Origin: Solirubrobacteraceae bacterium
GTDB lineage: Bacteria; Actinomycetota; Thermoleophilia; Solirubrobacterales; Solirubrobacteraceae
Reading direction: 5' to 3'
Assembly (NCBI GenBank): GCA_017882425.1
Contig: JADGPM010000236.1
Location: forward strand, 1-48,688
Length of the DNA stretch: 48,688 nucleotides
Positions within the stretch are counted from its first letter, which is position 1; each line of letters starts with the position of its first letter. A program made the position numbers and the translations under genes. The notes beneath the pieces were generated by a model that worked only from the letters and a program-made list of their open reading frames with translations, had not been told where the DNA came from and ran no database searches. Of this stretch, positions 1-48,688 are shown piece after piece.

Positions 1-36
1 CCGCCCCGACCGGGCTGGAGAACCGCCGGAACCCCA

Positions 37-240
37 GTGTCTGTGCGGCGTTTCGGCCGATCCGGCCGCAGCGTCGCCGCGGCCTGGGACGATGTCACCG
101 TGCAGCTGACCCGGATCGCATGGCTGGCCACCGTCGGCATCTGCCTCGTCGGCGCCGTCATGCTGTTCCTGGCCGGCTACCAGGGCTACGGCGTGCTCTC
201 GATCACCGTCGGGATCGCCGCCGGAATCAATCTGACCTGA
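37..240 (+). CDS. small hypothetical membrane protein (67 aa)
   Basis: GTG-start ORF with two hydrophobic stretches (WLATVGICLVGAVMLFLAGY and VLSITVGIAAGI). No family recognised. The 3' end overlaps the convergent CDF gene by 14 nt. Confidence 0.3.
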   Translation: MSVRRFGRSGRSVAAAWDDVTVQLTRIAWLATVGICLVGAVMLFLAGYQGYGVLSITVGIAAGINLT

Positions 241-1657
241 CGACCGCGGCGCCGGGCTCGGTGTGCACGACGACCTCGGCGATGTCCGGATGGGTCGCCC
301 GCGCACGGGCCTCGATCAGTCCGGCTGTCTCGTGCGCCTGCGCCAGCGTCTGGCCTGCCGGCAGCGCCACGGTGACGAACGCGACGAGTCCCCGGGGCTC
401 GCGATGGACGTGCAGCTCGACCGGATCGCTGCCGCTCAGGTCGCGGACGATCGCAGCGATCGCGTCGCGATGCTCGTCGTCCTCACCCGGCGTCGGCGGG
501 CGCGCCGTGAGCGCGGCCGCCAGCGGCTCGAGGTGCACGTGCACGCGGCCGATCTCAGGGTCCGCCTTCAGGATCGCGCGCTCGACGTCGTCGGAGATCC
601 TGTGGGCCTCGGCGAGCGTCTCCTCGGCCGGGAGCTTGACGTGGAGGCTCAGCTCGATGCGCCCGTCGAGCACGACGGTGCGCACGTTGTGCACCTCGCG
701 CACCCGGCGGACCGTCAGCGCCGCGCCCGTCGCGCGCTCGCGCAGGTCGGTGGGCGACCGCGGCTCGATGTGCACGGTCACGTCGCTGCCCGGCAGCGCG
801 GCGCGCACGGCGCGCTCGACGCTGTCGGCGACCGCGTGGCCCTGCTGGACCGCCGCATCCGGGGCGACCGCCAGGACGACGTCGACGAAGTTGCGCCCGG
901 CGGCCTCGCGGACGCGCAGGCGGCGCAACTCGGCGCGCGGCTCGGCCTCGAGGATCGCCTCCCGCGCGGCCTCGGAGGCGTCGATCGGCGCACGGTCCAT
1001 CAGCACCTGCACGTTCTCGCGCATCAGCGCGACAGCGGCGGCGATCACGAGTGCCGCGACGACGAGCGCAGCGATCGCGTCGGCGCGCTGGTAGCCGGCC
1101 CGCACGAGGATCAACCCGACGAGGACCGCGAGCGAGCCGGCGAAGTCGGCGGCGAAGTGCACGGCGTTGGCCGCCAGGGCCGGGCTGTGGTGCTCGCGCG
1201 AGGCGCGCCAGGAGATGGTCGCGCGGCTCACGTCGACCAGCAGGACGACGCCCAGCACCGCGAACGCCCACCACGCCGCGTCGACCGTGTGGTGATTGCG
1301 GCCCGTCAGGCGCAGCACCGACTCGTACACGATCGCGCCGCTGACGAGGACCAGGAAGGCCGCCTCGCCGAGCGCGGCCAGGTGCTCGGCCTTCCCGTGG
1401 CCGTACGGGTGGTCGCGGTCAGCAGGCCGGATCGCGACGCGCAGCGCGTAGAAGGTGAGCAGCGCGGCGATGAGATCGGTCCCCGAGTGCGCCGCCTCGG
1501 CGATGAACGCCAGCGAGCCCGTGAGCAGGCCGGTGACGAGCTTCAGCGCGACGAGGCCGACGGCCGCGACGATCGACAGCCGGGCCGTGCGCTGCTGCGG
1601 CGAGAGGCCTCCGGCGACCGGGACGGGGGTCGGCGCGCTCAGCGGCTCGCGAGCCAT
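227..1657 (-). CDS. cation diffusion facilitator (CDF) family metal efflux transporter with three tandem C-terminal cytoplasmic domains
   Basis: 476-aa ORF with six N-terminal hydrophobic helices. CDF site-A motifs HSGTD (TM2) and HFAAD (TM5) are present. The tail holds three repeats ending VTVHIEP, VHVHLEP and VVVHTEP. Confidence 0.9.
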   Translation of the reverse strand: MAREPLSAPTPVPVAGGLSPQQRTARLSIVAAVGLVALKLVTGLLTGSLAFIAEAAHSGTDLIAALLTFYALRVAIRPADRDHPYGHGKAEHLAALGEAAFLVLVSGAIVYESVLRLTGRNHHTVDAAWWAFAVLGVVLLVDVSRATISWRASREHHSPALAANAVHFAADFAGSLAVLVGLILVRAGYQRADAIAALVVAALVIAAAVALMRENVQVLMDRAPIDASEAAREAILEAEPRAELRRLRVREAAGRNFVDVVLAVAPDAAVQQGHAVADSVERAVRAALPGSDVTVHIEPRSPTDLRERATGAALTVRRVREVHNVRTVVLDGRIELSLHVKLPAEETLAEAHRISDDVERAILKADPEIGRVHVHLEPLAAALTARPPTPGEDDEHRDAIAAIVRDLSGSDPVELHVHREPRGLVAFVTVALPAGQTLAQAHETAGLIEARARATHPDIAEVVVHTEPGAAVVRSD

Positions 1658-2208
1658 GCGAGGAGCTCCCGGGCGGCGCGGCCGCGATGGCTGATGGCGT
1701 CCTTCTCGCGCGGCGCGAGCTCCGCCATCGTCCGATCCGAGTGATCGTCGTCCGGCATGAACGCCGGGTCGTAGCCGAAGCCGCCCTCGCCGCGCGGCGC
1801 CGCGGTCAGGACGCCGCGGCAGCGCCCCTCGAAGAGGCGCTCGTCGCCGTCCACGCCGACGTAGGCCAGGGCGCAGACGTACTCCGCGCCGCTCCCGTCC
1901 GGGACGTCCGCGAGCAGCTTCTCGAGGTTCTCCTCGTCCGTCGCGTCCTCGCCGGCGAAGCGGGCCGAGCGCACGCCGGGCGCGCCGTCGAGCGCGTCCG
2001 CCTCGATCCCGGAGTCGTCGGCGATCGCATCGCGCCCCGTCGCCGCGACGGCCGCGCGCGCCTTCAGGAGCGCGTTCTCGGCGAACGTGATCCCGGTCTC
2101 CGGCGGAAGATCGACCTCCGGAGGCAGCGGATCCACCGTGTGGGGGCCCAGCAGCAGCGAGAATTCGCGCACCTTGTGCGGGTTGCGCGTCGCGAGCAGC
2201 AGCCTCAT
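1639..2208 (-). CDS. rdgB: dITP/XTP pyrophosphatase (RdgB/HAM1 family)
   Basis: This is the last 189 aa of ORF 1639..2760, starting [16 protein letters not shown]. Motifs ATRNxHK, ADDSG and FGYDP are present. The ATG at 2206-2208 overlaps the rph stop (ATGA). The upstream part of the ORF is Arg/Gly junk. Confidence 0.9.
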
Positions 2209-2945
2209 GTCCCCGCGGCGGCGATCGCGGCCTCCTGCGCGGCCCGCAGCCCCTCGATGCCGCGCGCCGCCAGCACGAGCAGGTCGTCGAGGTGCGCCCG
2301 CTGGAGCGGCGTGCCCTCGGCCGTCGCCTGGACCTCGAGCAGCCCGCCGTCCCCGGTCATCACGACGTTCGCGTCGACCTCGGCGCCGGAGTCCTCGCGG
2401 TAGTCGAGATCGAGCAGCGGCGTGGTGCCGACGATGCCGCAGGAGACCGCCGCGACCGACCCCGTCAGCGGCAGCGCCGGGATCCGCTCCTCGGCGACCA
2501 GGCGCCGGCAGCCGAGCACGAGCGCGACGTAGGCGCCCGTGATCGACGCGCAGCGCGTGCCGCCGTCGGCCTCGAGGACGTCGCAGTCGATGTTGATCGT
2601 GAACTCGCCGAGCGCCGCGTAGTCCACGACGCCGCGCAGCGAGCGTCCGATCAGGCGCTGGATCTCGATCGTGCGCCCGTCCTGGCGGCCGCGCACGGCG
2701 TCGCGGCCCTTGCGCTCCCCGGTCGACGCGGGGAGCATCCCGTACTCCGCGGTCAGCCACCCCAGGCCCTTGCCGGCACGCCAGCGGGGGACGCCCTGCT
2801 CGATCGACGCGGTGCAGATGACGCGGGTCCCGCCGCAGGAGATGAGAGCCGACCCGGTGGCCGTGCTCATGAAGCCGGGCTCGATCGTGACCGGGCGCAG
2901 CGCGTCCGGGGCGCGGCCGCCGGCGCGCGCTGCGACCGCGCTCAT
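2205..2945 (-). CDS. rph: ribonuclease PH
   Basis: 246 aa with [27 protein letters not shown] and [12 protein letters not shown]. Sits in the conserved murI-rph-rdgB order, with 4-nt overlaps at both ends. Confidence 0.95.
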
Positions 2946-3790
2946 GCCGCGACCTCCGCGTGCAGGCGGACCTGTTCGACCTCGCCGAGCGGGAGCTGCA
3001 GGAACCGGGTCCCGAGCATGCGGAAGGCCTCCGGGTCGCCGGTGGACAGGAAGCTGTAGGCGCCCTCGCCGGTGCGCGGGCTGCTGAGCCCGCGCGAGCC
3101 GAGCGCGTGCTCCACCTGTCGCGCGAGCGCGGCCCCGGAGGTGACGATCCGCACGTCGCGCCCGAGCATGCGCTGGAGCATCGGGCGCACCAGCGGGTAG
3201 TGCGTGCAGCCGAGGATCACGGTGTCGACCTCCGCCTCCACGAGCGGTGCGACGTATCCGCGCACGACCTCGACGACGCGCTCGTCGAACGGGAACCCGG
3301 ACTGGATCATCGGCGCGAGGTCCGGTGCGGCGACCGGGATCAGGTCGACGTGCGGGTCGGCGGCGTGGACGGCGGCGGCGTAGGCGCCGCTCGCGACGGT
3401 CGCAGTGGTGGCGAGCAGGCCGATGCGCCCGTTGTGCGTCGCGGTCACCGCGTGGACGGCCTCGGGCCCGACGACGCCGAGCACGTCGACGCCGAGCGTC
3501 GTCTCCAACATCCGCCGCCGCAGCGCGGGCAGCGCGGCCGCCGTCGCCGAGTTGCAGGCGACGACGAGCAGCTTCGCCCCGCGTGCGAGCAGCTCCTCGG
3601 CGATCTGGAGGCTGAAACGGCGCAGCTCGTCCGGCCCGCGGTCCCCGTAGGGAAAGCGCGCGGTGTCGCCGAGGTAGACGAAGTCCTCGTTGGGGAGTCG
3701 CACGAGGAGCTCGTGCAGGACGGTGAGGCCGCCGACGCCGGAGTCGAACACCGCGATCGGCCGCTCGCGCGGGTCGCTCGGAAAGCGCAC
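2942..3790 (-). CDS. murI: glutamate racemase
   Basis: 282 aa with DSGVGGLTV, the catalytic Cys motifs VVACNSA and LGCTHYP, and [11 protein letters not shown]. Confidence 0.95.
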
Positions 3791-3821
3791 CGATCCAGCA
3801 TACGGCGGCCTCCTGCCGGAG

Positions 3822-4058
3822 TCACTTGGCGGACGCCCCGCCCACGCCGTCGATCGCGTCCTTGAGCTTCGTGACGACCGTCTGCGCGATGCCGCCGCCC
3901 TTCAGGCCCTTCCCGGCGGCGATCACGCCGACGAGGACGCCGGCGACGAGCAGGATCAGCGCGACGTACTCGACGGTGCCCTGGCCGGTCGCCGCGGCGA
4001 GCCTCCGGGACGTGGTGTGCAGGGCCGCGTGCAGGCGGCCGAGGATGCGATAGCCCAT
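3822..4058 (-). CDS. flp: Flp family type IVb pilin
   Basis: This is the last 78 aa of ORF 3822..5063. It has the Flp prepilin motif G/TVEY (ATGQG-TVEYVALILLVAGVLVGV). A GGAGGAA Shine-Dalgarno lies 2-3 nt upstream of the ATG at 4056-4058. Confidence 0.75.
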   Translation of the reverse strand: MGYRILGRLHAALHTTSRRLAAATGQGTVEYVALILLVAGVLVGVIAAGKGLKGGGIAQTVVTKLKDAIDGVGGASAK

Positions 4059-4148
4059 GGTTCCTCCGGTCGATCGTTGGGGTCGCCGGCGAGTCTGGGC
4101 TGCGGCGTGTGACGCCGCCACGGCCCATCCGTGGAGAATCAGTGCCGA

Positions 4149-5084
4149 ATGCGCGCGCTCGTCGTCTCCAACATGCGTCCCGCGGCGGGCGATCCGTCGC
4201 GCGGGAGCTTCGTGCGCGACCAGGTCCGCGCACTGCGGGCACTCGGCGACCCCGACCTCGAGCTCGAGACCTACGACTTCGGCCCCGGCGGCTACGCGAG
4301 CGCCGGCCGCGAGCTGCGCCGCCGCTACCGCGGCGCGGGACTGGACGTCGTGCACGCGCACTTCGGTCTCACCGCGTGGCCGGCCCTCTTCGCCCCGGCG
4401 CTCGTGCACGGCGTGACGCTGCACGGCACCGACGTGCACCACCCCCGCTCGCGAGCGATCACGCGCGCCGCCCTCCCCTTCCTGGACTTCGTCGCGACGG
4501 TCAGCGACGACCTCGCCGGCGACGTCCCGCGCGCCCCGGGACGGCGGGTCGCCGCGGTCCTGCCCTGCGGGGTGGCCACCGACCGGTTCCTCCCGCTCCC
4601 GCGGCAGGATGCCCGGGCCGCGCTCGGGCTCGCCGCCGACGGCCGCTACCTCCTGTTCGGCGCCGATCCGCTCCGCCCGGAGAAGCGGCACGACCGCGCG
4701 CTGGCCGTCGCCGACCGGGCCGGCGCGGAGCTGCTGACCCTCGGCCACGTCGACCCGGGCGAGGTGCCGTTGTGGGTCAACGCGGCGAACGCCGTCCTCG
4801 TGCCCTCCGAGCGCGAGGGCTTCGGGCTCGCCGTCCTGGAGGCGCTCGCCTGCGACGTCGCCGTCGTGGCGACCCCGACGGGCATCCATCCCGCCGCCCT
4901 GGCCGGCATCGCCGGGACGCTGTGCGCACCGTTCGACGTCGCGACGTGGAGCGCGGCGCTGACGCCGCACCTCGATGCGGCCGACCCGCGGGTCGCGGGG
5001 CGCGCCCGCGCCGTGGAGTACGGCGCCGGCCGTATGGCCGAGCGCGTGCTGGCGACGTGGCACGAGCTGGTGGGGCGCCGGTGA
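4149..5084 (+). CDS. glycosyltransferase family 4 (GT-B, EX7E type)
   Basis: Motifs HAHFGL and VLVPSEREGFGLAVLEALACDVAVVATPTG (EX7E). Start is the ATG at 4149 (MRALVVSN) or the GTG at 4131. Confidence 0.85.
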   Translation: MRALVVSNMRPAAGDPSRGSFVRDQVRALRALGDPDLELETYDFGPGGYASAGRELRRRYRGAGLDVVHAHFGLTAWPALFAPALVHGVTLHGTDVHHPRSRAITRAALPFLDFVATVSDDLAGDVPRAPGRRVAAVLPCGVATDRFLPLPRQDARAALGLAADGRYLLFGADPLRPEKRHDRALAVADRAGAELLTLGHVDPGEVPLWVNAANAVLVPSEREGFGLAVLEALACDVAVVATPTGIHPAALAGIAGTLCAPFDVATWSAALTPHLDAADPRVAGRARAVEYGAGRMAERVLATWHELVGRR

Positions 5085-5142
5085 CCCCCGACGGCACTAC
5101 ACTCGCGCCGCGGCGCCTCCCTCGGGACGGTGCCATCGCACC

Positions 5143-6042
5143 ATGGGTCTGAGAGATCGCATCTTCCGCCGGGGCGAGGACCCCGGCCCCCCGGCGACTG
5201 CGCCCGACACCGGTGCGCCCGCGGCCGGTTCCCCGGCGCCCGACGGCGACGGCGCGAACGGCGGCCTGTGGGCGCAGGCCGAGCCGCTGCCCGACGACAT
5301 CACGGTGATCCGGCCGCCCGCAGACGAGGCGGATGAGCAGCCGACGATCATCCAGGCGCCGGCCGAGGAGCCCCAGCCCGTGGCCGCCGCCGAGCCCGCC
5401 GAGCCCGGAGCCGAGGCGTTCGAGCCCGCGGCGCACGAACCTCCCGCGCAGGCGCCGGCGGCGGCGCCCGAGGGCTTCGTCGTCGACCCCGGCGCCGCGG
5501 CGGCCGTCCCGCGGCGCCCCGGATTCCGCGAGCGCGGGCAACTGCGCCGGCGCCTGCGCTTCCTGCGCGAGGTCCGCGAGCTCGGCTTCCGCGACCTCGG
5601 CGGCCTGGTCTTCGACCAGCACCGCTTCCAGCGCCCCAACGAGCTGCTCGTCCACGGCAAGGTCGAGGCGATCGACGCCGTCGACCGCGAGCTGCGCGCG
5701 ATCGAGGACGCGCTGCGCGAACGCACGCCCTACAGCGAGCTCTTCATCCCCGGCGTCTCCGCCTGCCAGCGCTGCGGTGCGCTGCACGGCAGCGATGCGC
5801 GCTACTGCCCCTACTGCGGCCTGGCCTTCAGCGGCCCGCGCACCCTCGCCGGCATGGCTCCCGACCAGGCGGCCTACGGGACGCCGGGCGCCGCGACCCC
5901 GCCCGGCCAGGCCGTCCTGTTCGACCCCCACACGGGGGCGCCGCTCCAGCAGCCCCCCGCCCCGGTGGTCGTGCCGCCTCCCGCGCCGGAGGCTCAGCCG
6001 CAGCAGCCGGCTGCGCCGGAGTCCCACCCGCCGCAGCCGTGA
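5143..6042 (+). CDS. zinc-ribbon domain protein with Pro/Ala/Glu-rich N-terminal half
   Basis: In-frame ATG at 5143 (MGLRDRIF) within ORF 4975..6042. Contains a C-terminal CQRCG..x9..YCPYCG zinc ribbon and a coiled-coil-like segment VEAIDAVDRELRAIEDALRE. No family recognised. Confidence 0.6.
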   Translation: MGLRDRIFRRGEDPGPPATAPDTGAPAAGSPAPDGDGANGGLWAQAEPLPDDITVIRPPADEADEQPTIIQAPAEEPQPVAAAEPAEPGAEAFEPAAHEPPAQAPAAAPEGFVVDPGAAAAVPRRPGFRERGQLRRRLRFLREVRELGFRDLGGLVFDQHRFQRPNELLVHGKVEAIDAVDRELRAIEDALRERTPYSELFIPGVSACQRCGALHGSDARYCPYCGLAFSGPRTLAGMAPDQAAYGTPGAATPPGQAVLFDPHTGAPLQQPPAPVVVPPPAPEAQPQQPAAPESHPPQP

Positions 6043-6515
6043 GCGTCGTCCCGCCCCCGCTGCCGCCGGCGCCGGCGCTGCCGCCTGCGGGTGCGCTGGC
6101 GTGCCCGCGCTGCGGTGAGCTGCTGGCGCCCGACCAGGACTGGTGCCTGCGCTGCGGCGACCCGGCGCGCACCGTGATCGCGCCCACGCCGCGCTGGCGG
6201 CGCCCGATCGTCGCGCTGATCGCGATCGCCGCGCTCGCCCTCGGCGTCCTCGCGGCGGCCTTCGTCGGCATCACGAACAACAACCCGCCGCCCGCACGCA
6301 CGCTGACGAAGACGATCACGACGCAGCCCGGGCAGCCGCTGCCGCCAGGGGTGACGCCGGCGCCGACGACGGCGCCCGCGACCACGGCGACGACGGCGAC
6401 GCCCACCACCGCGGCGCCGACGACGCAGACCGCGACCACGTCGACCACGACGTTCACGACGACGACGACGACCACCACGACGCTGGCGCCGACGACCACG
6501 ACGACCGCCAAGTAG
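6039..6515 (+). CDS. zinc-ribbon membrane-anchored protein with Thr-rich extracytoplasmic tail
   Basis: GTG start overlaps the upstream stop (GTGA). Contains CPRCG..x9..WCLRCG, a TM helix IVALIAIAALALGVLAAAFVGI, then a tail of about 50 aa that is mostly Thr/Ala/Pro. Confidence 0.6.
   Translation: MSVVPPPLPPAPALPPAGALACPRCGELLAPDQDWCLRCGDPARTVIAPTPRWRRPIVALIAIAALALGVLAAAFVGITNNNPPPARTLTKTITTQPGQPLPPGVTPAPTTAPATTATTATPTTAAPTTQTATTSTTTFTTTTTTTTTLAPTTTTTAK
6354..6506 (+). repeat. Thr-codon (ACG/ACC) triplet-rich low-complexity tract inside the CDS
   Basis: Encodes TPAPTTAPATTATTATPTTAAPTTQTATTSTTTFTTTTTTTTTLAPTTTTT. Includes the run acgacgacgacgacgaccaccacgacg. Confidence 0.8.
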
Positions 6516-6522
6516 GAGGCGC

Positions 6523-7563
6523 TCAGGCGGGCGGGAGGAGCGCGACCACGCGCTCCGCGGCGCGACTCGCGAGCGGGTGCGGCGCGGCCGGCTCCGGCCG
6601 CGCGTCGCCCGGGTCGCGGGCGATGGTCGCGAGCGTCGCCGCGAGCGAGCCCGCGAGCGCGCCGAGGTGATAGCCACCCTCGAGCACGACGCCGAGCGGC
6701 ACGTCGAGGTCCGCCGCCAGCCGGCGCATGCTCGCGGCCATCGCGGCGAACCCCGCCTCGGTGACCTCGCAACCCGCCAGCGGGTCGTCGGCGTGCGCGT
6801 CGAAGCCCGCCGAGATCAGGATCAGCTGCGGACGGTAGGCGAGCGCGGCAGGGACGACGACATGGTCGACCAGCGCGGTGTAGAGCGCGTCGCCCGAGCC
6901 CTCGGGCACGGGGAGGTTCACGGTGCAGCCCACGCCGTCACCGGATCCGACGTCGCCGGCGGCGCCGCTGCCGGGATAGAGCGGCCATTCGTGGATCGAG
7001 ACGAAGAGCACGCGCGGCTCGGCGTGGAAGATGTCGTTCGTGCCGTTGCCGTGATGCACGTCCCAGTCGAGGATCAGGACACGCTCGAGCCCATGCCGGT
7101 CGATCGCCCGGCGTGCCGCCACGGCGACGTTGTTGAAGAGGCAGAACCCCATCGCCCGCGAGCGCTCGGCGTGGTGGCCGGGCGGGCGATGGAGCGACGC
7201 GCCGACGCGCGCCTCGCCTCCGAGCAGCGCGTCGACGAGCGCCGCCGCGCCGCCCGCCGCGTGCAGAGCCGCCTCGAAGGACCCCACGGAGACGATCGTG
7301 TCCGGGTCGAGCATCGCGCCGCCGCCCGAGCAGGCGTCCGCGATCCCCTGGCGATGGGCCGGCGGGTGGACGGCGTCGAGCAGCTCGAACGACACCGGCG
7401 GCGACTCGCGCAGCTCATAGCCCAGCCAGTCGCGCGCGGCCAGCTCGCGGTCGATCGCGACCATCCGCGCGGGGCGCTCGGGGTGCTGCCCGGTCTCGTG
7501 GCGCAGCGAGGATTCGTGGCGAAAGATGACACCGGACACGGAGGGGTACCGTACCCCGACCAT
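6523..7563 (-). CDS. histone deacetylase-family (AcuC / acetylpolyamine amidohydrolase-like) deacetylase
   Basis: Motifs RPPGHHA, ILDWDVHHGNGT, SAGFDAH and VLEGGY. Start is uncertain, with ATG at 7563, 7587 or 7590, or GTG at 7539. Confidence 0.85.
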   Translation of the reverse strand: MVGVRYPSVSGVIFRHESSLRHETGQHPERPARMVAIDRELAARDWLGYELRESPPVSFELLDAVHPPAHRQGIADACSGGGAMLDPDTIVSVGSFEAALHAAGGAAALVDALLGGEARVGASLHRPPGHHAERSRAMGFCLFNNVAVAARRAIDRHGLERVLILDWDVHHGNGTNDIFHAEPRVLFVSIHEWPLYPGSGAAGDVGSGDGVGCTVNLPVPEGSGDALYTALVDHVVVPAALAYRPQLILISAGFDAHADDPLAGCEVTEAGFAAMAASMRRLAADLDVPLGVVLEGGYHLGALAGSLAATLATIARDPGDARPEPAAPHPLASRAAERVVALLPPA

Positions 7564-9028
7564 GGCCCTCGGTGACCCGACCGACATCATCGCCGCCGAG
7601 GTCGTCGTCGTCGGCGCCGGCGTGGCGGGGCTCTACGCGGCGCTCACCGCCGCCGAGGCGGGCGCTCAGGTGACCGTCATCAGCGCGACGCCGCTCGCCC
7701 AGACGGCGAGCTACTGGGCGCAGGGCGGCCTGGCGGCGGCGCTCGCGGTCGACGACTCGCCGGAGCTGCACCTTGAGGACACCGAGAAGGCCGGCCGCGG
7801 CCTGATGCGCCCGTCGGCTGCCGAGGTGCTCGTCAGCGAGGCACCGGCGATGATCGGCGAGCTGCAGCGCCTGCGCGTGCGCTTCGACGCCGACCGCAAC
7901 GGCAACCTCGCGCTCGGGCTCGAGGGCGGGCACTCGAGGCGGCGCATCGTGCACGCAGGCGGCAGCGCGACCGGCCGGCGCGTCGCACGCCAGCTGTCGG
8001 CCGACCTCGTGCACCACCGGAGCGTGCGGATCCTCGAGGGCTCGCGCGCGGCCGCGCTGTGGGTCGATGCCGACGGGCGCGTGATCGGCGTCGTCTGCGA
8101 GAACGGGCTCGCGGTCCACGCGCGCGGGACGATCCTCGCGACCGGCGGAGCCGCCGCCCTCTGGAGCCGCACGACGAACCCGCCCGGCTCGCTCGGCATC
8201 GGCATCATGCTCGCGCGCGCCGCGGGCGCCGCCGTCGCCGACATGGAGTTCGTCCAGTTCCACCCCACGGCCGTCACCGGGGTGCCCGGCCGCGAGGGGT
8301 TCCTCGTCACGGAGGCGATCCGCGGCGAGGGCGCCACGCTGCACGGGCCCGACGGCGAGCGCTTCGTCGACGAGCTCGCGCCGCGCGACGAGGTCTCGCG
8401 CGCCGTCTGGGGGGTCATGGAGGCGCACGGGGTCGCGTCGGTGTCGCTCGACATGCGCGGCGTCGACCCGACGCGCTTCCCGAACGTCGTCGAGGCGCTG
8501 CGCGACTCGGGTCTGGATCCGATGCGCGAGCTCGTCCCGGTCGCGCCCGCCGCGCACTACGTGATGGGCGGCGTCGTGACGGACCTCACCGGGGCGACGG
8601 GCGTGCCGGGGCTCTATGTCGTCGGCGAGTCCGCCTGCACCGGCCTGCACGGCGCCAACAGGCTCGCGTCGAACTCGCTCTCGGAATGCGTCGTGTTCGG
8701 CGCGCGCGCCGCGCGCGGCGCGCTCGCCGAGCGCGCCGCAGGCCCGGTGCCGGGGGGCGCTCCCGTCCCCGCCCCTCTCGCGCTCCCGAGCCGCGAGACG
8801 CGCGCGGCGCTGTGGCGCGACGCCGGCATCGTGCGCACCCGTGAGGGGCTCGAGCGGCTGCTGGGCGACCCGCACCCGCTCGCCCAGCTCGTCGCCCGCT
8901 GCGCGCTGCTGCGCGAGGAGACCCGCGGCGCGCACGTGCGGCTCGACTTCCCGCGGACCGAGCCGAAGCTGGACCGGATGCACGGCGTCGCGCGCGAGGG
9001 CGAGCCGGCCTTCGAGCGCTGGATGTAG
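7562..9028 (+). CDS. nadB: L-aspartate oxidase
   Basis: FAD fold VVVVGAGVAGLYAA, plus YWAQGG, EFVQFHPT, HYVMGGV, GANRLASNSL and REETRGAH. Start is ATG 7562 (MALGDPTD) or ATG 7526. Confidence 0.9.
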   Translation: MALGDPTDIIAAEVVVVGAGVAGLYAALTAAEAGAQVTVISATPLAQTASYWAQGGLAAALAVDDSPELHLEDTEKAGRGLMRPSAAEVLVSEAPAMIGELQRLRVRFDADRNGNLALGLEGGHSRRRIVHAGGSATGRRVARQLSADLVHHRSVRILEGSRAAALWVDADGRVIGVVCENGLAVHARGTILATGGAAALWSRTTNPPGSLGIGIMLARAAGAAVADMEFVQFHPTAVTGVPGREGFLVTEAIRGEGATLHGPDGERFVDELAPRDEVSRAVWGVMEAHGVASVSLDMRGVDPTRFPNVVEALRDSGLDPMRELVPVAPAAHYVMGGVVTDLTGATGVPGLYVVGESACTGLHGANRLASNSLSECVVFGARAARGALAERAAGPVPGGAPVPAPLALPSRETRAALWRDAGIVRTREGLERLLGDPHPLAQLVARCALLREETRGAHVRLDFPRTEPKLDRMHGVAREGEPAFERWM

Positions 9029-9194
9029 CCCCCGGCCCCCCCGGGTCCCGCCGCCCGCCGCACGCAGGACCGTTGCGCCTTAACACGAACTTCATGTTCC
9101 GTGTGTTGGAGGTTCACACGGAGGACGGATACTCGCACGCCGCGAGGGGTTCGCGACGGAACGCACAAAGAGGGTCCACAGGAGGGTCCAGCCG

Positions 9195-9620
9195 ATGTAT
9201 CAAGTCAGTAGAGCGATCTACAGGGAGCTCTCGCCGGAGATCGTCACCGGCCGCGACGGGCATGCTGAAGTCCTGCGCGCCTGCGAGTCCGCGATCGAGC
9301 GCCTCGCCACCGATCGCCATTACTTCGCCCATCCAGCACGCAGCCTGTTCCGCGACATTCGCACGAACTTCCCGCTGCAGGCCCAGACCAGGGTCTGGGT
9401 CACCGTGCGCGACTACGTCACCGCAGCGGAGCGGCTCCTCGCGAGCCTCACGACGCGTGGTCGTGACGTGTTCGGCAACCCGCTGCAGTGTCGTGCGACG
9501 ACGCGCCGCGGGACCGCGTGCCAGCGGATTCCGGTGCACGCGAACGGGTACTGCCCGTCGCACCAGCACCTCGCGATGACCGAAGAGGTCGAGCTCGAGG
9601 AGCTCGCGCTGGCGGCATAG
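9195..9620 (+). CDS. hypothetical protein with C-terminal Cys3-His zinc knuckle
   Basis: 141 aa with a GGAGGG SD 8 nt upstream. C-terminal motif is CRATTRRGTACQRIPVHANGYCPSH (C-x8-C-x10-C-x2-H). Sits in a locally less GC-rich pocket. Confidence 0.6.
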   Translation: MYQVSRAIYRELSPEIVTGRDGHAEVLRACESAIERLATDRHYFAHPARSLFRDIRTNFPLQAQTRVWVTVRDYVTAAERLLASLTTRGRDVFGNPLQCRATTRRGTACQRIPVHANGYCPSHQHLAMTEEVELEELALAA

Positions 9621-9645
9621 CCCGCAGCACCCGTTCGGGGGGAAT

Positions 9646-9679
9646 CGACGCCGGGGTCGCGTGTGCGACTCCGGCGTCG
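9646..9679. terminator. strong GC hairpin between convergent genes (bidirectional terminator candidate, no U-tract)
   Basis: cgacgccggggtcgc-gtgt-gcgactccggcgtcg forms a 15-bp stem (one G-U) with a 4-nt loop. It starts 26 nt after the stop of 9195..9620. Confidence 0.6.
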
Positions 9680-9694
9680 CCCGTCGTGCGGGGC

Positions 9695-11044
9695 TCAGGC
9701 GAGCGCCGCGTCGATCGCCCCCGCGAGCTCCGCGGTGTGGAGCGCGTGCTCGGGCTTCATCAGGCAGTGGCGCAGCGTCGTCACGGTCGGCGCGTCGTCC
9801 TGCAGCCAGGGATGGCTGCGCCGCAGCCAGGCCGTCTCGACGCGCAGCTTCGCCGCGTGGATCCCCTGGGTGGCCAGCCGGTCGAAGGCGGTCTCGCAGG
9901 CCGCCGACACGGCGCTCGCGCTCGACAGGCGCGGGAACGGGCAGACGATGTCGAGCTGGGGCTCGGCGACGAGCACATGCCCCTGAGCACGCACCCGGGC
10001 GCCGAGGTCGAGCGCGGCCCCGCGCGCGGCGGCGAGCGTCGCGCCGAGGCCCGCGCGGTCGAGCGGGAAGCGCCGCAGCGTCGCCCACAGGGCCGCGGCG
10101 GCGGCGCCGGGACGTGAGCACTCCAGGCTGATCTCCCCCAGGTGCAGCTCGTCGCTCGTGAAGTACGTGTACGGGGAGTCGTGGACGTAGTGGCGCCCGA
10201 CGGCGGGGTCGGCGAAGAGGACGCAGCCGCAGCCGTAGGGCTGCAGTCCGTGCTTGTGGGGGTCGATCACGACCGAATCGGCGCGCGCGATCGCTGCGAA
10301 CGGGGCGGCCTCGACCCCCGGCGCCGCGCCGTCGGCGAGCAGCGTGAAGAAGCCGCCGTAGGCCGTGTCGACGTGCAGGCGCACATCATGCTCGGCGCAC
10401 AGGTCGGCGATCGCGCCGAGCGGATCGAGCGCGCCGAGGCTCGTCGTGCCCACCGTCGCCACGACGGTGCCGACGCCACCGCGACGCAGCTCGACCGCGA
10501 GCGCGTCGAGGTCCATCCGGCCGGCCGCGTCCTGCGCCACGGCGGTGTGCTCGACGCCGAGCACACCGCACATGCGGGCGTGCGTGTAGTGCGCCGCCGC
10601 ACCGGACAGGACCCTCGTGCCCGGGCGCTCCTCGCGAGCGACGAAGAGCGCCTCGAGGTTCGCGATCGTCCCGCTCGAAGTGAGGTGGCCCAGGTGCTGC
10701 TCGCGGCCGAGCAGCAGCCGCGCCAGCTGCGCGACGACCTCGCGCTCCATGCGCGCCGTCGCCGGCCCGCCGTCGAGCGCGTGGTTGTTCGGGTTGAGCA
10801 GCATCGCGAGCGCGTAGGCGGCCCAGGCCACCGGATGCGGCGGCTTGAGCATCTGGCCCGCGTAGTGCCAGTCGTGGTAGGGGTAGGTGTCCGCAAGGCG
10901 CACCGCGAGCTCGTCGAGGACGGCGAGCGCCGCCGGGTCCGCGTCCGCCTCCCCGGCCAGTGATCCGAGCTGCGCGAGCACCGGCGCGCGCTCGCGCAGC
11001 CGGGCGACGTCGGCCGGCGGGAGCAGGGCGTCGGTCGGCTCCAT
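9695..11044 (-). CDS. PLP-dependent group II amino-acid decarboxylase
   Basis: 449 aa with HLTSSGTIANLEAL, HVDTAYGG and the PLP-lysine motif VVIDPHKHG. Confidence 0.9.
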   Translation of the reverse strand: MEPTDALLPPADVARLRERAPVLAQLGSLAGEADADPAALAVLDELAVRLADTYPYHDWHYAGQMLKPPHPVAWAAYALAMLLNPNNHALDGGPATARMEREVVAQLARLLLGREQHLGHLTSSGTIANLEALFVAREERPGTRVLSGAAAHYTHARMCGVLGVEHTAVAQDAAGRMDLDALAVELRRGGVGTVVATVGTTSLGALDPLGAIADLCAEHDVRLHVDTAYGGFFTLLADGAAPGVEAAPFAAIARADSVVIDPHKHGLQPYGCGCVLFADPAVGRHYVHDSPYTYFTSDELHLGEISLECSRPGAAAAALWATLRRFPLDRAGLGATLAAARGAALDLGARVRAQGHVLVAEPQLDIVCPFPRLSSASAVSAACETAFDRLATQGIHAAKLRVETAWLRRSHPWLQDDAPTVTTLRHCLMKPEHALHTAELAGAIDAALA

Positions 11045-11050
11045 CGGCCG

Positions 11051-11056
11051 ATCGTA
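11051..11056 (-). promoter_or_regulatory. putative -10 box TACGAT positioned for a leaderless mRNA of the decarboxylase gene
   Basis: The minus strand reads TACGAT-cggccg-ATG. This fits TANNNT, lies 6 nt before the start, and there is no SD. Confidence 0.4.
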
Positions 11057-11078
11057 GTGCCGCGGTGGCCCGCGCCGG

Positions 11079-11084
11079 TAGCGT
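11079..11084 (+). promoter_or_regulatory. putative -10 box TAGCGT positioned for a leaderless hyuA mRNA
   Basis: TAGCGT-gccgcgc-ATG, 7 nt before the start at 11092, with no SD. Confidence 0.4.
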
Positions 11085-11091
11085 GCCGCGC

Positions 11092-13002
11092 ATGCTGCTC
11101 GGGGTCGACGTCGGCGGGACGTACACCGACGCCGTCCTCGTCGGCGGCGGGCGCGTCGTCACGGCGAAGGCCCCCACGACGCCCGATGACCAGTCGCTCG
11201 GCGTGATGGCGGCCGTCGAGGGCGCACTCGCGGCGGCCGGCGTGACGGCAGCGGACGTGCGCGCGCTGGCGCACGGCATGACGGTGGCGACGAACGCGCT
11301 GCTCGAGGGCGACACGGCACGAACGGCGTTCGTGGCGACCGACGGCTTCACCGACGTCATCGAGCTCGCGCGCCAGACGCGCCCCGAGCTCTATCGCCTG
11401 TGCGCGGCGCGCCCGGCGCCGATCACGCCCGCGGAGCGACGGTTCGCGGCGCCCGAGCGGATGGGCCCGACCGGGACGCTGCGCGCGTTGGAGCCCGCGC
11501 GGGCCGCGGCGCTCGCGCGGGCGGTCGCCGCCTGCGGCCCGGAGGCGGTCGCCGTCTGCCTGCTGCACGCCTGGCGTGACCCGGCGCACGAGCTGCTGCT
11601 GCGCGAGGCGCTGCGCGCCGAGCTCGGCGACGACGTCCCGGTCGCCCTCTCGCACGAGGTCGTCGGCACGTTCCGCGAGTACGAGCGCGCGGCGACGACG
11701 GAGCTCGACGCCGCGCTGACGCCACTGCTCGGCGCCTACCTGCGCCGCCTCCTGGGCCGGACCACCGGCGCGGGGCTCCCGGCCCCGCAGGTCATGCAGT
11801 CCAGCGGCGGGCTCGTCGACGCGGCGACCGCCGCCGACCACGCCGTCCTGACCGTGCTCTCCGGGCCGGCCGGCGGCGCGGCCGCCGCGGCGCTGATCGC
11901 GCGCGCCTGCCACGAGCCCGACCTGCTGTGCTTCGACATGGGCGGCACCTCCTGCGACGTCTGCGTCGTGCAGGACGGGCGCGTGCGCGAGAGCGCGGGA
12001 CGCGAGATCGCCGGACGCCCGGTCGCGCTGGCGATGGTCGACATCCACACCGTCGGCGCCGGCGGCGGCTCGATCGGCTGGCGCGACGCGGGCGGGGCGC
12101 TGCGCGTCGGGCCGCGCTCGGCCGGCGCCGTCCCCGGCCCCGCCGCCTACGGGCGCGGCGGGGCCGAACCCACCGTCACCGACGCGCACGTCGTCCTTGG
12201 GACGCTGTCGGCGGAGCGCCCGCTCGCCGGCGGGCTGCGGCTCGACGCCGGCGCCGCGCACGACGCCGTCGCGCGCCTGGCGGGCGAGCTCGGCCTGCAG
12301 CCGGACGCCTGCGCCGCGGGCATCCTGCGCGTCGCGAACGCCGAGATGGTCCGCGCACTGCGCGTCATGACGATTGAGCGCGGGATCGACCCGCGCGACT
12401 TCGCGCTGCTCGCCTTCGGCGGCGCCGGCCCGCTGCACGCGGCCGCGATCGCCGACGAGCTGGGCATGCGCAGGATCCTCGTGCCGCGCGCCTCCGGCGT
12501 CCTCAGCGCGCTCGGGCTCGCCGCGGCGGACCGGCGCGCGACGCGCCAGCGCTCGGTTCTGCTCGCCGGCGCGGCGCTGACCGACGCGGCGCTCGCCGCT
12601 GCGCGCGGCGCGCTGCTGGAGGAGGGGCGCGCGATCCTGTGTTCCGGGGCCGCCGCCCTCCCCCTTGTCGCCTACGACGTGCGCTACCGCGGCCAGTCCC
12701 ACGAGCTGACCGTCGACGGACCCGGGCTGCACACCGCCGGCGACGTGCGCGCGGCGTTCGAGGCCGACCACGAGCAGCGCTACGGCTGGCGCGAGCCGGA
12801 CGGCGAGATCGAGGTGGTGACCCTGCGCGTCGCCGCGGTCGCCCCGGGCGATGCGGTGGACCTCGCGGACCCGGCGCAGGAGCCGCTGCGCGTCACCGGC
12901 CCGGCCGTGCTGCATCTCGCCGAGACGACGGTGGCGGTGCCCGCCGGCTGGAGCGGCGCCACCGACGCCACGGGCACGCTCGTCCTGGAGCGCGACGCAT
13001 GA
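11092..13002 (+). CDS. hyuA: hydantoinase/oxoprolinase family protein, A subunit
   Basis: In-frame ATG at 11092 (MLLGVDVGGTYTDAV). Also has FDMGGTSCDV and HTVGAGGGS. The ORF part upstream of 11092 is Arg/Ala junk. Confidence 0.9.
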   Translation: MLLGVDVGGTYTDAVLVGGGRVVTAKAPTTPDDQSLGVMAAVEGALAAAGVTAADVRALAHGMTVATNALLEGDTARTAFVATDGFTDVIELARQTRPELYRLCAARPAPITPAERRFAAPERMGPTGTLRALEPARAAALARAVAACGPEAVAVCLLHAWRDPAHELLLREALRAELGDDVPVALSHEVVGTFREYERAATTELDAALTPLLGAYLRRLLGRTTGAGLPAPQVMQSSGGLVDAATAADHAVLTVLSGPAGGAAAAALIARACHEPDLLCFDMGGTSCDVCVVQDGRVRESAGREIAGRPVALAMVDIHTVGAGGGSIGWRDAGGALRVGPRSAGAVPGPAAYGRGGAEPTVTDAHVVLGTLSAERPLAGGLRLDAGAAHDAVARLAGELGLQPDACAAGILRVANAEMVRALRVMTIERGIDPRDFALLAFGGAGPLHAAAIADELGMRRILVPRASGVLSALGLAAADRRATRQRSVLLAGAALTDAALAAARGALLEEGRAILCSGAAALPLVAYDVRYRGQSHELTVDGPGLHTAGDVRAAFEADHEQRYGWREPDGEIEVVTLRVAAVAPGDAVDLADPAQEPLRVTGPAVLHLAETTVAVPAGWSGATDATGTLVLERDA

Positions 13003-14504
13003 GCGGCCTGGACCCGATCTCGCTGCAGGTCGTCAGCGGCGCGCTGCGCGCCGCCTGCGAGGAGATGGGCGCAGTGCTCGTGCGCTCGTCGCACTCGGCG
13101 AACATCAAGGAGCGGCGCGACTGCTCGACCGCGCTCTTCGACGCACGGGCACGGATGATCATGCAGGCCGAGCACATCCCGGTGCACCTCGGCGCGATGC
13201 CGGCCGCCGTCTCCGCCGTCGCGGCGCACGAACAGCGTCCCGGCGTCCCCTGGGTGCTCAACGACCCGTTCGCCGGGGGCACCCACCTGCCGGACATCAC
13301 GGTCGTCACGCCGGCGTTCCGCGACGGCGAGCTGCTGGGCTTCGCCGCCAGCCGCGCCCATCACGCGGACGTCGGCGGCCGCCTGCCGGGGTCGATGCCG
13401 GCGGACTCGACGACCCTCGAGGAGGAGGGCGTGGTGATCCCGCCCTCGGTCCTCGACGCGGACCTGATCGACGCGCTCGCCGGCCGCATGCGCCAGCCGG
13501 ACGAGCGCCGCGCGGATCTGCGCGCGCAGCTCGCCGCGAACGCGACGGGCGTGACGCGGCTGCTGGAGCTCTCCGAGCGCATCGGCGCGGGGGCTCTGGG
13601 CGCCGCGACCTCGGCCGTGCTCGACTACGCGGAGCGGCGCACGCGAGCGTGCGTGGCGGCCCTGCCCGACGGCGAGCATCGCGCGCACGACGTCCTGGAG
13701 GCGCGCGAGGGCGACCTCGAGCTGCAGCTCCTGGCCACCGTCCGCGGCGACGAGCTCGTCCTCGACTTCAGCGGCAGCGCGCCCCAGCATCCCGGCAACC
13801 TCAACTGCCCGCTCGCCGTCACGTTCTCGGCCTGCCTGTTCGCGCTGCGCGTGCTGACCGACCCGGACATCCCGGCGAACGCCGGCGCCGCCCGGCCGCT
13901 GACCGTGATCGCGCCGAAGGGCACGCTGCTGCACGCGCGGGCGCCCGCCGCGGTCGCCGCCGGCAACGTCGAGACCTCGAGCCGCGTCGCCGACCTCGTG
14001 CTGAGCGCGTTCGGCCAGGCGCTCGGTCAGGGCACGATGAACAACCTCACGCTCGGCGACAGCGCGTTCTCCTACTACGAGACGCTCGGCGGCGGCCAGG
14101 GCGCCTGCGCCGACGCGGACGGGCCCTCGGGCGTGCACGTCGCGATGTCGAACACGCTGAACACGCCCGTGGAGGCGCTCGAGCTCGAATTCCCGCTGCT
14201 CGTGCGCGAGTACGCCCTGCGCCGCGGTTCGGGCGGCGCCGGCCTGCACCGCGGCGGCGACGGCGTGATCCGCGACCTCGAGGCGCTGACCGCGATGGAG
14301 TACTCGCTGATCACCGAACGCCGCCGGCACCGCCCGCACGGCGCCGCCGGGGGCGCGCCGGGTGCGGCCGGGCGCAACCTGCTCAACGGGTCCGAGCTGC
14401 CCGCGAAGATCTCCGGGACGCTGCAGGCCGGCGATCGGCTGCGCCTGGAGACCCCCGGCGGAGGCGGATTCGGCGCTGTGCCCGGACCACCGCAGGACAG
14501 GTAA
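12999..14504 (+). CDS. hyuB: hydantoinase B/oxoprolinase family protein, B subunit
   Basis: The ATG at 12999 overlaps the hyuA stop (ATGA). N-terminus is MSGLDPISLQVVSGALRAACEEMG, and SANIKERRDCSTALFD and NDPFAGGTHLPD are present. Confidence 0.9.
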   Translation: MSGLDPISLQVVSGALRAACEEMGAVLVRSSHSANIKERRDCSTALFDARARMIMQAEHIPVHLGAMPAAVSAVAAHEQRPGVPWVLNDPFAGGTHLPDITVVTPAFRDGELLGFAASRAHHADVGGRLPGSMPADSTTLEEEGVVIPPSVLDADLIDALAGRMRQPDERRADLRAQLAANATGVTRLLELSERIGAGALGAATSAVLDYAERRTRACVAALPDGEHRAHDVLEAREGDLELQLLATVRGDELVLDFSGSAPQHPGNLNCPLAVTFSACLFALRVLTDPDIPANAGAARPLTVIAPKGTLLHARAPAAVAAGNVETSSRVADLVLSAFGQALGQGTMNNLTLGDSAFSYYETLGGGQGACADADGPSGVHVAMSNTLNTPVEALELEFPLLVREYALRRGSGGAGLHRGGDGVIRDLEALTAMEYSLITERRRHRPHGAAGGAPGAAGRNLLNGSELPAKISGTLQAGDRLRLETPGGGGFGAVPGPPQDR

Positions 14505-14626
14505 GGGGTCTTCCCCAGCAGGTAAGGCATCGGCCGCGCAGACCGGCACCATTCGCCCGATGTGCGCGGTCGCGGCGTAGCTCACCATCGATGTCGTCCC
14601 ATCCAACGGCACCGAGGAGCAGCGCC

Positions 14627-15037
14627 ATGCAGACCCTGACCACCCACCTCGCCACGACCCGCGACCACGAGCTCCGTGACGCGTCCGCCGCCCCGCTGCC
14701 GCGCCTGCGCGACGAGCGCGCGTCGCTGCGCGACGCCGGCCGCGTCGTCCTGCGCCGCGCGCGGCCGCAGGACGGCGCCGCCGTCGCCCACCTCGCCGCG
14801 CTCGACGAGGCCCCGATCCCCCGCGGGGACGTGCTCGTCGTCGAGCTCGACGAGCGCATCGTCGCCGCGGTCCCCGTGGCCGGCGGCGAGGCCATCGCCG
14901 ACCCGTTCCAGCGCACCGCCGGCCTCGTCGACCTGGCCGAGCGCCGCGCCGCGCTGCTGCGCGGCGAGCTGCCGCGACGGTCGCGTCTGGGCGGCGCGCT
15001 GCGGCACGTCTCGGGCGGGCGCCGGGCCGCGGCATGA
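14627..15037 (+). CDS. hypothetical 136-aa protein, translationally coupled to the LAL regulator
   Basis: GAGGAG SD lies 7 nt before the ATG at 14627, and the stop overlaps the next ATG (ATGA). The core VVLRRARPQDGAAVAHLAALDE...ELDERIVAAVPVAGGEAIADPF resembles the first strands of a GNAT fold without the acetyl-CoA motif. Confidence 0.5.
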   Translation: MQTLTTHLATTRDHELRDASAAPLPRLRDERASLRDAGRVVLRRARPQDGAAVAHLAALDEAPIPRGDVLVVELDERIVAAVPVAGGEAIADPFQRTAGLVDLAERRAALLRGELPRRSRLGGALRHVSGGRRAAA

Positions 15038-18000
15038 GTGTCCCGGCGGGCCCCGCCGCGGCGCTCCGCGAGCGCGAGAGACCGGCGCGCGATACTGCGT
15101 CCGTGGCGACACGGATGACGAGCAGCCGGCTGATCGGGCGCGACGTCGAGCTCGCCGAGCTCGAGGCGGCGCTCGCGGACGCGGCCGACGGCCGGCCCTC
15201 CCTGACATTCGTCGCCGGCGAGTCCGGCGTCGGCAAGTCGCGCCTGCTCGCGGAGCTGAGCGCACGCGCCATCGCGACCGGCGCGCGCGTGGAGATCGGC
15301 GACTGCGTGGAGCTCGGCACCGAGGAACTCCCCTACGCCCCCATCGTCGCGGTTCTGCGCTCACTGGCACGCGAGGGGGACGCGGTCCTCGCAGAGCTCC
15401 CCCCGGCCACGCGCGCGGAGCTCGCCACGCTGCTGCCGGAGCTCGGCGCCGGCGCACCATCCCCCGACGAGCCCGATGCCCGCGCCACGGACAGCTCGCA
15501 GGCGCAGGCGCGCCTCTTCGAGGCCCTGCTGACGCTGCTGGACCGCCTGGGCACGGACGCGCCGCTGACCCTCGTCCTCGAGGACATCCACTGGGCCGAC
15601 CGGTCGACGCGCGCATTCCTCGTCTTCCTCGGCCGCAGTCTCTGGGCCCAGCGGGTGCTCGTCGTCGCCACCTACCGCTCCGACGAGCTGCACCGCCGCC
15701 ATCCGCTGCGCCCGCTGCTCGCCGAGCTCGAGCGCGACCCGCGCGCACGCCGGATCGAGCTCGTGCGCTTCACGCGGGGCGAGCTCGCCGAGCAGCTGCG
15801 CGACATCCTCGGCGCGCCGGCCGACGCCGGGCTCGCCGAACGGCTCTTCGAGCGCACCGAGGGCAACCCGCTCTTCACCGAGGAGCTGCTGGCTGCCGGC
15901 CTCGACGGCCGCAGCGCCCTCCCGACGACGCTGCGCGACGCGCTGATGGTCCGCATCGAGCGTCTCAGTGAGCCGGCGCAGGACGTGCTGCGGCTCCTCT
16001 CAGCCGGGCGGATGGTCGACCACGACGTGCTCGCCGAGGCCAGCGGCCTCGACGGACCGACCCTGCGCGCGGCGCTGCGCGAGGCTGCGGAGGCGAACAT
16101 CATCCGTGCCGACGAGCGTGGCCGCTACCGCTTCCGCCACGCCCTGCTGCGCGAGGTCGTGCACGACGATCTGCTGCCCGGTGAGCACGCCGAGCTGCAC
16201 CTGGCGCTGGCGCGCGCGCTGGAGCAGCAGGCGGGCACGGGCGGCGGCGAGGCGCTGCTGCGCGCCGGCATCGCCCACCACTATCTGTCCGCCGGCTGCC
16301 AGGACCTCGCGCTCGCCGCGTCGGTCCGTGCCGCCGACGCGGCCGAGCACGTCCACGCCTACGGCGAGGCGGCGGCCCAGCTCGAGCGCGCGCTGGACCT
16401 CTGGCCGCGCGTTCCCGGCGCCTGCGACCTCACCGGCGCCGACCACGTCAAGCTCCTCGCACGGGCGGGCGGCGCGCTCGTCAACGACGGCGAGTACGTC
16501 CGCGGTGTGGCGTTCCTGCAGCAGGCCCTCGACGAGATCGACGAGGCGGCCGAGCCCCACCGCGCAGTCGGCGTGCTCGACCGGCTCTCCAAGGCGTTCT
16601 GGTCGCTCGGGCGGGCGGAGGAGGCGCGGGCGACGATCGCGCGCGCCGTAGCGCTGATCCCCGACGGCGACGAGAGCGCCGAGCGAGCACGCGTGCTCGC
16701 CTGGCAGGCGAAGGCGTGCATGCTCCAGGGGCGCTATCGCGAGACGGTCGAGATCGCCCGCGAGGCGCTCGACGCCGCAGCGCGGGCCGGCGCCGCGGCG
16801 CCGCGCAACAGCGCGCTCAACTCACTCGGCATCGCCCTGATCTCCGGCGGAGCGGTCGAGGAGGGCGTCAGCAGCCTGCGCACCGCGCTGACAGACGCCA
16901 CAGACGAGTGGGACCGCGTGAGCGGGTACGTGAACCTCGCCGACTCACTGCACCTGATCGGCCGCTCGGACGAGGCGATGGAGATCGCGCTCGAGGGCCG
17001 CGACCGCATCACGCTCGGCGAACGCTCGTGCGACTGGCTGCACATGACGCTGTCCGAGATCCAGTGGGATCTCGGCGACTGGGACGCGGCGCGCACGACG
17101 ATGCCGCCGGAGGACCAGCGCCGCCACGGCATGACGTTCGCCTTCGCGGAGCTCCGCCGCGCCGAGATGCAGCTCGCAGGCGGCGACCACGACGCCGTCC
17201 GCGCCCGCCTGGAGCGGATCGCCGAGCTCGTCGCGGGTTCCCGCGAGCCGCAGTTCATCGGCTGGTTCGGCACCCTGCGGGGCGAGCTCGAGCGCCGCTG
17301 CGGCGACCTCGCAGGCGCCCGCGCGGCGATCGACGACGCACTCGACGCCATCGAGTTCTGCTCCGAGGACCTGCCCCGCGTCTCCAAGCTCGCCGAGGGC
17401 GGCGCCGCGATCGAGGCCGACGCCGCACAGCGCGCCCGCGATCTGGGCGACCCGGAGGCCGAGCGCCTTGCGATCGGGCGCGCCGAGGCCTACCTGGCAC
17501 GCGCCGAGGCGTGCGTCGACGGCTGGCGGCCGGTCGAGCATGCTCGTGCGGTGGCGACCGCCGCCGAGGTGGCGCGCGCCCGCGGCGCTGCAGACGAGCA
17601 GCGCTATGGCGCCACATGCGCGACATTCCTGGAGCTGCATCGTCCCTACCCCGCGGCGCTCGCCGGCCTGCGGCGCGCCGAGGCGCTCGCGGCGCAGGGC
17701 GAGCGTGAGCGCGCCGCCGAGGCGGTCGGCGAGGTTCGCGCCGCAGCCGACGCGCTCGGCGCCTGCTGGCTCGCGGCCGAGGCGGACGGGCTCGCCGCCC
17801 GCGCGCGGCTGCGCCAGGCGACGGGAGAGGACGGCGCGCACCCGGCGCCTGCGCCGCTGAACGGCGCCGGCGACGATCCATTCGGCCTCACGCCGCGTGA
17901 GCGCCAGGTCCTCGCGCTCGTCGCCGCCGGCGCGACGAACCGGGAGATCGGCGCGCAGCTGTACATGGCCGAGAAGACCGCCAGCGTGCACGTGTCACGC

Positions 18001-18075
18001 ATCCTCGCCAAGCTCGAGGTCCGCAGCCGGACCGAGGCGGCGGCAGTCGCGCACCGCCTCGGGCTCGACGGCTGA
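15034..18075 (+). CDS. LAL-type (large ATP-binding LuxR family) transcriptional regulator
   Basis: Walker A GESGVGKS, a long helical TPR-like middle, and a C-terminal LuxR HTH LTPRERQVLALVAAGATNREIGAQLYMAEKTASVHVSRILAKL. An alternative start is ATG 15115 (MTSSRLIGRD). Confidence 0.9.
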   Translation: MSVPAGPAAALRERERPARDTASVATRMTSSRLIGRDVELAELEAALADAADGRPSLTFVAGESGVGKSRLLAELSARAIATGARVEIGDCVELGTEELPYAPIVAVLRSLAREGDAVLAELPPATRAELATLLPELGAGAPSPDEPDARATDSSQAQARLFEALLTLLDRLGTDAPLTLVLEDIHWADRSTRAFLVFLGRSLWAQRVLVVATYRSDELHRRHPLRPLLAELERDPRARRIELVRFTRGELAEQLRDILGAPADAGLAERLFERTEGNPLFTEELLAAGLDGRSALPTTLRDALMVRIERLSEPAQDVLRLLSAGRMVDHDVLAEASGLDGPTLRAALREAAEANIIRADERGRYRFRHALLREVVHDDLLPGEHAELHLALARALEQQAGTGGGEALLRAGIAHHYLSAGCQDLALAASVRAADAAEHVHAYGEAAAQLERALDLWPRVPGACDLTGADHVKLLARAGGALVNDGEYVRGVAFLQQALDEIDEAAEPHRAVGVLDRLSKAFWSLGRAEEARATIARAVALIPDGDESAERARVLAWQAKACMLQGRYRETVEIAREALDAAARAGAAAPRNSALNSLGIALISGGAVEEGVSSLRTALTDATDEWDRVSGYVNLADSLHLIGRSDEAMEIALEGRDRITLGERSCDWLHMTLSEIQWDLGDWDAARTTMPPEDQRRHGMTFAFAELRRAEMQLAGGDHDAVRARLERIAELVAGSREPQFIGWFGTLRGELERRCGDLAGARAAIDDALDAIEFCSEDLPRVSKLAEGGAAIEADAAQRARDLGDPEAERLAIGRAEAYLARAEACVDGWRPVEHARAVATAAEVARARGAADEQRYGATCATFLELHRPYPAALAGLRRAEALAAQGERERAAEAVGEVRAAADALGACWLAAEADGLAARARLRQATGEDGAHPAPAPLNGAGDDPFGLTPRERQVLALVAAGATNREIGAQLYMAEKTASVHVSRILAKLEVRSRTEAAAVAHRLGLDG

Positions 18076-18109
18076 GGCCGCCGGCCGGCCGCTGCTCGCG
18101 GCGGCTTTC

Positions 18110-18115
18110 TAGGAT
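18110..18115 (+). promoter_or_regulatory. putative -10 box TAGGAT positioned for a leaderless mRNA
   Basis: TAGGAT-cgacgt-ATG, 6 nt before the start at 18122, with no SD. Confidence 0.4.
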
Positions 18116-18121
18116 CGACGT

Positions 18122-19003
18122 ATGCGCGTCGCCTTCATGGGCCTGGGGATCATGGGTTCCCGCATGGCCGACCACCTCGTCCGGGCCGGCCACGAGGTCA
18201 CCGTGTGGAACCGCACGCGGTCGACGGCCGACGCCTGGGCCGCCGAGCACGGCGCGCGGGTCTCCGCCACGCCCGCCGAGGCGGCACGCGACGCCGAGGC
18301 GCTGATCACGATGGTCGTCGACGGCCCGCAGGTCGAGGCGGTGTTGCTCGGTCCCGACGGCGCCGCGACCGCCGCTCCCGCGGGCGCACTCGTCGTCGAC
18401 ATGTCGACGATCGCCCCGGCGACCGCGCAGCGGCTGGGCGAGCGCCTGGCCGAGCGCGGCCTCGCGTTCGTCGACGCGCCGGTGACCGGCTCCTCCCCGG
18501 CCGCCGAGTCCGGAACGCTCACGATCATGGCCGGCGGAGCCGCCGCGGATGTCACACGGGCGATGCCGCTGTTCGAGGCGATGGGCCGGACGATCGTGCA
18601 CGTCGGCCCCGTCGGCCACGGCCAGCTCGTCAAGGTCCTGAACAACGCCGTCGCCGCGGCGAACGCCGTGACCGCGGCCCAGGCACTCGTCGCCGGGCGC
18701 GCGGTCGGCGTCGACCTCGACCGCCTCGTGGAGGTGATGGGCGCAGGCTCGGGCGGGTCGGCCGTCCTGAGCCTCAAGGCGGGGCCGATGCTCGCGCACG
18801 ACTATCCGCTGCTGTTCAAGACCGCGCACATGCTCAAGGACGTGCAGCACTGCCTGGACGCGGTGGGCGCCGCCGGCGCACCGTTCCCTGCCGCCGCACA
18901 GGCGCGCGAGGTGCTCGCGGCGACGGTCGGACGAGGCTTCGCGGACGACGACTACGCCGCCCTGGTGGAGAGCGTCGAGGGGTTCGCGGGCGTGCGCCTC
19001 TGA
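18122..19003 (+). CDS. NAD(P)-dependent oxidoreductase, 3-hydroxyisobutyrate/6-phosphogluconate dehydrogenase-like
   Basis: 293 aa with the Rossmann motif VAFMGLGIMGSRMADHL, plus DAPVTGS and LVKVLNN. Confidence 0.9.
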   Translation: MRVAFMGLGIMGSRMADHLVRAGHEVTVWNRTRSTADAWAAEHGARVSATPAEAARDAEALITMVVDGPQVEAVLLGPDGAATAAPAGALVVDMSTIAPATAQRLGERLAERGLAFVDAPVTGSSPAAESGTLTIMAGGAAADVTRAMPLFEAMGRTIVHVGPVGHGQLVKVLNNAVAAANAVTAAQALVAGRAVGVDLDRLVEVMGAGSGGSAVLSLKAGPMLAHDYPLLFKTAHMLKDVQHCLDAVGAAGAPFPAAAQAREVLAATVGRGFADDDYAALVESVEGFAGVRL

Positions 19004-19008
19004 GTCTT

Positions 19009-19031
19009 CCGGCGGCGCGGGCGCCCGCCGG
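19009..19031 (+). terminator. GC hairpin immediately after the oxidoreductase stop (terminator candidate)
   Basis: CCGGCGG-cgcgggcgc-CCGCCGG gives a 7-bp stem, starting 6 nt after the TGA. Confidence 0.4.
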
Positions 19032-19154
19032 GCGACCGGTCCAGCGGGCCGCTCGGCGTCGCGGAGCGACCGCTGAGCGCGCCGCAAGTGTCCAGCCAGA
19101 TGACCGATTCCTGGACGAAAAGCCGCAGCCCCTGTGCAGGTTTGACGCCACAAC

Positions 19155-19170
19155 GTGCGCAAATGCGCGC
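19155..19170. promoter_or_regulatory. imperfect palindrome GTGCGCAAATGCGCGC upstream of the 4-Cys gene
   Basis: Arms are GCGCA-AA-TGCGC. It shares the 10-mer GTGCGCAAAT with the perfect palindrome at 48647..48661 and lies about 56 nt upstream of the ATG at 19219. Confidence 0.35.
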
Positions 19171-19218
19171 GTGGCGCGGGAATGACTCCAAACGGCCGTA
19201 AAAAGGCCCAGGTTCGTT

Positions 19219-19761
19219 ATGCCCTTCGGTCAGTCCCCCCACTCGGTTCCCGCGCTCGGCGCCTCGGTCATCTCGTTCGAGGACCGTCTGCGCAGCCGTC
19301 GCGAGGCCGCGGCGCAGACGACGGCACCCGTCGATCACGCCCAGGGCGGCCTGATCGCGCGAGCGCGCGTGGCCGCCGTCACCGACACCTGCTGGTGCTG
19401 CCGGCAGAAGGTGCGGGCGATCGTCGGCGTCCTTGTCGAGCCCGAGTACACGACGGACGGCAGCGGGTTCATCGCCCTCGAGCAGATCGATGACGCGCTG
19501 CTCAGCCTGCTGGACCGCACGACGCTCGCGCGTCGCGGCGTCGGCGAGCTGCGCCATCGCGACAGCCCCGGCGTCGAGGGCGGCTACATCGCGAACGGCT
19601 GCCTCGAGTGCGACGCGCTGATCGGGCGCTTCCACCTCGAGGACCTGCTCACCGAGCATCGCAACGCCGGCGGGTCGAGCGGCCAGCTCGACATCGGCAT
19701 CGCCGTCCAGCTCGAGCTGCGCCGCGACACGCGCCGCAGCGAGCGCAGCGCCCTCGCCTGA
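19219..19761 (+). CDS. hypothetical protein with two CxxC pairs (putative zinc-binding domain)
   Basis: 180 aa containing CWCCRQKV...(about 60 aa)...NGCLECDALIGRFH. No family recognised. The flanking DNA is less GC-rich than the rest of the window. Confidence 0.55.
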   Translation: MPFGQSPHSVPALGASVISFEDRLRSRREAAAQTTAPVDHAQGGLIARARVAAVTDTCWCCRQKVRAIVGVLVEPEYTTDGSGFIALEQIDDALLSLLDRTTLARRGVGELRHRDSPGVEGGYIANGCLECDALIGRFHLEDLLTEHRNAGGSSGQLDIGIAVQLELRRDTRRSERSALA

Positions 19762-19836
19762 GCCGTCCCGCAACGGCCGCCGCCGGTCTGTGCGATCGCG
19801 CACACGAGCGCCTGCGCCATGCTTCCCCCGTCACGG

Positions 19837-19865
19837 GAAAACCCCGATGGCGACTGGGGTTTTTC
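19837..19865. terminator. A-tract/stem/T-tract intrinsic terminator (bidirectional shape)
   Basis: gAAAACCCC-gatggcgact-GGGGTTTTTc, conspicuous in this GC-rich DNA, about 75 nt after the stop of 19219..19761. Confidence 0.5.
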
Positions 19866-20016
19866 ACGGTGCGCGTCGCGGCGGACTACGGCGATTTGCA
19901 GGGATGTTTTGGGATTCCCAGTGCGTTTGCCAGAATGCCTGCATCCCGTCGTCGCGGCCGGCCTCAACCGGACTCGGCGCGGGATCGTTTTCTGTCGTCT
20001 ACCAGTTTCGGAACCT

Positions 20017-20646
20017 ATGCCAATTGCCTTGAAGGAGTGGGCGGTCACGGTCCGCGCGCTCGCCGAAGGAGAGCAGCTCCTCACCCTCCGCAAGGGGGGC
20101 ATCCGTGAGGAGAACAAGCACTTCGAGCTCGAGCATGACCGCTTCTTCCTGTATCCGACGTTCGATCACCAGCGCAACGACGTCGTTCGTGAGGCCCACA
20201 TGCCGGAGCTGCGCCGCGCGCTCGAAGAGGGCGTCTGGCCGGACGGCGATCCGCCGATCCACGCGCTCACGCGCGACGGCGGGATCCCGCAGCCCGACCG
20301 CGTCCGGGTCCGTGCCTGGGCCGAGGTGGCCGGGCACTACACCGTGACCGACCCGCGCGTGGTCCACGATCTGTCCCCGTTCTACGTCTGGACGACGGAC
20401 TACGCCGAGAAGCGCCTCAGCTGGAAGCCCCGCCACCCGCTGCACGTCGTGCTGCTGCGTGCGTACCGCATCCCGCGACCCGTCACGGTTCGTGTGCGCG
20501 GCGACTACGGCGGCTGTCGCTCGTGGCTGGAGATCGCCCGTGACCTCCCGTTCGAGGGCACGCCGGTCCTCTCCGACGACGAATTCGGCCGCGTCCAGGA
20601 GGAGATCGAGGCGATCGTCTCCGGGCGCGTCCCCGCGCTGGCCTGA
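20017..20646 (+). CDS. DUF1802-like protein (family recognised from the N-terminal signature only)
   Basis: In-frame ATG at 20017 gives MPIALKEWAVTVRALAEGEQLLTLRKGGIREENKHFELEHDRFFLYPTFDHQ. The ORF part upstream of this ATG runs through the terminator and is not credible. Confidence 0.7.
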   Translation: MPIALKEWAVTVRALAEGEQLLTLRKGGIREENKHFELEHDRFFLYPTFDHQRNDVVREAHMPELRRALEEGVWPDGDPPIHALTRDGGIPQPDRVRVRAWAEVAGHYTVTDPRVVHDLSPFYVWTTDYAEKRLSWKPRHPLHVVLLRAYRIPRPVTVRVRGDYGGCRSWLEIARDLPFEGTPVLSDDEFGRVQEEIEAIVSGRVPALA

Positions 20647-20699
20647 CGTCCATCTCCCCCACCGCCGAGCGACTGATCGCTGACGCCTCCGGCGTCCTG

Positions 20700-21593
20700 G
20701 TGATCGGCATCGGCGGTGGCGGCGACGTGGTCGGCGCGCTCGCCGCCGCGGGAATCGCCGAGCGGCTCGGCACCAGGGCCGAGCTCGGCGGCCTCACCTG
20801 GGAGCGCCGCCCGATCGACCCGCTCCCGGGCCCGCGCCGCCTCGACGAGGTCGTGCAGGCCGAGCGCCTGCATCCCGCCGCCGCGCTCGCCGGGCCCACC
20901 ACATCGGGCCCCGGCGGCTTCCTGTTCGCGGAGAGCGGCATGGCCGGCTTCCTCGGCCGCCCCACCGTGCTGATCGACCCCAACCCCGGCTCCGCCGTCT
21001 GCGGCGCCGGGATCGCCCGGGCGGCCCGGCATCTCGGCTGCGATCTCGTCGTCCTGCTCGACGTCGGCGGCGACGTCCTCGCGCACGGGGACGAGCCGGG
21101 ACTCGCGAGCCCGCTCGCCGATGCGGTGCTGCTCGCCGCCGCGCCCGCGATCGCGGCCACCGGGATCGGTGTCATCGCCGCGGTCTTCGGGGCCGGCTGC
21201 GACGGTGAGCTCACCCCGGCGGAGGTGCTGGAGCGCGTCGCCGAGGTGCAGGAGGCCGGCGGGGGCCTGGGGACCGACGCCCTCGCCCCTGACGTCGTCA
21301 CCCGCATCGAGGCGGCGGCCGCACGCATCCCGACCGAGGCCAGCGCGATGGCGGCGCGCTGCGCGCGTGGTCAGGTCGGCCCGGTCCCCATCCGCGGCGG
21401 CCGCCGGACGGTGGAGCTGACCGCGGACGGCGGCCTGGTGCACTGGCTGGACCCCGAGCGCGCGATCGTCTCCGCGGCCCGCCTGGCGGCGGCGGTCGCG
21501 GGCGCCGCCGACCTCGCGGCGGCCGACGCCGTCCTGGCGGCGCGCGGCGTGCGCACCGAGCTCGCCTACGAGCGCGACGCCGCGGCCGGCTGA
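20700..21593 (+). CDS. DUF1152-like protein with N-terminal glycine-rich loop GIGGGGD
   Basis: The first canonical start (GTG 20700) sits directly on the VIGIGGGGDVVGAL loop. The same frame is open upstream (LTSISPTAERLIADASGVL), so the true start is probably upstream, for example the CTG at 20643 that overlaps the DUF1802-like stop. Confidence 0.7.
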   Translation: MIGIGGGGDVVGALAAAGIAERLGTRAELGGLTWERRPIDPLPGPRRLDEVVQAERLHPAAALAGPTTSGPGGFLFAESGMAGFLGRPTVLIDPNPGSAVCGAGIARAARHLGCDLVVLLDVGGDVLAHGDEPGLASPLADAVLLAAAPAIAATGIGVIAAVFGAGCDGELTPAEVLERVAEVQEAGGGLGTDALAPDVVTRIEAAAARIPTEASAMAARCARGQVGPVPIRGGRRTVELTADGGLVHWLDPERAIVSAARLAAAVAGAADLAAADAVLAARGVRTELAYERDAAAG

Positions 21594-21599
21594 TCCCCG

Positions 21600-22349
21600 A
21601 TGTCCTGGCAGGAGACCGCCTCGCCGAACTTCCAGGCGCGCCACGACGCGCGCGACGAGAGCGCCGTCGTCGGCGTGCTGGAGCAGCTCGAGGCGACCCG
21701 CGAGCGCCTCGAGCGGTGGTTCGCACCGCTGCCCGATCACGTCGCCGTCGTCCTGCACCCCAGCGCCGGCCAGCTCACGCTCGCCCAGCCGGCTGCCGGG
21801 CTGCTGCGCCATCTGACGACGCCGGCCGCCCGCCGGTACGTCGCGGGCTGGTTCACCACGCGGGAGGTCCACGTGCTCGCCCCGCGGCTGCTCGCCGCGC
21901 GCGCGTCCAACGTGCCCGGCTCGCGCGAGATGCTGGAGCTGACCCCCTCGGCGCTCTACGCCCAGCTCGTCGTCGGCCGCGCGAACCCGGGGCTGCCACC
22001 GCCGTTCCGGCCCGCCACCGCCGTGCGGTACGCACGCTGGGCCTGGCTGTCGGCCGGCGCCGGACAGTGGTTCTCCGGGCAGACCGCGCATGCCCGCCCG
22101 GCGATCGGACGGCGCCTGCGCGAGGGCGGCGAGCCGAGCTTCCCGCCCGGGATCCGGGACGCGCAGCTGCTCGGCGGCTCCGTGCTCGACCTGCTCGTGC
22201 GCGAGGAGGGCGAGACGGCCGCGGCCGCCCTCGCCATCGCCGAGCTGCGCGACCCGCGGCGGCTGCTCGAGCATGCGTTCCGCGGGCGCAGCATCGTCCA
22301 CAGTGCGGGCGCGTGGCGCGCCCACCTGGCGCGCATGGCGAGCGCCTGA
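21600..22349 (+). CDS. hypothetical protein (249 aa), third gene of the operon
   Basis: The ATG lies 6 nt after the previous stop. Composition is protein-like (W, F, Y, H spread through it). No catalytic motif or family recognised. Confidence 0.6.
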   Translation: MSWQETASPNFQARHDARDESAVVGVLEQLEATRERLERWFAPLPDHVAVVLHPSAGQLTLAQPAAGLLRHLTTPAARRYVAGWFTTREVHVLAPRLLAARASNVPGSREMLELTPSALYAQLVVGRANPGLPPPFRPATAVRYARWAWLSAGAGQWFSGQTAHARPAIGRRLREGGEPSFPPGIRDAQLLGGSVLDLLVREEGETAAAALAIAELRDPRRLLEHAFRGRSIVHSAGAWRAHLARMASA

Positions 22350-22359
22350 GGCGGCGGGA

Positions 22360-22851
22360 TCAGCTCGAGACCAGCGAACCGACCCAGACGATCAGGCCGA
22401 CGAGCGCGACGCCGGCGAGCAGGCCGGCGAACAGCTTCGCGGGCCGCGGCCCAGGCGAGCTTGCGGAGCTGTCGTGCAGCTCGACCTGGAGCAGGACCTC
22501 GCGGGCGGTCGCCTCGCCCGAGAGCGGCACCAGCACGTCACGCGGCCCGGCGGCGAGCATGTCGGGGACGTCGAACCCGCGCGAGCGGCGCACGAGGCTC
22601 GGCACGCCCTCCTCGAGCAGCAGGTTCGAGATGAAGTCGGCCTCGGCCTGGTTGCGGCCGGTGGCGACCCTGACGAGGTCGCCCTCGGTGTACTGCGGCT
22701 TGATCTTGCGGGCGCGGGCCTGGCGCTCGGTCGCCTCGTCGCGGGCGGGGCTCTGATAGGTCAGCGGCATGCCGCAATCGGGGCAGAAGCGCTCGTCCAG
22801 GCCGTGCATCGTGGCGCAGCGGGGGCAGACGAGCAGCTCGTCGTCATCCAT
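22360..22851 (-). CDS. zinc-ribbon / DUF2007-like (putative signal-transducing) protein with C-terminal membrane anchor
   Basis: Contains CPRC..x12..CPDCG, the core GDLVRVATGRNQAEADFISNLLLEEGVP, and a C-terminal TM LFAGLLAGVALVGLIVWVGSLV. The start overlaps the mec stop region by 8 nt. Confidence 0.7.
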   Translation of the reverse strand: MDDDELLVCPRCATMHGLDERFCPDCGMPLTYQSPARDEATERQARARKIKPQYTEGDLVRVATGRNQAEADFISNLLLEEGVPSLVRRSRGFDVPDMLAAGPRDVLVPLSGEATAREVLLQVELHDSSASSPGPRPAKLFAGLLAGVALVGLIVWVGSLVSS

Positions 22852-23257
22852 CGCCGGCGACCCCGACCCCCGCGTCGACGATCCGGCCGTCGGTGATCTC
22901 GAAGCTGCGGACGTCCGGCTCGGCGTCGGCGCCGTCGGCGAGCCCGACGATCAGCCATTCGACCCCCGGCCAGTGTTGCGCGAAGTTCAGATCCGTCTGC
23001 GAGGGAAACGGCTCGGAGCGCGTGTGCGAGTGGTAGATCCCGCCGTGCTGCTCGCCGCGATCCTCGATCTCCGTGATCAGGCGGTACACCTCGAGGCCAT
23101 CGACGGCGAAGCGCATCGGGCTCGCGGCGGTGTTCTCCGCCGGGTGGACGCTGACGGCGACGCCGTCACGCACTCCGATGAGGCCGCAGCACTCGTTCGG
23201 GTGCTCGCGGCGGGCGTGGTCGACGATGATCGAGAGAAGCTCGGCGGAGATGCGCAT
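22844..23257 (-). CDS. mec: JAMM/MPN+ metalloprotease (Mec+-like, sulfur-carrier C-terminal hydrolase)
   Basis: 137 aa with the upstream Glu (HPNECCG) and the JAMM motif HSHTRSEPFPSQTD (H-x-H-x7-S-x2-D). Confidence 0.9.
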   Translation of the reverse strand: MRISAELLSIIVDHARREHPNECCGLIGVRDGVAVSVHPAENTAASPMRFAVDGLEVYRLITEIEDRGEQHGGIYHSHTRSEPFPSQTDLNFAQHWPGVEWLIVGLADGADAEPDVRSFEITDGRIVDAGVGVAGDG

Positions 23258-23288
23258 CGCCGCCGAGACTAGTGCTTCGAGTGGCGGG

Positions 23289-23498
23289 TCAGGCGACGGT
23301 GGAGTCGTCCGACTTCGCCTGCAGGACGGGCTTCTCGATTGCCTCGTCGCGGTCGTCGTGATCGCCGCTCAGCGACTCCTTGAACTCGCGCATCCCCTTG
23401 CCGACGGAGCGCCCGACCTCGGGCAGCTTCTTCGGGCCGAGGACGACGAGCGCGATGATGAGCACGACGACGAGTTCCATGGGGCCGATGCTGGGCAT
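23289..23498 (-). CDS. tatA: twin-arginine translocase subunit TatA/E
   Basis: MPSIGPMELVVVLIIALVVLGPKKLPEVGRSVGKGMREFKE. Start is ATG 23498 or GTG 23504. Confidence 0.85.
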   Translation of the reverse strand: MPSIGPMELVVVLIIALVVLGPKKLPEVGRSVGKGMREFKESLSGDHDDRDEAIEKPVLQAKSDDSTVA

Positions 23499-23549
23499 GA
23501 CCACAGGGTACGGGTTCGGCGGGCGTGGGGCGACGGTTCAGCGGATGGA

Positions 23550-24524
23550 CTACCACCACAGCGTCGACTCGAGATCCTCGATCTCGTCGACGGGCAGCGT
23601 GTAGATCCCGCTGGACAGGTACTTCCAGCCGTCGTCGCAGACGATGAAGACGACGTTGCCCTCGTCCATCTCGTTCGCGATGCGCACGGCGACGCGCGCG
23701 ATCGCCCCGGACGAGACGCCGGCGAACAGCCCCTCCTCGTCGAGCAGCCTGCGCGTCCAGAGGATCGCGTCGCGGTTCGTCACGAAGATCTTGCGGTCGA
23801 GCAGCGAGAGATCGATGATCGGCGGGATGAAGCCGTCGTCGAGCGAACGCAGGCCCTGCACGGGCTCGCCCTGCATCGGCTCGGCGGCGACGATCTTCAC
23901 GCGATCGCCGAGCTCCTCCTTGAACCGGCGTGCGTGCCCCATCAGCGTGCCGCCGGTGCCCAGACCCGCGACGAACGCGTCGACCCGGCCCTCGAGCTCG
24001 AGCAGGATCTCCCGCGCGGTGCCCTCGTAGTGGGCGCGCGGGTTGGCCTCGTTCCCGTACTGGTAGGGCATGTAGTACGAGGGGTCGGCGGCGGCCATGT
24101 CGAGCGCCATCGCGACGGCCCCGTTCGAGCCCTGGTCGCCCGGGGAGTAGACGATCTCGGCGCCGTACATCTTCAGCAGCTGGGTGCGCTCGGGCGTGAC
24201 GTTGTCCGGCATCACGACCTTGAGCTTGTAGCCCTTGCGCGAGCAGATCATCCCGAGCGCGATGCCGGTGTTGCCGGAGGTCGGCTCGAGGATCGTCTGC
24301 CCGGGCCGGATGAGGCCCTTCTCCTCGGCGTCCTCGATCAGCGCCTTCGCGACGCGATCCTTCACCGAGCCGGTCGGGTTGCGGCTCTCGAGCTTGGCCC
24401 AGATCCGTACGCCGGGCTTGGGCGAGAGGCGCCGCAGCTCGACGAGCGGCGTGTTGCCGATCGCCTCGACGATGTCGGTGTACCGCCCCCCGCAGGGGCG
24501 TGTCTCCAGCGGCGGATAGGCCAT
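23550..24524 (-). CDS. cysM: cysteine synthase B-like PLP enzyme (CysM/CysK family)
   Basis: This is the last 324 aa of ORF 23550..24896, from MAYPPLE. Motifs are NPTGSVKDR (PLP Lys), TSGNTG and GLGTGGTL. The upstream ORF part is Arg-rich junk. Confidence 0.9.
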   Translation of the reverse strand: MAYPPLETRPCGGRYTDIVEAIGNTPLVELRRLSPKPGVRIWAKLESRNPTGSVKDRVAKALIEDAEEKGLIRPGQTILEPTSGNTGIALGMICSRKGYKLKVVMPDNVTPERTQLLKMYGAEIVYSPGDQGSNGAVAMALDMAAADPSYYMPYQYGNEANPRAHYEGTAREILLELEGRVDAFVAGLGTGGTLMGHARRFKEELGDRVKIVAAEPMQGEPVQGLRSLDDGFIPPIIDLSLLDRKIFVTNRDAILWTRRLLDEEGLFAGVSSGAIARVAVRIANEMDEGNVVFIVCDDGWKYLSSGIYTLPVDEIEDLESTLWW

Positions 24525-24570
24525 GGCTTTCCGAAATATAGCGAGCGGCGGGACTCGCCCGGGACGCTGA

Positions 24571-25755
24571 TCACCAGCTCGCGCGCAGGCGCTCCAGGCC
24601 GCTGCGGATCTCCTGCGGCGGATGCGTCGTGAACGACAGGCGCAACGCACGGGAATCCGGCGTTCCGGCGAAGAACGGGGCGCCCGGGACGAACGCCACG
24701 CGCTGCTCGATCGCGCGCGCGAGCAGCTCCTGCGCGTCGTGGCCCTGGGGCAGCCGCGCCCAGACGAACATCCCGCCGGCCGGGCGGTTCCAGGTGCTCC
24801 CCGGCGGGAGCGCCCCGGCCAGCCCGCCGAGCAGGGCGTCGCGCCGCTCGCGATAGACCTCGCACAGCCCGGCGATCCGGGCGCCGAGGTCGACATCGGC
24901 GAGCCACGCGGCGGCTGCGGCCTGGTCGATGGTCGAGGAGTGCAGGTCGGCCGCCTGCTTGGCGACGACGAGCCCGCGGCGCAGCGCCGCCGGCGTGCGG
25001 ACCCAGCCGATCCGCAGGCCCGGCGCGGCGATCTTCGAGAGTGTCGAGAGCGCGAGCGTGCGGTCCGCGGCGGGGCCCAGCGCGGCGATCGGACCTTCGG
25101 CGTCGCCCTCGAAGCGCAGCGCGCCGTACGGGTCGTCCTCGATCAGCCACAGGCCGCGGCGCGCGGCGATCTCCGCCACGGCGACGCGGCGCGCGGCCGG
25201 CAGCGTGCGCCCCGTCGGGTTCTGGAAGTTCGGGATCAGGTAGAGCGCGACGGGTCGCTCGGCGGCGGCCGTCGCGTCGAGCGCCTCCGGCACGATGCCG
25301 TCCTCGTCACAGGCGACCGGCACCACGCGCGCGCCGGCGAGCGCGAAGCACTGCAGCGCCGCGAGGTAGGAGGGCTCCTCGACGAGCACGACGTCGCCCG
25401 GCTCGAGCAGGACCGTCGCGATCAGCGTGAGCGCCTGCTGGGAGCCGCTCGTGACGAGGACGTCGCCGGGCTCCGTGCGCAGGCCGCGCGCCTCCAGCAG
25501 GCCGGCGATCTGCCCGCGCAGGCGCGGGTCGCCCTCCGTCGTGGAGTACTGCAGCGCGCGAGGCGCGTCCGCTCCGCTCAGGACGCGGTCATAGGCGGCG
25601 CGCAGCCCCGCGACGTCGAACAGCTCGGGCGCCGGGAGGCCGCCCGCGAACGAGATGAACCCCGGCTGCTCGGTGAGCGCCAGGATGTCGCGGACCGGCG
25701 AGCCGGCGACCCCACGCAGGCGGGCGGCGGGCTCGCGCGGGGCGGCGACGCTCAG
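24571..25755 (-). CDS. PLP-dependent aminotransferase, class I/II (AspC/ARO8/LysN-like)
   Basis: The track ORF 24571..25389 is only the C-terminal two thirds. My translation of the same frame upstream gives LSVAAPREPAARLRGVAGSPVRDILALTEQPGFISFAGGLPAPELF...ALQYSTTEGDPRLRGQIAG...VLVTSGSQQALTLIATVLLEPGDVVLVEEPSY, a typical N-terminal domain. That stretch has no in-frame ATG, GTG or TTG. The CTG at 25753-25755 overlaps the cysO stop. Confidence 0.8.
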   Translation of the reverse strand: MSVAAPREPAARLRGVAGSPVRDILALTEQPGFISFAGGLPAPELFDVAGLRAAYDRVLSGADAPRALQYSTTEGDPRLRGQIAGLLEARGLRTEPGDVLVTSGSQQALTLIATVLLEPGDVVLVEEPSYLAALQCFALAGARVVPVACDEDGIVPEALDATAAAERPVALYLIPNFQNPTGRTLPAARRVAVAEIAARRGLWLIEDDPYGALRFEGDAEGPIAALGPAADRTLALSTLSKIAAPGLRIGWVRTPAALRRGLVVAKQAADLHSSTIDQAAAAAWLADVDLGARIAGLCEVYRERRDALLGGLAGALPPGSTWNRPAGGMFVWARLPQGHDAQELLARAIEQRVAFVPGAPFFAGTPDSRALRLSFTTHPPQEIRSGLERLRASW

Positions 25756-26027
25756 CTCCCGCCGGCCATCGCCGGCAGGATCACGAGCGAGTCGGACTCG
25801 CCTACGGGTGTCTCGAGGCCGTCGAGGACGCGGACGTCCTCGTCGTTGAGGTAGACGTTGACGTAGCGGTTCAGGTCACCGTCCGTCCCGAACAGCTGCG
25901 AGCTCGTCTCCGGATGCGCCGTCGCGAGGTTGCGCAGGACGTCGCCGACGTTCGCGCCGTCGGCGCTCACCTCGCGCTCCCCGCCGACGGAGGGGCGCAG
26001 GACCGGTGGGATACGGATCGTGGCCAT
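25752..26027 (-). CDS. cysO: ThiS/MoaD/CysO-family sulfur-carrier protein ending in GG-Ser
   Basis: This is the last 91 aa of ORF 25752..26132 (MATIRIPPVLRPSVGG...VILPAMAGGS), with a beta-grasp-like pattern. It lies directly downstream of the E1 gene. Confidence 0.8.
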   Translation of the reverse strand: MATIRIPPVLRPSVGGEREVSADGANVGDVLRNLATAHPETSSQLFGTDGDLNRYVNVYLNDEDVRVLDGLETPVGESDSLVILPAMAGGS

Positions 26028-26038
26028 GGCGGCGGACC

Positions 26039-27220
26039 CTATCCGGCGGCGGCGCAGAACGCCTCGTAGTCGGGGAAGACGCCGAGCTCCTCGTCGGAGA
26101 TCTCGTCCGGCTCGCGCGAGCAGATCGGGCACTCGGGGTCGCGGCGCACCTTCAGCTCCGTGACCTCGGCGGCGAGCGCGTCATACATCAGCAGGCGGCC
26201 GATCAGCGGGTCGCCGGCACCGATGATGAGCTTGATGACCTCCGTCGCCTGTAGCAGCCCCATCGTCCCCGGGAGCACGCCGAGGACACCGTTGGCGCCG
26301 CACGACGGCGCGAGCTCCGCGGGCGGCGGCTGGCGGAAGAGGCAGCGGTAGCACGGGCCCTCATAGGGCTTGAAGACGCTGAGCTGGCCCTCGAAGCCGA
26401 GGATCGCGGCGGAGACGACCGGGATCTTCAGGCGGACCGTCGCGTCGTTGAGCAGGTAGCGGGTCGGGAAGTTGTCGACGCCGTCGACGATGATGTCCCA
26501 GCCCTCGATGATCTCCATGATGTTCGAGGCGTCCAGGCGCGTCCTGTACTTCACGACCTCGACGTCCGGGTTGAGGTCGTTGATGACCTCCGCCGCCGAG
26601 TCGACCTTCGACACGCCGATGCGCGAGGTGCTGTGGATGACCTGGCGCTGCAGGTTGGAGAGGTCCACGACGTCGTCGTCGACGATGCCCAGGGTGCCGA
26701 CGCCGGCCGCGGCGAGATACAGGGCCGTCGGCGACCCGAGGCCGCCGGCGCCGAGCAGCAGGACCCTGGCGTCGAGCAGCTTCTGCTGGCCGTCGATCCC
26801 GACCTCGGGGACGAGCAGGTGGCGGCTGTAGCGCTCGCGCTGCTCGGGTGTGAAGCTGCGCGGCACCTCGACCTCGTAGCCGCGGTCCTTCCACAGCGTG
26901 ATCCCGCCGGTCATCGACTCGACGTGCTCGTAACCCAGGTCGCGCTGCAGCGTGTTGGCGGCGAACACGGAGCGGTTGCCCGCGGCGCAGTAGAGGATCA
27001 CGCGCTGCGAGCGGTCCGGGACGACGCCGTCGATGCGCTGCTCGAGGTAGCCGCGCGGGACGTGGATCGCGCCCGGCAGCCTGCCGGAGGCGAGCTCCTC
27101 GCTCTCGCGCACGTCGATGACGGTCACGCCCTCGCCGATCAGTTGGGCGACCTCGGACGGGTCGACCTCCGAGATCTCCGCCCTCAGGCGGCGCAGATGC
27201 TCGCTTCCGGACACGCTCAT
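26039..27220 (-). CDS. rhodanese-fused ThiF/MoeB-type E1 adenylyltransferase/sulfurtransferase (MoeZ-like, rhodanese N-terminal)
   Basis: The N-terminal rhodanese has active-site CAAGNRS. The E1 fold has LLLGAGGLGSP and zinc CxxC pairs CYRC and CPIC. An AGGTGA SD lies 7 nt before the ATG. Confidence 0.9.
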   Translation of the reverse strand: MSVSGSEHLRRLRAEISEVDPSEVAQLIGEGVTVIDVRESEELASGRLPGAIHVPRGYLEQRIDGVVPDRSQRVILYCAAGNRSVFAANTLQRDLGYEHVESMTGGITLWKDRGYEVEVPRSFTPEQRERYSRHLLVPEVGIDGQQKLLDARVLLLGAGGLGSPTALYLAAAGVGTLGIVDDDVVDLSNLQRQVIHSTSRIGVSKVDSAAEVINDLNPDVEVVKYRTRLDASNIMEIIEGWDIIVDGVDNFPTRYLLNDATVRLKIPVVSAAILGFEGQLSVFKPYEGPCYRCLFRQPPPAELAPSCGANGVLGVLPGTMGLLQATEVIKLIIGAGDPLIGRLLMYDALAAEVTELKVRRDPECPICSREPDEISDEELGVFPDYEAFCAAAG

Positions 27221-27315
27221 CGGTAAATCACCTGTTCTGGATCAGCTTTCGGCACTTCACAAAGGATAGCGGATCGATCCGAGTCCGCCGCGATCCCGGA
27301 AAGGGGCCCTGGAAC

Positions 27316-27357
27316 GGCGAAAGGCGCCTCCCCCGCTGCCGGGAAGGCGCCTTCGCC
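27316..27357. promoter_or_regulatory. long GC hairpin in the divergent intergenic region (leader or operator structure)
   Basis: GGCGAAAGGCGCC-17 nt-GGCGCCTTCGCC gives a 12-bp stem with one bulge. It lies about 100-140 nt upstream of the moeZ-like ATG on the minus strand. Confidence 0.4.
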
Positions 27358-27475
27358 CTGTTGGAGGCCAAGCGCAGATCAAAGGGGGAAAGATCCGGAG
27401 CGCCCGGTGGTCCTAGGGGGATGCACAGGGGGTATCGGACGCTGCGCGATCGGCCGATATGGGGTCCAGACCCCA

Positions 27476-28486
27476 ATGCACGCACTCCGACTCCCCCAGC
27501 GACGCTCCGCGCGCCTGACGCGTCCGTCCCTGCTCGCCCAGGTGCTCGGCGTGAACGCCGCGCTGATCGGCGCCACCGTGCTGACCGCGAGCCTCGCGGT
27601 CGACTGGGGGGGCCACGGCGTCGCCGAGCACCGCCGCTCGCTGCTGCTCGTCGCCGCGCTGCTCGCGACCGTCCTGGTGAACGGCTTCGTCCTGCGCCGG
27701 CGGTTCGAGCCGCTCGAGCGCCTGATCGACACGATGGAGCAGGTCGACGGCGCCGACGCGCACTCACGTCCGCGGCTCCCGCCCGGCGAGACCGAGGAGG
27801 TCGTGCGCCTGCACCAGGCGTTCGACCGGATGCTCGACCGGCTCGAGACCGAGCGCGCCCGGACCGCGAGTGCCGTCCTCCAGGCCCAGGAGGAGGAGCG
27901 CGCACGGATCGCGCGCGACCTGCACGACGAGGCCAACCAGGCGCTCACGGGCGTCCTGCTGCGCCTGGAGGCGACCGGCCAGCGGGTGCCCGAGGACCTG
28001 CGTCCGGAGCTGCGCGAGACCCAGCGCGCCGCCACCCAGGCGATCGAGGAGCTGCTGCGCCTCGCGCGCGAGCTGCGGCCCGCGGCGCTGGACGACCACG
28101 GCCTGGCCGCGGCGCTGCGCACGAAGGTCAGCGACTTCGCACGCCAGACCGGCGTGCATGCCGAGCTCAGCCTCGCGGGCGCCGACGTCGACGAGCTGCG
28201 TCCCGAGGAGCAGATCGTCGTCTACCGCGTCGTCCAGGAGAGCCTGTCGAACGTCGCCCAGCACGCCCGCGCGGGCAACGTCCGTGTGGCGTTCGCGCGC
28301 GAGCGCGGCGCAACCGTCGCCCGCGTGCAGGACGACGGCTGCGGCTTCGCCGACGCGACCCCGAGCGGCCACGGGCTGACCGGCATGCGCGAGCGCGCCG
28401 CCCTCGCCGGCGGGTCGCTCGACGTGCACTCGGCGCCCGGCGACGGCACCACGATCGAGCTGCGGCTCGGGGAGCGGGCGGCGTGA
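27476..28486 (+). CDS. sensor histidine kinase, HisKA_3 (NarL-partner) type
   Basis: Two N-terminal TM helices, a HAMP-like linker, the H-box ARDLHDEANQALT and the G-box GHGLTGMRERA. Start is ATG 27476 (MHALRL) or GTG 27407. Confidence 0.85.
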   Translation: MHALRLPQRRSARLTRPSLLAQVLGVNAALIGATVLTASLAVDWGGHGVAEHRRSLLLVAALLATVLVNGFVLRRRFEPLERLIDTMEQVDGADAHSRPRLPPGETEEVVRLHQAFDRMLDRLETERARTASAVLQAQEEERARIARDLHDEANQALTGVLLRLEATGQRVPEDLRPELRETQRAATQAIEELLRLARELRPAALDDHGLAAALRTKVSDFARQTGVHAELSLAGADVDELRPEEQIVVYRVVQESLSNVAQHARAGNVRVAFARERGATVARVQDDGCGFADATPSGHGLTGMRERAALAGGSLDVHSAPGDGTTIELRLGERAA

Positions 28487-29121
28487 GCACGCGCGTCCTG
28501 ATCGCCGACGACCACGGCATCGTCCGCGGCGGCCTGAAGCTCCTGCTCGAGCGCCAGCCCGACATCGAGGTCGTCGGCGAGGCGGCCGACGGCGCCGAGG
28601 CCGTCGAGCGCGCACTGTCGCTGCGTCCCGACCTGGCGATCCTCGACGTCTCGATGCCGCTGCTGACCGGCATCCAGGCGACGCACGAGATCAAGCGCCA
28701 TGCCCCGGAGGTCGACGTGCTCGTGCTGTCGATGCACGACGACGAGCGCTACGTGTTCGAGGCGCTGAAGGCCGGCGCCTCCGGCTACGTCCTCAAGCGC
28801 GAGGCCGACCAGGACCTCGTCGACGCCGTCCGCTCCGTCGCGCGCGGCGAGCCCTTCCTGACGAACGCCGCGACCGAGACGCTCGTGCGCGAGTGGATGG
28901 CCGACGAGACGACCGGCCCGCGCGAGCCGCTCAGCCAGCGCGAGCAGGAGGTCCTGAAGCTCATCGCCGAGGCGCACACGAATCGCGCGATCGGGGAGAT
29001 CCTGCACCTCAGCGAGAAGACCGTCGAGTCCCACCGCGGGAACATCCTGCGCAAGCTCGGCATGCGCGACCGCGTCGAGCTGGTGCGCTACGCGATCCGC
29101 CGCGGGCTCGTCGAGGCCTGA
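28483..29121 (+). CDS. NarL/FixJ-family response regulator (REC + LuxR HTH)
   Basis: The GTG at 28483 overlaps the kinase stop (GTGA). Contains VLIADDH, ILDVSMP, and the HTH LSQREQEVLKLIAEAHTNRAIGEILHLSEKTVESHRGNILRKLG. Confidence 0.9.
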   Translation: MSTRVLIADDHGIVRGGLKLLLERQPDIEVVGEAADGAEAVERALSLRPDLAILDVSMPLLTGIQATHEIKRHAPEVDVLVLSMHDDERYVFEALKAGASGYVLKREADQDLVDAVRSVARGEPFLTNAATETLVREWMADETTGPREPLSQREQEVLKLIAEAHTNRAIGEILHLSEKTVESHRGNILRKLGMRDRVELVRYAIRRGLVEA

Positions 29122-29136
29122 CCCGCCGCCCTCACG

Positions 29137-29142
29137 TACCCT
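29137..29142 (+). promoter_or_regulatory. putative -10 box TACCCT positioned for a leaderless SCO mRNA
   Basis: TACCCT-gggtgc-ATG, 6 nt before the start at 29149, with no SD. Confidence 0.4.
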
Positions 29143-29148
29143 GGGTGC

Positions 29149-29754
29149 ATGCACCCCCGCGTGCGCCTCACGCTCATGGCCGTCGCAACGCTGGCGCTCG
29201 TCGGGATCCTGGCGTTCGTCGTCTTCAGCGACCCGAGCGACGGCACCGCGAACCCGGCGCCGGCCACGCGCTTCGACGGGTCGATCAGCCCGCCCGCCCC
29301 GCCCCAGGACTTCGCACTGCGCGACCAGGACGGCCGGCTGACCCGCCTCTCGGGCGAGCGCGGCCACGTGACGGTGCTGACGTTCATGTACACGACCTGC
29401 CGGAACGACTGCCCGACGATGGCCCAGCAGATCCGCGGCGCCATCGACCACACCGGCGGGAACGTTCCGGTCCTCGCGGTCAGCGTCGACCCCAGGAACG
29501 ACACGCCGGCCAGCGCCCGCAGGTTCGTCGCCGAGCAGCACCTGATCGGCCGCATGCGCTTCCTGCTCGGCACCGAGGCCCAGCTCCAGCGTGTCTGGCG
29601 CCGCTACGGCATCCAGCCGCAGAGCACGAGCCTCGAGCACACCGCCTACGTCATCGTCATCGACAAGACCGGCCGCGCCCGCGTCAGCTTCCCCATCTCC
29701 GAGCTGACACCCGAGGGCCTCGCCCACGACATCCAGGTCCTGCAGAAGTCCTGA
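29149..29754 (+). CDS. SCO1/SenC-family copper chaperone / thiol-disulfide protein
   Basis: Signal anchor LTLMAVATLALVGILAFVVF, the CxxxC motif YTTCRNDCP, and a downstream His (LEHTAYVIVID). Confidence 0.85.
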   Translation: MHPRVRLTLMAVATLALVGILAFVVFSDPSDGTANPAPATRFDGSISPPAPPQDFALRDQDGRLTRLSGERGHVTVLTFMYTTCRNDCPTMAQQIRGAIDHTGGNVPVLAVSVDPRNDTPASARRFVAEQHLIGRMRFLLGTEAQLQRVWRRYGIQPQSTSLEHTAYVIVIDKTGRARVSFPISELTPEGLAHDIQVLQKS

Positions 29755-29887
29755 GCACCACCCGAGCCCACGCCTCAAACGTCAGGAACCGAAGGCGTCA
29801 GGACCACCCCGGCTCACGGGGAGATCGTCCACCACGGCCCGAGCGAGGGATCGTGGATGCCACGAGACCCGCGAGCATCCGACCACC

Positions 29888-30001
29888 TCAGTCGCGACGG
29901 CCGGTCCACCACAACCCAAACCCGATGATCACAATCGGCGCCAGGTACAGGAACGCGTGGTACCAGTGGCCGAAGTGCGCCAGCGGCAGCACGACGCTCA
30001 C
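29888..30001 (-). CDS. 37-aa hydrophobic micro-protein coupled to the upstream membrane protein
   Basis: The GTG at 29999-30001 overlaps the upstream TGA (GTGA). Product is VSVVLPLAHFGHWYHAFLYLAPIVIIGFGLWWTGRRD, one TM helix with a basic tail. Confidence 0.45.
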   Translation of the reverse strand: MSVVLPLAHFGHWYHAFLYLAPIVIIGFGLWWTGRRD

Positions 30002-31428
30002 TTCGATGCCGCCGAAAGCAGCCACAGGCCGATGCACGTGAACGAGACCATGACGAGCAGCATCCAGTACTGCGACCGGGTCGCGACGCGCGGATCGCGC
30101 CACGTCGCCAGCGCCCGGTCATGGGCGAGGATGAGCGCTGCCACATGCCCGATGACGAGGGCCGCCACCTGGACGTACCAGATGCCGTTGGCCCCGACGA
30201 CGCCGTAGTCGATCGTCGCCGACGAGGTCCCGAGCAGGTTCGAGCCGTTGCCGAGCGGGTCGGATGCGAGATAGGCGATCGCCTGCCCCTGGTAGGCGAG
30301 CAGCGAGAAGTAGTGCGCGACGACGTAGGCGAGCGCGATCGGGATCAGCGTGTGTGCGAAGAGGCGTGAGAGCTGGTCGGTCGTGTGGTCGCGCCCGACC
30401 GAGCGCATGCCCGCCACCCCGAGCCGGTAGAGGCCGGCGACGAGGCACACCACGGCGATCAGCCCGACGGTGTAGGCCAGCTCGACGGCGGTCTCCTGAC
30501 CGAAGCCGAGGCCGTGAAAGGCGTCCGAGAAGCGCTGCGCGAGGCCGTCGGCGCTGAGCCAGATGCCGCCCTGCGAGAAGCCGTCGAAGCTCGTCGTCCC
30601 GATCATCACGCAGACCATCGCGACGGCGCCGGCGCCGGTCGGCATGCGCGGGGCGCCGACGAGCGGCGGGCGCAGGAACACGCGTCGCTCCTTCCAGTGC
30701 AGCGGCGCGAGCAGCGCGAACAGCCCGAACGCGACGCCGAACGCGTCGGCGTTGCGCGTCCAGGTGTCGACGCCGTAGAGGCTCATGCCGACGAGCATCA
30801 CGACGGCGTAGGCGACGGCCATGATCGCGAGCGCGCTCGGCTGGTCGCGATTGACGTACACGAGTTCCACCCAGGCGAAGGCCAGGATGCCGAGCGCCGC
30901 GGGCCAGCGCCCGACGCGCTCGGGGTAGGCGAGCGGCTCGGGGAGCTGCGCGCGGGCGACGCGGGCCGCCAGCCAGCCGGCGCCGCGCCCGACGGCACGC
31001 CACGGGCTGATCGCCGCGAAGACGTCCCCGAAGAGGACGGTGAGGAACGGGATGCCGACCCAGAAGAGCACGAAGATCGCCGTCGGCGCGAGGTTCGCCG
31101 TCCCGGTCTGCGTGCCCGCGAAGCCGGCGTAGACGACGGCCCCGAACGAGAACACGCCGAACGCTCCCGCGAGCACCTCGAGCACGAGCGGGACGCGCAG
31201 CAGCGGGCGCTCGGGCGCCTGTTCGAGGACGGCGCGCGGCCAGAGGATCGCCAGCGCGACGAACGAGACGAGCAGGACGAATGCGGCGCCCCAGGCGAAC
31301 AGCCACTCGGGGATCGGCAGGTCGGCCCGCTGGGCGATGCCGTGGGCGGAGGCTGCCGCGGGCAGCCCGAGCGAGCAGGCGGCGGCGAGGAGGGCCGCGA
31401 GCGGCAGGCGCGCGGCCCGGGGGATCAT
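29998..31428 (-). CDS. polytopic integral membrane protein of unknown function (476 aa)
   Basis: Signal peptide MIPRAARLPLAALLAAACSLGLPAAASA followed by HGI. About 10 or more hydrophobic helices rich in W/F/Y. No family recognised. Confidence 0.75.
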   Translation of the reverse strand: MIPRAARLPLAALLAAACSLGLPAAASAHGIAQRADLPIPEWLFAWGAAFVLLVSFVALAILWPRAVLEQAPERPLLRVPLVLEVLAGAFGVFSFGAVVYAGFAGTQTGTANLAPTAIFVLFWVGIPFLTVLFGDVFAAISPWRAVGRGAGWLAARVARAQLPEPLAYPERVGRWPAALGILAFAWVELVYVNRDQPSALAIMAVAYAVVMLVGMSLYGVDTWTRNADAFGVAFGLFALLAPLHWKERRVFLRPPLVGAPRMPTGAGAVAMVCVMIGTTSFDGFSQGGIWLSADGLAQRFSDAFHGLGFGQETAVELAYTVGLIAVVCLVAGLYRLGVAGMRSVGRDHTTDQLSRLFAHTLIPIALAYVVAHYFSLLAYQGQAIAYLASDPLGNGSNLLGTSSATIDYGVVGANGIWYVQVAALVIGHVAALILAHDRALATWRDPRVATRSQYWMLLVMVSFTCIGLWLLSAASK

Positions 31429-31436
31429 CCCCGGGA

Positions 31437-31442
31437 ACGATA
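31437..31442 (-). promoter_or_regulatory. putative -10 box TATCGT just upstream of the membrane-protein start
   Basis: The minus strand reads TATCGT-tcccgggg-ATG, 8 nt before the start, directly downstream of the hairpin at 31444..31467. Confidence 0.35.
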
Positions 31443-31443
31443 C

Positions 31444-31467
31444 GGGGCGGACCCGTAGGCCCGCCCC
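31444..31467 (-). terminator. GC hairpin after the secreted-protein gene (terminator candidate)
   Basis: GGGGCGG-acccgtaggc-CCGCCCC gives a 7-bp stem plus an inner CC/GG pair. It lies 31 nt downstream of the stop at 31498 on the minus strand. Confidence 0.5.
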
Positions 31468-31497
31468 GATACCGCTACGGCGATGTCTGCGTGAGGC

Positions 31498-32229
31498 CTA
31501 CTTGCAGGCCTGGTTCACGACGACCTGCTGACCCGTCGTGCCGTCGGTGTACTCGCCCGTGTAGCCGAAGTTCAGCTTCTTGGCGGTGCAGCCGGCGAGC
31601 CCGATGTACGGGGTCTTCTTGCCCTTCTTCGTGATCGACGCCTTGATGGTGGTGTTGAAGTCCGTCAGGGTCGCGATCGCGCCGGGGGCGGGCTGCTGGA
31701 GGTCGGCGGGGACCGGCACCTTGAGCAGGTAGCCGAACTGGCCTGTCTGCTTGGTGAGCTTGCCCTCGATGACGCTGTGGATCGCCAGCGGGCTCGTGCC
31801 GTCGACGAGCAGCTCGACCGCCTTGCCGCCGGGGCCGTTGTAGATCGTCACCGTGAGGTTCTCGGTGAGACCCAGGGCGACGCCGGCAGCGGTGCCCTTG
31901 CCGACCTTGGAGCCGGAGGGGCAGCTACTGGCTGCCGAGAGGACCTTCGCGTTGGCGCACTGCGGGAACTTCGCGCCGTTGAAGACCAGGTTCTTGTCGA
32001 AGAACACGTTGGCGAACGTCGTCGCGAACGGCGCGGCGGAGTCGGCGCTGATGTCATCGAAGTACGGACGGACCTTCAGCGTGACGGCGGTCGGCTTCTT
32101 CTTCGTGCCGGCCTTGGCGGGCGACACAGAAGCCGAGAACTTCTGAACTGAATTGATGGCGAAGGCCGAAGAGGCCGGGATGAGCGCGACCGCAGCGACG
32201 GCCAGCGCGAGGAGAGCGATTCTCCGCAT
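31498..32229 (-). CDS. secreted Lys-rich protein of unknown function (243 aa)
   Basis: AGGAGGAAC SD and the signal peptide MRRIALLALAVAAVALIPASSAFA. Four Cys form two likely pairs. The sequence is beta-rich and less GC-rich than its neighbours. Confidence 0.75.
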   Translation of the reverse strand: MRRIALLALAVAAVALIPASSAFAINSVQKFSASVSPAKAGTKKKPTAVTLKVRPYFDDISADSAAPFATTFANVFFDKNLVFNGAKFPQCANAKVLSAASSCPSGSKVGKGTAAGVALGLTENLTVTIYNGPGGKAVELLVDGTSPLAIHSVIEGKLTKQTGQFGYLLKVPVPADLQQPAPGAIATLTDFNTTIKASITKKGKKTPYIGLAGCTAKKLNFGYTGEYTDGTTGQQVVVNQACK

Positions 32230-32317
32230 TGTTCCTCCTGCTCAGGGTTGGATGGCAATGAATACCAGTTGTGGGGTGGAAGTTGCGCCGCATCACACAA
32301 GGACCGCGCCCGGCCTG

Positions 32318-32776
32318 CTATCCGAGCAACGTGAACCGGACGACGTCGCGGCGACGGCCTCGCAGCGCGATCCCACCTCGCACGATGTTGCCCCGGACGA
32401 ACCCCGCACTCTCCGCAACACGCTGCGAGGCGAGGTTCGTCGGCTCGGCGTAGAGATCCACCCGTCGCAGACCCAGATCCGCGAGCGCCCAATCGGCGAG
32501 CAGCCGCAGGCCGCGCACCGCGACCCCCTGACCGCGCGCCCAGGGCGCGGTCCAGTAGCCGATCTCGGTCCGCCCGCGGTGCATGTCCACCGCGTGCAGG
32601 CCGACGGCACCGAGGACCGTGCCCTCGGCGTCGTCGGCGACGACGGCGAGCGGCATCGCGCTGTCGGTGCGACCGGCGTGGACGAACATCCGCGCGTCCT
32701 CGGGCGTGTACGGGTCGGGCACGGAGGTGTACCGCCGCGTGAGCGGATCCGAGCACGCGCGCACGAGCGCCGCCAC
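32318..32776 (-). CDS. GNAT family N-acetyltransferase (RimJ/RimL-like)
   Basis: Acetyl-CoA motif ARGQGVAVRGLRLL and NLASQRVAESAGF. The frame is open up to the TAG at 32879-32881 and encodes IALIALPDPPLRDGTVALRAWGEGD upstream of the first canonical start (GTG 32776). The true start is therefore probably near 32840-32850 on a non-canonical codon. Confidence 0.8.
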   Translation of the reverse strand: MAALVRACSDPLTRRYTSVPDPYTPEDARMFVHAGRTDSAMPLAVVADDAEGTVLGAVGLHAVDMHRGRTEIGYWTAPWARGQGVAVRGLRLLADWALADLGLRRVDLYAEPTNLASQRVAESAGFVRGNIVRGGIALRGRRRDVVRFTLLG

Positions 32777-32875
32777 GTCCCCCTCGCCCCAGGCGCGCAG
32801 CGCGACGGTGCCGTCGCGCAGCGGCGGATCGGGCAGGGCGATCAGCGCGATGTCCGGGTCGCGGGCAGGCCGGCG

Positions 32876-33640
32876 ATGCTAGCGTCAGTCGCCCTCATGC
32901 GCCCACCGGTGGACACCATCGTGGCGCCGTCGTTCCCGAAGGATCTGTCGTGGGTGAACGTCGCCCCGCTCCGCATGGAGAAGCAGGCGACGCGGCCCGT
33001 GCTCGTCGAGTTCTGGGACTTCTGCCGCCCCAGCTCGATGCGCACGCTGCCCTACGTGCGCGCCTGGCACGAGCGCTACGCCGACGCGGGCCTGCGCGTC
33101 ATCTCCGTCCACTGCCCCGGCTTCCCGCCCGGGCAGGACGAGGACGAGGTGCGCGCGGCCGTGGCCCGGCTCGGGATCGAGCACGCGGTCGCGATCGACA
33201 CGGGCTTCCTGCTCTGGCGCGCGTATGCGAACCCGGGCTGGCCGGCGCGCTACCTGTTCGCCCCGCGCCTGAAGCTCGTCGAGGTCCATCACGGCGAGGG
33301 CGACTATCCCGGGACCGAGCGGGCCATCCAGGAACTGCTGGGCGTCGAGCGTGATCTCGTCCCGCTCGTGCGGCCGGCCGACGACGACGACGCGCCGATC
33401 GTCGTGCCGACGGCCGATCGCGAGGGCGCCTACAGCGGGCACTACGAGGCCGGCGAGGTCTGGGTCGTCACCGGCGGCGCGGGCATCCTCGGGGTCAACG
33501 GACGCGACGTCCCGATCGAGCACGCGGGCGCGCATCTGCTGCTCGAGCACGCGCGCCACACCGCCGGTGTGCTCGAGCTCGAGCCCCGCGGCGGGCTCGA
33601 GGTCTACGCGACGACGTTCGCCGCGGGCATCGTGGCCTAG
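32876..33640 (+). CDS. thioredoxin-fold protein with C-terminal DipZ-like beta domain
   Basis: This is the last 254 aa of ORF 32153..33640, with start ATG 32876 or 32897. The motif VLVEFWDFCRPSS is a CxxS variant rather than CxxC. The C-terminal half is YSGHYEAGEVWVV...LELEP. Confidence 0.7.
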   Translation: MLASVALMRPPVDTIVAPSFPKDLSWVNVAPLRMEKQATRPVLVEFWDFCRPSSMRTLPYVRAWHERYADAGLRVISVHCPGFPPGQDEDEVRAAVARLGIEHAVAIDTGFLLWRAYANPGWPARYLFAPRLKLVEVHHGEGDYPGTERAIQELLGVERDLVPLVRPADDDDAPIVVPTADREGAYSGHYEAGEVWVVTGGAGILGVNGRDVPIEHAGAHLLLEHARHTAGVLELEPRGGLEVYATTFAAGIVA

Positions 33641-34734
33641 AACGAGTGGTCGGGGCGCGCGCCGAAGTCCTCGGTGACGCGCACGAGCCTCGGCGGTCCC
33701 TCGTCCTCGAGCAGCACGCCGCACCCGGGCCGGTACGGGCTGCGCGGGTCGGTCGTGTTGATGCGCGGCTCCTCCGTCCAGCAGCCGGCGTTCATGAGCT
33801 GCGTGTCCGTCCCCACGCGCCACTCCCCCGGGTCCATCCATGCCATCGGCCCCGCACAGTGCGTGTGGCCGAAGATCACGTGGGGCGCGGTGACGCCGAG
33901 CAGGTCGACCACGCCGCCCATGGCCGCGATCCCGGCGCGACGCAGTTCGTCGGAGTCGAGCTTCGCGCGCACGGGGCCCAGGCCGGCGAGGTTCAGCCCG
34001 GCGATCCCGAGCGGCAGCAGCGCGGCGAGCGCCTTGCCGCGCAGCGGGGCCCGCCCGTCGGCCGAGAGCAGCGACCAGGCCTTCGCGGTCGCCGCCCCGG
34101 TCACCCAGCGTCCTCCGGCCGCGCGTCCGTTCGCGATCTGGTCCAGCCACGCGTACATCGGCGCGAGCGCCGCCTCGAAGTCCTCGGCGACGGCGCGGCC
34201 GTCCTCGGGCAGGCGTCCGACGACGCGCGCCATGCCGCCGGCGGCGATCCGCTCGAACGTGGGGATCGTGATCAGCCGGTCGGCGTAGTGGCCGTGCGTC
34301 GCCCAGACGTCCTCGCGCAGCCAGATGCCGGGGTAGGCGACGGAGACCTGGCGCCCCAGCCAGCGCGCGACCGCCTCCATCGCCGGCGACGCGGACGCGT
34401 CGGTGCGCGTCTCGAGGCCCAGCGGCTCGGGCTCGGTCTCCGCCCCGCGGCGCGCGAGCCAGGAGCTGACGAGCGCGTAGTCGTGGTTGCCGGCGGTGAT
34501 CACGACCTCCGCCCCGCGCGGGAGCGCCGCGCCCATCGCCTCGAACACGGGGCGCGCAGCGCTGAGGGCCTCGCGCAGCGGTCCGTGGCGCAGTTCGAGC
34601 ACGTCGCCGAGCAGGACGAGCCGGTCGATCTCGCGCAGCCCGCTGCAGAGCGCGTCGAGCGGCTCGGGGCGGCGCAGGATGTCGACCGGGCGGCGCGAGC
34701 CCAGGTGCAGGTCGGAGATGACGAGGGTCCGCAT
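33637..34734 (-). CDS. metallophosphoesterase (calcineurin-like)
   Basis: In-frame ATG at 34734 (MRTLVISDLHLG). Motifs are LLGDVLE, TAGNHD, THGHY and FGHTHC. Confidence 0.85.
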   Translation of the reverse strand: MRTLVISDLHLGSRRPVDILRRPEPLDALCSGLREIDRLVLLGDVLELRHGPLREALSAARPVFEAMGAALPRGAEVVITAGNHDYALVSSWLARRGAETEPEPLGLETRTDASASPAMEAVARWLGRQVSVAYPGIWLREDVWATHGHYADRLITIPTFERIAAGGMARVVGRLPEDGRAVAEDFEAALAPMYAWLDQIANGRAAGGRWVTGAATAKAWSLLSADGRAPLRGKALAALLPLGIAGLNLAGLGPVRAKLDSDELRRAGIAAMGGVVDLLGVTAPHVIFGHTHCAGPMAWMDPGEWRVGTDTQLMNAGCWTEEPRINTTDPRSPYRPGCGVLLEDEGPPRLVRVTEDFGARPDHSF

Positions 34735-34748
34735 CGGGGAGCGCAGGG

Positions 34749-34754
34749 TAGCCT
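34749..34754 (+). promoter_or_regulatory. putative -10 box TAGCCT upstream of the CoA-transferase start
   Basis: TAGCCT-gccgggcg-ATG, 8 nt before the start at 34763. It overlaps a minus-strand TACCCT that faces the phosphoesterase gene. Confidence 0.35.
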
Positions 34755-34762
34755 GCCGGGCG

Positions 34763-35911
34763 ATGCCCCAGACCGCGCTCGACGGGCTGCTCGTCGCCGA
34801 CTTCACCCGCGTCCTCGCCGGACCGCTGTGCTCGCAGAACCTCGGCGACCTCGGCGCGGACGTCATCAAGGTCGAGCGCCCGGGGACCGGCGACGACACG
34901 CGCCAGTGGGGCCCGCCGTTCGTTGAGGAGGGCTCGACGTACTACCTCGGGCTCAATCGCAACAAGCGCTCGCTCGTGCTGGACCTGCGGGATCCGGGCG
35001 ACCAGACGCTCGCGCTCGAGCTGTGCGCCCGGGCGGACGTCGTGCTCGAGTCCTTCCGGCCGGGGACGATGGACCGCCTCGGCCTCGGCTACGACGCCGT
35101 GCGCGAGCTGAATCCTGGCGTCGTCTACACCTCGATCAGCGCGTTCGGCTCGGGCCCACGGACCCGCGAGCTGCCCGGCTACGACCTGCTCGTGGGGGCG
35201 ATGTGCGGCTACATGTCGATCACCGGCGAGCCGGACGGGCGCGCGCTGAAGCCCGGGACGGCGCTGATCGACATGCTGACGGGTCTCTACGCGACGATCG
35301 GCACGCTCGCCGCGCTGGAGGCCCGCGGGAACGCCGGTACGGGCCAGCTGGTCGAGGTCTCGCTGATGGACACCGGTCTGGCCGCGCTGCTGGGGCTCGC
35401 GTCCTCGTTCCTGAACACCGGGGAGGTCCCGCACCGCTCGGGCAACCGGCACCCGTCGATCGCGCCGTACGAGACCTTTGCGGCCGCCGACGGCGACCTC
35501 GCGATCGCCGGCGGCAACGACGCGATCTTCGGCCGGCTCTGCGCGGAGCTCGGCCGCCCGGAGCTGGCGCGCGACCCGCGCTTCACGACCAACGCGGCGC
35601 GCGTCGAGCATCGTGACGCGCTCGCCGCCGAGCTCGAGGCGGCGCTGGCGCCGCGGCCCGCCGCCGAGTGGGCCGAGCGGCTGAACGCCGCGGGCGTGCC
35701 GGCCGGCCCGGTCAACGACGTGGGCGAGGCGTTCGCGCTGGCCGAGGCGCTCGGCATCGAACCGGTGCTCGAGCTCGACGGCGTGCGCACGACGCGCTCC
35801 CCCCTGCGCCTCGGCGCCACGCCGACCCGGGGTCTGCGCCGCCCGCCGCGACTCGGCGAGCACGACGCGGAGCTGCGCGCCTGGCTCACCGGACCGGCGA
35901 GCGCTCCGTGA
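34763..35911 (+). CDS. CoA-transferase family III (CaiB/BaiF-like)
   Basis: In-frame ATG at 34763. Motifs are LLVADFTRVLAGP, DLGADVIKVERPGTGDDTR and ESFRPG. Confidence 0.9.
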   Translation: MPQTALDGLLVADFTRVLAGPLCSQNLGDLGADVIKVERPGTGDDTRQWGPPFVEEGSTYYLGLNRNKRSLVLDLRDPGDQTLALELCARADVVLESFRPGTMDRLGLGYDAVRELNPGVVYTSISAFGSGPRTRELPGYDLLVGAMCGYMSITGEPDGRALKPGTALIDMLTGLYATIGTLAALEARGNAGTGQLVEVSLMDTGLAALLGLASSFLNTGEVPHRSGNRHPSIAPYETFAAADGDLAIAGGNDAIFGRLCAELGRPELARDPRFTTNAARVEHRDALAAELEAALAPRPAAEWAERLNAAGVPAGPVNDVGEAFALAEALGIEPVLELDGVRTTRSPLRLGATPTRGLRRPPRLGEHDAELRAWLTGPASAP

Positions 35912-35992
35912 GGATGCGATCGGCGAGGCCGTGGCCGATGGCCTCCTCGGCCGTGAGGAGACGAGCGCCGGCTGGTCGAGCGGGAGGGGTGA

Positions 35993-36955
35993 TCAGGCGC
36001 TCTGGGCCGCGATCGCCTGGCGGATCGTCTTGGGGAGCATGAAGCGCACGTCCTCCTGGACGACTTCGAACTCCTCGACGTTCTGCGTGCCGCGGTCGCG
36101 GAAGGACTGCACGAGACGCTGTACCAGCTCCTCGGGCGCGCTGGCGCCGGACGTGATGCCGAGCGTCGTGACGCCGGCGAGCCAGTCGTCCTGCACCTGG
36201 GCCTCGTTGTCGATGAGGTAGGAGGCGGCGCCGTGCTCGCGTGCGACCTCGACGAGGCGGTTGGAGTTCGACGAGTTGCGCGAGCCGATCACGAGCACCA
36301 GCTCGCACAGCGGAGCGAGCTGCTTGACGGCGGCCTGGCGATTCGTCGTGGCGTAGCAGATGTCGTCGGTGCGCGGCCCGGTGATGCTGGGGAAGCGCTC
36401 GCGCAGGCGGTTGATGATCGCGCGCGTCTCGTCGACCGAGAGCGTCGTCTGCGAGATGTACGCGAGCTTCTCGGGGTCGGCCACCTCGAGCGCGTCGACG
36501 TCCTCGACGGTCTCCACGAGCACGATCGACTCCGGCGCCTCGCCCATCGTGCCCTCGACCTCCTCGTGACCGTCATGGCCGATGAGCACGATCGTGTAGC
36601 CCTCGCCGGCGAACTTCACGGCCTCGCGATGGACCTTCGTGACCAGCGGGCAGGTCGCGTCGATCGTCTGCAGCCCACGGCGCTCGGCCTCGGACTGGAC
36701 CGCCGGCGAGACGCCGTGGGCGGAGAAGACCGTCATCGCGCCCTCGGGGATCGAGTCGTCGAGCTCCTCGACGAAGATCGCGCCGCGCTCGCGCAGCTGC
36801 TCGACGACGTGCTTGTTGTGCACGATCTCCTTGCGCACGTACACGGGCGCGCCGTAGAGCGTGAGCGCGCGCTCGACCGTCTGCACGGCGCGGTCGACGC
36901 CCGCGCAGTAGCCGCGCGGCGCCGCCAGCAGGATCTTCTCAGGGGCGTTCGGCAT
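35993..36955 (-). CDS. ispH: 4-hydroxy-3-methylbut-2-enyl diphosphate reductase
   Basis: 320 aa with the three cluster cysteines (RGYCAGV, DATCPLV, DDICYATTNRQ), plus SAHG and GSRNSSNSNRL. Confidence 0.95.
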   Translation of the reverse strand: MPNAPEKILLAAPRGYCAGVDRAVQTVERALTLYGAPVYVRKEIVHNKHVVEQLRERGAIFVEELDDSIPEGAMTVFSAHGVSPAVQSEAERRGLQTIDATCPLVTKVHREAVKFAGEGYTIVLIGHDGHEEVEGTMGEAPESIVLVETVEDVDALEVADPEKLAYISQTTLSVDETRAIINRLRERFPSITGPRTDDICYATTNRQAAVKQLAPLCELVLVIGSRNSSNSNRLVEVAREHGAASYLIDNEAQVQDDWLAGVTTLGITSGASAPEELVQRLVQSFRDRGTQNVEEFEVVQEDVRFMLPKTIRQAIAAQSA

Positions 36956-38336
36956 CGGCCTCGAGTGTACGAGCCGTCTCCTCGATCGCCGCCGCCACCT
37001 GCCGGCACGACCAGCGGTAGAGCTCCGGCTCCATGCTCAGCGCCGGCTGCATCCGGTAGACCCACTTGGCCTCCTCGCTGATCGCGACGACGCCGCGCAG
37101 GACCGCCGCGCGGTGGACGGCGGCCTGGAAGGCGGGGTTCGGCGCGATCGTCAGCGGATCGGTCACGAACTCGATCGCCGCCCACGCGCCGATGGCACGG
37201 ACGTCGCCGACCTCGGGCACGTGGCCCTTGAGCGGCTCGAGCTCTGCGCGCGCGATCTGCTCCAGCTCGGCGACGTTCTCGAGGATCCCGTCGCGGGCCA
37301 GGATGTCCAGCCCGGCGATCGCGCCCGCACAGGCCGCGGGCTCCCAGGCGTAGGTCCCGCCCAGATGGGTGCCGGACGCCGCCAGGACCGCCTCCGTCGC
37401 CATGATCGCGGCGATCGGCTGTCCGCCCGCGGCGATCGACTTGCCGAGGAGCAGGATGTCCGGTCGCAGCCCCCAGAGGTCGCCGGCCCAGATCGGGCCG
37501 CAGCGACCGAGGCAGGTCTGGACCTCGTCGCAGATCAGCAGCCATCCGTGCTCGCGACACAGGCGCGTGAGCCCCTCCCAGAAGTCCTGCGAGGGAACCA
37601 GGATCCCGGCCTCGCCCGCGACCGGCTCGATCAGCACGCCGGCGATCTGCGACGGCTCGACCTGGTGGCGCAGCAGCCAGTCCTCGATGAACTCGATGTA
37701 GAGCGTCTCGTCGTGCGGCCCCGGCCCGCGATGGAACGGCGCCCGGAAGCGGTTCGGATAGGGCGCGAACACGAAGCCCGGCACGTACTGCGCGTTGGCC
37801 GAGGTGTTGTCCGGGCGGTCCGTCGAGCTCGCCGCCGTGAGATAGGTCGACTCGCCGTGGTACTGCCCGAGGAACGACAGGATGATCGGCCGCCCCGTGG
37901 CCTCGCGGGCGAGCTTCACGGCGCCCTCGACCGCCTCGGTCCCGGTCACCGTCGGGGCGACGCGGGTGATGCCCTCGGGTGCGAGCTCGATCAGCCGCTC
38001 TGCGAGCTCGAGCACGGGCTCGCTCTGCACGTAGTTCGTGATCTCCATGCCATACCGGTCCCAGGCCCGGCTCATCGCGTCACGCACCGGACCGGGGTGC
38101 GCACCGTACGGCGCCGCTCCCCAGGCCGAGACGTGGTCGGCGAACGTGTTGCCGTCGACGTCCTCCAGGATGTGGCCACGTTTCCGGCCCAGCACGAACG
38201 GCACGTCGTCACCCCCGCGCAGGGCGCCGTTCAGCACCCGATCGAGCCCCGACAGGAGCTCGCGCGAGCGCGGACCCGGCAGCTCGCGCGCCCCCGACGG
38301 GATCGTGATGCCTGCTGCTGGAGGATCCGCCGACAC
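36939..38336 (-). CDS. class III (omega-type) PLP aminotransferase
   Basis: 465 aa with TGTEAVEGAVKLAR, LICDEVQTCLGRCG and LLLGKSIAAG (PLP Lys). The stop overlaps the ispH start by 17 nt. Confidence 0.85.
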   Translation of the reverse strand: MSADPPAAGITIPSGARELPGPRSRELLSGLDRVLNGALRGGDDVPFVLGRKRGHILEDVDGNTFADHVSAWGAAPYGAHPGPVRDAMSRAWDRYGMEITNYVQSEPVLELAERLIELAPEGITRVAPTVTGTEAVEGAVKLAREATGRPIILSFLGQYHGESTYLTAASSTDRPDNTSANAQYVPGFVFAPYPNRFRAPFHRGPGPHDETLYIEFIEDWLLRHQVEPSQIAGVLIEPVAGEAGILVPSQDFWEGLTRLCREHGWLLICDEVQTCLGRCGPIWAGDLWGLRPDILLLGKSIAAGGQPIAAIMATEAVLAASGTHLGGTYAWEPAACAGAIAGLDILARDGILENVAELEQIARAELEPLKGHVPEVGDVRAIGAWAAIEFVTDPLTIAPNPAFQAAVHRAAVLRGVVAISEEAKWVYRMQPALSMEPELYRWSCRQVAAAIEETARTLEADAERP

Positions 38337-38370
38337 GCGGCGGCCAAGACTACCGTCGGGCGAGCGGGGA

Positions 38371-39276
38371 TCAGCGCCGCGCCCGCTCGCGGCGCAGCAG
38401 CTCCATGACCGTCTCTCCCGCCGCGTCGATGCTGCGCGCCGAGAGCTTGTCGAGCGTGTCGCAGGTGCGCTGCCAGCACGGGTAGTCGAAGTCGATCAGG
38501 TCGATCGACGGGATCCCGCGGTCGCGGAACGGGATGTGGTCGTCGAGGATCGGGCCCTGCGTGCCGGCCGGGAACACCGCGCCGACCCCGACGGCAGCGG
38601 CCGCCCTGCGCAGGCGCGACCACAGCGCCGCGTCGCTGTTCCCCTCGCGCCGGATGCGCAGGCCGTGCTGGCCGACGAAGTCCAGGACGATCACCTCGCG
38701 CGCGATGCGCCCGAGCGGGCCCGCTGCCGCGGCCCTGGAGCCGCGCAGCCCGTCCGCGGCGAAGTCCTTCGGCGGATAGTCGGGCGCCTCCTCGCCGTCG
38801 GTCAGCAGGAACACGACCGGCGCCGCCGAGCGCGAGGCGTGCAGCCGGCGCGCGAGCTCGACGACCGCCCCGACGGCCGCGGCGGAGTTGTTGGCGCCGA
38901 CGTAGCCGACGACCGGCGTCGTGTCGTAGTGCGCGATCACCACGATCGGCCTGCCGTGCCCGGCGACCTCGCCGACGACGTTGCGCAGCCCCGGACGGCC
39001 CGGAAGCGGGGCCAGCCGCCCGCGCGGCAGCAGCGGGCGGAGCATCTCGGCCGCGGCCTGCGCCGTGCGCGAGCCCGCCGGGCGCGGGCCCAGCGCGACG
39101 AGCCGGCGCGCCGTCGCGAGCGCGCGATCGCCGTCGAACCGATCGGTGGTGGCCGCGGGCACCGGCACGGCGTCAGCCGCGCCGCGAGCGTGCGCGGGCT
39201 GCGCGTCAGCCGACGGCGGCCGGTCGCCGATGAACGGCCAGCCCGCGACGGCGAAGTAGATGACCACCCCCGCCAC
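38371..39276 (-). CDS. M28 family metallopeptidase / glutaminyl-cyclase-like
   Basis: Motifs IAHYDT, FLLTDGEEAP and LDDHIPF. The frame is open upstream of GTG 39276 as far as the TGA at 39355-39357. It encodes ARRHLSVRLLVIALTAQFL, the missing front of a signal anchor, with no canonical start codon. Confidence 0.8.
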   Translation of the reverse strand: MAGVVIYFAVAGWPFIGDRPPSADAQPAHARGAADAVPVPAATTDRFDGDRALATARRLVALGPRPAGSRTAQAAAEMLRPLLPRGRLAPLPGRPGLRNVVGEVAGHGRPIVVIAHYDTTPVVGYVGANNSAAAVGAVVELARRLHASRSAAPVVFLLTDGEEAPDYPPKDFAADGLRGSRAAAAGPLGRIAREVIVLDFVGQHGLRIRREGNSDAALWSRLRRAAAAVGVGAVFPAGTQGPILDDHIPFRDRGIPSIDLIDFDYPCWQRTCDTLDKLSARSIDAAGETVMELLRRERARR

Positions 39277-39340
39277 GAGGAACTGGGCGGTCAGCGCGAT
39301 GACCAGGAGCCGGACCGAGAGGTGCCGGCGGGCGCCCCCG

Positions 39341-40639
39341 TCAGTCGTTTGCCGTCACCACCTCGAGGATCTCCGCGAACTTGCGCCGCGCATCGGCGCG
39401 GCGCGTCGGGACGTGTTCGCTGGGCACCCCGTCGGCGGGCGGCTCGTACCCGCGCAGGATCCGCCGCGCGACGCTCTCGCGATGCACCTCGTCGGGGCCG
39501 TCGTAGAACCGGGCGCCACGCGCCATGCGATACATCGCCTCGAGCGGCATGTCCGTGGAGTAGCCCAGCGAGCCGTGGATCTGCAGCGCCCGGTCGATCA
39601 CGTCGTGCAGCACCCCGGCGCCGTAGAACTTGATCAGCGAGACGTCGGCGCGCGCCGCGGACGCGCCCTGGGTGTCCATCTTCCACGCCGCGTGCAGCGT
39701 CATCAGCCGCGCCGCCTGCATCTGGGCCGCCGAGTCGGCGATCCAGTTCTGCACCGACTGCTTCTCGGACAGCGTCGAGCCGAAGGCGAACCGGTGGGTG
39801 GCGTATTCGCAGAGCATGTCGAAGGCGCGCGCCGAGACGCCCAGCCAGCGCATGCAGTGGTGGATCCGGCCCGGGACGAGCCGGTGCTGGGCGATGAGGA
39901 ACCCGTCCCCCTCGCCGCCGAGCAGGTTCGCGGCCGGGACGCGCACGTCCTCGTAGCGGATCTCCGCGTGGCCGCCGAGCCTGCCGAAGCTCTCCTGCGG
40001 GTGCTCCATCGTCGCGACGTCGCGCACGATGTTTACCCCCGCCGTGTCGGTCGGGACGATGATCATCGACGCGCGCTGATGTGCGCGCGCATCGGGGTCC
40101 GTCACCGCCATGACGATCAGGAAGTCGGCGATCGACGCGTTGCTGGAGAACCACTTGTGGCCGTTGATGACCCACTCGTCGCCGTCGCGGACCGCCCTGG
40201 TGCGCAGCAGCGTCGGGTCCGACCCGGCGTTGGGCTCGGTCATCGAGAAGGCCGACTTCAGGTCACCGTTCAGCAGCGGGTGCAGCCAGCGCTCCTTCTG
40301 CTCGGGCGTGCCCGCGAGCGCGAGGATCTCGCTGTTGCCGGAGTCCGGCGCCTGGTTGCCGAAGGCGTTCGGCGCGAACGGCGAGCTGCCGAGGATCTCG
40401 TGCATCAGGCCGAGCTTGACCTGCCCGAAGCCCTGCCCGCCGAGCTCGGGATCGAGGTGCGCGGCCCACAGCCCGCGCGCCTTGACCTGCTCCTGGAGCG
40501 GCCGGTAGATGCGTTCGAGCTGCTGCCGGTCGAGGTCCTCGTAGATCGTCTCGATCGGCCAGATCTCCTCGCGCACGAACTGTCGCATCCATGCGAGCTG
40601 CTCTTCGAACTCGGGCTCGGTCGAGAAATCCCATGCCAT
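39341..40639 (-). CDS. acyl-CoA dehydrogenase
   Basis: In-frame ATG at 40639 (MAWDFSTEPEF) with a GGAGG SD. Motifs are FSMTEPNAGSD and IHGSLGYSTDMPLE. Confidence 0.9.
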   Translation of the reverse strand: MAWDFSTEPEFEEQLAWMRQFVREEIWPIETIYEDLDRQQLERIYRPLQEQVKARGLWAAHLDPELGGQGFGQVKLGLMHEILGSSPFAPNAFGNQAPDSGNSEILALAGTPEQKERWLHPLLNGDLKSAFSMTEPNAGSDPTLLRTRAVRDGDEWVINGHKWFSSNASIADFLIVMAVTDPDARAHQRASMIIVPTDTAGVNIVRDVATMEHPQESFGRLGGHAEIRYEDVRVPAANLLGGEGDGFLIAQHRLVPGRIHHCMRWLGVSARAFDMLCEYATHRFAFGSTLSEKQSVQNWIADSAAQMQAARLMTLHAAWKMDTQGASAARADVSLIKFYGAGVLHDVIDRALQIHGSLGYSTDMPLEAMYRMARGARFYDGPDEVHRESVARRILRGYEPPADGVPSEHVPTRRADARRKFAEILEVVTAND

Positions 40640-40710
40640 CGCGGTGCCTCCGGCGCTTCGTCGGTGTCGCGTGATCTTCGCAGGGTCTCGCCGCCGCAAG
40701 CGACCCGCGT

Positions 40711-40716
40711 TAGTGT
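40711..40716 (+). promoter_or_regulatory. putative -10 box TAGTGT positioned for a leaderless WS/DGAT mRNA
   Basis: TAGTGT-cccccc-ATG, 6 nt before the start at 40723, with no SD. Confidence 0.4.
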
Positions 40717-40722
40717 CCCCCC

Positions 40723-42246
40723 ATGGCTCAGGAGCACTTCGACCGGCTCACCGCGATCGACGCGTCCTTCCTCGTGCAGGAGGGGCCGGCATCGCACATG
40801 CACGTCGGCGCGGTCGCGATCTTCGAGGGGCCCACGGCACCGTTCGACGACTTCCTCGATCAGATCCGCGAGCGCCTGCACCTCGTCCCGCGCTATCGCC
40901 AGAAGCTGAGCTTCCCGCCGATCGAGAGCGGGCGCCCGGTCTGGGTCGACGACCCGAGCTTCAACCTCGAGTACCACGTGCGCCAGACAGCGCTGCCGCG
41001 CCCGGGCAGCGAGGAGCAGCTCTTCAACCTCACCTCGCGGATCTTCTCGCAGCAACTCGACCGCTCGAAGCCGCTGTGGGAGATCTGGCTCATCGAAGGC
41101 CTGAGCGAGGGCCGCTGGGCGCTGGTCACCAAGACCCACCACGCGGTGATCGACGGGATCTCGGGCGTCGACCTGGCGACCGTCCTGTTCGACCTCTCGC
41201 CCGAGGGCACCGTGATCGAGCACCCAAACGAGCCGTGGGAGCCCGCGGCCGAGCCCACGACGGCGGAGCTCATCGCCTCCGGCGCGGTCGGCGTCGCGCG
41301 GACGGTCGTCGACGGCGCGCGACGCCTGACGCGCCTGGCCGCGCGCCCGTCCGAGGTCCTGGCCGAGGTCCGCGAGGGCCTGGAGGGCGTCGGGGAGATC
41401 GCCTGGGCGGGACTGAACCCGGCGCCGGAGACGCCGCTCAACGTCGAGATCGGCCCGCACCGGCGCCTGCGCGTCGTGCGCGCGGACCTGGCGGACTTCA
41501 AGCTCGTCAAGAACACCCTGGGCGGCACGGTCAACGATGTCGTCCTGACGGTCGTCAGCGGCGCGCTGCGGGACTGGCTGCGCTCGCGCGGAGTGCGCAC
41601 CGAGGGGCTGGAGCTGCGCGCACTCGTCCCCGTGTCGATCCGCGCCCAGGACGAGCATCACGAGCTCGGCAACCGCATCGCCGCGATGCGCGGCCCGCTG
41701 CCGGTGTACGTCGATGACCCGGTCGCGCGCCTGCGCGTCGTGCGCCAATCGATGGACGGCCTGAAGGAGTCCAAGCAGGCGATCGGCGCCGAGGTCATCG
41801 CCGGGGCCCAGAACTTCGCCCCGCCGACGATCCTGGCCCAGGCCTCGCGCCTGAACTTCTCGACAAGGCTCTTCAACCTGATCGTGACGAACGTCCCCGG
41901 GCCGCAGTTCCCGCTCTACGTCGCCGGACGCCGCGCGCTGGACGTCTTCCCCGTCGCCTTCCTGCCGAAGAACCACGCGCTCGCGATCGCGATCATGAGC
42001 TACGACGGCCAGCTGAACTTCGGCCTGCTCGGGGACTACGACGCGCTGCCCGACATCGACGCGATCGCCGGCGGCCTCGAGGACTCGATCGCGGAGCTCG
42101 TCGCGATCGCCCACGAGGCGACCGCGGAGGCCGCACGCGTCAACGGCGGCGCGAGCGGGCACCTGCACGCCGCGCCCGAGCCGGGCACGGGCGCGAAGGC
42201 CGGGCAGCGGACGAAGACCCGCTCCCAGATGCGCGACCCCATCTAG
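40723..42246 (+). CDS. wax ester synthase / diacylglycerol acyltransferase (WS/DGAT)
   Basis: 507 aa with the catalytic motif HHAVIDGISG, plus PLWEIWLIEGL and NVPGP. Confidence 0.9.
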   Translation: MAQEHFDRLTAIDASFLVQEGPASHMHVGAVAIFEGPTAPFDDFLDQIRERLHLVPRYRQKLSFPPIESGRPVWVDDPSFNLEYHVRQTALPRPGSEEQLFNLTSRIFSQQLDRSKPLWEIWLIEGLSEGRWALVTKTHHAVIDGISGVDLATVLFDLSPEGTVIEHPNEPWEPAAEPTTAELIASGAVGVARTVVDGARRLTRLAARPSEVLAEVREGLEGVGEIAWAGLNPAPETPLNVEIGPHRRLRVVRADLADFKLVKNTLGGTVNDVVLTVVSGALRDWLRSRGVRTEGLELRALVPVSIRAQDEHHELGNRIAAMRGPLPVYVDDPVARLRVVRQSMDGLKESKQAIGAEVIAGAQNFAPPTILAQASRLNFSTRLFNLIVTNVPGPQFPLYVAGRRALDVFPVAFLPKNHALAIAIMSYDGQLNFGLLGDYDALPDIDAIAGGLEDSIAELVAIAHEATAEAARVNGGASGHLHAAPEPGTGAKAGQRTKTRSQMRDPI

Positions 42247-43934
42247 CGGGCGCGGACACTCGCATCGCCGCGCGGCGGCGAGGCCTCGCGGTTGCCCGCA
42301 CGATCGACGGCGATGCTGAAGTAGCGGTAGCGCGCGCCCCGCGCCAGACGCACGCGCAGCGTGTGGGTCGCCGCCGGGAGCCGCGCGATGCGGCGGGCCG
42401 GGCCGCCGGCGACCGCCCGCCAGATCTCCCAGCTCGCCACGCCCGAGGCGGTCAGCCCGGCGGGCGCCGTGTCGGCGCCGGTCCAGCGCAGCAGACGCGA
42501 GCGCCCCGCGAGCCCGGGCGGCGTGACCGTGAGGTGCGAGAACGGGGGCGTGCGGTCGAGCCCCCGCGCCGCCCGCACCGCGGCGCCCGCATCGAGCACG
42601 CCCCATCCCAGCTCGGGCGTCCAGCCGGTCCCGGCGGGGCGCGCCGCGGTCTGCTTGAGCAGCGCGACGACGTCGGCGACCGGCAGGTCCGGGTTCGCCG
42701 CGCGCATGAGCGCCGCGGCACCGGCCACGAGCGGCACCGCCATCGAGGTGCCCTGGAGGTAGGCCCAGCGCTGGTCGCCGTCGAAGGTCGCGCGGCAGCC
42801 GCAGGGGCGTCCGCTGCCGCCGTCGAAGACGCCGGTCTCCAGTCCGCTCACGCCTTCAGGGAACGCCCCGAGCAGCCCCGCCTGATGGCCGTCCTCGACG
42901 GTCGTCCCGGGCGCCGCGAGCGAGATCTCGCTGCCGCGCCCGGCGAAGGTCGCGCGGCTTCCCGCGAAGGTCGAGGCGGTGACCGACAGCCCGAGGCCGC
43001 TCTTCGGATCCGCGCCCGAGTCGGCCGGCTGGAGGACGTTCGCCGGATACCCCTGGTCCTCGACCGGCGTGTCGGCGGCGGCCGCCACCGGCACCGCCCC
43101 GCGGCGCACCGCGTAGCGCAGCGCGTCGACGAGCGGCTGGGGCGCCGGCCCCGGGTCGTCGGTCCCGAAGCTCATGACGATCGCGCGGGCGCCATGATCG
43201 GCCGCCCAGACGATCGACGCCGCCACCGACGCGTCGCTGAAGTCCGTCCGCGCGACGAGCAGGCGACAGCCGTCGCCGGCGCCGGCGATCCCCAGGCCGT
43301 TCCCGCTGGTCGCGCATGCGAGCGACGCGACGTGGGTGCCGTGGCCGACATCGTCCTGCAGGGCCGGGCCGCCACCGGCGTCCTCGGACACGCTCCCGGC
43401 GATCCGGCCCGCGAGGTCGGGATGCGTCGCCTCGACGCCCCCGTCGATGACGGCGACCAGGACGCCCGTCCCGGCGACCTGGTCCCACGCTGCCGTGAGA
43501 CCGGCCGCGCTCGCCCACCACTCCTCCGGGGTGCCCGGCGGCAGGCCGCCGAGCTGGGTCGGCTCGCTGAGCGCCGGGTCGTCCGGCAGCGCGCGCGGCA
43601 CGGCGCGATGCTCGACCTCGACGCGCGCCACGCGCGGGTCACGGCGCAGCCTGCGCGCGAGGGCGCGCTGCGACGCGCCCGCAACCGGCCGGACGGTGAC
43701 CAGCCGCAGCTGCGGTACCTGCGGGCCCGCGAGCCGCGCGCCGGCTGCCACCGCCACGTGCGCGGCGGCCCTCGCGCCGGCCGGCGCGAGGGTGACGAGC
43801 AGCCGGCCGGTCGCCTGAGCGTGCGGCGCGCCGGACGCCTCAGCGGCAGCGGGCGCCGCGAGCGCGAGCAGCGTGAGGCCGGCTAGTAGCCGAGTGCGAA
43901 CTTCGCGTCCTCGCTCATCTTGTCCGGCGACCAC
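42243..43934 (-). CDS. secreted S8 (subtilisin-family) serine peptidase
   Basis: Signal peptide RTRLLAGLTLLALAAPAAAEA and the catalytic triad motifs VAVIDGG, HGTHVAS and GTSMAVPLVAG. The GTG start overlaps the upstream DUF59 gene by 52 nt. Confidence 0.85.
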   Translation of the reverse strand: MVAGQDERGREVRTRLLAGLTLLALAAPAAAEASGAPHAQATGRLLVTLAPAGARAAAHVAVAAGARLAGPQVPQLRLVTVRPVAGASQRALARRLRRDPRVARVEVEHRAVPRALPDDPALSEPTQLGGLPPGTPEEWWASAAGLTAAWDQVAGTGVLVAVIDGGVEATHPDLAGRIAGSVSEDAGGGPALQDDVGHGTHVASLACATSGNGLGIAGAGDGCRLLVARTDFSDASVAASIVWAADHGARAIVMSFGTDDPGPAPQPLVDALRYAVRRGAVPVAAAADTPVEDQGYPANVLQPADSGADPKSGLGLSVTASTFAGSRATFAGRGSEISLAAPGTTVEDGHQAGLLGAFPEGVSGLETGVFDGGSGRPCGCRATFDGDQRWAYLQGTSMAVPLVAGAAALMRAANPDLPVADVVALLKQTAARPAGTGWTPELGWGVLDAGAAVRAARGLDRTPPFSHLTVTPPGLAGRSRLLRWTGADTAPAGLTASGVASWEIWRAVAGGPARRIARLPAATHTLRVRLARGARYRYFSIAVDRAGNREASPPRGDASVRAR

Positions 43935-44179
43935 GGCGGCGTGAAGACCATCGCGGACTCGACGGCGTCGACGCCGTCGAGCTCGGTCACGAACTCCTCG
44001 ATCTGCTGAGCGACCATCGGCCCGATCGGGCAGGCGGGCGTCGTCAGCGTGTAGGTCACGTGAACGTCACCGCCGTCGACCGTGATCCCGTAGATGAGAC
44101 CGAGCTCGACGAAATCGAGACCGAGCTCGGGATCGATGACGTTCGTCAGGGCCTCTTCGACCTCTTCGACAGTGGGCAT
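43883..44179 (-). CDS. sufT: DUF59/SufT-family Fe-S cluster assembly protein
   Basis: 98 aa with VIDPELGLDFVELGLIY and TLTTPACP. Confidence 0.85.
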   Translation of the reverse strand: MPTVEEVEEALTNVIDPELGLDFVELGLIYGITVDGGDVHVTYTLTTPACPIGPMVAQQIEEFVTELDGVDAVESAMVFTPPWSPDKMSEDAKFALGY

Positions 44180-44205
44180 GGCACGAGTGTAGAACGCGCG
44201 CTCAG

Positions 44206-44571
44206 GTGGTGTTCAGGCATGCACCTGCGACTTCGAGTACCGTCAGGCGCATCGTCTCGTTGAGCATCAACCCCCCTGTGTTGCATTGTTCCGGGGACGA
44301 GGATCGGTCCACGCAGAGCCTTCGCCGTCAGGCGTTGTCGCGAGCCCTGACGGTGGAGGACGACCTCGTCGTGGACCTCAGCCGTCTGGCGTTCGCCGAC
44401 GCGTCGCTGATGGTCGACCTCGCAATGGTCGCTCGGCGCCTGCGCAAGGCCGGGCGGGCCATGCACCTGCAGGGCGCGGCGCCGCAGATCCGCACCCTGA
44501 TCGAGCTCGTCGGCCTGCACCGCCTGCCCGGCGTGAGCTTCGACGGGCCCGCGCCCGCCACCGCCTTCTAG
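44206..44571 (+). CDS. STAS-domain anti-sigma-factor antagonist-like protein
   Basis: LHCSGDEDRST...DLVVDLSRLAFADASLMVDL...LQGAAPQIRTLIELVGL. The start is uncertain. Confidence 0.6.
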   Translation: MVFRHAPATSSTVRRIVSLSINPPVLHCSGDEDRSTQSLRRQALSRALTVEDDLVVDLSRLAFADASLMVDLAMVARRLRKAGRAMHLQGAAPQIRTLIELVGLHRLPGVSFDGPAPATAF

Positions 44572-44595
44572 CGACCCCCTACCCTGTGCGGTGCG

Positions 44596-45123
44596 ATGCC
44601 GCTGCTGTTCCTCGCACTGTTCATCATCGTTCCGCTTGCCGAGATCTGGGCGATCATCCAGGTCGGCGAGCTCGTCGGCGTGTGGTGGACGATCGCACTG
44701 CTGATCCTGGATTCGCTGCTCGGCGTGTGGCTGCTGCGCCATCAGGGCCGCCGCGCGTGGGCGCGCTTCACGGGCACGCTCGGCGAGGGCCGCGTCCCCG
44801 CCCGCGAGGTCGCCGACGGCGGCCTCATCATCTTCGGCGCCGCGCTGCTGCTGACGCCCGGCTTTCTCACGGACATCGCCGGCTTCCTCTGCCTGCTGCC
44901 ACCCACCCGCGCTGTGATCCGTCGCGTCGTGCTCGGCCCGCTGGTGACCACCGGCGCCGCGAGCTTCGGCCCGGCGGGCGTCTGGACCGTCCGCGGCGCA
45001 CAGTGGGGCAGCAGGGGCTTCAACGCCTACGGCACACGGCGCGCGGCACGCAACGACTTCGACGTCGACGGCACCGCCAGCGACGTCGACGCGCCCGAGC
45101 CGCCCGCGCTGCCGAGCACGTGA
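44596..45123 (+). CDS. fxsA: FxsA family membrane protein
   Basis: MPLLFLALFIIVPLAEIWAIIQVG and LLLTPGFLTDIAGFLCLLPPTR. Confidence 0.85.
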   Translation: MPLLFLALFIIVPLAEIWAIIQVGELVGVWWTIALLILDSLLGVWLLRHQGRRAWARFTGTLGEGRVPAREVADGGLIIFGAALLLTPGFLTDIAGFLCLLPPTRAVIRRVVLGPLVTTGAASFGPAGVWTVRGAQWGSRGFNAYGTRRAARNDFDVDGTASDVDAPEPPALPST

Positions 45124-46046
45124 CGGTCGTTCCGGAGTTCGAGGCGCCGCGCCCGGCGATCGGCGACGGCTTCACCGACGCGATCACGCTCGCGTTCGGC
45201 GACCTGGTCGCGGAGGTCTACGGCACCGTCCGCCTGGGCCTCGCCGAGGGCCGCAGCGCGAGCGGCCTCGCGCTGCTCTTCCAGGGCGACGAGCTCGTGA
45301 CGGTCGCCGCCGAGGGCGGCCTGGCGGTCGAGGACGCCTCGGCCTGGGAGCAGGTGAGCGCGGCCGGCCTGGACGTCGAGACGCTCGAGCCGCTGCGTGC
45401 GTGGCGGGTGCACTTCGCCGGCGAGGACGCGAGCCTCGACCTCGAGGTCGAGGCGACGGGCGTGCCCTTCGAGCTGGAGGCCAAGGATCCGGTCGCGCGC
45501 GCGGGCGGCATGCTCGGCTACGACCAGCCGGTGCGCGTGCGCGGCACCGCCGAGCTGCGCGGCCGGCGCCTGCAGCTCGACGGGCTCGGTCAGCGCGGGC
45601 ACTCGTGGGGCACCCCGGACTGGTCGCGCATCGAGCGCACGCGGACGCTCGCGGCATGGTTCGACGGTGCGGCGGTCTCGGCGACGGCGATCCGGCCCGC
45701 CGGACGCGACGCCCATGGCGACGAGGTCATCGGCGCCGTCGTCTTCGAGGCCGGCGACGAGGCCGGCGAGGGCCTCGCGGACGGGCATGCCCGGGTCGAG
45801 GACCCCCGAATCTCCACGACGTTCGACGCCGAGGGTCGCCAGCAGCGCGCGGCGCTCGAGCTCTGGGTCACCGAGGACGGACCGCCGCGGCGCGTCTGGG
45901 GCGAGGTCGTCTGCGGCACGACGCTCGACCTCGGGCGCCTGCGCCTGGACTGCTCGTTCATGCGCTGGCACATGGGCGGCCGCGAGGGCGTCGGCCGCTA
46001 CGACGTGCTGCGCCGCGCGCCGGACGCCGATCCGGCGACGGCGTGA
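45120..46046 (+). CDS. hypothetical protein (308 aa), coupled between fxsA and the HAD gene
   Basis: The GTG at 45120 overlaps the fxsA stop (GTGA). This is the in-frame last 308 aa of ORF 44286..46046. Contains GQRGHSWGTPDW. No family recognised with confidence. Confidence 0.6.
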   Translation: MTVVPEFEAPRPAIGDGFTDAITLAFGDLVAEVYGTVRLGLAEGRSASGLALLFQGDELVTVAAEGGLAVEDASAWEQVSAAGLDVETLEPLRAWRVHFAGEDASLDLEVEATGVPFELEAKDPVARAGGMLGYDQPVRVRGTAELRGRRLQLDGLGQRGHSWGTPDWSRIERTRTLAAWFDGAAVSATAIRPAGRDAHGDEVIGAVVFEAGDEAGEGLADGHARVEDPRISTTFDAEGRQQRAALELWVTEDGPPRRVWGEVVCGTTLDLGRLRLDCSFMRWHMGGREGVGRYDVLRRAPDADPATA

Positions 46047-46675
46047 GCTCCGTCCGCGCCGTCATCAGCGACTTCGGCGGCGTGCTGAGCTCGCCGCTGG
46101 CCCCGGCGTTCGCGGCCGTCCAGGCCGAATCGGGGATCCCGAGCGCAGCCCTCGGCGCGGCGATGAGCCGCCTGGCAGAGCGCGACGGGCGCCACCCGCT
46201 GTACGAGCTGGAGTGCGGGCGCATCACCGAGCACGACTTCCTCGAGCGCGTCGGCCGCGAGGTCGCGGCCGAGGTCGGGCACCCGGTCGAGATGCACGAG
46301 TTCTCGACGCGCTGGTTTGCGGCGCTCGAGACGAATCACGTGATGGTCGACTACCTGCGGGGGGTCGCCGAGCGCGGCTACCGGATGGCGATCCTCACGA
46401 ACAACGTCCGCGAGTGGGAGCCGCGCTGGCGCTCGATGCTCCCCGTCGACGAGATCTTCGAGCTCGTCGTCGACTCCGCGTTCGTCGGCATGCGCAAGCC
46501 CGACCCGGCGATCTACCAGCTGACCTGCGAGCGCCTCGGCATCCCGCCCGAGGCCTGCCTCTTCATCGACGACTTCGAGCACAACTGCGCCGCCGCCACG
46601 GAGCTCGGCCTCACCGCCGTCCACTTCCGGACGACCGACCAGGCGATCGAGGAGATCGAGTCCGCGCTGGACTGA
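46043..46675 (+). CDS. HAD-IA family hydrolase
   Basis: The GTG at 46043 overlaps the previous stop (GTGA). HAD motifs are VISDFGGVL, ILTNN, GMRKPD and FIDDF. Confidence 0.85.
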   Translation: MSSVRAVISDFGGVLSSPLAPAFAAVQAESGIPSAALGAAMSRLAERDGRHPLYELECGRITEHDFLERVGREVAAEVGHPVEMHEFSTRWFAALETNHVMVDYLRGVAERGYRMAILTNNVREWEPRWRSMLPVDEIFELVVDSAFVGMRKPDPAIYQLTCERLGIPPEACLFIDDFEHNCAAATELGLTAVHFRTTDQAIEEIESALD

Positions 46676-46745
46676 AGACCGTCCCGGCACCACGCCGTTC
46701 GGATGGCTGAGGCGGATGGAGCGCGCGCGGTCTGAGAGGGAAGCA

Positions 46746-46779
46746 GGCATGTGGGCTGTGCAGCTGCACGCCCGATGCC
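46746..46779. terminator. imperfect long palindrome between convergent genes (bidirectional terminator candidate)
   Basis: GGCAT-gt-GGGC-t-GTGCAG|CTGCAC-GCCC-g-ATGCC, nested inside a 9-bp inverted repeat CTGAGGCGG (46707-46715) / CCGCCTCAG (46807-46815). Confidence 0.45.
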
Positions 46780-46811
46780 GATGACGCCCTCAGATCACGC
46801 GAGGCGCCGCC

Positions 46812-47267
46812 TCAGTTATCCGAACCCATGCGGTCCCAGAGATAGAGCTCCAGGCACTCCTCCGCGAGCTCCATGCAGCGCTCGCGACCGAGCGCCGGGA
46901 GGACGGTCTCCAGGGCCTGCTCCTCGGACACGCCGGCGTCGAACGCCTCGTCCCCGCGGAAGCCGGCGGCGATCTTCAGCGCCTCGCGGCGGTTCTCGCC
47001 GAGCGACGGGAAGACGCCCACGAGGAAGTCGCGGTTGGCGATCGGCTGCCCCACCTCCAGCGAGGCGTGCCATGCCGCGAGCATCGAGAGGTCGTGCTCG
47101 TCCAGATCGGCGATCGCCTTGACGTAGTGCGACTCGAGCTCAGACTCGGGAATCGCGTCGACCCACGCGCGCACGAGCTCGCCGAGGAGCTGCCGCCGGG
47201 CCTCGCGGCCCACGGACTCCGCGATCACGCGGATCGCGTCCTGAGGTTCGATGAAGCACAGGGGCAT
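46812..47267 (-). CDS. hypothetical acidic helical protein (151 aa) downstream of the sigma/anti-sigma gene
   Basis: This is the last 151 aa of ORF 46812..47891, from MPLCFIEPQD. The composition is protein-like. No family recognised. Confidence 0.55.
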   Translation of the reverse strand: MPLCFIEPQDAIRVIAESVGREARRQLLGELVRAWVDAIPESELESHYVKAIADLDEHDLSMLAAWHASLEVGQPIANRDFLVGVFPSLGENRREALKIAAGFRGDEAFDAGVSEEQALETVLPALGRERCMELAEECLELYLWDRMGSDN

Positions 47268-47332
47268 TGCGAGGCGCAACGTACGCCTCCCACCGGACGG
47301 CACGGCGCGCGTGACCCTGCGCGACCTGCGGG

Positions 47333-48550
47333 CTACTCGATCCCGAGCTCGGGCGAGCCCCCGCCCGCGCTCGGCGCCGGAGCCGCTGCGGGCGCCGGCG
47401 CCGTCGGCGCCGAGGCCGCCGTGGCGCGCACCACCGTCGCACGGGCGGGGCGGCTGCGGGGCGCTCGGCGTGCGCTCGCGTGGTGCGTCGTGCGGGTGCC
47501 CGCCGTGAGGGCGACGACGTGACGGCGCGCGATGCCGTCCGGGCCCGACGCGCGCCCCGACGGGGCGATCGCGGCCGCGTGCACGGAATCCGCGGCCGGC
47601 CGCGAGACCTGCTCCATCGCGACCGCGCCACCGCCCGCGACCGCGGCGGCGGAGGCGGCGACCGCGGTCATCTTCGTCGCCGAGGCCCCTGCGCCGTCCA
47701 CGAGCATCTGCGCCCGCACGAACGACGAGGCCGCGCGCTCGTTGAGCCACGTCGTCGTCGCCTCGTACAGGCGCAGGAAGAGGTGGCTCGCGGGCTCGGC
47801 GTGATCTGCGAGCGCCGCCGCAGCGACCCCCGGGAAGACGACCGACAGCGGCGTGCTCGAGCGATGCAGCTCGCGGACGACGGCGCGGCACGGCGAGCAG
47901 CGACGCAGATGCGGGCGCAGCTCCACGAGCTCGTCACGCGTCGCCTCGCCGTCGACGAGCGCTGAGAGCAGCGGCTCCCAGCGCCGGCACTCGTCGCCCG
48001 ACTCGATGCCCGCGTAGCGCTCCAGGAAGCTGCGACGACCCTCGTACAGGCAGCGATTGACCTTCGTTCTCGTCCACCCGGTCTGCTGCTGGATCTCGTC
48101 GTACGAGTTGCCCTGCGCACGCAGCCACAGCGCTCGGACCTCCTGGGGCTTGAGGCGCTGGAGCGCCTCGGCGGAGCGCTCGACCTGCTCGAAGCCGATC
48201 ACGCGCTCCTCGGGCCCGGGGGCGTTGCGCGCCTCGAACAGGTCCAGGTCGACCTCGGCCGGGCCGACCTCGCGCTGGCGGCTGCGCCGGACCGCCATGG
48301 CCTCGTGCTTGACGACCGTGCGCAGCCACGAGGGCGCGCGCTCGGGGTCGAGCCTGCCCGCGTGGCGCAGGAAGATCTCCATCCCGCGCTGGTAGGCGTC
48401 CTGGGCGTCGTCCGCGCAGAGGCTGTGCCGTCGCGCGAGGCGCAACAGGCCGTCGGCGTGCAGGCGCACGGTCTCGACGACGAGCGTCTCGAGCTCCTCC
48501 CGCGTCAGCTCGCGCCCGGCGGGCGGCTCGGCGGCTGCTGTCTCTTCCAT
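47333..48550 (-). CDS. ECF-type sigma-70 factor fused to a ZAS anti-sigma domain and a long C-terminal tail
   Basis: The sigma-2 region is DDAQDAYQRGMEIFL...WLRTVVKHEAMAVRR. The sigma-4 region is LKPQEVRALWLRAQGNSYDEIQQQTGWTRTKVNRCLYEGR. These are followed by C-x25-H-x3-C-x2-C (CRRW...HLRRCSPC), a weakly hydrophobic Ala-rich segment and an Ala/Pro/Arg-rich tail. Confidence 0.85.
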   Translation of the reverse strand: MEETAAAEPPAGRELTREELETLVVETVRLHADGLLRLARRHSLCADDAQDAYQRGMEIFLRHAGRLDPERAPSWLRTVVKHEAMAVRRSRQREVGPAEVDLDLFEARNAPGPEERVIGFEQVERSAEALQRLKPQEVRALWLRAQGNSYDEIQQQTGWTRTKVNRCLYEGRRSFLERYAGIESGDECRRWEPLLSALVDGEATRDELVELRPHLRRCSPCRAVVRELHRSSTPLSVVFPGVAAAALADHAEPASHLFLRLYEATTTWLNERAASSFVRAQMLVDGAGASATKMTAVAASAAAVAGGGAVAMEQVSRPAADSVHAAAIAPSGRASGPDGIARRHVVALTAGTRTTHHASARRAPRSRPARATVVRATAASAPTAPAPAAAPAPSAGGGSPELGIE

Positions 48551-48580
48551 GATGCGGCGATCCCCCGGATTGCTGTGAGT

Positions 48581-48589
48581 CCGTTCAGC
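48581..48589 (-). promoter_or_regulatory. GCTGAACGG box (ECF -35-like), proximal copy
   Basis: The minus strand reads GCTGAACGG, 31-39 nt upstream of the sigma-gene ATG. An identical 9-mer recurs 90 bp further upstream. Confidence 0.3.
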
Positions 48590-48646
48590 AGAGGTGCAGG
48601 ATTCCGGAGGCGCTCCCCCGCCGAGCGGACCCTGGACGCCGAAATG

Positions 48647-48661
48647 TGCGCAAATTGCGCA
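48647..48661. promoter_or_regulatory. perfect 7-1-7 palindrome TGCGCAA-A-TTGCGCA (operator candidate)
   Basis: Flanked on both sides by GAAAT and about 100 nt upstream of the sigma-gene start. It shares GTGCGCAAAT with 19155..19170. Confidence 0.4.
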
Positions 48662-48670
48662 GAAATCGTG

Positions 48671-48679
48671 CCGTTCAGC
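48671..48679 (-). promoter_or_regulatory. GCTGAACGG box (ECF -35-like), distal copy
   Basis: Identical 9-mer to 48581..48589, spaced exactly 90 bp from it. Confidence 0.3.
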
Positions 48680-48688
48680 GCGCCCGCG

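Follow-up and report, generated by a model that had tools for sequence, protein, structure and literature searches.

What three tightly packed genes on the plus strand of a Solirubrobacteraceae contig (positions 20017-22349) do, and whether they work together, is the question raised by this locus. The whole contig of 48,688 nt was analysed and is referred to below as the window. In the preliminary description, the genes were put forward as a candidate three-gene system made up of a DUF1802-like protein, a DUF1152-like protein and a third protein loosely recalling MA-type peptidases, with no known function for any of them. The last remark agrees with the searchable literature, which contained nothing on DUF1152 and mentioned DUF1802 once, in passing; both are old Pfam families with essentially no literature, no characterised member and no solved structure detectable by sequence.

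Both family names were confirmed by the Pfam search, and NCBIfam had no match for the three proteins. Gene 1 matched DUF1802 over its full length, its residues 4-195 covering profile positions 1-173 of 174 with 184 bits where the cut-off is 25 (E 2.9e-54). Gene 2 scored 266 bits with DUF1152, for which the cut-off is 27 (E 4.5e-79), and the match spans positions 2-294 of a profile of 295. The N-terminal KEWA...RKGG residues of DUF1802 were invariant in 14 diverse homologues, and the start at MPIALKEW was common to the window and two related loci (L001 and L002). Likewise, the GxGGGGD and DxGGD loops of DUF1152, the second of which reads DVGGD in the window, were invariant in 35 representatives sharing 26-44% identity with the first aligned sequence. 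Codon-position GC was strongly coding for genes 1, 2 and 3, with GC3 values of 0.90, 0.95 and 0.95, respectively.

The arrangement of the genes (Table 1) bears out the tight packing and the convergent downstream gene that had been reported earlier. Only 6 nt separate the gene 2 stop from the ATG of gene 3, and the stop of gene 3 lies 10 nt from the stop of the convergent minus-strand gene. Between the gene 1 stop and the listed GTG start of gene 2 there are 53 nt; the gene 2 frame is open 5' of this GTG and encodes an N-terminal segment present in homologues, so the true start is probably located upstream. No ATG, GTG or TTG occurs there in frame, and the sole start-like codon, CTG 20643-20645, overlaps the TGA of gene 1 as 'CTGA', which makes it the candidate start and creates a possible 4-nt overlap. 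Translational coupling within the trio is probable, as had been suggested. As for the upstream terminator of the preliminary description, a hairpin followed by UUUUU is indeed present, while a consensus scan for plus-strand terminators upstream of gene 1 gave no match; since its folding energy is also not unusual (z = -0.75), we regard this terminator as plausible only. No Rfam element, SAM riboswitch included, was found near the window, the DUF1802 loci or the mtnA loci. The large LuxR-family regulator encoded upstream may control the operon.

Table 1. Features of the window around the three genes.
Feature	Position	Strand	Description
Gene 1	20017-20646	+	DUF1802 protein, 209 aa; PF08819
Gene 2	20700-21593 as listed (GTG, 297 aa); candidate start CTG 20643 (316 aa)	+	DUF1152 protein; PF06626
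Gene 3	21600-22349	+	249 aa; predicted gluzincin-like (MA-clan-like) domain; outside Pfam coverage
LuxR-family regulator	15034-18075	+	Large, ATP-binding (AAA_16, TPR, GerE); Pfam match
Beta-hydroxyacid dehydrogenase	18122-19003	+	NAD_binding_2 + NAD_binding_11; Pfam match
Lineage-specific ORF	19219-19761		Precedes the terminator-like hairpin
Terminator-like hairpin, then U5	19825-19864	+	Fold -26.2 kcal/mol, z = -0.75; plausible
Zinc-ribbon/DUF2007-like membrane protein	22360-22851	-	Convergent, closes the operon; Pfam matches
mec (JAB), tatA, cysM, aminotransferase, cysO, moeZ	Beyond 22360-22851		Pfam matches

We then considered how far this arrangement extends. All cases of DUF1802 followed by gene 3 came from class Thermoleophilia and from one and the same conserved core neighbourhood, on contigs whose source names place them in Solirubrobacterales or Thermoleophilaceae. 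In 48 of 50 informative high-GC DUF1802 loci, gene 3 followed downstream, and in 33 the distance was no more than 400 nt; the adjacency persisted down to 40-45% protein identity. DUF1152 stands between the two in one sub-lineage, where it directly follows DUF1802 in at least 17 loci, with a gap of 8-124 nt in about 17. The flanks recur as well. A regulator with the architecture found in the window is present upstream in L001, and two ORF clusters of 550-670 aa, which may represent the same LuxR-family regulator, are found repeatedly a short way 5' of DUF1802 in most of the high-GC metagenome loci. The NAD_binding_2 dehydrogenase immediately precedes DUF1802 in L001 and L002, and an ORF cluster of about 305 aa, probably the same beta-hydroxyacid dehydrogenase, lies directly 5' of DUF1802 in several metagenome loci. 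On the other side, DUF2007, mec, tatA and cysM are kept in L001, L002 and the metagenome loci, and the window also carries rph, murI, moeZ, cysO, cysM and mec.

Outside this class, the partners part company. The DUF1152 family, which falls into about 1,200 clusters when grouped at 50% identity, occurs widely in Thermoproteota, Hadarchaeales, Archaeoglobi and Halobacteria as well as in several bacterial phyla, and in archaea it is a stand-alone gene. In a genome scan with an alignment of 12 sequences, neither DUF1802 nor gene 3 accompanied it at 80 distant loci, mostly archaeal, and no neighbour was universal: the commonest, the his operon of Hadarchaeales, occurred at 12 of the 80, and ten sampled immediate neighbours had no common theme. 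Eight low-GC DUF1802 loci were without DUF1152 or gene 3 as well. We conclude that the three genes are real and inherited together in Thermoleophilia, as a putative chromosomal operon passed on vertically and specific to this class, set in a conserved rph-murI ... mec-cysM-cysO region, and not a portable system whose members co-occur wherever the families are found. DUF1802 and gene 3 may have been a conserved pair before DUF1152 was inserted between them in one sub-lineage; together with the functional explanation given below, we consider this history possible rather than probable.

Such a distribution could also arise if unrelated housekeeping genes had been kept adjacent by Thermoleophilia synteny and DUF1152 had been inserted among them by chance. 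The flanking genes on both sides, from regulator and dehydrogenase to cysM, are conserved along with the trio, neither DUF family retains the other genes as neighbours beyond the class, and the link between DUF1152 and gene 3 can be broken, by an opposite-strand gene in L001 and by 3.7-4 kb of inserted DNA in L135 and L143. However, shared descent fits less well with three genes on one strand separated by such small gaps, or with a DUF1802-gene 3 adjacency that is kept at only 40-45% protein identity, and we consider this reading somewhat unlikely. Function and inheritance are not separable when an adjacency occurs in a single class with conserved flanks, and we counted this against the explanation that we favour.

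A biochemical context for DUF1152 was found in relatives from Thermoleophilaceae, where mtnA, a FucA-like class II aldolase gene and DUF1152 form an overlapping operon. In one locus (L167) the three genes are separate, with 11 nt shared by mtnA and the aldolase gene and 4 nt shared by the aldolase gene and DUF1152. In three others (L084, L085 and L086) mtnA precedes a gene encoding an aldolase-DUF1152 fusion, and at two of these loci the two genes overlap by 17 nt. A search with the fusion protein P0241 gave proteins that join Aldolase_II and DUF1152 in 86 of its 120 best clusters, at 52-100% identity. The mtnA genes scored above the TIGR00512 equivalog cut-off (346 and 392 bits against 279), and the aldolase domain was nearest to the FucA, ribulose-1-phosphate aldolase and AraD models (111-124 bits), with 65 bits for MtnB. 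No member of the MtnK or MtnP families was listed within 7-9 kb in these four loci, and a GNAT gene was a conserved downstream partner in Thermoleophilaceae. The DUF1152 protein of the window and the fused domain share 53% identity. Neither mtnA nor a class II aldolase gene was detected by tblastn in the 48.7 kb of the window, and DUF1152 occurs without mtnA in L168. The 80 distant DUF1152 loci had no mtnA, no aldolase and no common neighbour, so the association is seen in one family only.

The canonical DHAP-shunt cluster for the salvage of 5'-methylthioadenosine and 5'-deoxyadenosine consists of mtnK (or mtnP), mtnA and ald2 (PMC10986504). The Thermoleophilaceae layout resembles it in having three components, among them a genuine mtnA and an aldolase of the FucA/Ald2 kind, but lacks both MtnK (APH-type) and MtnP (PNP-type) and has the sequence-unrelated DUF1152 in that place. 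The window locus departs further, with DUF1152 paired with DUF1802 and a predicted dead peptidase, and without mtnA or aldolase. On this basis, we propose that the trio would be a metabolic module rather than a mobile, defence or cytoskeletal one, with DUF1152 as its enzyme-like core. DUF1152 might act in the salvage of SAM-derived 5-methylthio- or 5-deoxy-pentoses by a DHAP-shunt-like route, most likely at the phosphoryl-transfer entry (kinase or phosphorylase), because the mtnA-aldolase operon is otherwise without such an enzyme, while DUF1802 and the gene 3 product could serve as non-catalytic or accessory partners in binding or as a scaffold. Searches by sequence and profile linked DUF1152 to no kinase, phosphorylase or phosphatase. 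As a whole, with the Thermoleophilia operon, the salvage role of DUF1152 and the accessory role of the other two proteins, this explanation is put forward tentatively. A bolder version is more doubtful still: DUF1152 would be a new enzyme family of SAM by-product salvage that either takes the place of methylthioribose/5-deoxyribose kinase or MTA phosphorylase without being homologous to them or catalyses a new post-aldolase step, and would be complexed in Solirubrobacterales with DUF1802 and the dead gluzincin as new accessory subunits. The mtnA-aldolase-DUF1152 operon and fusion provide the first testable biochemical context for DUF1152, namely the disposal or recycling of 5'-methylthioadenosine/5'-deoxyadenosine. 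If the proposal is true, thousands of genes would be annotated, as DUF1152 is common in archaea; if the salvage lead fails, the locus holds lineage-specific conserved hypothetical genes only.

DUF1152 could instead serve sugar-phosphate metabolism at another step or on another substrate, as an enolase-phosphatase-type enzyme after an MtnB-like reaction, as a phosphatase, or as an acid- or deoxy-sugar kinase that uses the neighbouring beta-hydroxyacid dehydrogenase. MtnB is known to be fused to downstream methionine-salvage enzymes, for example in Tetrahymena MtnBD (PMC2759508, PMC3698126), and there, too, a class II aldolase-family domain is joined to the enzyme of a different step in one and the same pathway. 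The many invariant Asp and Glu residues of the DUF1152 alignment, which also contains an invariant Arg, are consistent with such chemistry, as are the dehydrogenase gene directly 5' of DUF1802 and the GNAT gene downstream in Thermoleophilaceae. Nevertheless, the partner in Thermoleophilaceae is DUF1152 and not a cupin dioxygenase or HAD enolase-phosphatase, the domain joined to it scores as aldolase-like rather than MtnB-like, and neither HAD nor enolase nor any known kinase family resembles DUF1152. We consider this alternative quite unlikely.

Gene 3, which has more than 3,000 homologues, had no match in Pfam, NCBIfam or PADLOC; its divergent relatives, those with HExxH among them, matched nothing in Pfam at E up to 10, and neither sequence nor profile searches found similarity in the PDB. 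The AF2 model (pLDDT 93.4, pTM 0.92) gave M1 aminopeptidases or LTA4 hydrolase at all of Foldseek PDB ranks 1-49, with E from 1e-2 and TMq of 0.30-0.58 (most 0.44-0.58), a moderate rather than high similarity. The predicted fold is thus like the catalytic domain of these gluzincins (MA clan), from which gene 3 differs in being a single 249-aa domain without detectable sequence similarity to Pfam peptidases or PDB chains. At the matching columns, HEYSH or HEYAH occurs together with ...CEGAA in four of the 45 relatives of gene 3, the HExxH on the matching helix and the Glu 28 residues on, in the next long helix. In the window, the HExxH columns read A118-L119-Y-A-Q122, with H, E and H all replaced, and the third zinc-ligand column holds A152 (WLSAGAG), where most relatives have Glu (WLxEGxA). 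With A, L, Q and A at the positions of H, E, H and E, canonical binding of a catalytic zinc would be impossible, and because all three zinc ligands are lost, the window protein is predicted to be a catalytically dead gluzincin-like domain. The suggestion in the preliminary description of an MA-type, peptidase-like protein without HExxH is confirmed by this model and by the relatives that still have HExxH...E.

These features might also point to a peptide- or protein-processing module of gene 3 and DUF1802, active as a protease in Thermoleophilaceae and degenerate in the window, with DUF1152 as a passenger. DUF1802 and gene 3 are the most conserved pair, some relatives retain the HExxH and its Glu, one of them encoded 76 nt after DUF1802 (L152), and a JAB peptidase is among the convergent neighbours. 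Against this, the other three of the four HExxH-bearing loci have the gene 3 relative 3.5-5 kb from DUF1802, and no small ORF resembling a substrate was found. Moreover, most gene 3 members, the window's included, are ligand-less yet strongly conserved, at 61-94% identity among the 120 best matches, so that zinc proteolysis is not the conserved role. A processing module is distinctly improbable in our judgement. Gene 3 defines a family outside Pfam and exemplifies a metallopeptidase scaffold whose zinc site was lost while its sequence remained highly conserved.

A role in anti-phage defence or nucleotide signalling could be read into compact, co-directional genes of unknown function, one of them with a glycine-rich loop, and into the weak BrxC/BrxD match of the upstream regulator, which at 16 bits is below the cut-off of 22. 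However, PADLOC-DB 2.0 yielded no match at E up to 1, archaeal DUF1152 stands alone, relatives of the three families were not found in the phage contigs of IMG/VR, and only 1, 2 and 0 records for them occurred among 72,556 plasmids. The locus belongs to conserved core synteny and not to a variable island, as had been thought worth checking, and a defence system is very improbable.

A cytoskeletal trio, with DUF1152 as a divergent GTPase of the FtsZ/tubulin kind, is scarcely credible. The likeness to the FtsZ T1 loop, raised for the glycine-rich loop in the preliminary description, is one by eye of the N-terminal strand and the GGGG loop; the second loop is DxGGD rather than GGGTGS/TG, the DUF1152 profile has no PDB sequence match, and no FtsZ or tubulin chain was among the 50 best PDB matches of the model. 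In this AF2 model (pLDDT 92.7) the N-terminal half is Rossmann-like and carries two glycine-rich loops, each ending in Asp. The model had no confident structural neighbour among the 50 best Foldseek matches in the PDB, where the best TM-score was 0.27, and DUF1152 matched no PDB chain by sequence or by profile. The best-ranked matches were MTA/SAH nucleosidases and purine nucleoside phosphorylases (E 2e-3 to 1e-1), in which, as in DUF1152, a glycine-rich loop comes after the N-terminal strand, but at a TM of only 0.15-0.21, an rmsd of about 17 Å and a Foldseek probability of about 0.2. Homology to this group was rejected, as hhalign against the verified E. coli MTAN gave a probability of 0.18%. 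A 512-aa protein (P0169) that looked like a DUF1802-DUF1152 fusion was traced to an artefact of out-of-frame read-through.

For DUF1802, the pattern KEWA...G.Q...RKGG is superficially like the GxKxxExR strand-turn-strand of ASCH domains, and the protein had been compared with PUA/ASCH-like barrels for this reason. The comparison gained no support in two weak tests of low sensitivity: a PDB search with a 14-sequence profile matched no chain, and hhalign against one unverified E. coli YqfB sequence gave a probability of 0.4%. Two weaker hints of a link to salvage come from the surroundings of DUF1802. In five loci of Paenibacillaceae it is divergent from mtnK-mtnA, an adjacency that is loose (0.3-2.4 kb, on the opposite strand and with a suf operon on the other side) and missing in other low-GC DUF1802 loci. 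The window locus itself adjoins sulfur-amino-acid genes.

The preliminary description had named the first two genes DUF1802-like and DUF1152-like from their motifs, and both calls were borne out by full-length Pfam matches far above the gathering scores (gene 1, PF08819 DUF1802, E 2.9e-54; gene 2, PF06626 DUF1152, E 4.5e-79). The quoted motifs are genuine and family-wide, with KEWA...RKGG invariant in DUF1802 and GxGGGGD and DxGGD invariant in DUF1152. The gene calls themselves are not new, as both families are already catalogued. Gene 3 had no match in Pfam, NCBIfam or PADLOC, and a PDB sequence search gave no chain resembling any of the three products. The tight packing was confirmed: gene 3 follows gene 2 after 6 nt, and its stop codon lies 10 nt from that of the convergent gene; the proposed upstream terminator is plausible as a hairpin followed by U5 (19825-19864, plus strand), though not statistically unusual. 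G+C in the window is 70-79%, and the names of homologues point to Solirubrobacterales in the class Thermoleophilia. Gene 2 probably starts upstream of its annotated GTG (20700); the frame is open further 5' and encodes an N-terminal segment present in homologues. This upstream stretch contains no ATG, GTG or TTG, and a candidate CTG start at 20643 runs into the gene 1 stop to give CTGA.

Table. Coordinates of the three-gene locus and other features of the window
Feature	Position	Strand	Remarks
LAL-type regulator (AAA_16, TPR, LuxR)	15034-18075	+	weak BrxC/BrxD match, 16 bits against a cut-off of 22, sub-threshold
180-aa ORF	19219-19761	+	GC3 0.93, coding-type; two Cys pairs (CWCC, CLEC)
Trio ORFs (genes 1-3)	20017-22349	+	third-position G+C 0.90-0.95, strongly coding
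JAB/Mec peptidase	22844-23257	-	clustered with sulfur carrier, cysM and ThiF-rhodanese (MoeZ-like) gene
Class I/II aminotransferase	24571-25755	-	between cysM and cysO
ThiS/CysO-like sulfur carrier	25752-26132	-	C-terminal end ...AMAGGS, one residue beyond Gly-Gly

Both in Conexibacter sp. SYSU D00693 (L001) and on a 2.8-Mb MAG contig (L002), the gene order is dehydrogenase, DUF1802, DUF1152, gene 3 and then a convergent mec-tatA-cysM-cysO block, with a single opposite-strand gene inserted before gene 3 in L001. A DUF1802-seeded metagenome scan yielded 80 loci. Gene 3 lay within 400 nt of DUF1802 in 33 of the 58 high-GC loci whose flanking DNA was long enough and downstream of it in 48 of 50 informative loci; DUF1152 directly followed DUF1802 in at least 17 high-GC loci, eight of which continued into gene 3. 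Exact-sequence look-ups of proteins from the DUF1802 loci led to Solirubrobacterales or Thermoleophilaceae. ORF clusters matching window neighbours recurred on both sides of the DUF1802-gene 3 pair, only the downstream DUF2007, JAB and cysM relatives being recognised by sequence. DUF1802 and gene 3 are an old pair, between which DUF1152 was inserted in one sub-lineage; the searchable literature was not found to mention that this pair, alone or together with DUF1152, is confined to a single class.

As a portable unit, the suggested three-gene system did not survive the neighbourhood check. Eight low-GC DUF1802 loci had neither DUF1152 nor gene 3 adjoining, and 80 distant loci of DUF1152, a family of about 1,217 clusters at 50% identity, lacked both DUF1802 and gene 3 and had no neighbour in common (Desulfurococcales, Sulfolobales, Hadarchaeales, Archaeoglobaceae, Halobacteria, Asgard archaea, Thermodesulfobacteriota, Dadabacteria and others). 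A location in variable islands, checked in relatives, was contradicted by conserved core synteny in L001, L002 and the metagenome loci, and the window is a conserved actinobacterial core region with rph, murI, mec, cysM, cysO and moeZ. A search of IMG/VR did not find the families, and 72,556 plasmids contained 1, 2 and 0 records of the three. The arrangement of the trio is chromosomal and specific to its lineage, neither mobile nor island-borne; the locus very probably belongs to core-genome metabolism or housekeeping, and not to a defence, cytoskeletal or mobile system. Adjacency of the three genes in one class with conserved flanks cannot alone prove shared function; that they are merely neighbours by descent we regard as unlikely.

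The finding is real, and its value lies mainly in a route to de-orphaning DUF1152. The protein that the DUF1152 profile matched best is 506 aa long and carries a class II aldolase domain at its N terminus, and a search with this fusion protein recovered the same architecture in 86 of the 120 best clusters (52-100% identity); the fusion is robust. On three long contigs (L084-L086) the fusion gene lies directly 3' of an IF-2B family gene, with a 17-nt overlap in two of them, and this gene scores above the equivalog cut-off of MtnA, the S-methyl-5-thioribose-1-phosphate isomerase. L167, a Thermoleophilaceae MAG, has mtnA, aldolase and DUF1152 as separate genes with overlaps of 11 nt and 4 nt, followed by a GNAT gene. 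The fused aldolase domain retains its metal-binding histidines, and the top models are L-fuculose-phosphate aldolase, ribulose-1-phosphate aldolase and AraD, not MtnB. Class II aldolases of this family generally pair with an isomerase and a kinase, as in the fucose, rhamnose and arabinose pathways. The window DUF1152 shares 53% identity with the fused domain against 36-40% with archaeal members, a pattern consistent with a single DUF1152 function within the class. Neither the mtnA, aldolase and DUF1152 operon nor the fusion was found in the searchable literature. A weaker echo of the mtnA link is seen in Paenibacillaceae, where DUF1802 is divergent from mtnK-mtnA (both above equivalog cut-offs) at a spacing of 0.3-2.4 kb, with a suf operon on the opposite side; other low-GC DUF1802 loci have unrelated neighbours.

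The known DHAP shunt, which acts on MTA and 5'-deoxyadenosine, has the genes mtnK (or mtnP), mtnA and ald2 (PMC10986504). The Thermoleophilaceae operon resembles this cluster in its isomerase (mtnA) and aldolase, but differs in having DUF1152 as third conserved component and no recognisable kinase or phosphorylase listed within 7-9 kb. On the basis of this combination, DUF1152 might supply the absent step of a DHAP-shunt-like route, most likely the entry phosphoryl transfer. As the best explanation for the locus, such a specific role in salvage is tentative: only one family is known to show the association, the Thermoleophilaceae locus L168 has DUF1152 and GNAT without mtnA, the 48.7-kb window has neither mtnA nor an aldolase gene, and no riboswitch supporting a SAM/methionine link was found near the DUF1802, mtnA or window loci.

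A GNAT acetyltransferase gene (Acetyltransf_3, ~169 aa) directly follows DUF1152 in four of five Thermoleophilaceae loci (L084, L085, L167 and L168), one of which lacks mtnA and aldolase, and its product may be a further functional partner. In Hadarchaeales (L029, L035, L037, L041, L045 and L053-L055), DUF1152 sits between an Lrp/AsnC regulator and genes whose sequences resemble hisC, hisG and hisB by eye, apparently a lineage-specific adjacency to a PRPP-using pathway. In three mid-GC metagenome loci (L095, L096 and L151), DUF1802 is flanked by a same-strand aldo/keto reductase gene, Pfam-confirmed in L095, and two of them also show, by eye, a LysR-type regulator beside it.

The DUF1152 model was confident (pLDDT 92.7) and had no convincing neighbour in the PDB, the top matches being MTA/SAH nucleosidases, PNPs and SurE at TM <=0.27; neither FtsZ nor tubulin, to which the glycine-rich loop had been likened, appeared among the 50 best matches shown. 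The 35-member profile matched no PDB sequence, and kinship with MTAN was rejected by a negative hhalign comparison with the E. coli sequence (verified against 3o4v). Neither structure nor sequence linked DUF1152 to a known catalytic class. Profile searches with DUF1802, of low sensitivity, likewise found no relative, ASCH included (hhalign against a single, unverified E. coli YqfB sequence).

For gene 3, an AlphaFold2 model with 36 homologues as input was confident (pLDDT 93.4, pTM 0.92), and its best 49 PDB matches were all M1 aminopeptidase or leukotriene A4 hydrolase catalytic domains (TMq up to 0.58). Gluzincins carry HExxH and then a Glu on the next long helix. Among 45 family members aligned from metagenomes, 4 have HEYSH or HEYAH on the helix equivalent to model residues 115-128 and a Glu 28 residues on, in the next long helix (WLCEGAA), and 27 have RLYAQ with the Glu retained. 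The window protein has ALYAQ and WLSAGAG; therefore all three zinc ligands are lost. On this predicted fold and the lost ligands, gene 3 encodes a dead gluzincin-like domain and belongs to a family for which Pfam has no model. The preliminary impression of an MA-type peptidase-like layout lacking HExxH was right, given the M1-type fold and the relatives bearing HExxH...Glu. Conservation persists despite the ligand loss (61-94% identity among the 120 best matches), and a gluzincin family of this kind lacking its zinc site was not found in the searchable literature.

Other genes in the window merit brief mention. The LAL-type regulator's sub-threshold BrxC/BrxD match reflects a common AAA domain and is no sign of a BREX system. 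Located between the dehydrogenase gene and gene 1, with the hairpin and U5 3' of it, the 180-aa ORF had no Pfam match and no counterpart at this position in L001 or L002; it probably encodes a lineage-specific zinc-binding protein. L001 and L002 also have no aminotransferase gene between PALP and ThiS. In the window, the open frame of the aminotransferase extends over 393 codons, back to 25749, with the first canonical start at 25389, and a CTG at 25755-25753 runs into the cysO TGA (CTGA), like the gene 1/gene 2 junction. The same arrangement at both junctions raises the possibility of re-initiation at CTG starts in this genome. The residue beyond Gly-Gly in the sulfur carrier, whose gene is clustered with that of the JAB/Mec peptidase, fits a carrier requiring C-terminal trimming.

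Follow-up and report, generated by a model that had tools for sequence, protein, structure and literature searches.

Gene content and layout of the locus

The window analysed here, a 48,688-nucleotide stretch of a Solirubrobacteraceae genome (contig JADGPM010000236.1) from a soil or permafrost member of the Solirubrobacterales (Thermoleophilia), carries seven co-directional minus-strand genes between positions 22360 and 27220, encoding in order an E1 enzyme, a sulfur carrier, an aminotransferase, a CysM-like synthase, TatA, a JAMM peptidase and a zinc-ribbon membrane protein (Table 1). This confirms the gene series of the original prediction, which had been made from the sequence. From the E1 gene to the zinc-ribbon gene, the intergenic spacings are 11, -4, 46, 45, 31 and -8 nt, and the genes for E1, carrier, JAMM and CysM share one strand and a span of 4.9 kb. 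The seven-gene order is also found in the loci of relatives (L001, L002/L007, L087 and L088) and is thus not a chance arrangement. In addition, murI and rph, which we take to be neighbours of the Mycobacterium tuberculosis mec-cysO-cysM cluster, are present in the same 48-kb window. Two sets served for comparison, namely 61 species-level relatives for the slot between the carrier gene and cysM, and 73 loci for gene presence around CysM and JAMM.

Table 1. Positions of the genes and motif copies in the window
Feature	Position	Strand	Basis or detail
E1, N-terminal rhodanese and ThiF/MoeB adenylation domain	26039..27220	-	Pfam ThiF 272 bits, Rhodanese 61 bits
CysO-like beta-grasp sulfur carrier (ThiS/SAMP1-like)	25752..26027	-	Pfam ThiS; C-terminus ...ILPAMAGG-S
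LysN/KAT-II-type class I aminotransferase, 394 aa	24571..25755	-	Pfam Aminotran_1_2; frame analysis
CysM-like PALP enzyme	23550..24524	-	Best PDB matches M. tuberculosis CysM
TatA	23289..23504	-	PF02416 (TatA_B_E) 68 bits vs 21; TIGR01411 (tatAE) 64 vs 53.9
JAMM/Mec-type metallopeptidase	22844..23257	-	Pfam Prok-JAB 75 bits; intact E...HxHx7Sx2D motif (NECCG; HSHTRSEPFPSQTD)
Tail-anchored zinc-ribbon protein	22360..22851	-	Cys4 C9, C12, C23, C26; start overlaps JAMM gene by 8 nt
Motif copy CGCTATATTTCGGAAAG	24527..24543	-	2 nt upstream of cysM ATG
Motif copy CGCTATCCTTTGTGAAG	27255..27271	-	34 nt upstream of E1 ATG

The sulfur-carrier core

[quoted passage not shown] The top PDB match of the carrier is M. 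tuberculosis CysO (3DWG_C, E = 4.6e-20), in an alignment that reaches the terminal GG of CysO. The GG of the window carrier aligns with this terminus and is then followed by one Ser, so that a free C-terminal GG would have to arise by proteolysis. Tails of 1-11 residues after the GG occur in 49 of 63 related carriers. The JAMM peptidase, which bears the JAMM/MPN+ motif and matches JAMM1 and 2KKS in the PDB, is encoded downstream of CysM in 72 of the 73 loci. Because residues usually follow the carrier GG, this peptidase probably also matures the carrier by removing them, in line with the trimming proposed for QbsD/QbsE and CxnF/CxnE (PMC5925218). If cleavage of GG-X is the normal job of the JAMM enzyme, tails would do no harm and be free to drift, and the variety seen among relatives would be accounted for.

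These components support the predicted protein-thiocarboxylate (E1/Ubl/JAMM/CysM) sulfur-carrier system, akin to mec-cysO-cysM with the E1 adjoining. The presence of the E1 in the operon, initially regarded as atypical, proved to be common, as most Solirubrobacterales species loci examined have E1 and carrier, with E1 ahead of the carrier, no more than 8 kb upstream of CysM. Moreover, the same operon type, with the same four components clustered, appears as row 4c in Table 1 of Iyer, Burroughs and Aravind 2006 (PMC1779556); compared by catalogue entry, it comprises ThiS/MoaD, a rhodanese-fused E1, JAB and cysteine synthase in Rubrobacter (a deep-branching actinobacterium), Chloroflexus, Salinibacter, P. 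aeruginosa and others.

CysM and the end product

The best PDB matches of the synthase are structures of M. tuberculosis CysM (3DKI, 3DWG and 3DWI; E ~4e-93, 316 bits), with CysK-type enzymes as the next class (252 bits), and it shares 53% identity with the M. tuberculosis enzyme over its full length. K55, R226 and the LESTLWW tail align to K51, R220 and LEGQLWA of M. tuberculosis, and the TSGNT loop is kept; the features of an O-phosphoserine-type CysM (PLP lysine, R220 counterpart and C-terminal tail) are all present. A role for R220 in the M. tuberculosis enzyme is said to have been described by Agren et al. in 2008. From orthology and this one residue, we infer that the window CysM would use O-phosphoserine.

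Active-site residues and PDB scores thus place the synthase nearer to O-phosphoserine-type CysM than to CysK and outside the MetY type. Because of this identity and these residues, the product is most likely cysteine and not homocysteine, and the earlier suggestion that the end product may not be cysteine appears unlikely. Family profile searches of the locus found no MetY-type (Cys_Met_Meta_PP) O-acetylhomoserine sulfhydrylase, the sole sulfhydrylase being a member of the PALP-fold CysK/CysM family.

Other carrier systems do lead to other products. In Wolinella, Krishnamoorthy and Begley reportedly described in 2011 a homocysteine pathway (HcyS/HcyD/HcyF/MetY) in which a protein thiocarboxylate is the donor, a metalloprotease removes the C-terminal residue of the carrier and a MetY-type O-acetylhomoserine sulfhydrylase is the acceptor enzyme. 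The window locus resembles this system in its predicted thiocarboxylate donor and in a carrier whose C-terminal residue a metalloprotease would remove, but has no MetY-type enzyme. Likewise, QbsCDE (thioquinolobactin) and CxnE/CxnF (chuangxinmycin) feature carriers with post-GG residues and a JAMM protein proposed as trimmer, and an aminotransferase accompanies the tailed carrier and JAMM in the cxn cluster (PMC5925218). Both, however, are clusters for secondary metabolites that lack CysM and carry tailoring genes of the AMP-ligase, P450 or radical-SAM kinds, whereas the only sulfur acceptor enzyme in the window locus is a CysM relative.

That the present cluster makes another thio-amino acid or a sulfur-containing secondary metabolite, after the pattern of those systems, in which an aminotransferase provides a keto-acid for thiolation, is extremely improbable despite these shared features. 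Here the synthase, a CysM of fold type II, is close to the M. tuberculosis enzyme and not of the MetY type; the window neighbourhood and related loci showed neither AMP-ligase, P450 or methyltransferase genes nor other tailoring genes; and the core is conserved across the whole order, as expected of a primary-metabolism locus.

Probable inserts: aminotransferase and TatA

The aminotransferase frame contains no ATG, GTG or TTG before codon 123, which leaves, as the one plausible start, a CTG overlapping the TGA stop of the carrier gene by 4 nt (CTGA). The gene call in the collection had shortened the protein to 272 aa (P0015), likewise in a 90%-identical relative (L001); full-length homologues span 100% of the CTG-start protein. 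Its top PDB matches, PH0207, LysN and MsAT, extend over the full length (E ~1e-76), and it possesses an N-terminal SxxR substrate-recognition segment and a PLP-lysine motif (STLSKI), as in LysN, KAT-II and PH0207. No NCBIfam equivalog passes its cut-off, the likeness to LysN being at family level only, and no lysine-AAA pathway neighbours were seen near the gene in the locus or related loci.

Between carrier and CysM lies a hypervariable slot. Its width in the 61 species varies between 32 nt and 7.7 kb. In 15 of them it is empty (at most 110 nt); the others together show more than 25 unrelated gene families there, encoded on either strand. A LysN-like aminotransferase occupies it in only one of the 61 species, and three further loci were recovered via aminotransferase homologues; the arrangement is confined to L001, L002/L007, L087 and L088. 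Homologues at 70-71% identity reside in five unrelated contexts. In three other species (L012, L014 and L018), an unrelated class III aminotransferase lies just upstream of cysM.

The aminotransferase had been proposed to make or consume the acceptor or the product; the variability of the slot and the scattered homologues argue against a conserved pathway member. A true pathway role within this lineage seems unlikely as well, be it the formation of O-phosphoserine from 3-phosphohydroxypyruvate (replacing or supplementing SerC) or an interconversion between cysteine and 3-mercaptopyruvate that would supply the rhodanese domain. Such a role would fit the 4-nt overlap as translational coupling to the carrier gene, the STLSKI motif and full-length alignment to solved aminotransferases, which suggest activity, and the class III transaminase next to cysM. 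Relatives (L001, L002, L087 and L088) also keep the insert over a divergence that reaches 73% aminotransferase and 77% E1 identity, and this retention, together with the coupling, is stabler than a neutral hitch-hiker need be. Yet the gene is missing from 60 of the 61 species loci with the same core, its slot houses many unrelated genes and its nearest homologues stand in unrelated contexts. Furthermore, the LysN/KAT-II class is distinct from the class V SerC family, which speaks against a SerC substitute, and a cysteine-derived sulfur donor for making cysteine would be futile.

TatA has the N-terminal transmembrane helix and amphipathic helix of the TatA/E family and scores over the cut-off; its likely start is the ATG at 23498, giving 69 aa, and it is found between CysM and JAMM in 35 of the 73 loci. 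The broad-specificity LysN/KAT-II-type aminotransferase and TatA thus look like lineage-specific passengers, inserted locally and not forming pathway steps.

Shared motif and probable transcription units

An 18-nt motif, CGCTAYAYTnnnTGAAGT, lies ahead of both the E1 gene and cysM, with two matches in the window against 0.03 expected. Across 1.17 Mb scanned, 96 of 96 occurrences precede E1 or cysM. Of 47 loci, 46 have the motif ahead of E1; ahead of cysM it stands in 54 (+1) species loci irrespective of the upstream gene, and it is kept even where the carrier gene directly adjoins cysM. Within it is a -10-like TAYAYT, whose distance to the cysM start is constant at 10 nt in 52 of 65 loci and which overlaps an inverted repeat in most relatives, the repeat being degenerate in the cysM-side copy of the window. 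At the locus, no consensus sigma-70 promoter was found and no SigH-type promoter was seen, a different shared motif being present instead; a search for terminators yielded one weak hairpin, within chance expectation. The motif before cysM is a candidate for a promoter or an operator, from which a cysM mRNA with almost no leader would result.

Because this conserved promoter- or operator-like motif separates the aminotransferase gene from cysM, the seven genes probably form two adjacent, co-regulated units rather than one operon. This partly goes against the co-transcription of all seven that had been predicted. A single operon driven from upstream of E1, with the cysM-side motif acting only in regulator binding or translation, is the less probable arrangement, though not a far-fetched one: the close packing, the missing sigma-70 consensus and the chance-level hairpin all accord with it, some metatranscriptome contigs of relatives cross the motif from upstream, and the motif could be an operator devoid of promoter activity, with read-through from E1 to the zinc-ribbon gene. 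Against this, the same motif stands in front of E1, a place that must have a promoter, and it precedes cysM even where cysM lies 2-7 kb from E1-carrier with opposite-strand genes between; the constant position of TAYAYT likewise favours two units.

A conserved zinc-ribbon partner of the JAMM peptidase

The protein encoded by the last gene consists of a Cys4 zinc ribbon, a basic linker, a small alpha/beta (DUF2007-like) domain and a C-terminal transmembrane helix, the latter spanning residues 137-162 in an AlphaFold2 model (pLDDT 81.6). Its zinc-ribbon Pfam matches all fall under their gathering cut-offs (about 20-23 bits vs 25-27). The DUF2007 label given to it originally is also below threshold: the PF09413 match spans 60 of 66 profile positions but reaches 13 bits against 25.7 (Pfam E = 0.12). 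The predicted fold lends weak backing through 2HFV (E = 0.18), and one homologue has a precomputed PF09413 match. A resemblance to DUF2007 is therefore plausible, with membership a prediction only.

Across 34 homologues the four cysteines do not vary, nor does much of the middle domain, and the gene stands right after the JAMM gene in 68 of the 73 loci, a tight, near-universal pairing that is real. Judged from conserved gene pairing only, the protein is most likely a JAMM partner that tethers or regulates JAMM or the carrier at the membrane. The original suggestion was that it could couple the pathway to the envelope, which it may do.

This pairing also bears on whether E1, carrier and JAMM carry out reversible protein conjugation like archaeal SAMPylation, besides or instead of sulfur transfer, with the zinc-ribbon protein as adaptor, receptor or target. 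The carrier scores just over the NCBIfam SAMP1 cut-off (61.6 vs 60), the only NCBIfam match of JAMM is desampylase, below cut-off (67.7 bits vs 130), and E1 is UbaA-like, also under the cut-off (337 bits). Eukaryotic zinc-ribbon and NZF domains are known to bind ubiquitin, and the predicted fold weakly matches the HOIL-1L NZF, although this match is not significant (E = 0.59). Conjugation is nonetheless distinctly improbable, given that no E2- or E3-like gene is present at the locus, that CysM is always linked to the cluster, and that carrier and CysM best match the partners of the solved CysO-CysM complex.

Proposed pathway and relation to known systems

We consider it fairly probable that the locus encodes the protein-thiocarboxylate cysteine route known from M. 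tuberculosis in a typical Solirubrobacterales layout, with the aminotransferase and TatA as passengers and the genes in two units. By homology with the M. tuberculosis steps (PMC3227635), JAMM would trim the residue after the carrier GG, the ThiF domain of E1 would adenylate the C-terminal glycine, and a persulfide on the E1 rhodanese cysteine would then yield the carrier thiocarboxylate. CysM would form an aminoacrylate from O-phosphoserine, which the thiocarboxylate would attack; following an S-to-N acyl shift, the same JAMM would hydrolyse GG-Cys, releasing cysteine and regenerating the carrier. The first unit would comprise E1, the carrier and here also the aminotransferase, translationally coupled through the CTGA overlap, and the second cysM, here also tatA, then the JAMM and zinc-ribbon genes, with a gap between them tolerant of insertions.

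The closest counterpart, M. tuberculosis mec-cysO-cysM (Rv1334-1336) with MoeZR (Rv3206c), shares CysM, a CysO-like carrier, JAMM, and an E1 with adenylation and rhodanese domains. Unlike there, E1 is encoded beside the carrier gene, its rhodanese domain is N-terminal (the reverse of the MoeZR order) and it has both CxxC motifs. Further differences are the gene order (E1-carrier...CysM...JAMM), the extra residue behind the carrier GG and the tail-anchored zinc-ribbon gene next to the JAMM gene on its downstream side, and no AosR (DUF2017) or ClpS neighbour was seen at the window locus.

Significance

What is new here is the shared motif, the carrier tails and the zinc-ribbon partner, which, like the variable slot, do not figure in the catalogue of Iyer et al. 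2006; the core system itself was already catalogued there. The value is accordingly modest, refining a known system and revealing no new one. The locus also cautions that tight spacing, and even translational coupling, is no proof of pathway membership, since cross-species comparison exposes the aminotransferase and TatA as interchangeable inserts.

To our knowledge, almost all work on CysO-dependent cysteine synthesis has been done in M. tuberculosis, in which the route is regarded as a drug target and as protection against oxidative stress. The present locus illustrates the arrangement of this chemistry in an order of soil actinobacteria that is abundant and little studied, its distinctive traits being a linked E1, a carrier probably made as a precursor, an extra conserved membrane protein and a control motif duplicated before two probable units. 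More tentatively, and as a joint proposal that we hold to be possible though doubtful, the zinc-ribbon/DUF2007-like protein may belong to thiocarboxylate cysteine synthesis in Thermoleophilia as an obligate component not described before, for example as a membrane-tethered receptor or regulator of JAMM or the carrier, and separately the inverted-repeat motif may mark a new regulon, responsive to sulfur or redox state, that governs the two units.

The locus as a variant of a known cysteine pathway

The seven co-directional minus-strand genes at 22360-27220 (see table), read from the ORF list and three-frame translation, are spaced by 11, -4, 46, 45, 31 and -8 nt from E1 to the zinc-ribbon gene. 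The layout given in the original prediction is borne out by these data and by Pfam and NCBIfam profiles, with two corrections concerning the aminotransferase start and the DUF2007 label; the proposed kind of system, a protein-thiocarboxylate sulfur carrier of the CysM type, agrees with the matches of the core enzymes.

Features of the gene cluster and its two motif copies (window coordinates)
Feature	Position	Strand	Evidence or remark
E1, N-terminal rhodanese and ThiF domains	26039-27220	-	NCBIfam PRK08762, 561 bits against a cut-off of 449
ThiS/SAMP1-like carrier	25752-26027	-	Pfam, NCBIfam
Class I/II aminotransferase	24571-25755	-	Pfam/NCBIfam; start inferred
PALP-fold cysteine synthase (CysM)	23550-24524	-	Pfam, NCBIfam
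TatA	23289-23504	-	Pfam, NCBIfam
Prok-JAB peptidase (JAMM)	22844-23257	-	Pfam, NCBIfam
Zinc-ribbon protein, 163 aa	22360-22851	-	translation and profiles; overlaps JAMM gene by 8 nt
Motif CGCTAYAYTnnnTGAAGT, two copies	24527-24543 and 27255-27271	-	before cysM and before E1; also in L007-L086 (related loci)

In Mycobacterium tuberculosis, the carrier CysO is adenylated, converted to a thiocarboxylate and added to O-phosphoserine-derived aminoacrylate, whereupon Mec hydrolyses CysO-Cys (PMC3227635). The best solved relatives of the window synthase are three M. tuberculosis CysM entries (E ~4e-93, 316 bits, end-to-end), followed by CysK- and CysM-type O-acetylserine enzymes at no more than 252 bits, and a global alignment puts its identity to M. 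tuberculosis CysM at 53%. Conservation extends to the PLP lysine (K51), the TSGNT loop, R220 and the C-terminal LW tail (M. tuberculosis numbering), R220 being reportedly involved in O-phosphoserine recognition (Agren et al. 2008). Among solved structures, the carrier is closest to M. tuberculosis CysO of the CysM-CysO complex, with an alignment reaching the terminal GG. [quoted passage not shown] Since the locus lacks a MetY-type enzyme, an AMP-ligase and tailoring genes, cysteine is most likely the product; the earlier suggestion of another product, such as homocysteine, finds no support given the synthase's closeness to M. tuberculosis CysM and the absence of a MetY-type enzyme. Nor does an E1 within the operon make its composition atypical, as had been proposed: operons combining ThiS/MoaD, a rhodanese-fused E1, JAB and cysteine synthase, including those of Rubrobacter, already form row 4c in Table 1 of Iyer et al. 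(2006). The locus is a lineage variant of this known pathway.

The window has a G+C content of ~74%, its DNA occurs in permafrost, peat and soil metagenomes, and homologues are annotated as Solirubrobacteraceae or Solirubrobacterales; an exact look-up found no identical protein to the window E1 on record. Recent horizontal transfer of the operon was rejected, as GC at third positions is 0.91-0.97 in all seven genes, like their neighbours, with no transfer signal. Neither the window nor the operon matched any Rfam family, riboswitches included. Several neighbours recur: at least 45 loci encode a 249-aa protein without a Pfam match (21600-22349, plus strand) convergently with the zinc-ribbon gene, a SCO1/SenC gene (29149-29754, plus strand) is divergent from E1 in many, and DUF1802 and DUF1152 genes with a 180-aa protein lacking a Pfam match (19819-21593) form a conserved block also found in L002 and L088, two related loci. 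Additionally, rph (RNase PH) and murI (glutamate racemase) lie at 2205-3790, ~20 kb from the cluster; in M. tuberculosis the two genes (Rv1338, Rv1340) also lie beside mec-cysO-cysM, and their proximity here may be a remnant of old synteny.

A variable slot between carrier and synthase

For comparison, 80 species-representative loci, the best 80 of at least 584 matches, were taken via their CysM protein (82-95% identity), and the seven window proteins were mapped on them by tblastn. Among the 73 of these best 80 loci with enough downstream sequence, the JAMM gene occurs in 72, the zinc-ribbon gene in 70 (adjoining the JAMM gene in 68) and TatA in 35. Carrier and CysM are both visible in 61 of the same best 80; the carrier lies directly upstream of CysM (within 110 nt) in 15, and a spacer of 0.3-7.7 kb separates them in the other 46. 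These spacers hold genes of more than 25 families on either strand, for example a GMC oxidoreductase (10 loci), a secreted lipoprotein (8), histidine kinases, an EamA transporter and a class III transaminase. A LysN-like aminotransferase fills the slot in a single species representative of these 61 (L007, the same locus as L002), and also in L001, L087 and L088, which were reached via aminotransferase homologues.

The window aminotransferase belongs to the LysN / KAT-II / PH0207 group and passes no NCBIfam equivalog cut-off. Its frame contains no ATG, GTG or TTG before codon 123, hence the collection's gene call (P0015) is cut to 272 aa; calls in the window and L001 are shortened to 272-296 aa, and those of other 92-93%-identical proteins likewise to 294-296 aa. 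Full-length homologues of ~399 aa align from a CTG overlapping the carrier stop codon (CTGA; 25753-25755), and the start position shows the same CTG situation in L001 (90% identical), TTG in L002 and ATG in L087. The gene likely starts at this CTG, which would be reached by termination-reinitiation. A programmed -1 frameshift fusing carrier and aminotransferase was discarded, there being no slippery heptamer, and such a fusion would bury the GG.

A functional link between the aminotransferase and the pathway in the window's lineage would accord with its translational coupling to the carrier and with its retention even as identity fell to 77% in E1 and to 73% in the aminotransferase itself. However, the slot accommodates more than 25 other families, and slightly more distant homologues (70-71% identity) sit in five unrelated contexts, one of them a Streptomyces genome, making such a link improbable. 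Because slot contents vary and close homologues lie elsewhere, comparative evidence points instead to the aminotransferase being one of many interchangeable inserts rather than a pathway step, and the special role once assigned to it is not supported. In L018 (6226-7977), a class III (HemL-like) transaminase unrelated to the window enzyme lies with a 105-aa membrane protein directly upstream of cysM (gaps of 13 and 24 nt), likewise upstream of cysM in L012 and L014 (three species); finding this second kind of aminotransferase beside cysM could be chance, or it could point to a genuine link.

A duplicated motif before E1 and cysM

Alignment of aminotransferase-cysM spacers revealed an A+T-rich block beside the cysM ATG. 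In the best-80 set, drawn from at least 584 matches, the cysM start has CGCTAYAYTyCGTGAAGTA in front of it regardless of which gene lies upstream; sequence farther upstream is not conserved. In these best 80, a -10-like hexamer ends 10 nt before the cysM start codon in 52 of 65 loci. The E1 gene, too, is preceded by the motif in 46 of 47 loci, there at a distance of 35-45 nt from its start, and the leader that comes next carries an AGGAG ribosome-binding site. A 16-nt motif pattern has 96 matches on both strands of 1.17 Mb of related loci, every one of which precedes E1 or cysM. The window contains exactly two matches, 24527-24542 and 27255-27270, against 0.03 expected, and the shorter core CGCTAYMYT matches only at the same two sites. 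Most copies include an inverted repeat (ACTT-N4-AAGT or ACTTC-N2-GAAGT) overlapping the -10-like TAYAYT, which is degenerate in the window's cysM copy.

The simplest reading suggested by the motif is two co-regulated transcription units, E1-carrier(-aminotransferase) and cysM(-tatA)-JAMM-zinc ribbon, under one control, with a cysM mRNA that would be nearly leaderless. Two separate units would explain why the space between them tolerates insertions. Over a 600-nt stretch, reads gave only short unitigs of other CysM relatives, leaving the junction uncovered, and at a relative's cysM 5' region a few contigs were found, some running through the motif, with no clean 5' ends. A consensus promoter scan returned no sigma-70-type site. 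The accompanying terminator scan gave one weak hairpin, in the aminotransferase-cysM gap and within chance; its folding does not surpass that of shuffled sequences (z = 0.78), and its T-run belongs to the conserved motif. A HisKA_3 / NarL-type two-component system (27407-29121) sits between SCO1 and E1 in only ~14 loci, and since the motif is universal it was rejected as the general regulator; at most it would add a lineage-specific layer.

Carrier tails

All carriers share ILPAMAGG. The chain stops there in 14 of 63, while 49 of 63 (loci within L001-L086) continue for 1-11 variable residues, such as R, A, AR, C, S, CC or SHGVATATAAT; the window carrier ends GG-S (25752-25757). The tail is Cys in three loci and Cys-Cys in one, mimicking the CysO-Cys product. 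As adenylation requires a free GG, some peptidase would have to trim the tail, and the candidate that stands out is the JAMM enzyme encoded nearby, the same role having been proposed for QbsD on QbsE and CxnF on CxnE (PMC5925218). Given that GG-Cys hydrolysis is the normal JAMM role, tails would be clipped off incidentally and could vary under neutral drift.

TatA and a JAMM-linked membrane protein

The window TatA is typical by Pfam and NCBIfam and is read as a passenger. In 28 loci, one or two ferritin-like (Ferritin_2/DUF4439) proteins, sometimes plus a cupredoxin, lie between cysM and tatA/JAMM (for example, L015 8602-10220); copies inspected carry twin-arginine signals, which makes the ferritin-like inserts probable Tat substrates beside a Tat component.

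Across 34 homologues of the zinc-ribbon protein, four cysteines are invariant, the middle domain is strongly conserved, and a basic linker (RARKIKPQY) and a hydrophobic C-terminus are shared. The AlphaFold2 model (pLDDT 81.6) shows a ribbon, a beta-alpha-beta-beta-alpha domain and a predicted terminal helix (137-162). The DUF2007 match is below threshold (13 bits, E = 0.12), and a fold search with the model gave nothing at E <= 0.001, its nearest matches being small alpha/beta domains (EscJ/PrgK, ACT, PII and the DUF2007 structure 2HFV, E = 0.18). Of 1.84 billion representatives, a profile search matched 1398 at E <= 0.001 and 122 at E <= 1e-30, and many of these were fragments. In the homologue search, all named matches are Solirubrobacterales. 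This suggests that the family has limited diversity and centres on that order. Its gene comes immediately after the JAMM gene almost universally, often with overlap, which argues that the two products are partners, physically or in regulation.

To our knowledge, neither the duplicated motif, nor precursor carriers, nor a JAMM-linked zinc-ribbon membrane protein has been described before for a CysO-type pathway, and the locus refines the picture to a lineage variant of the known cysteine pathway with these three features.
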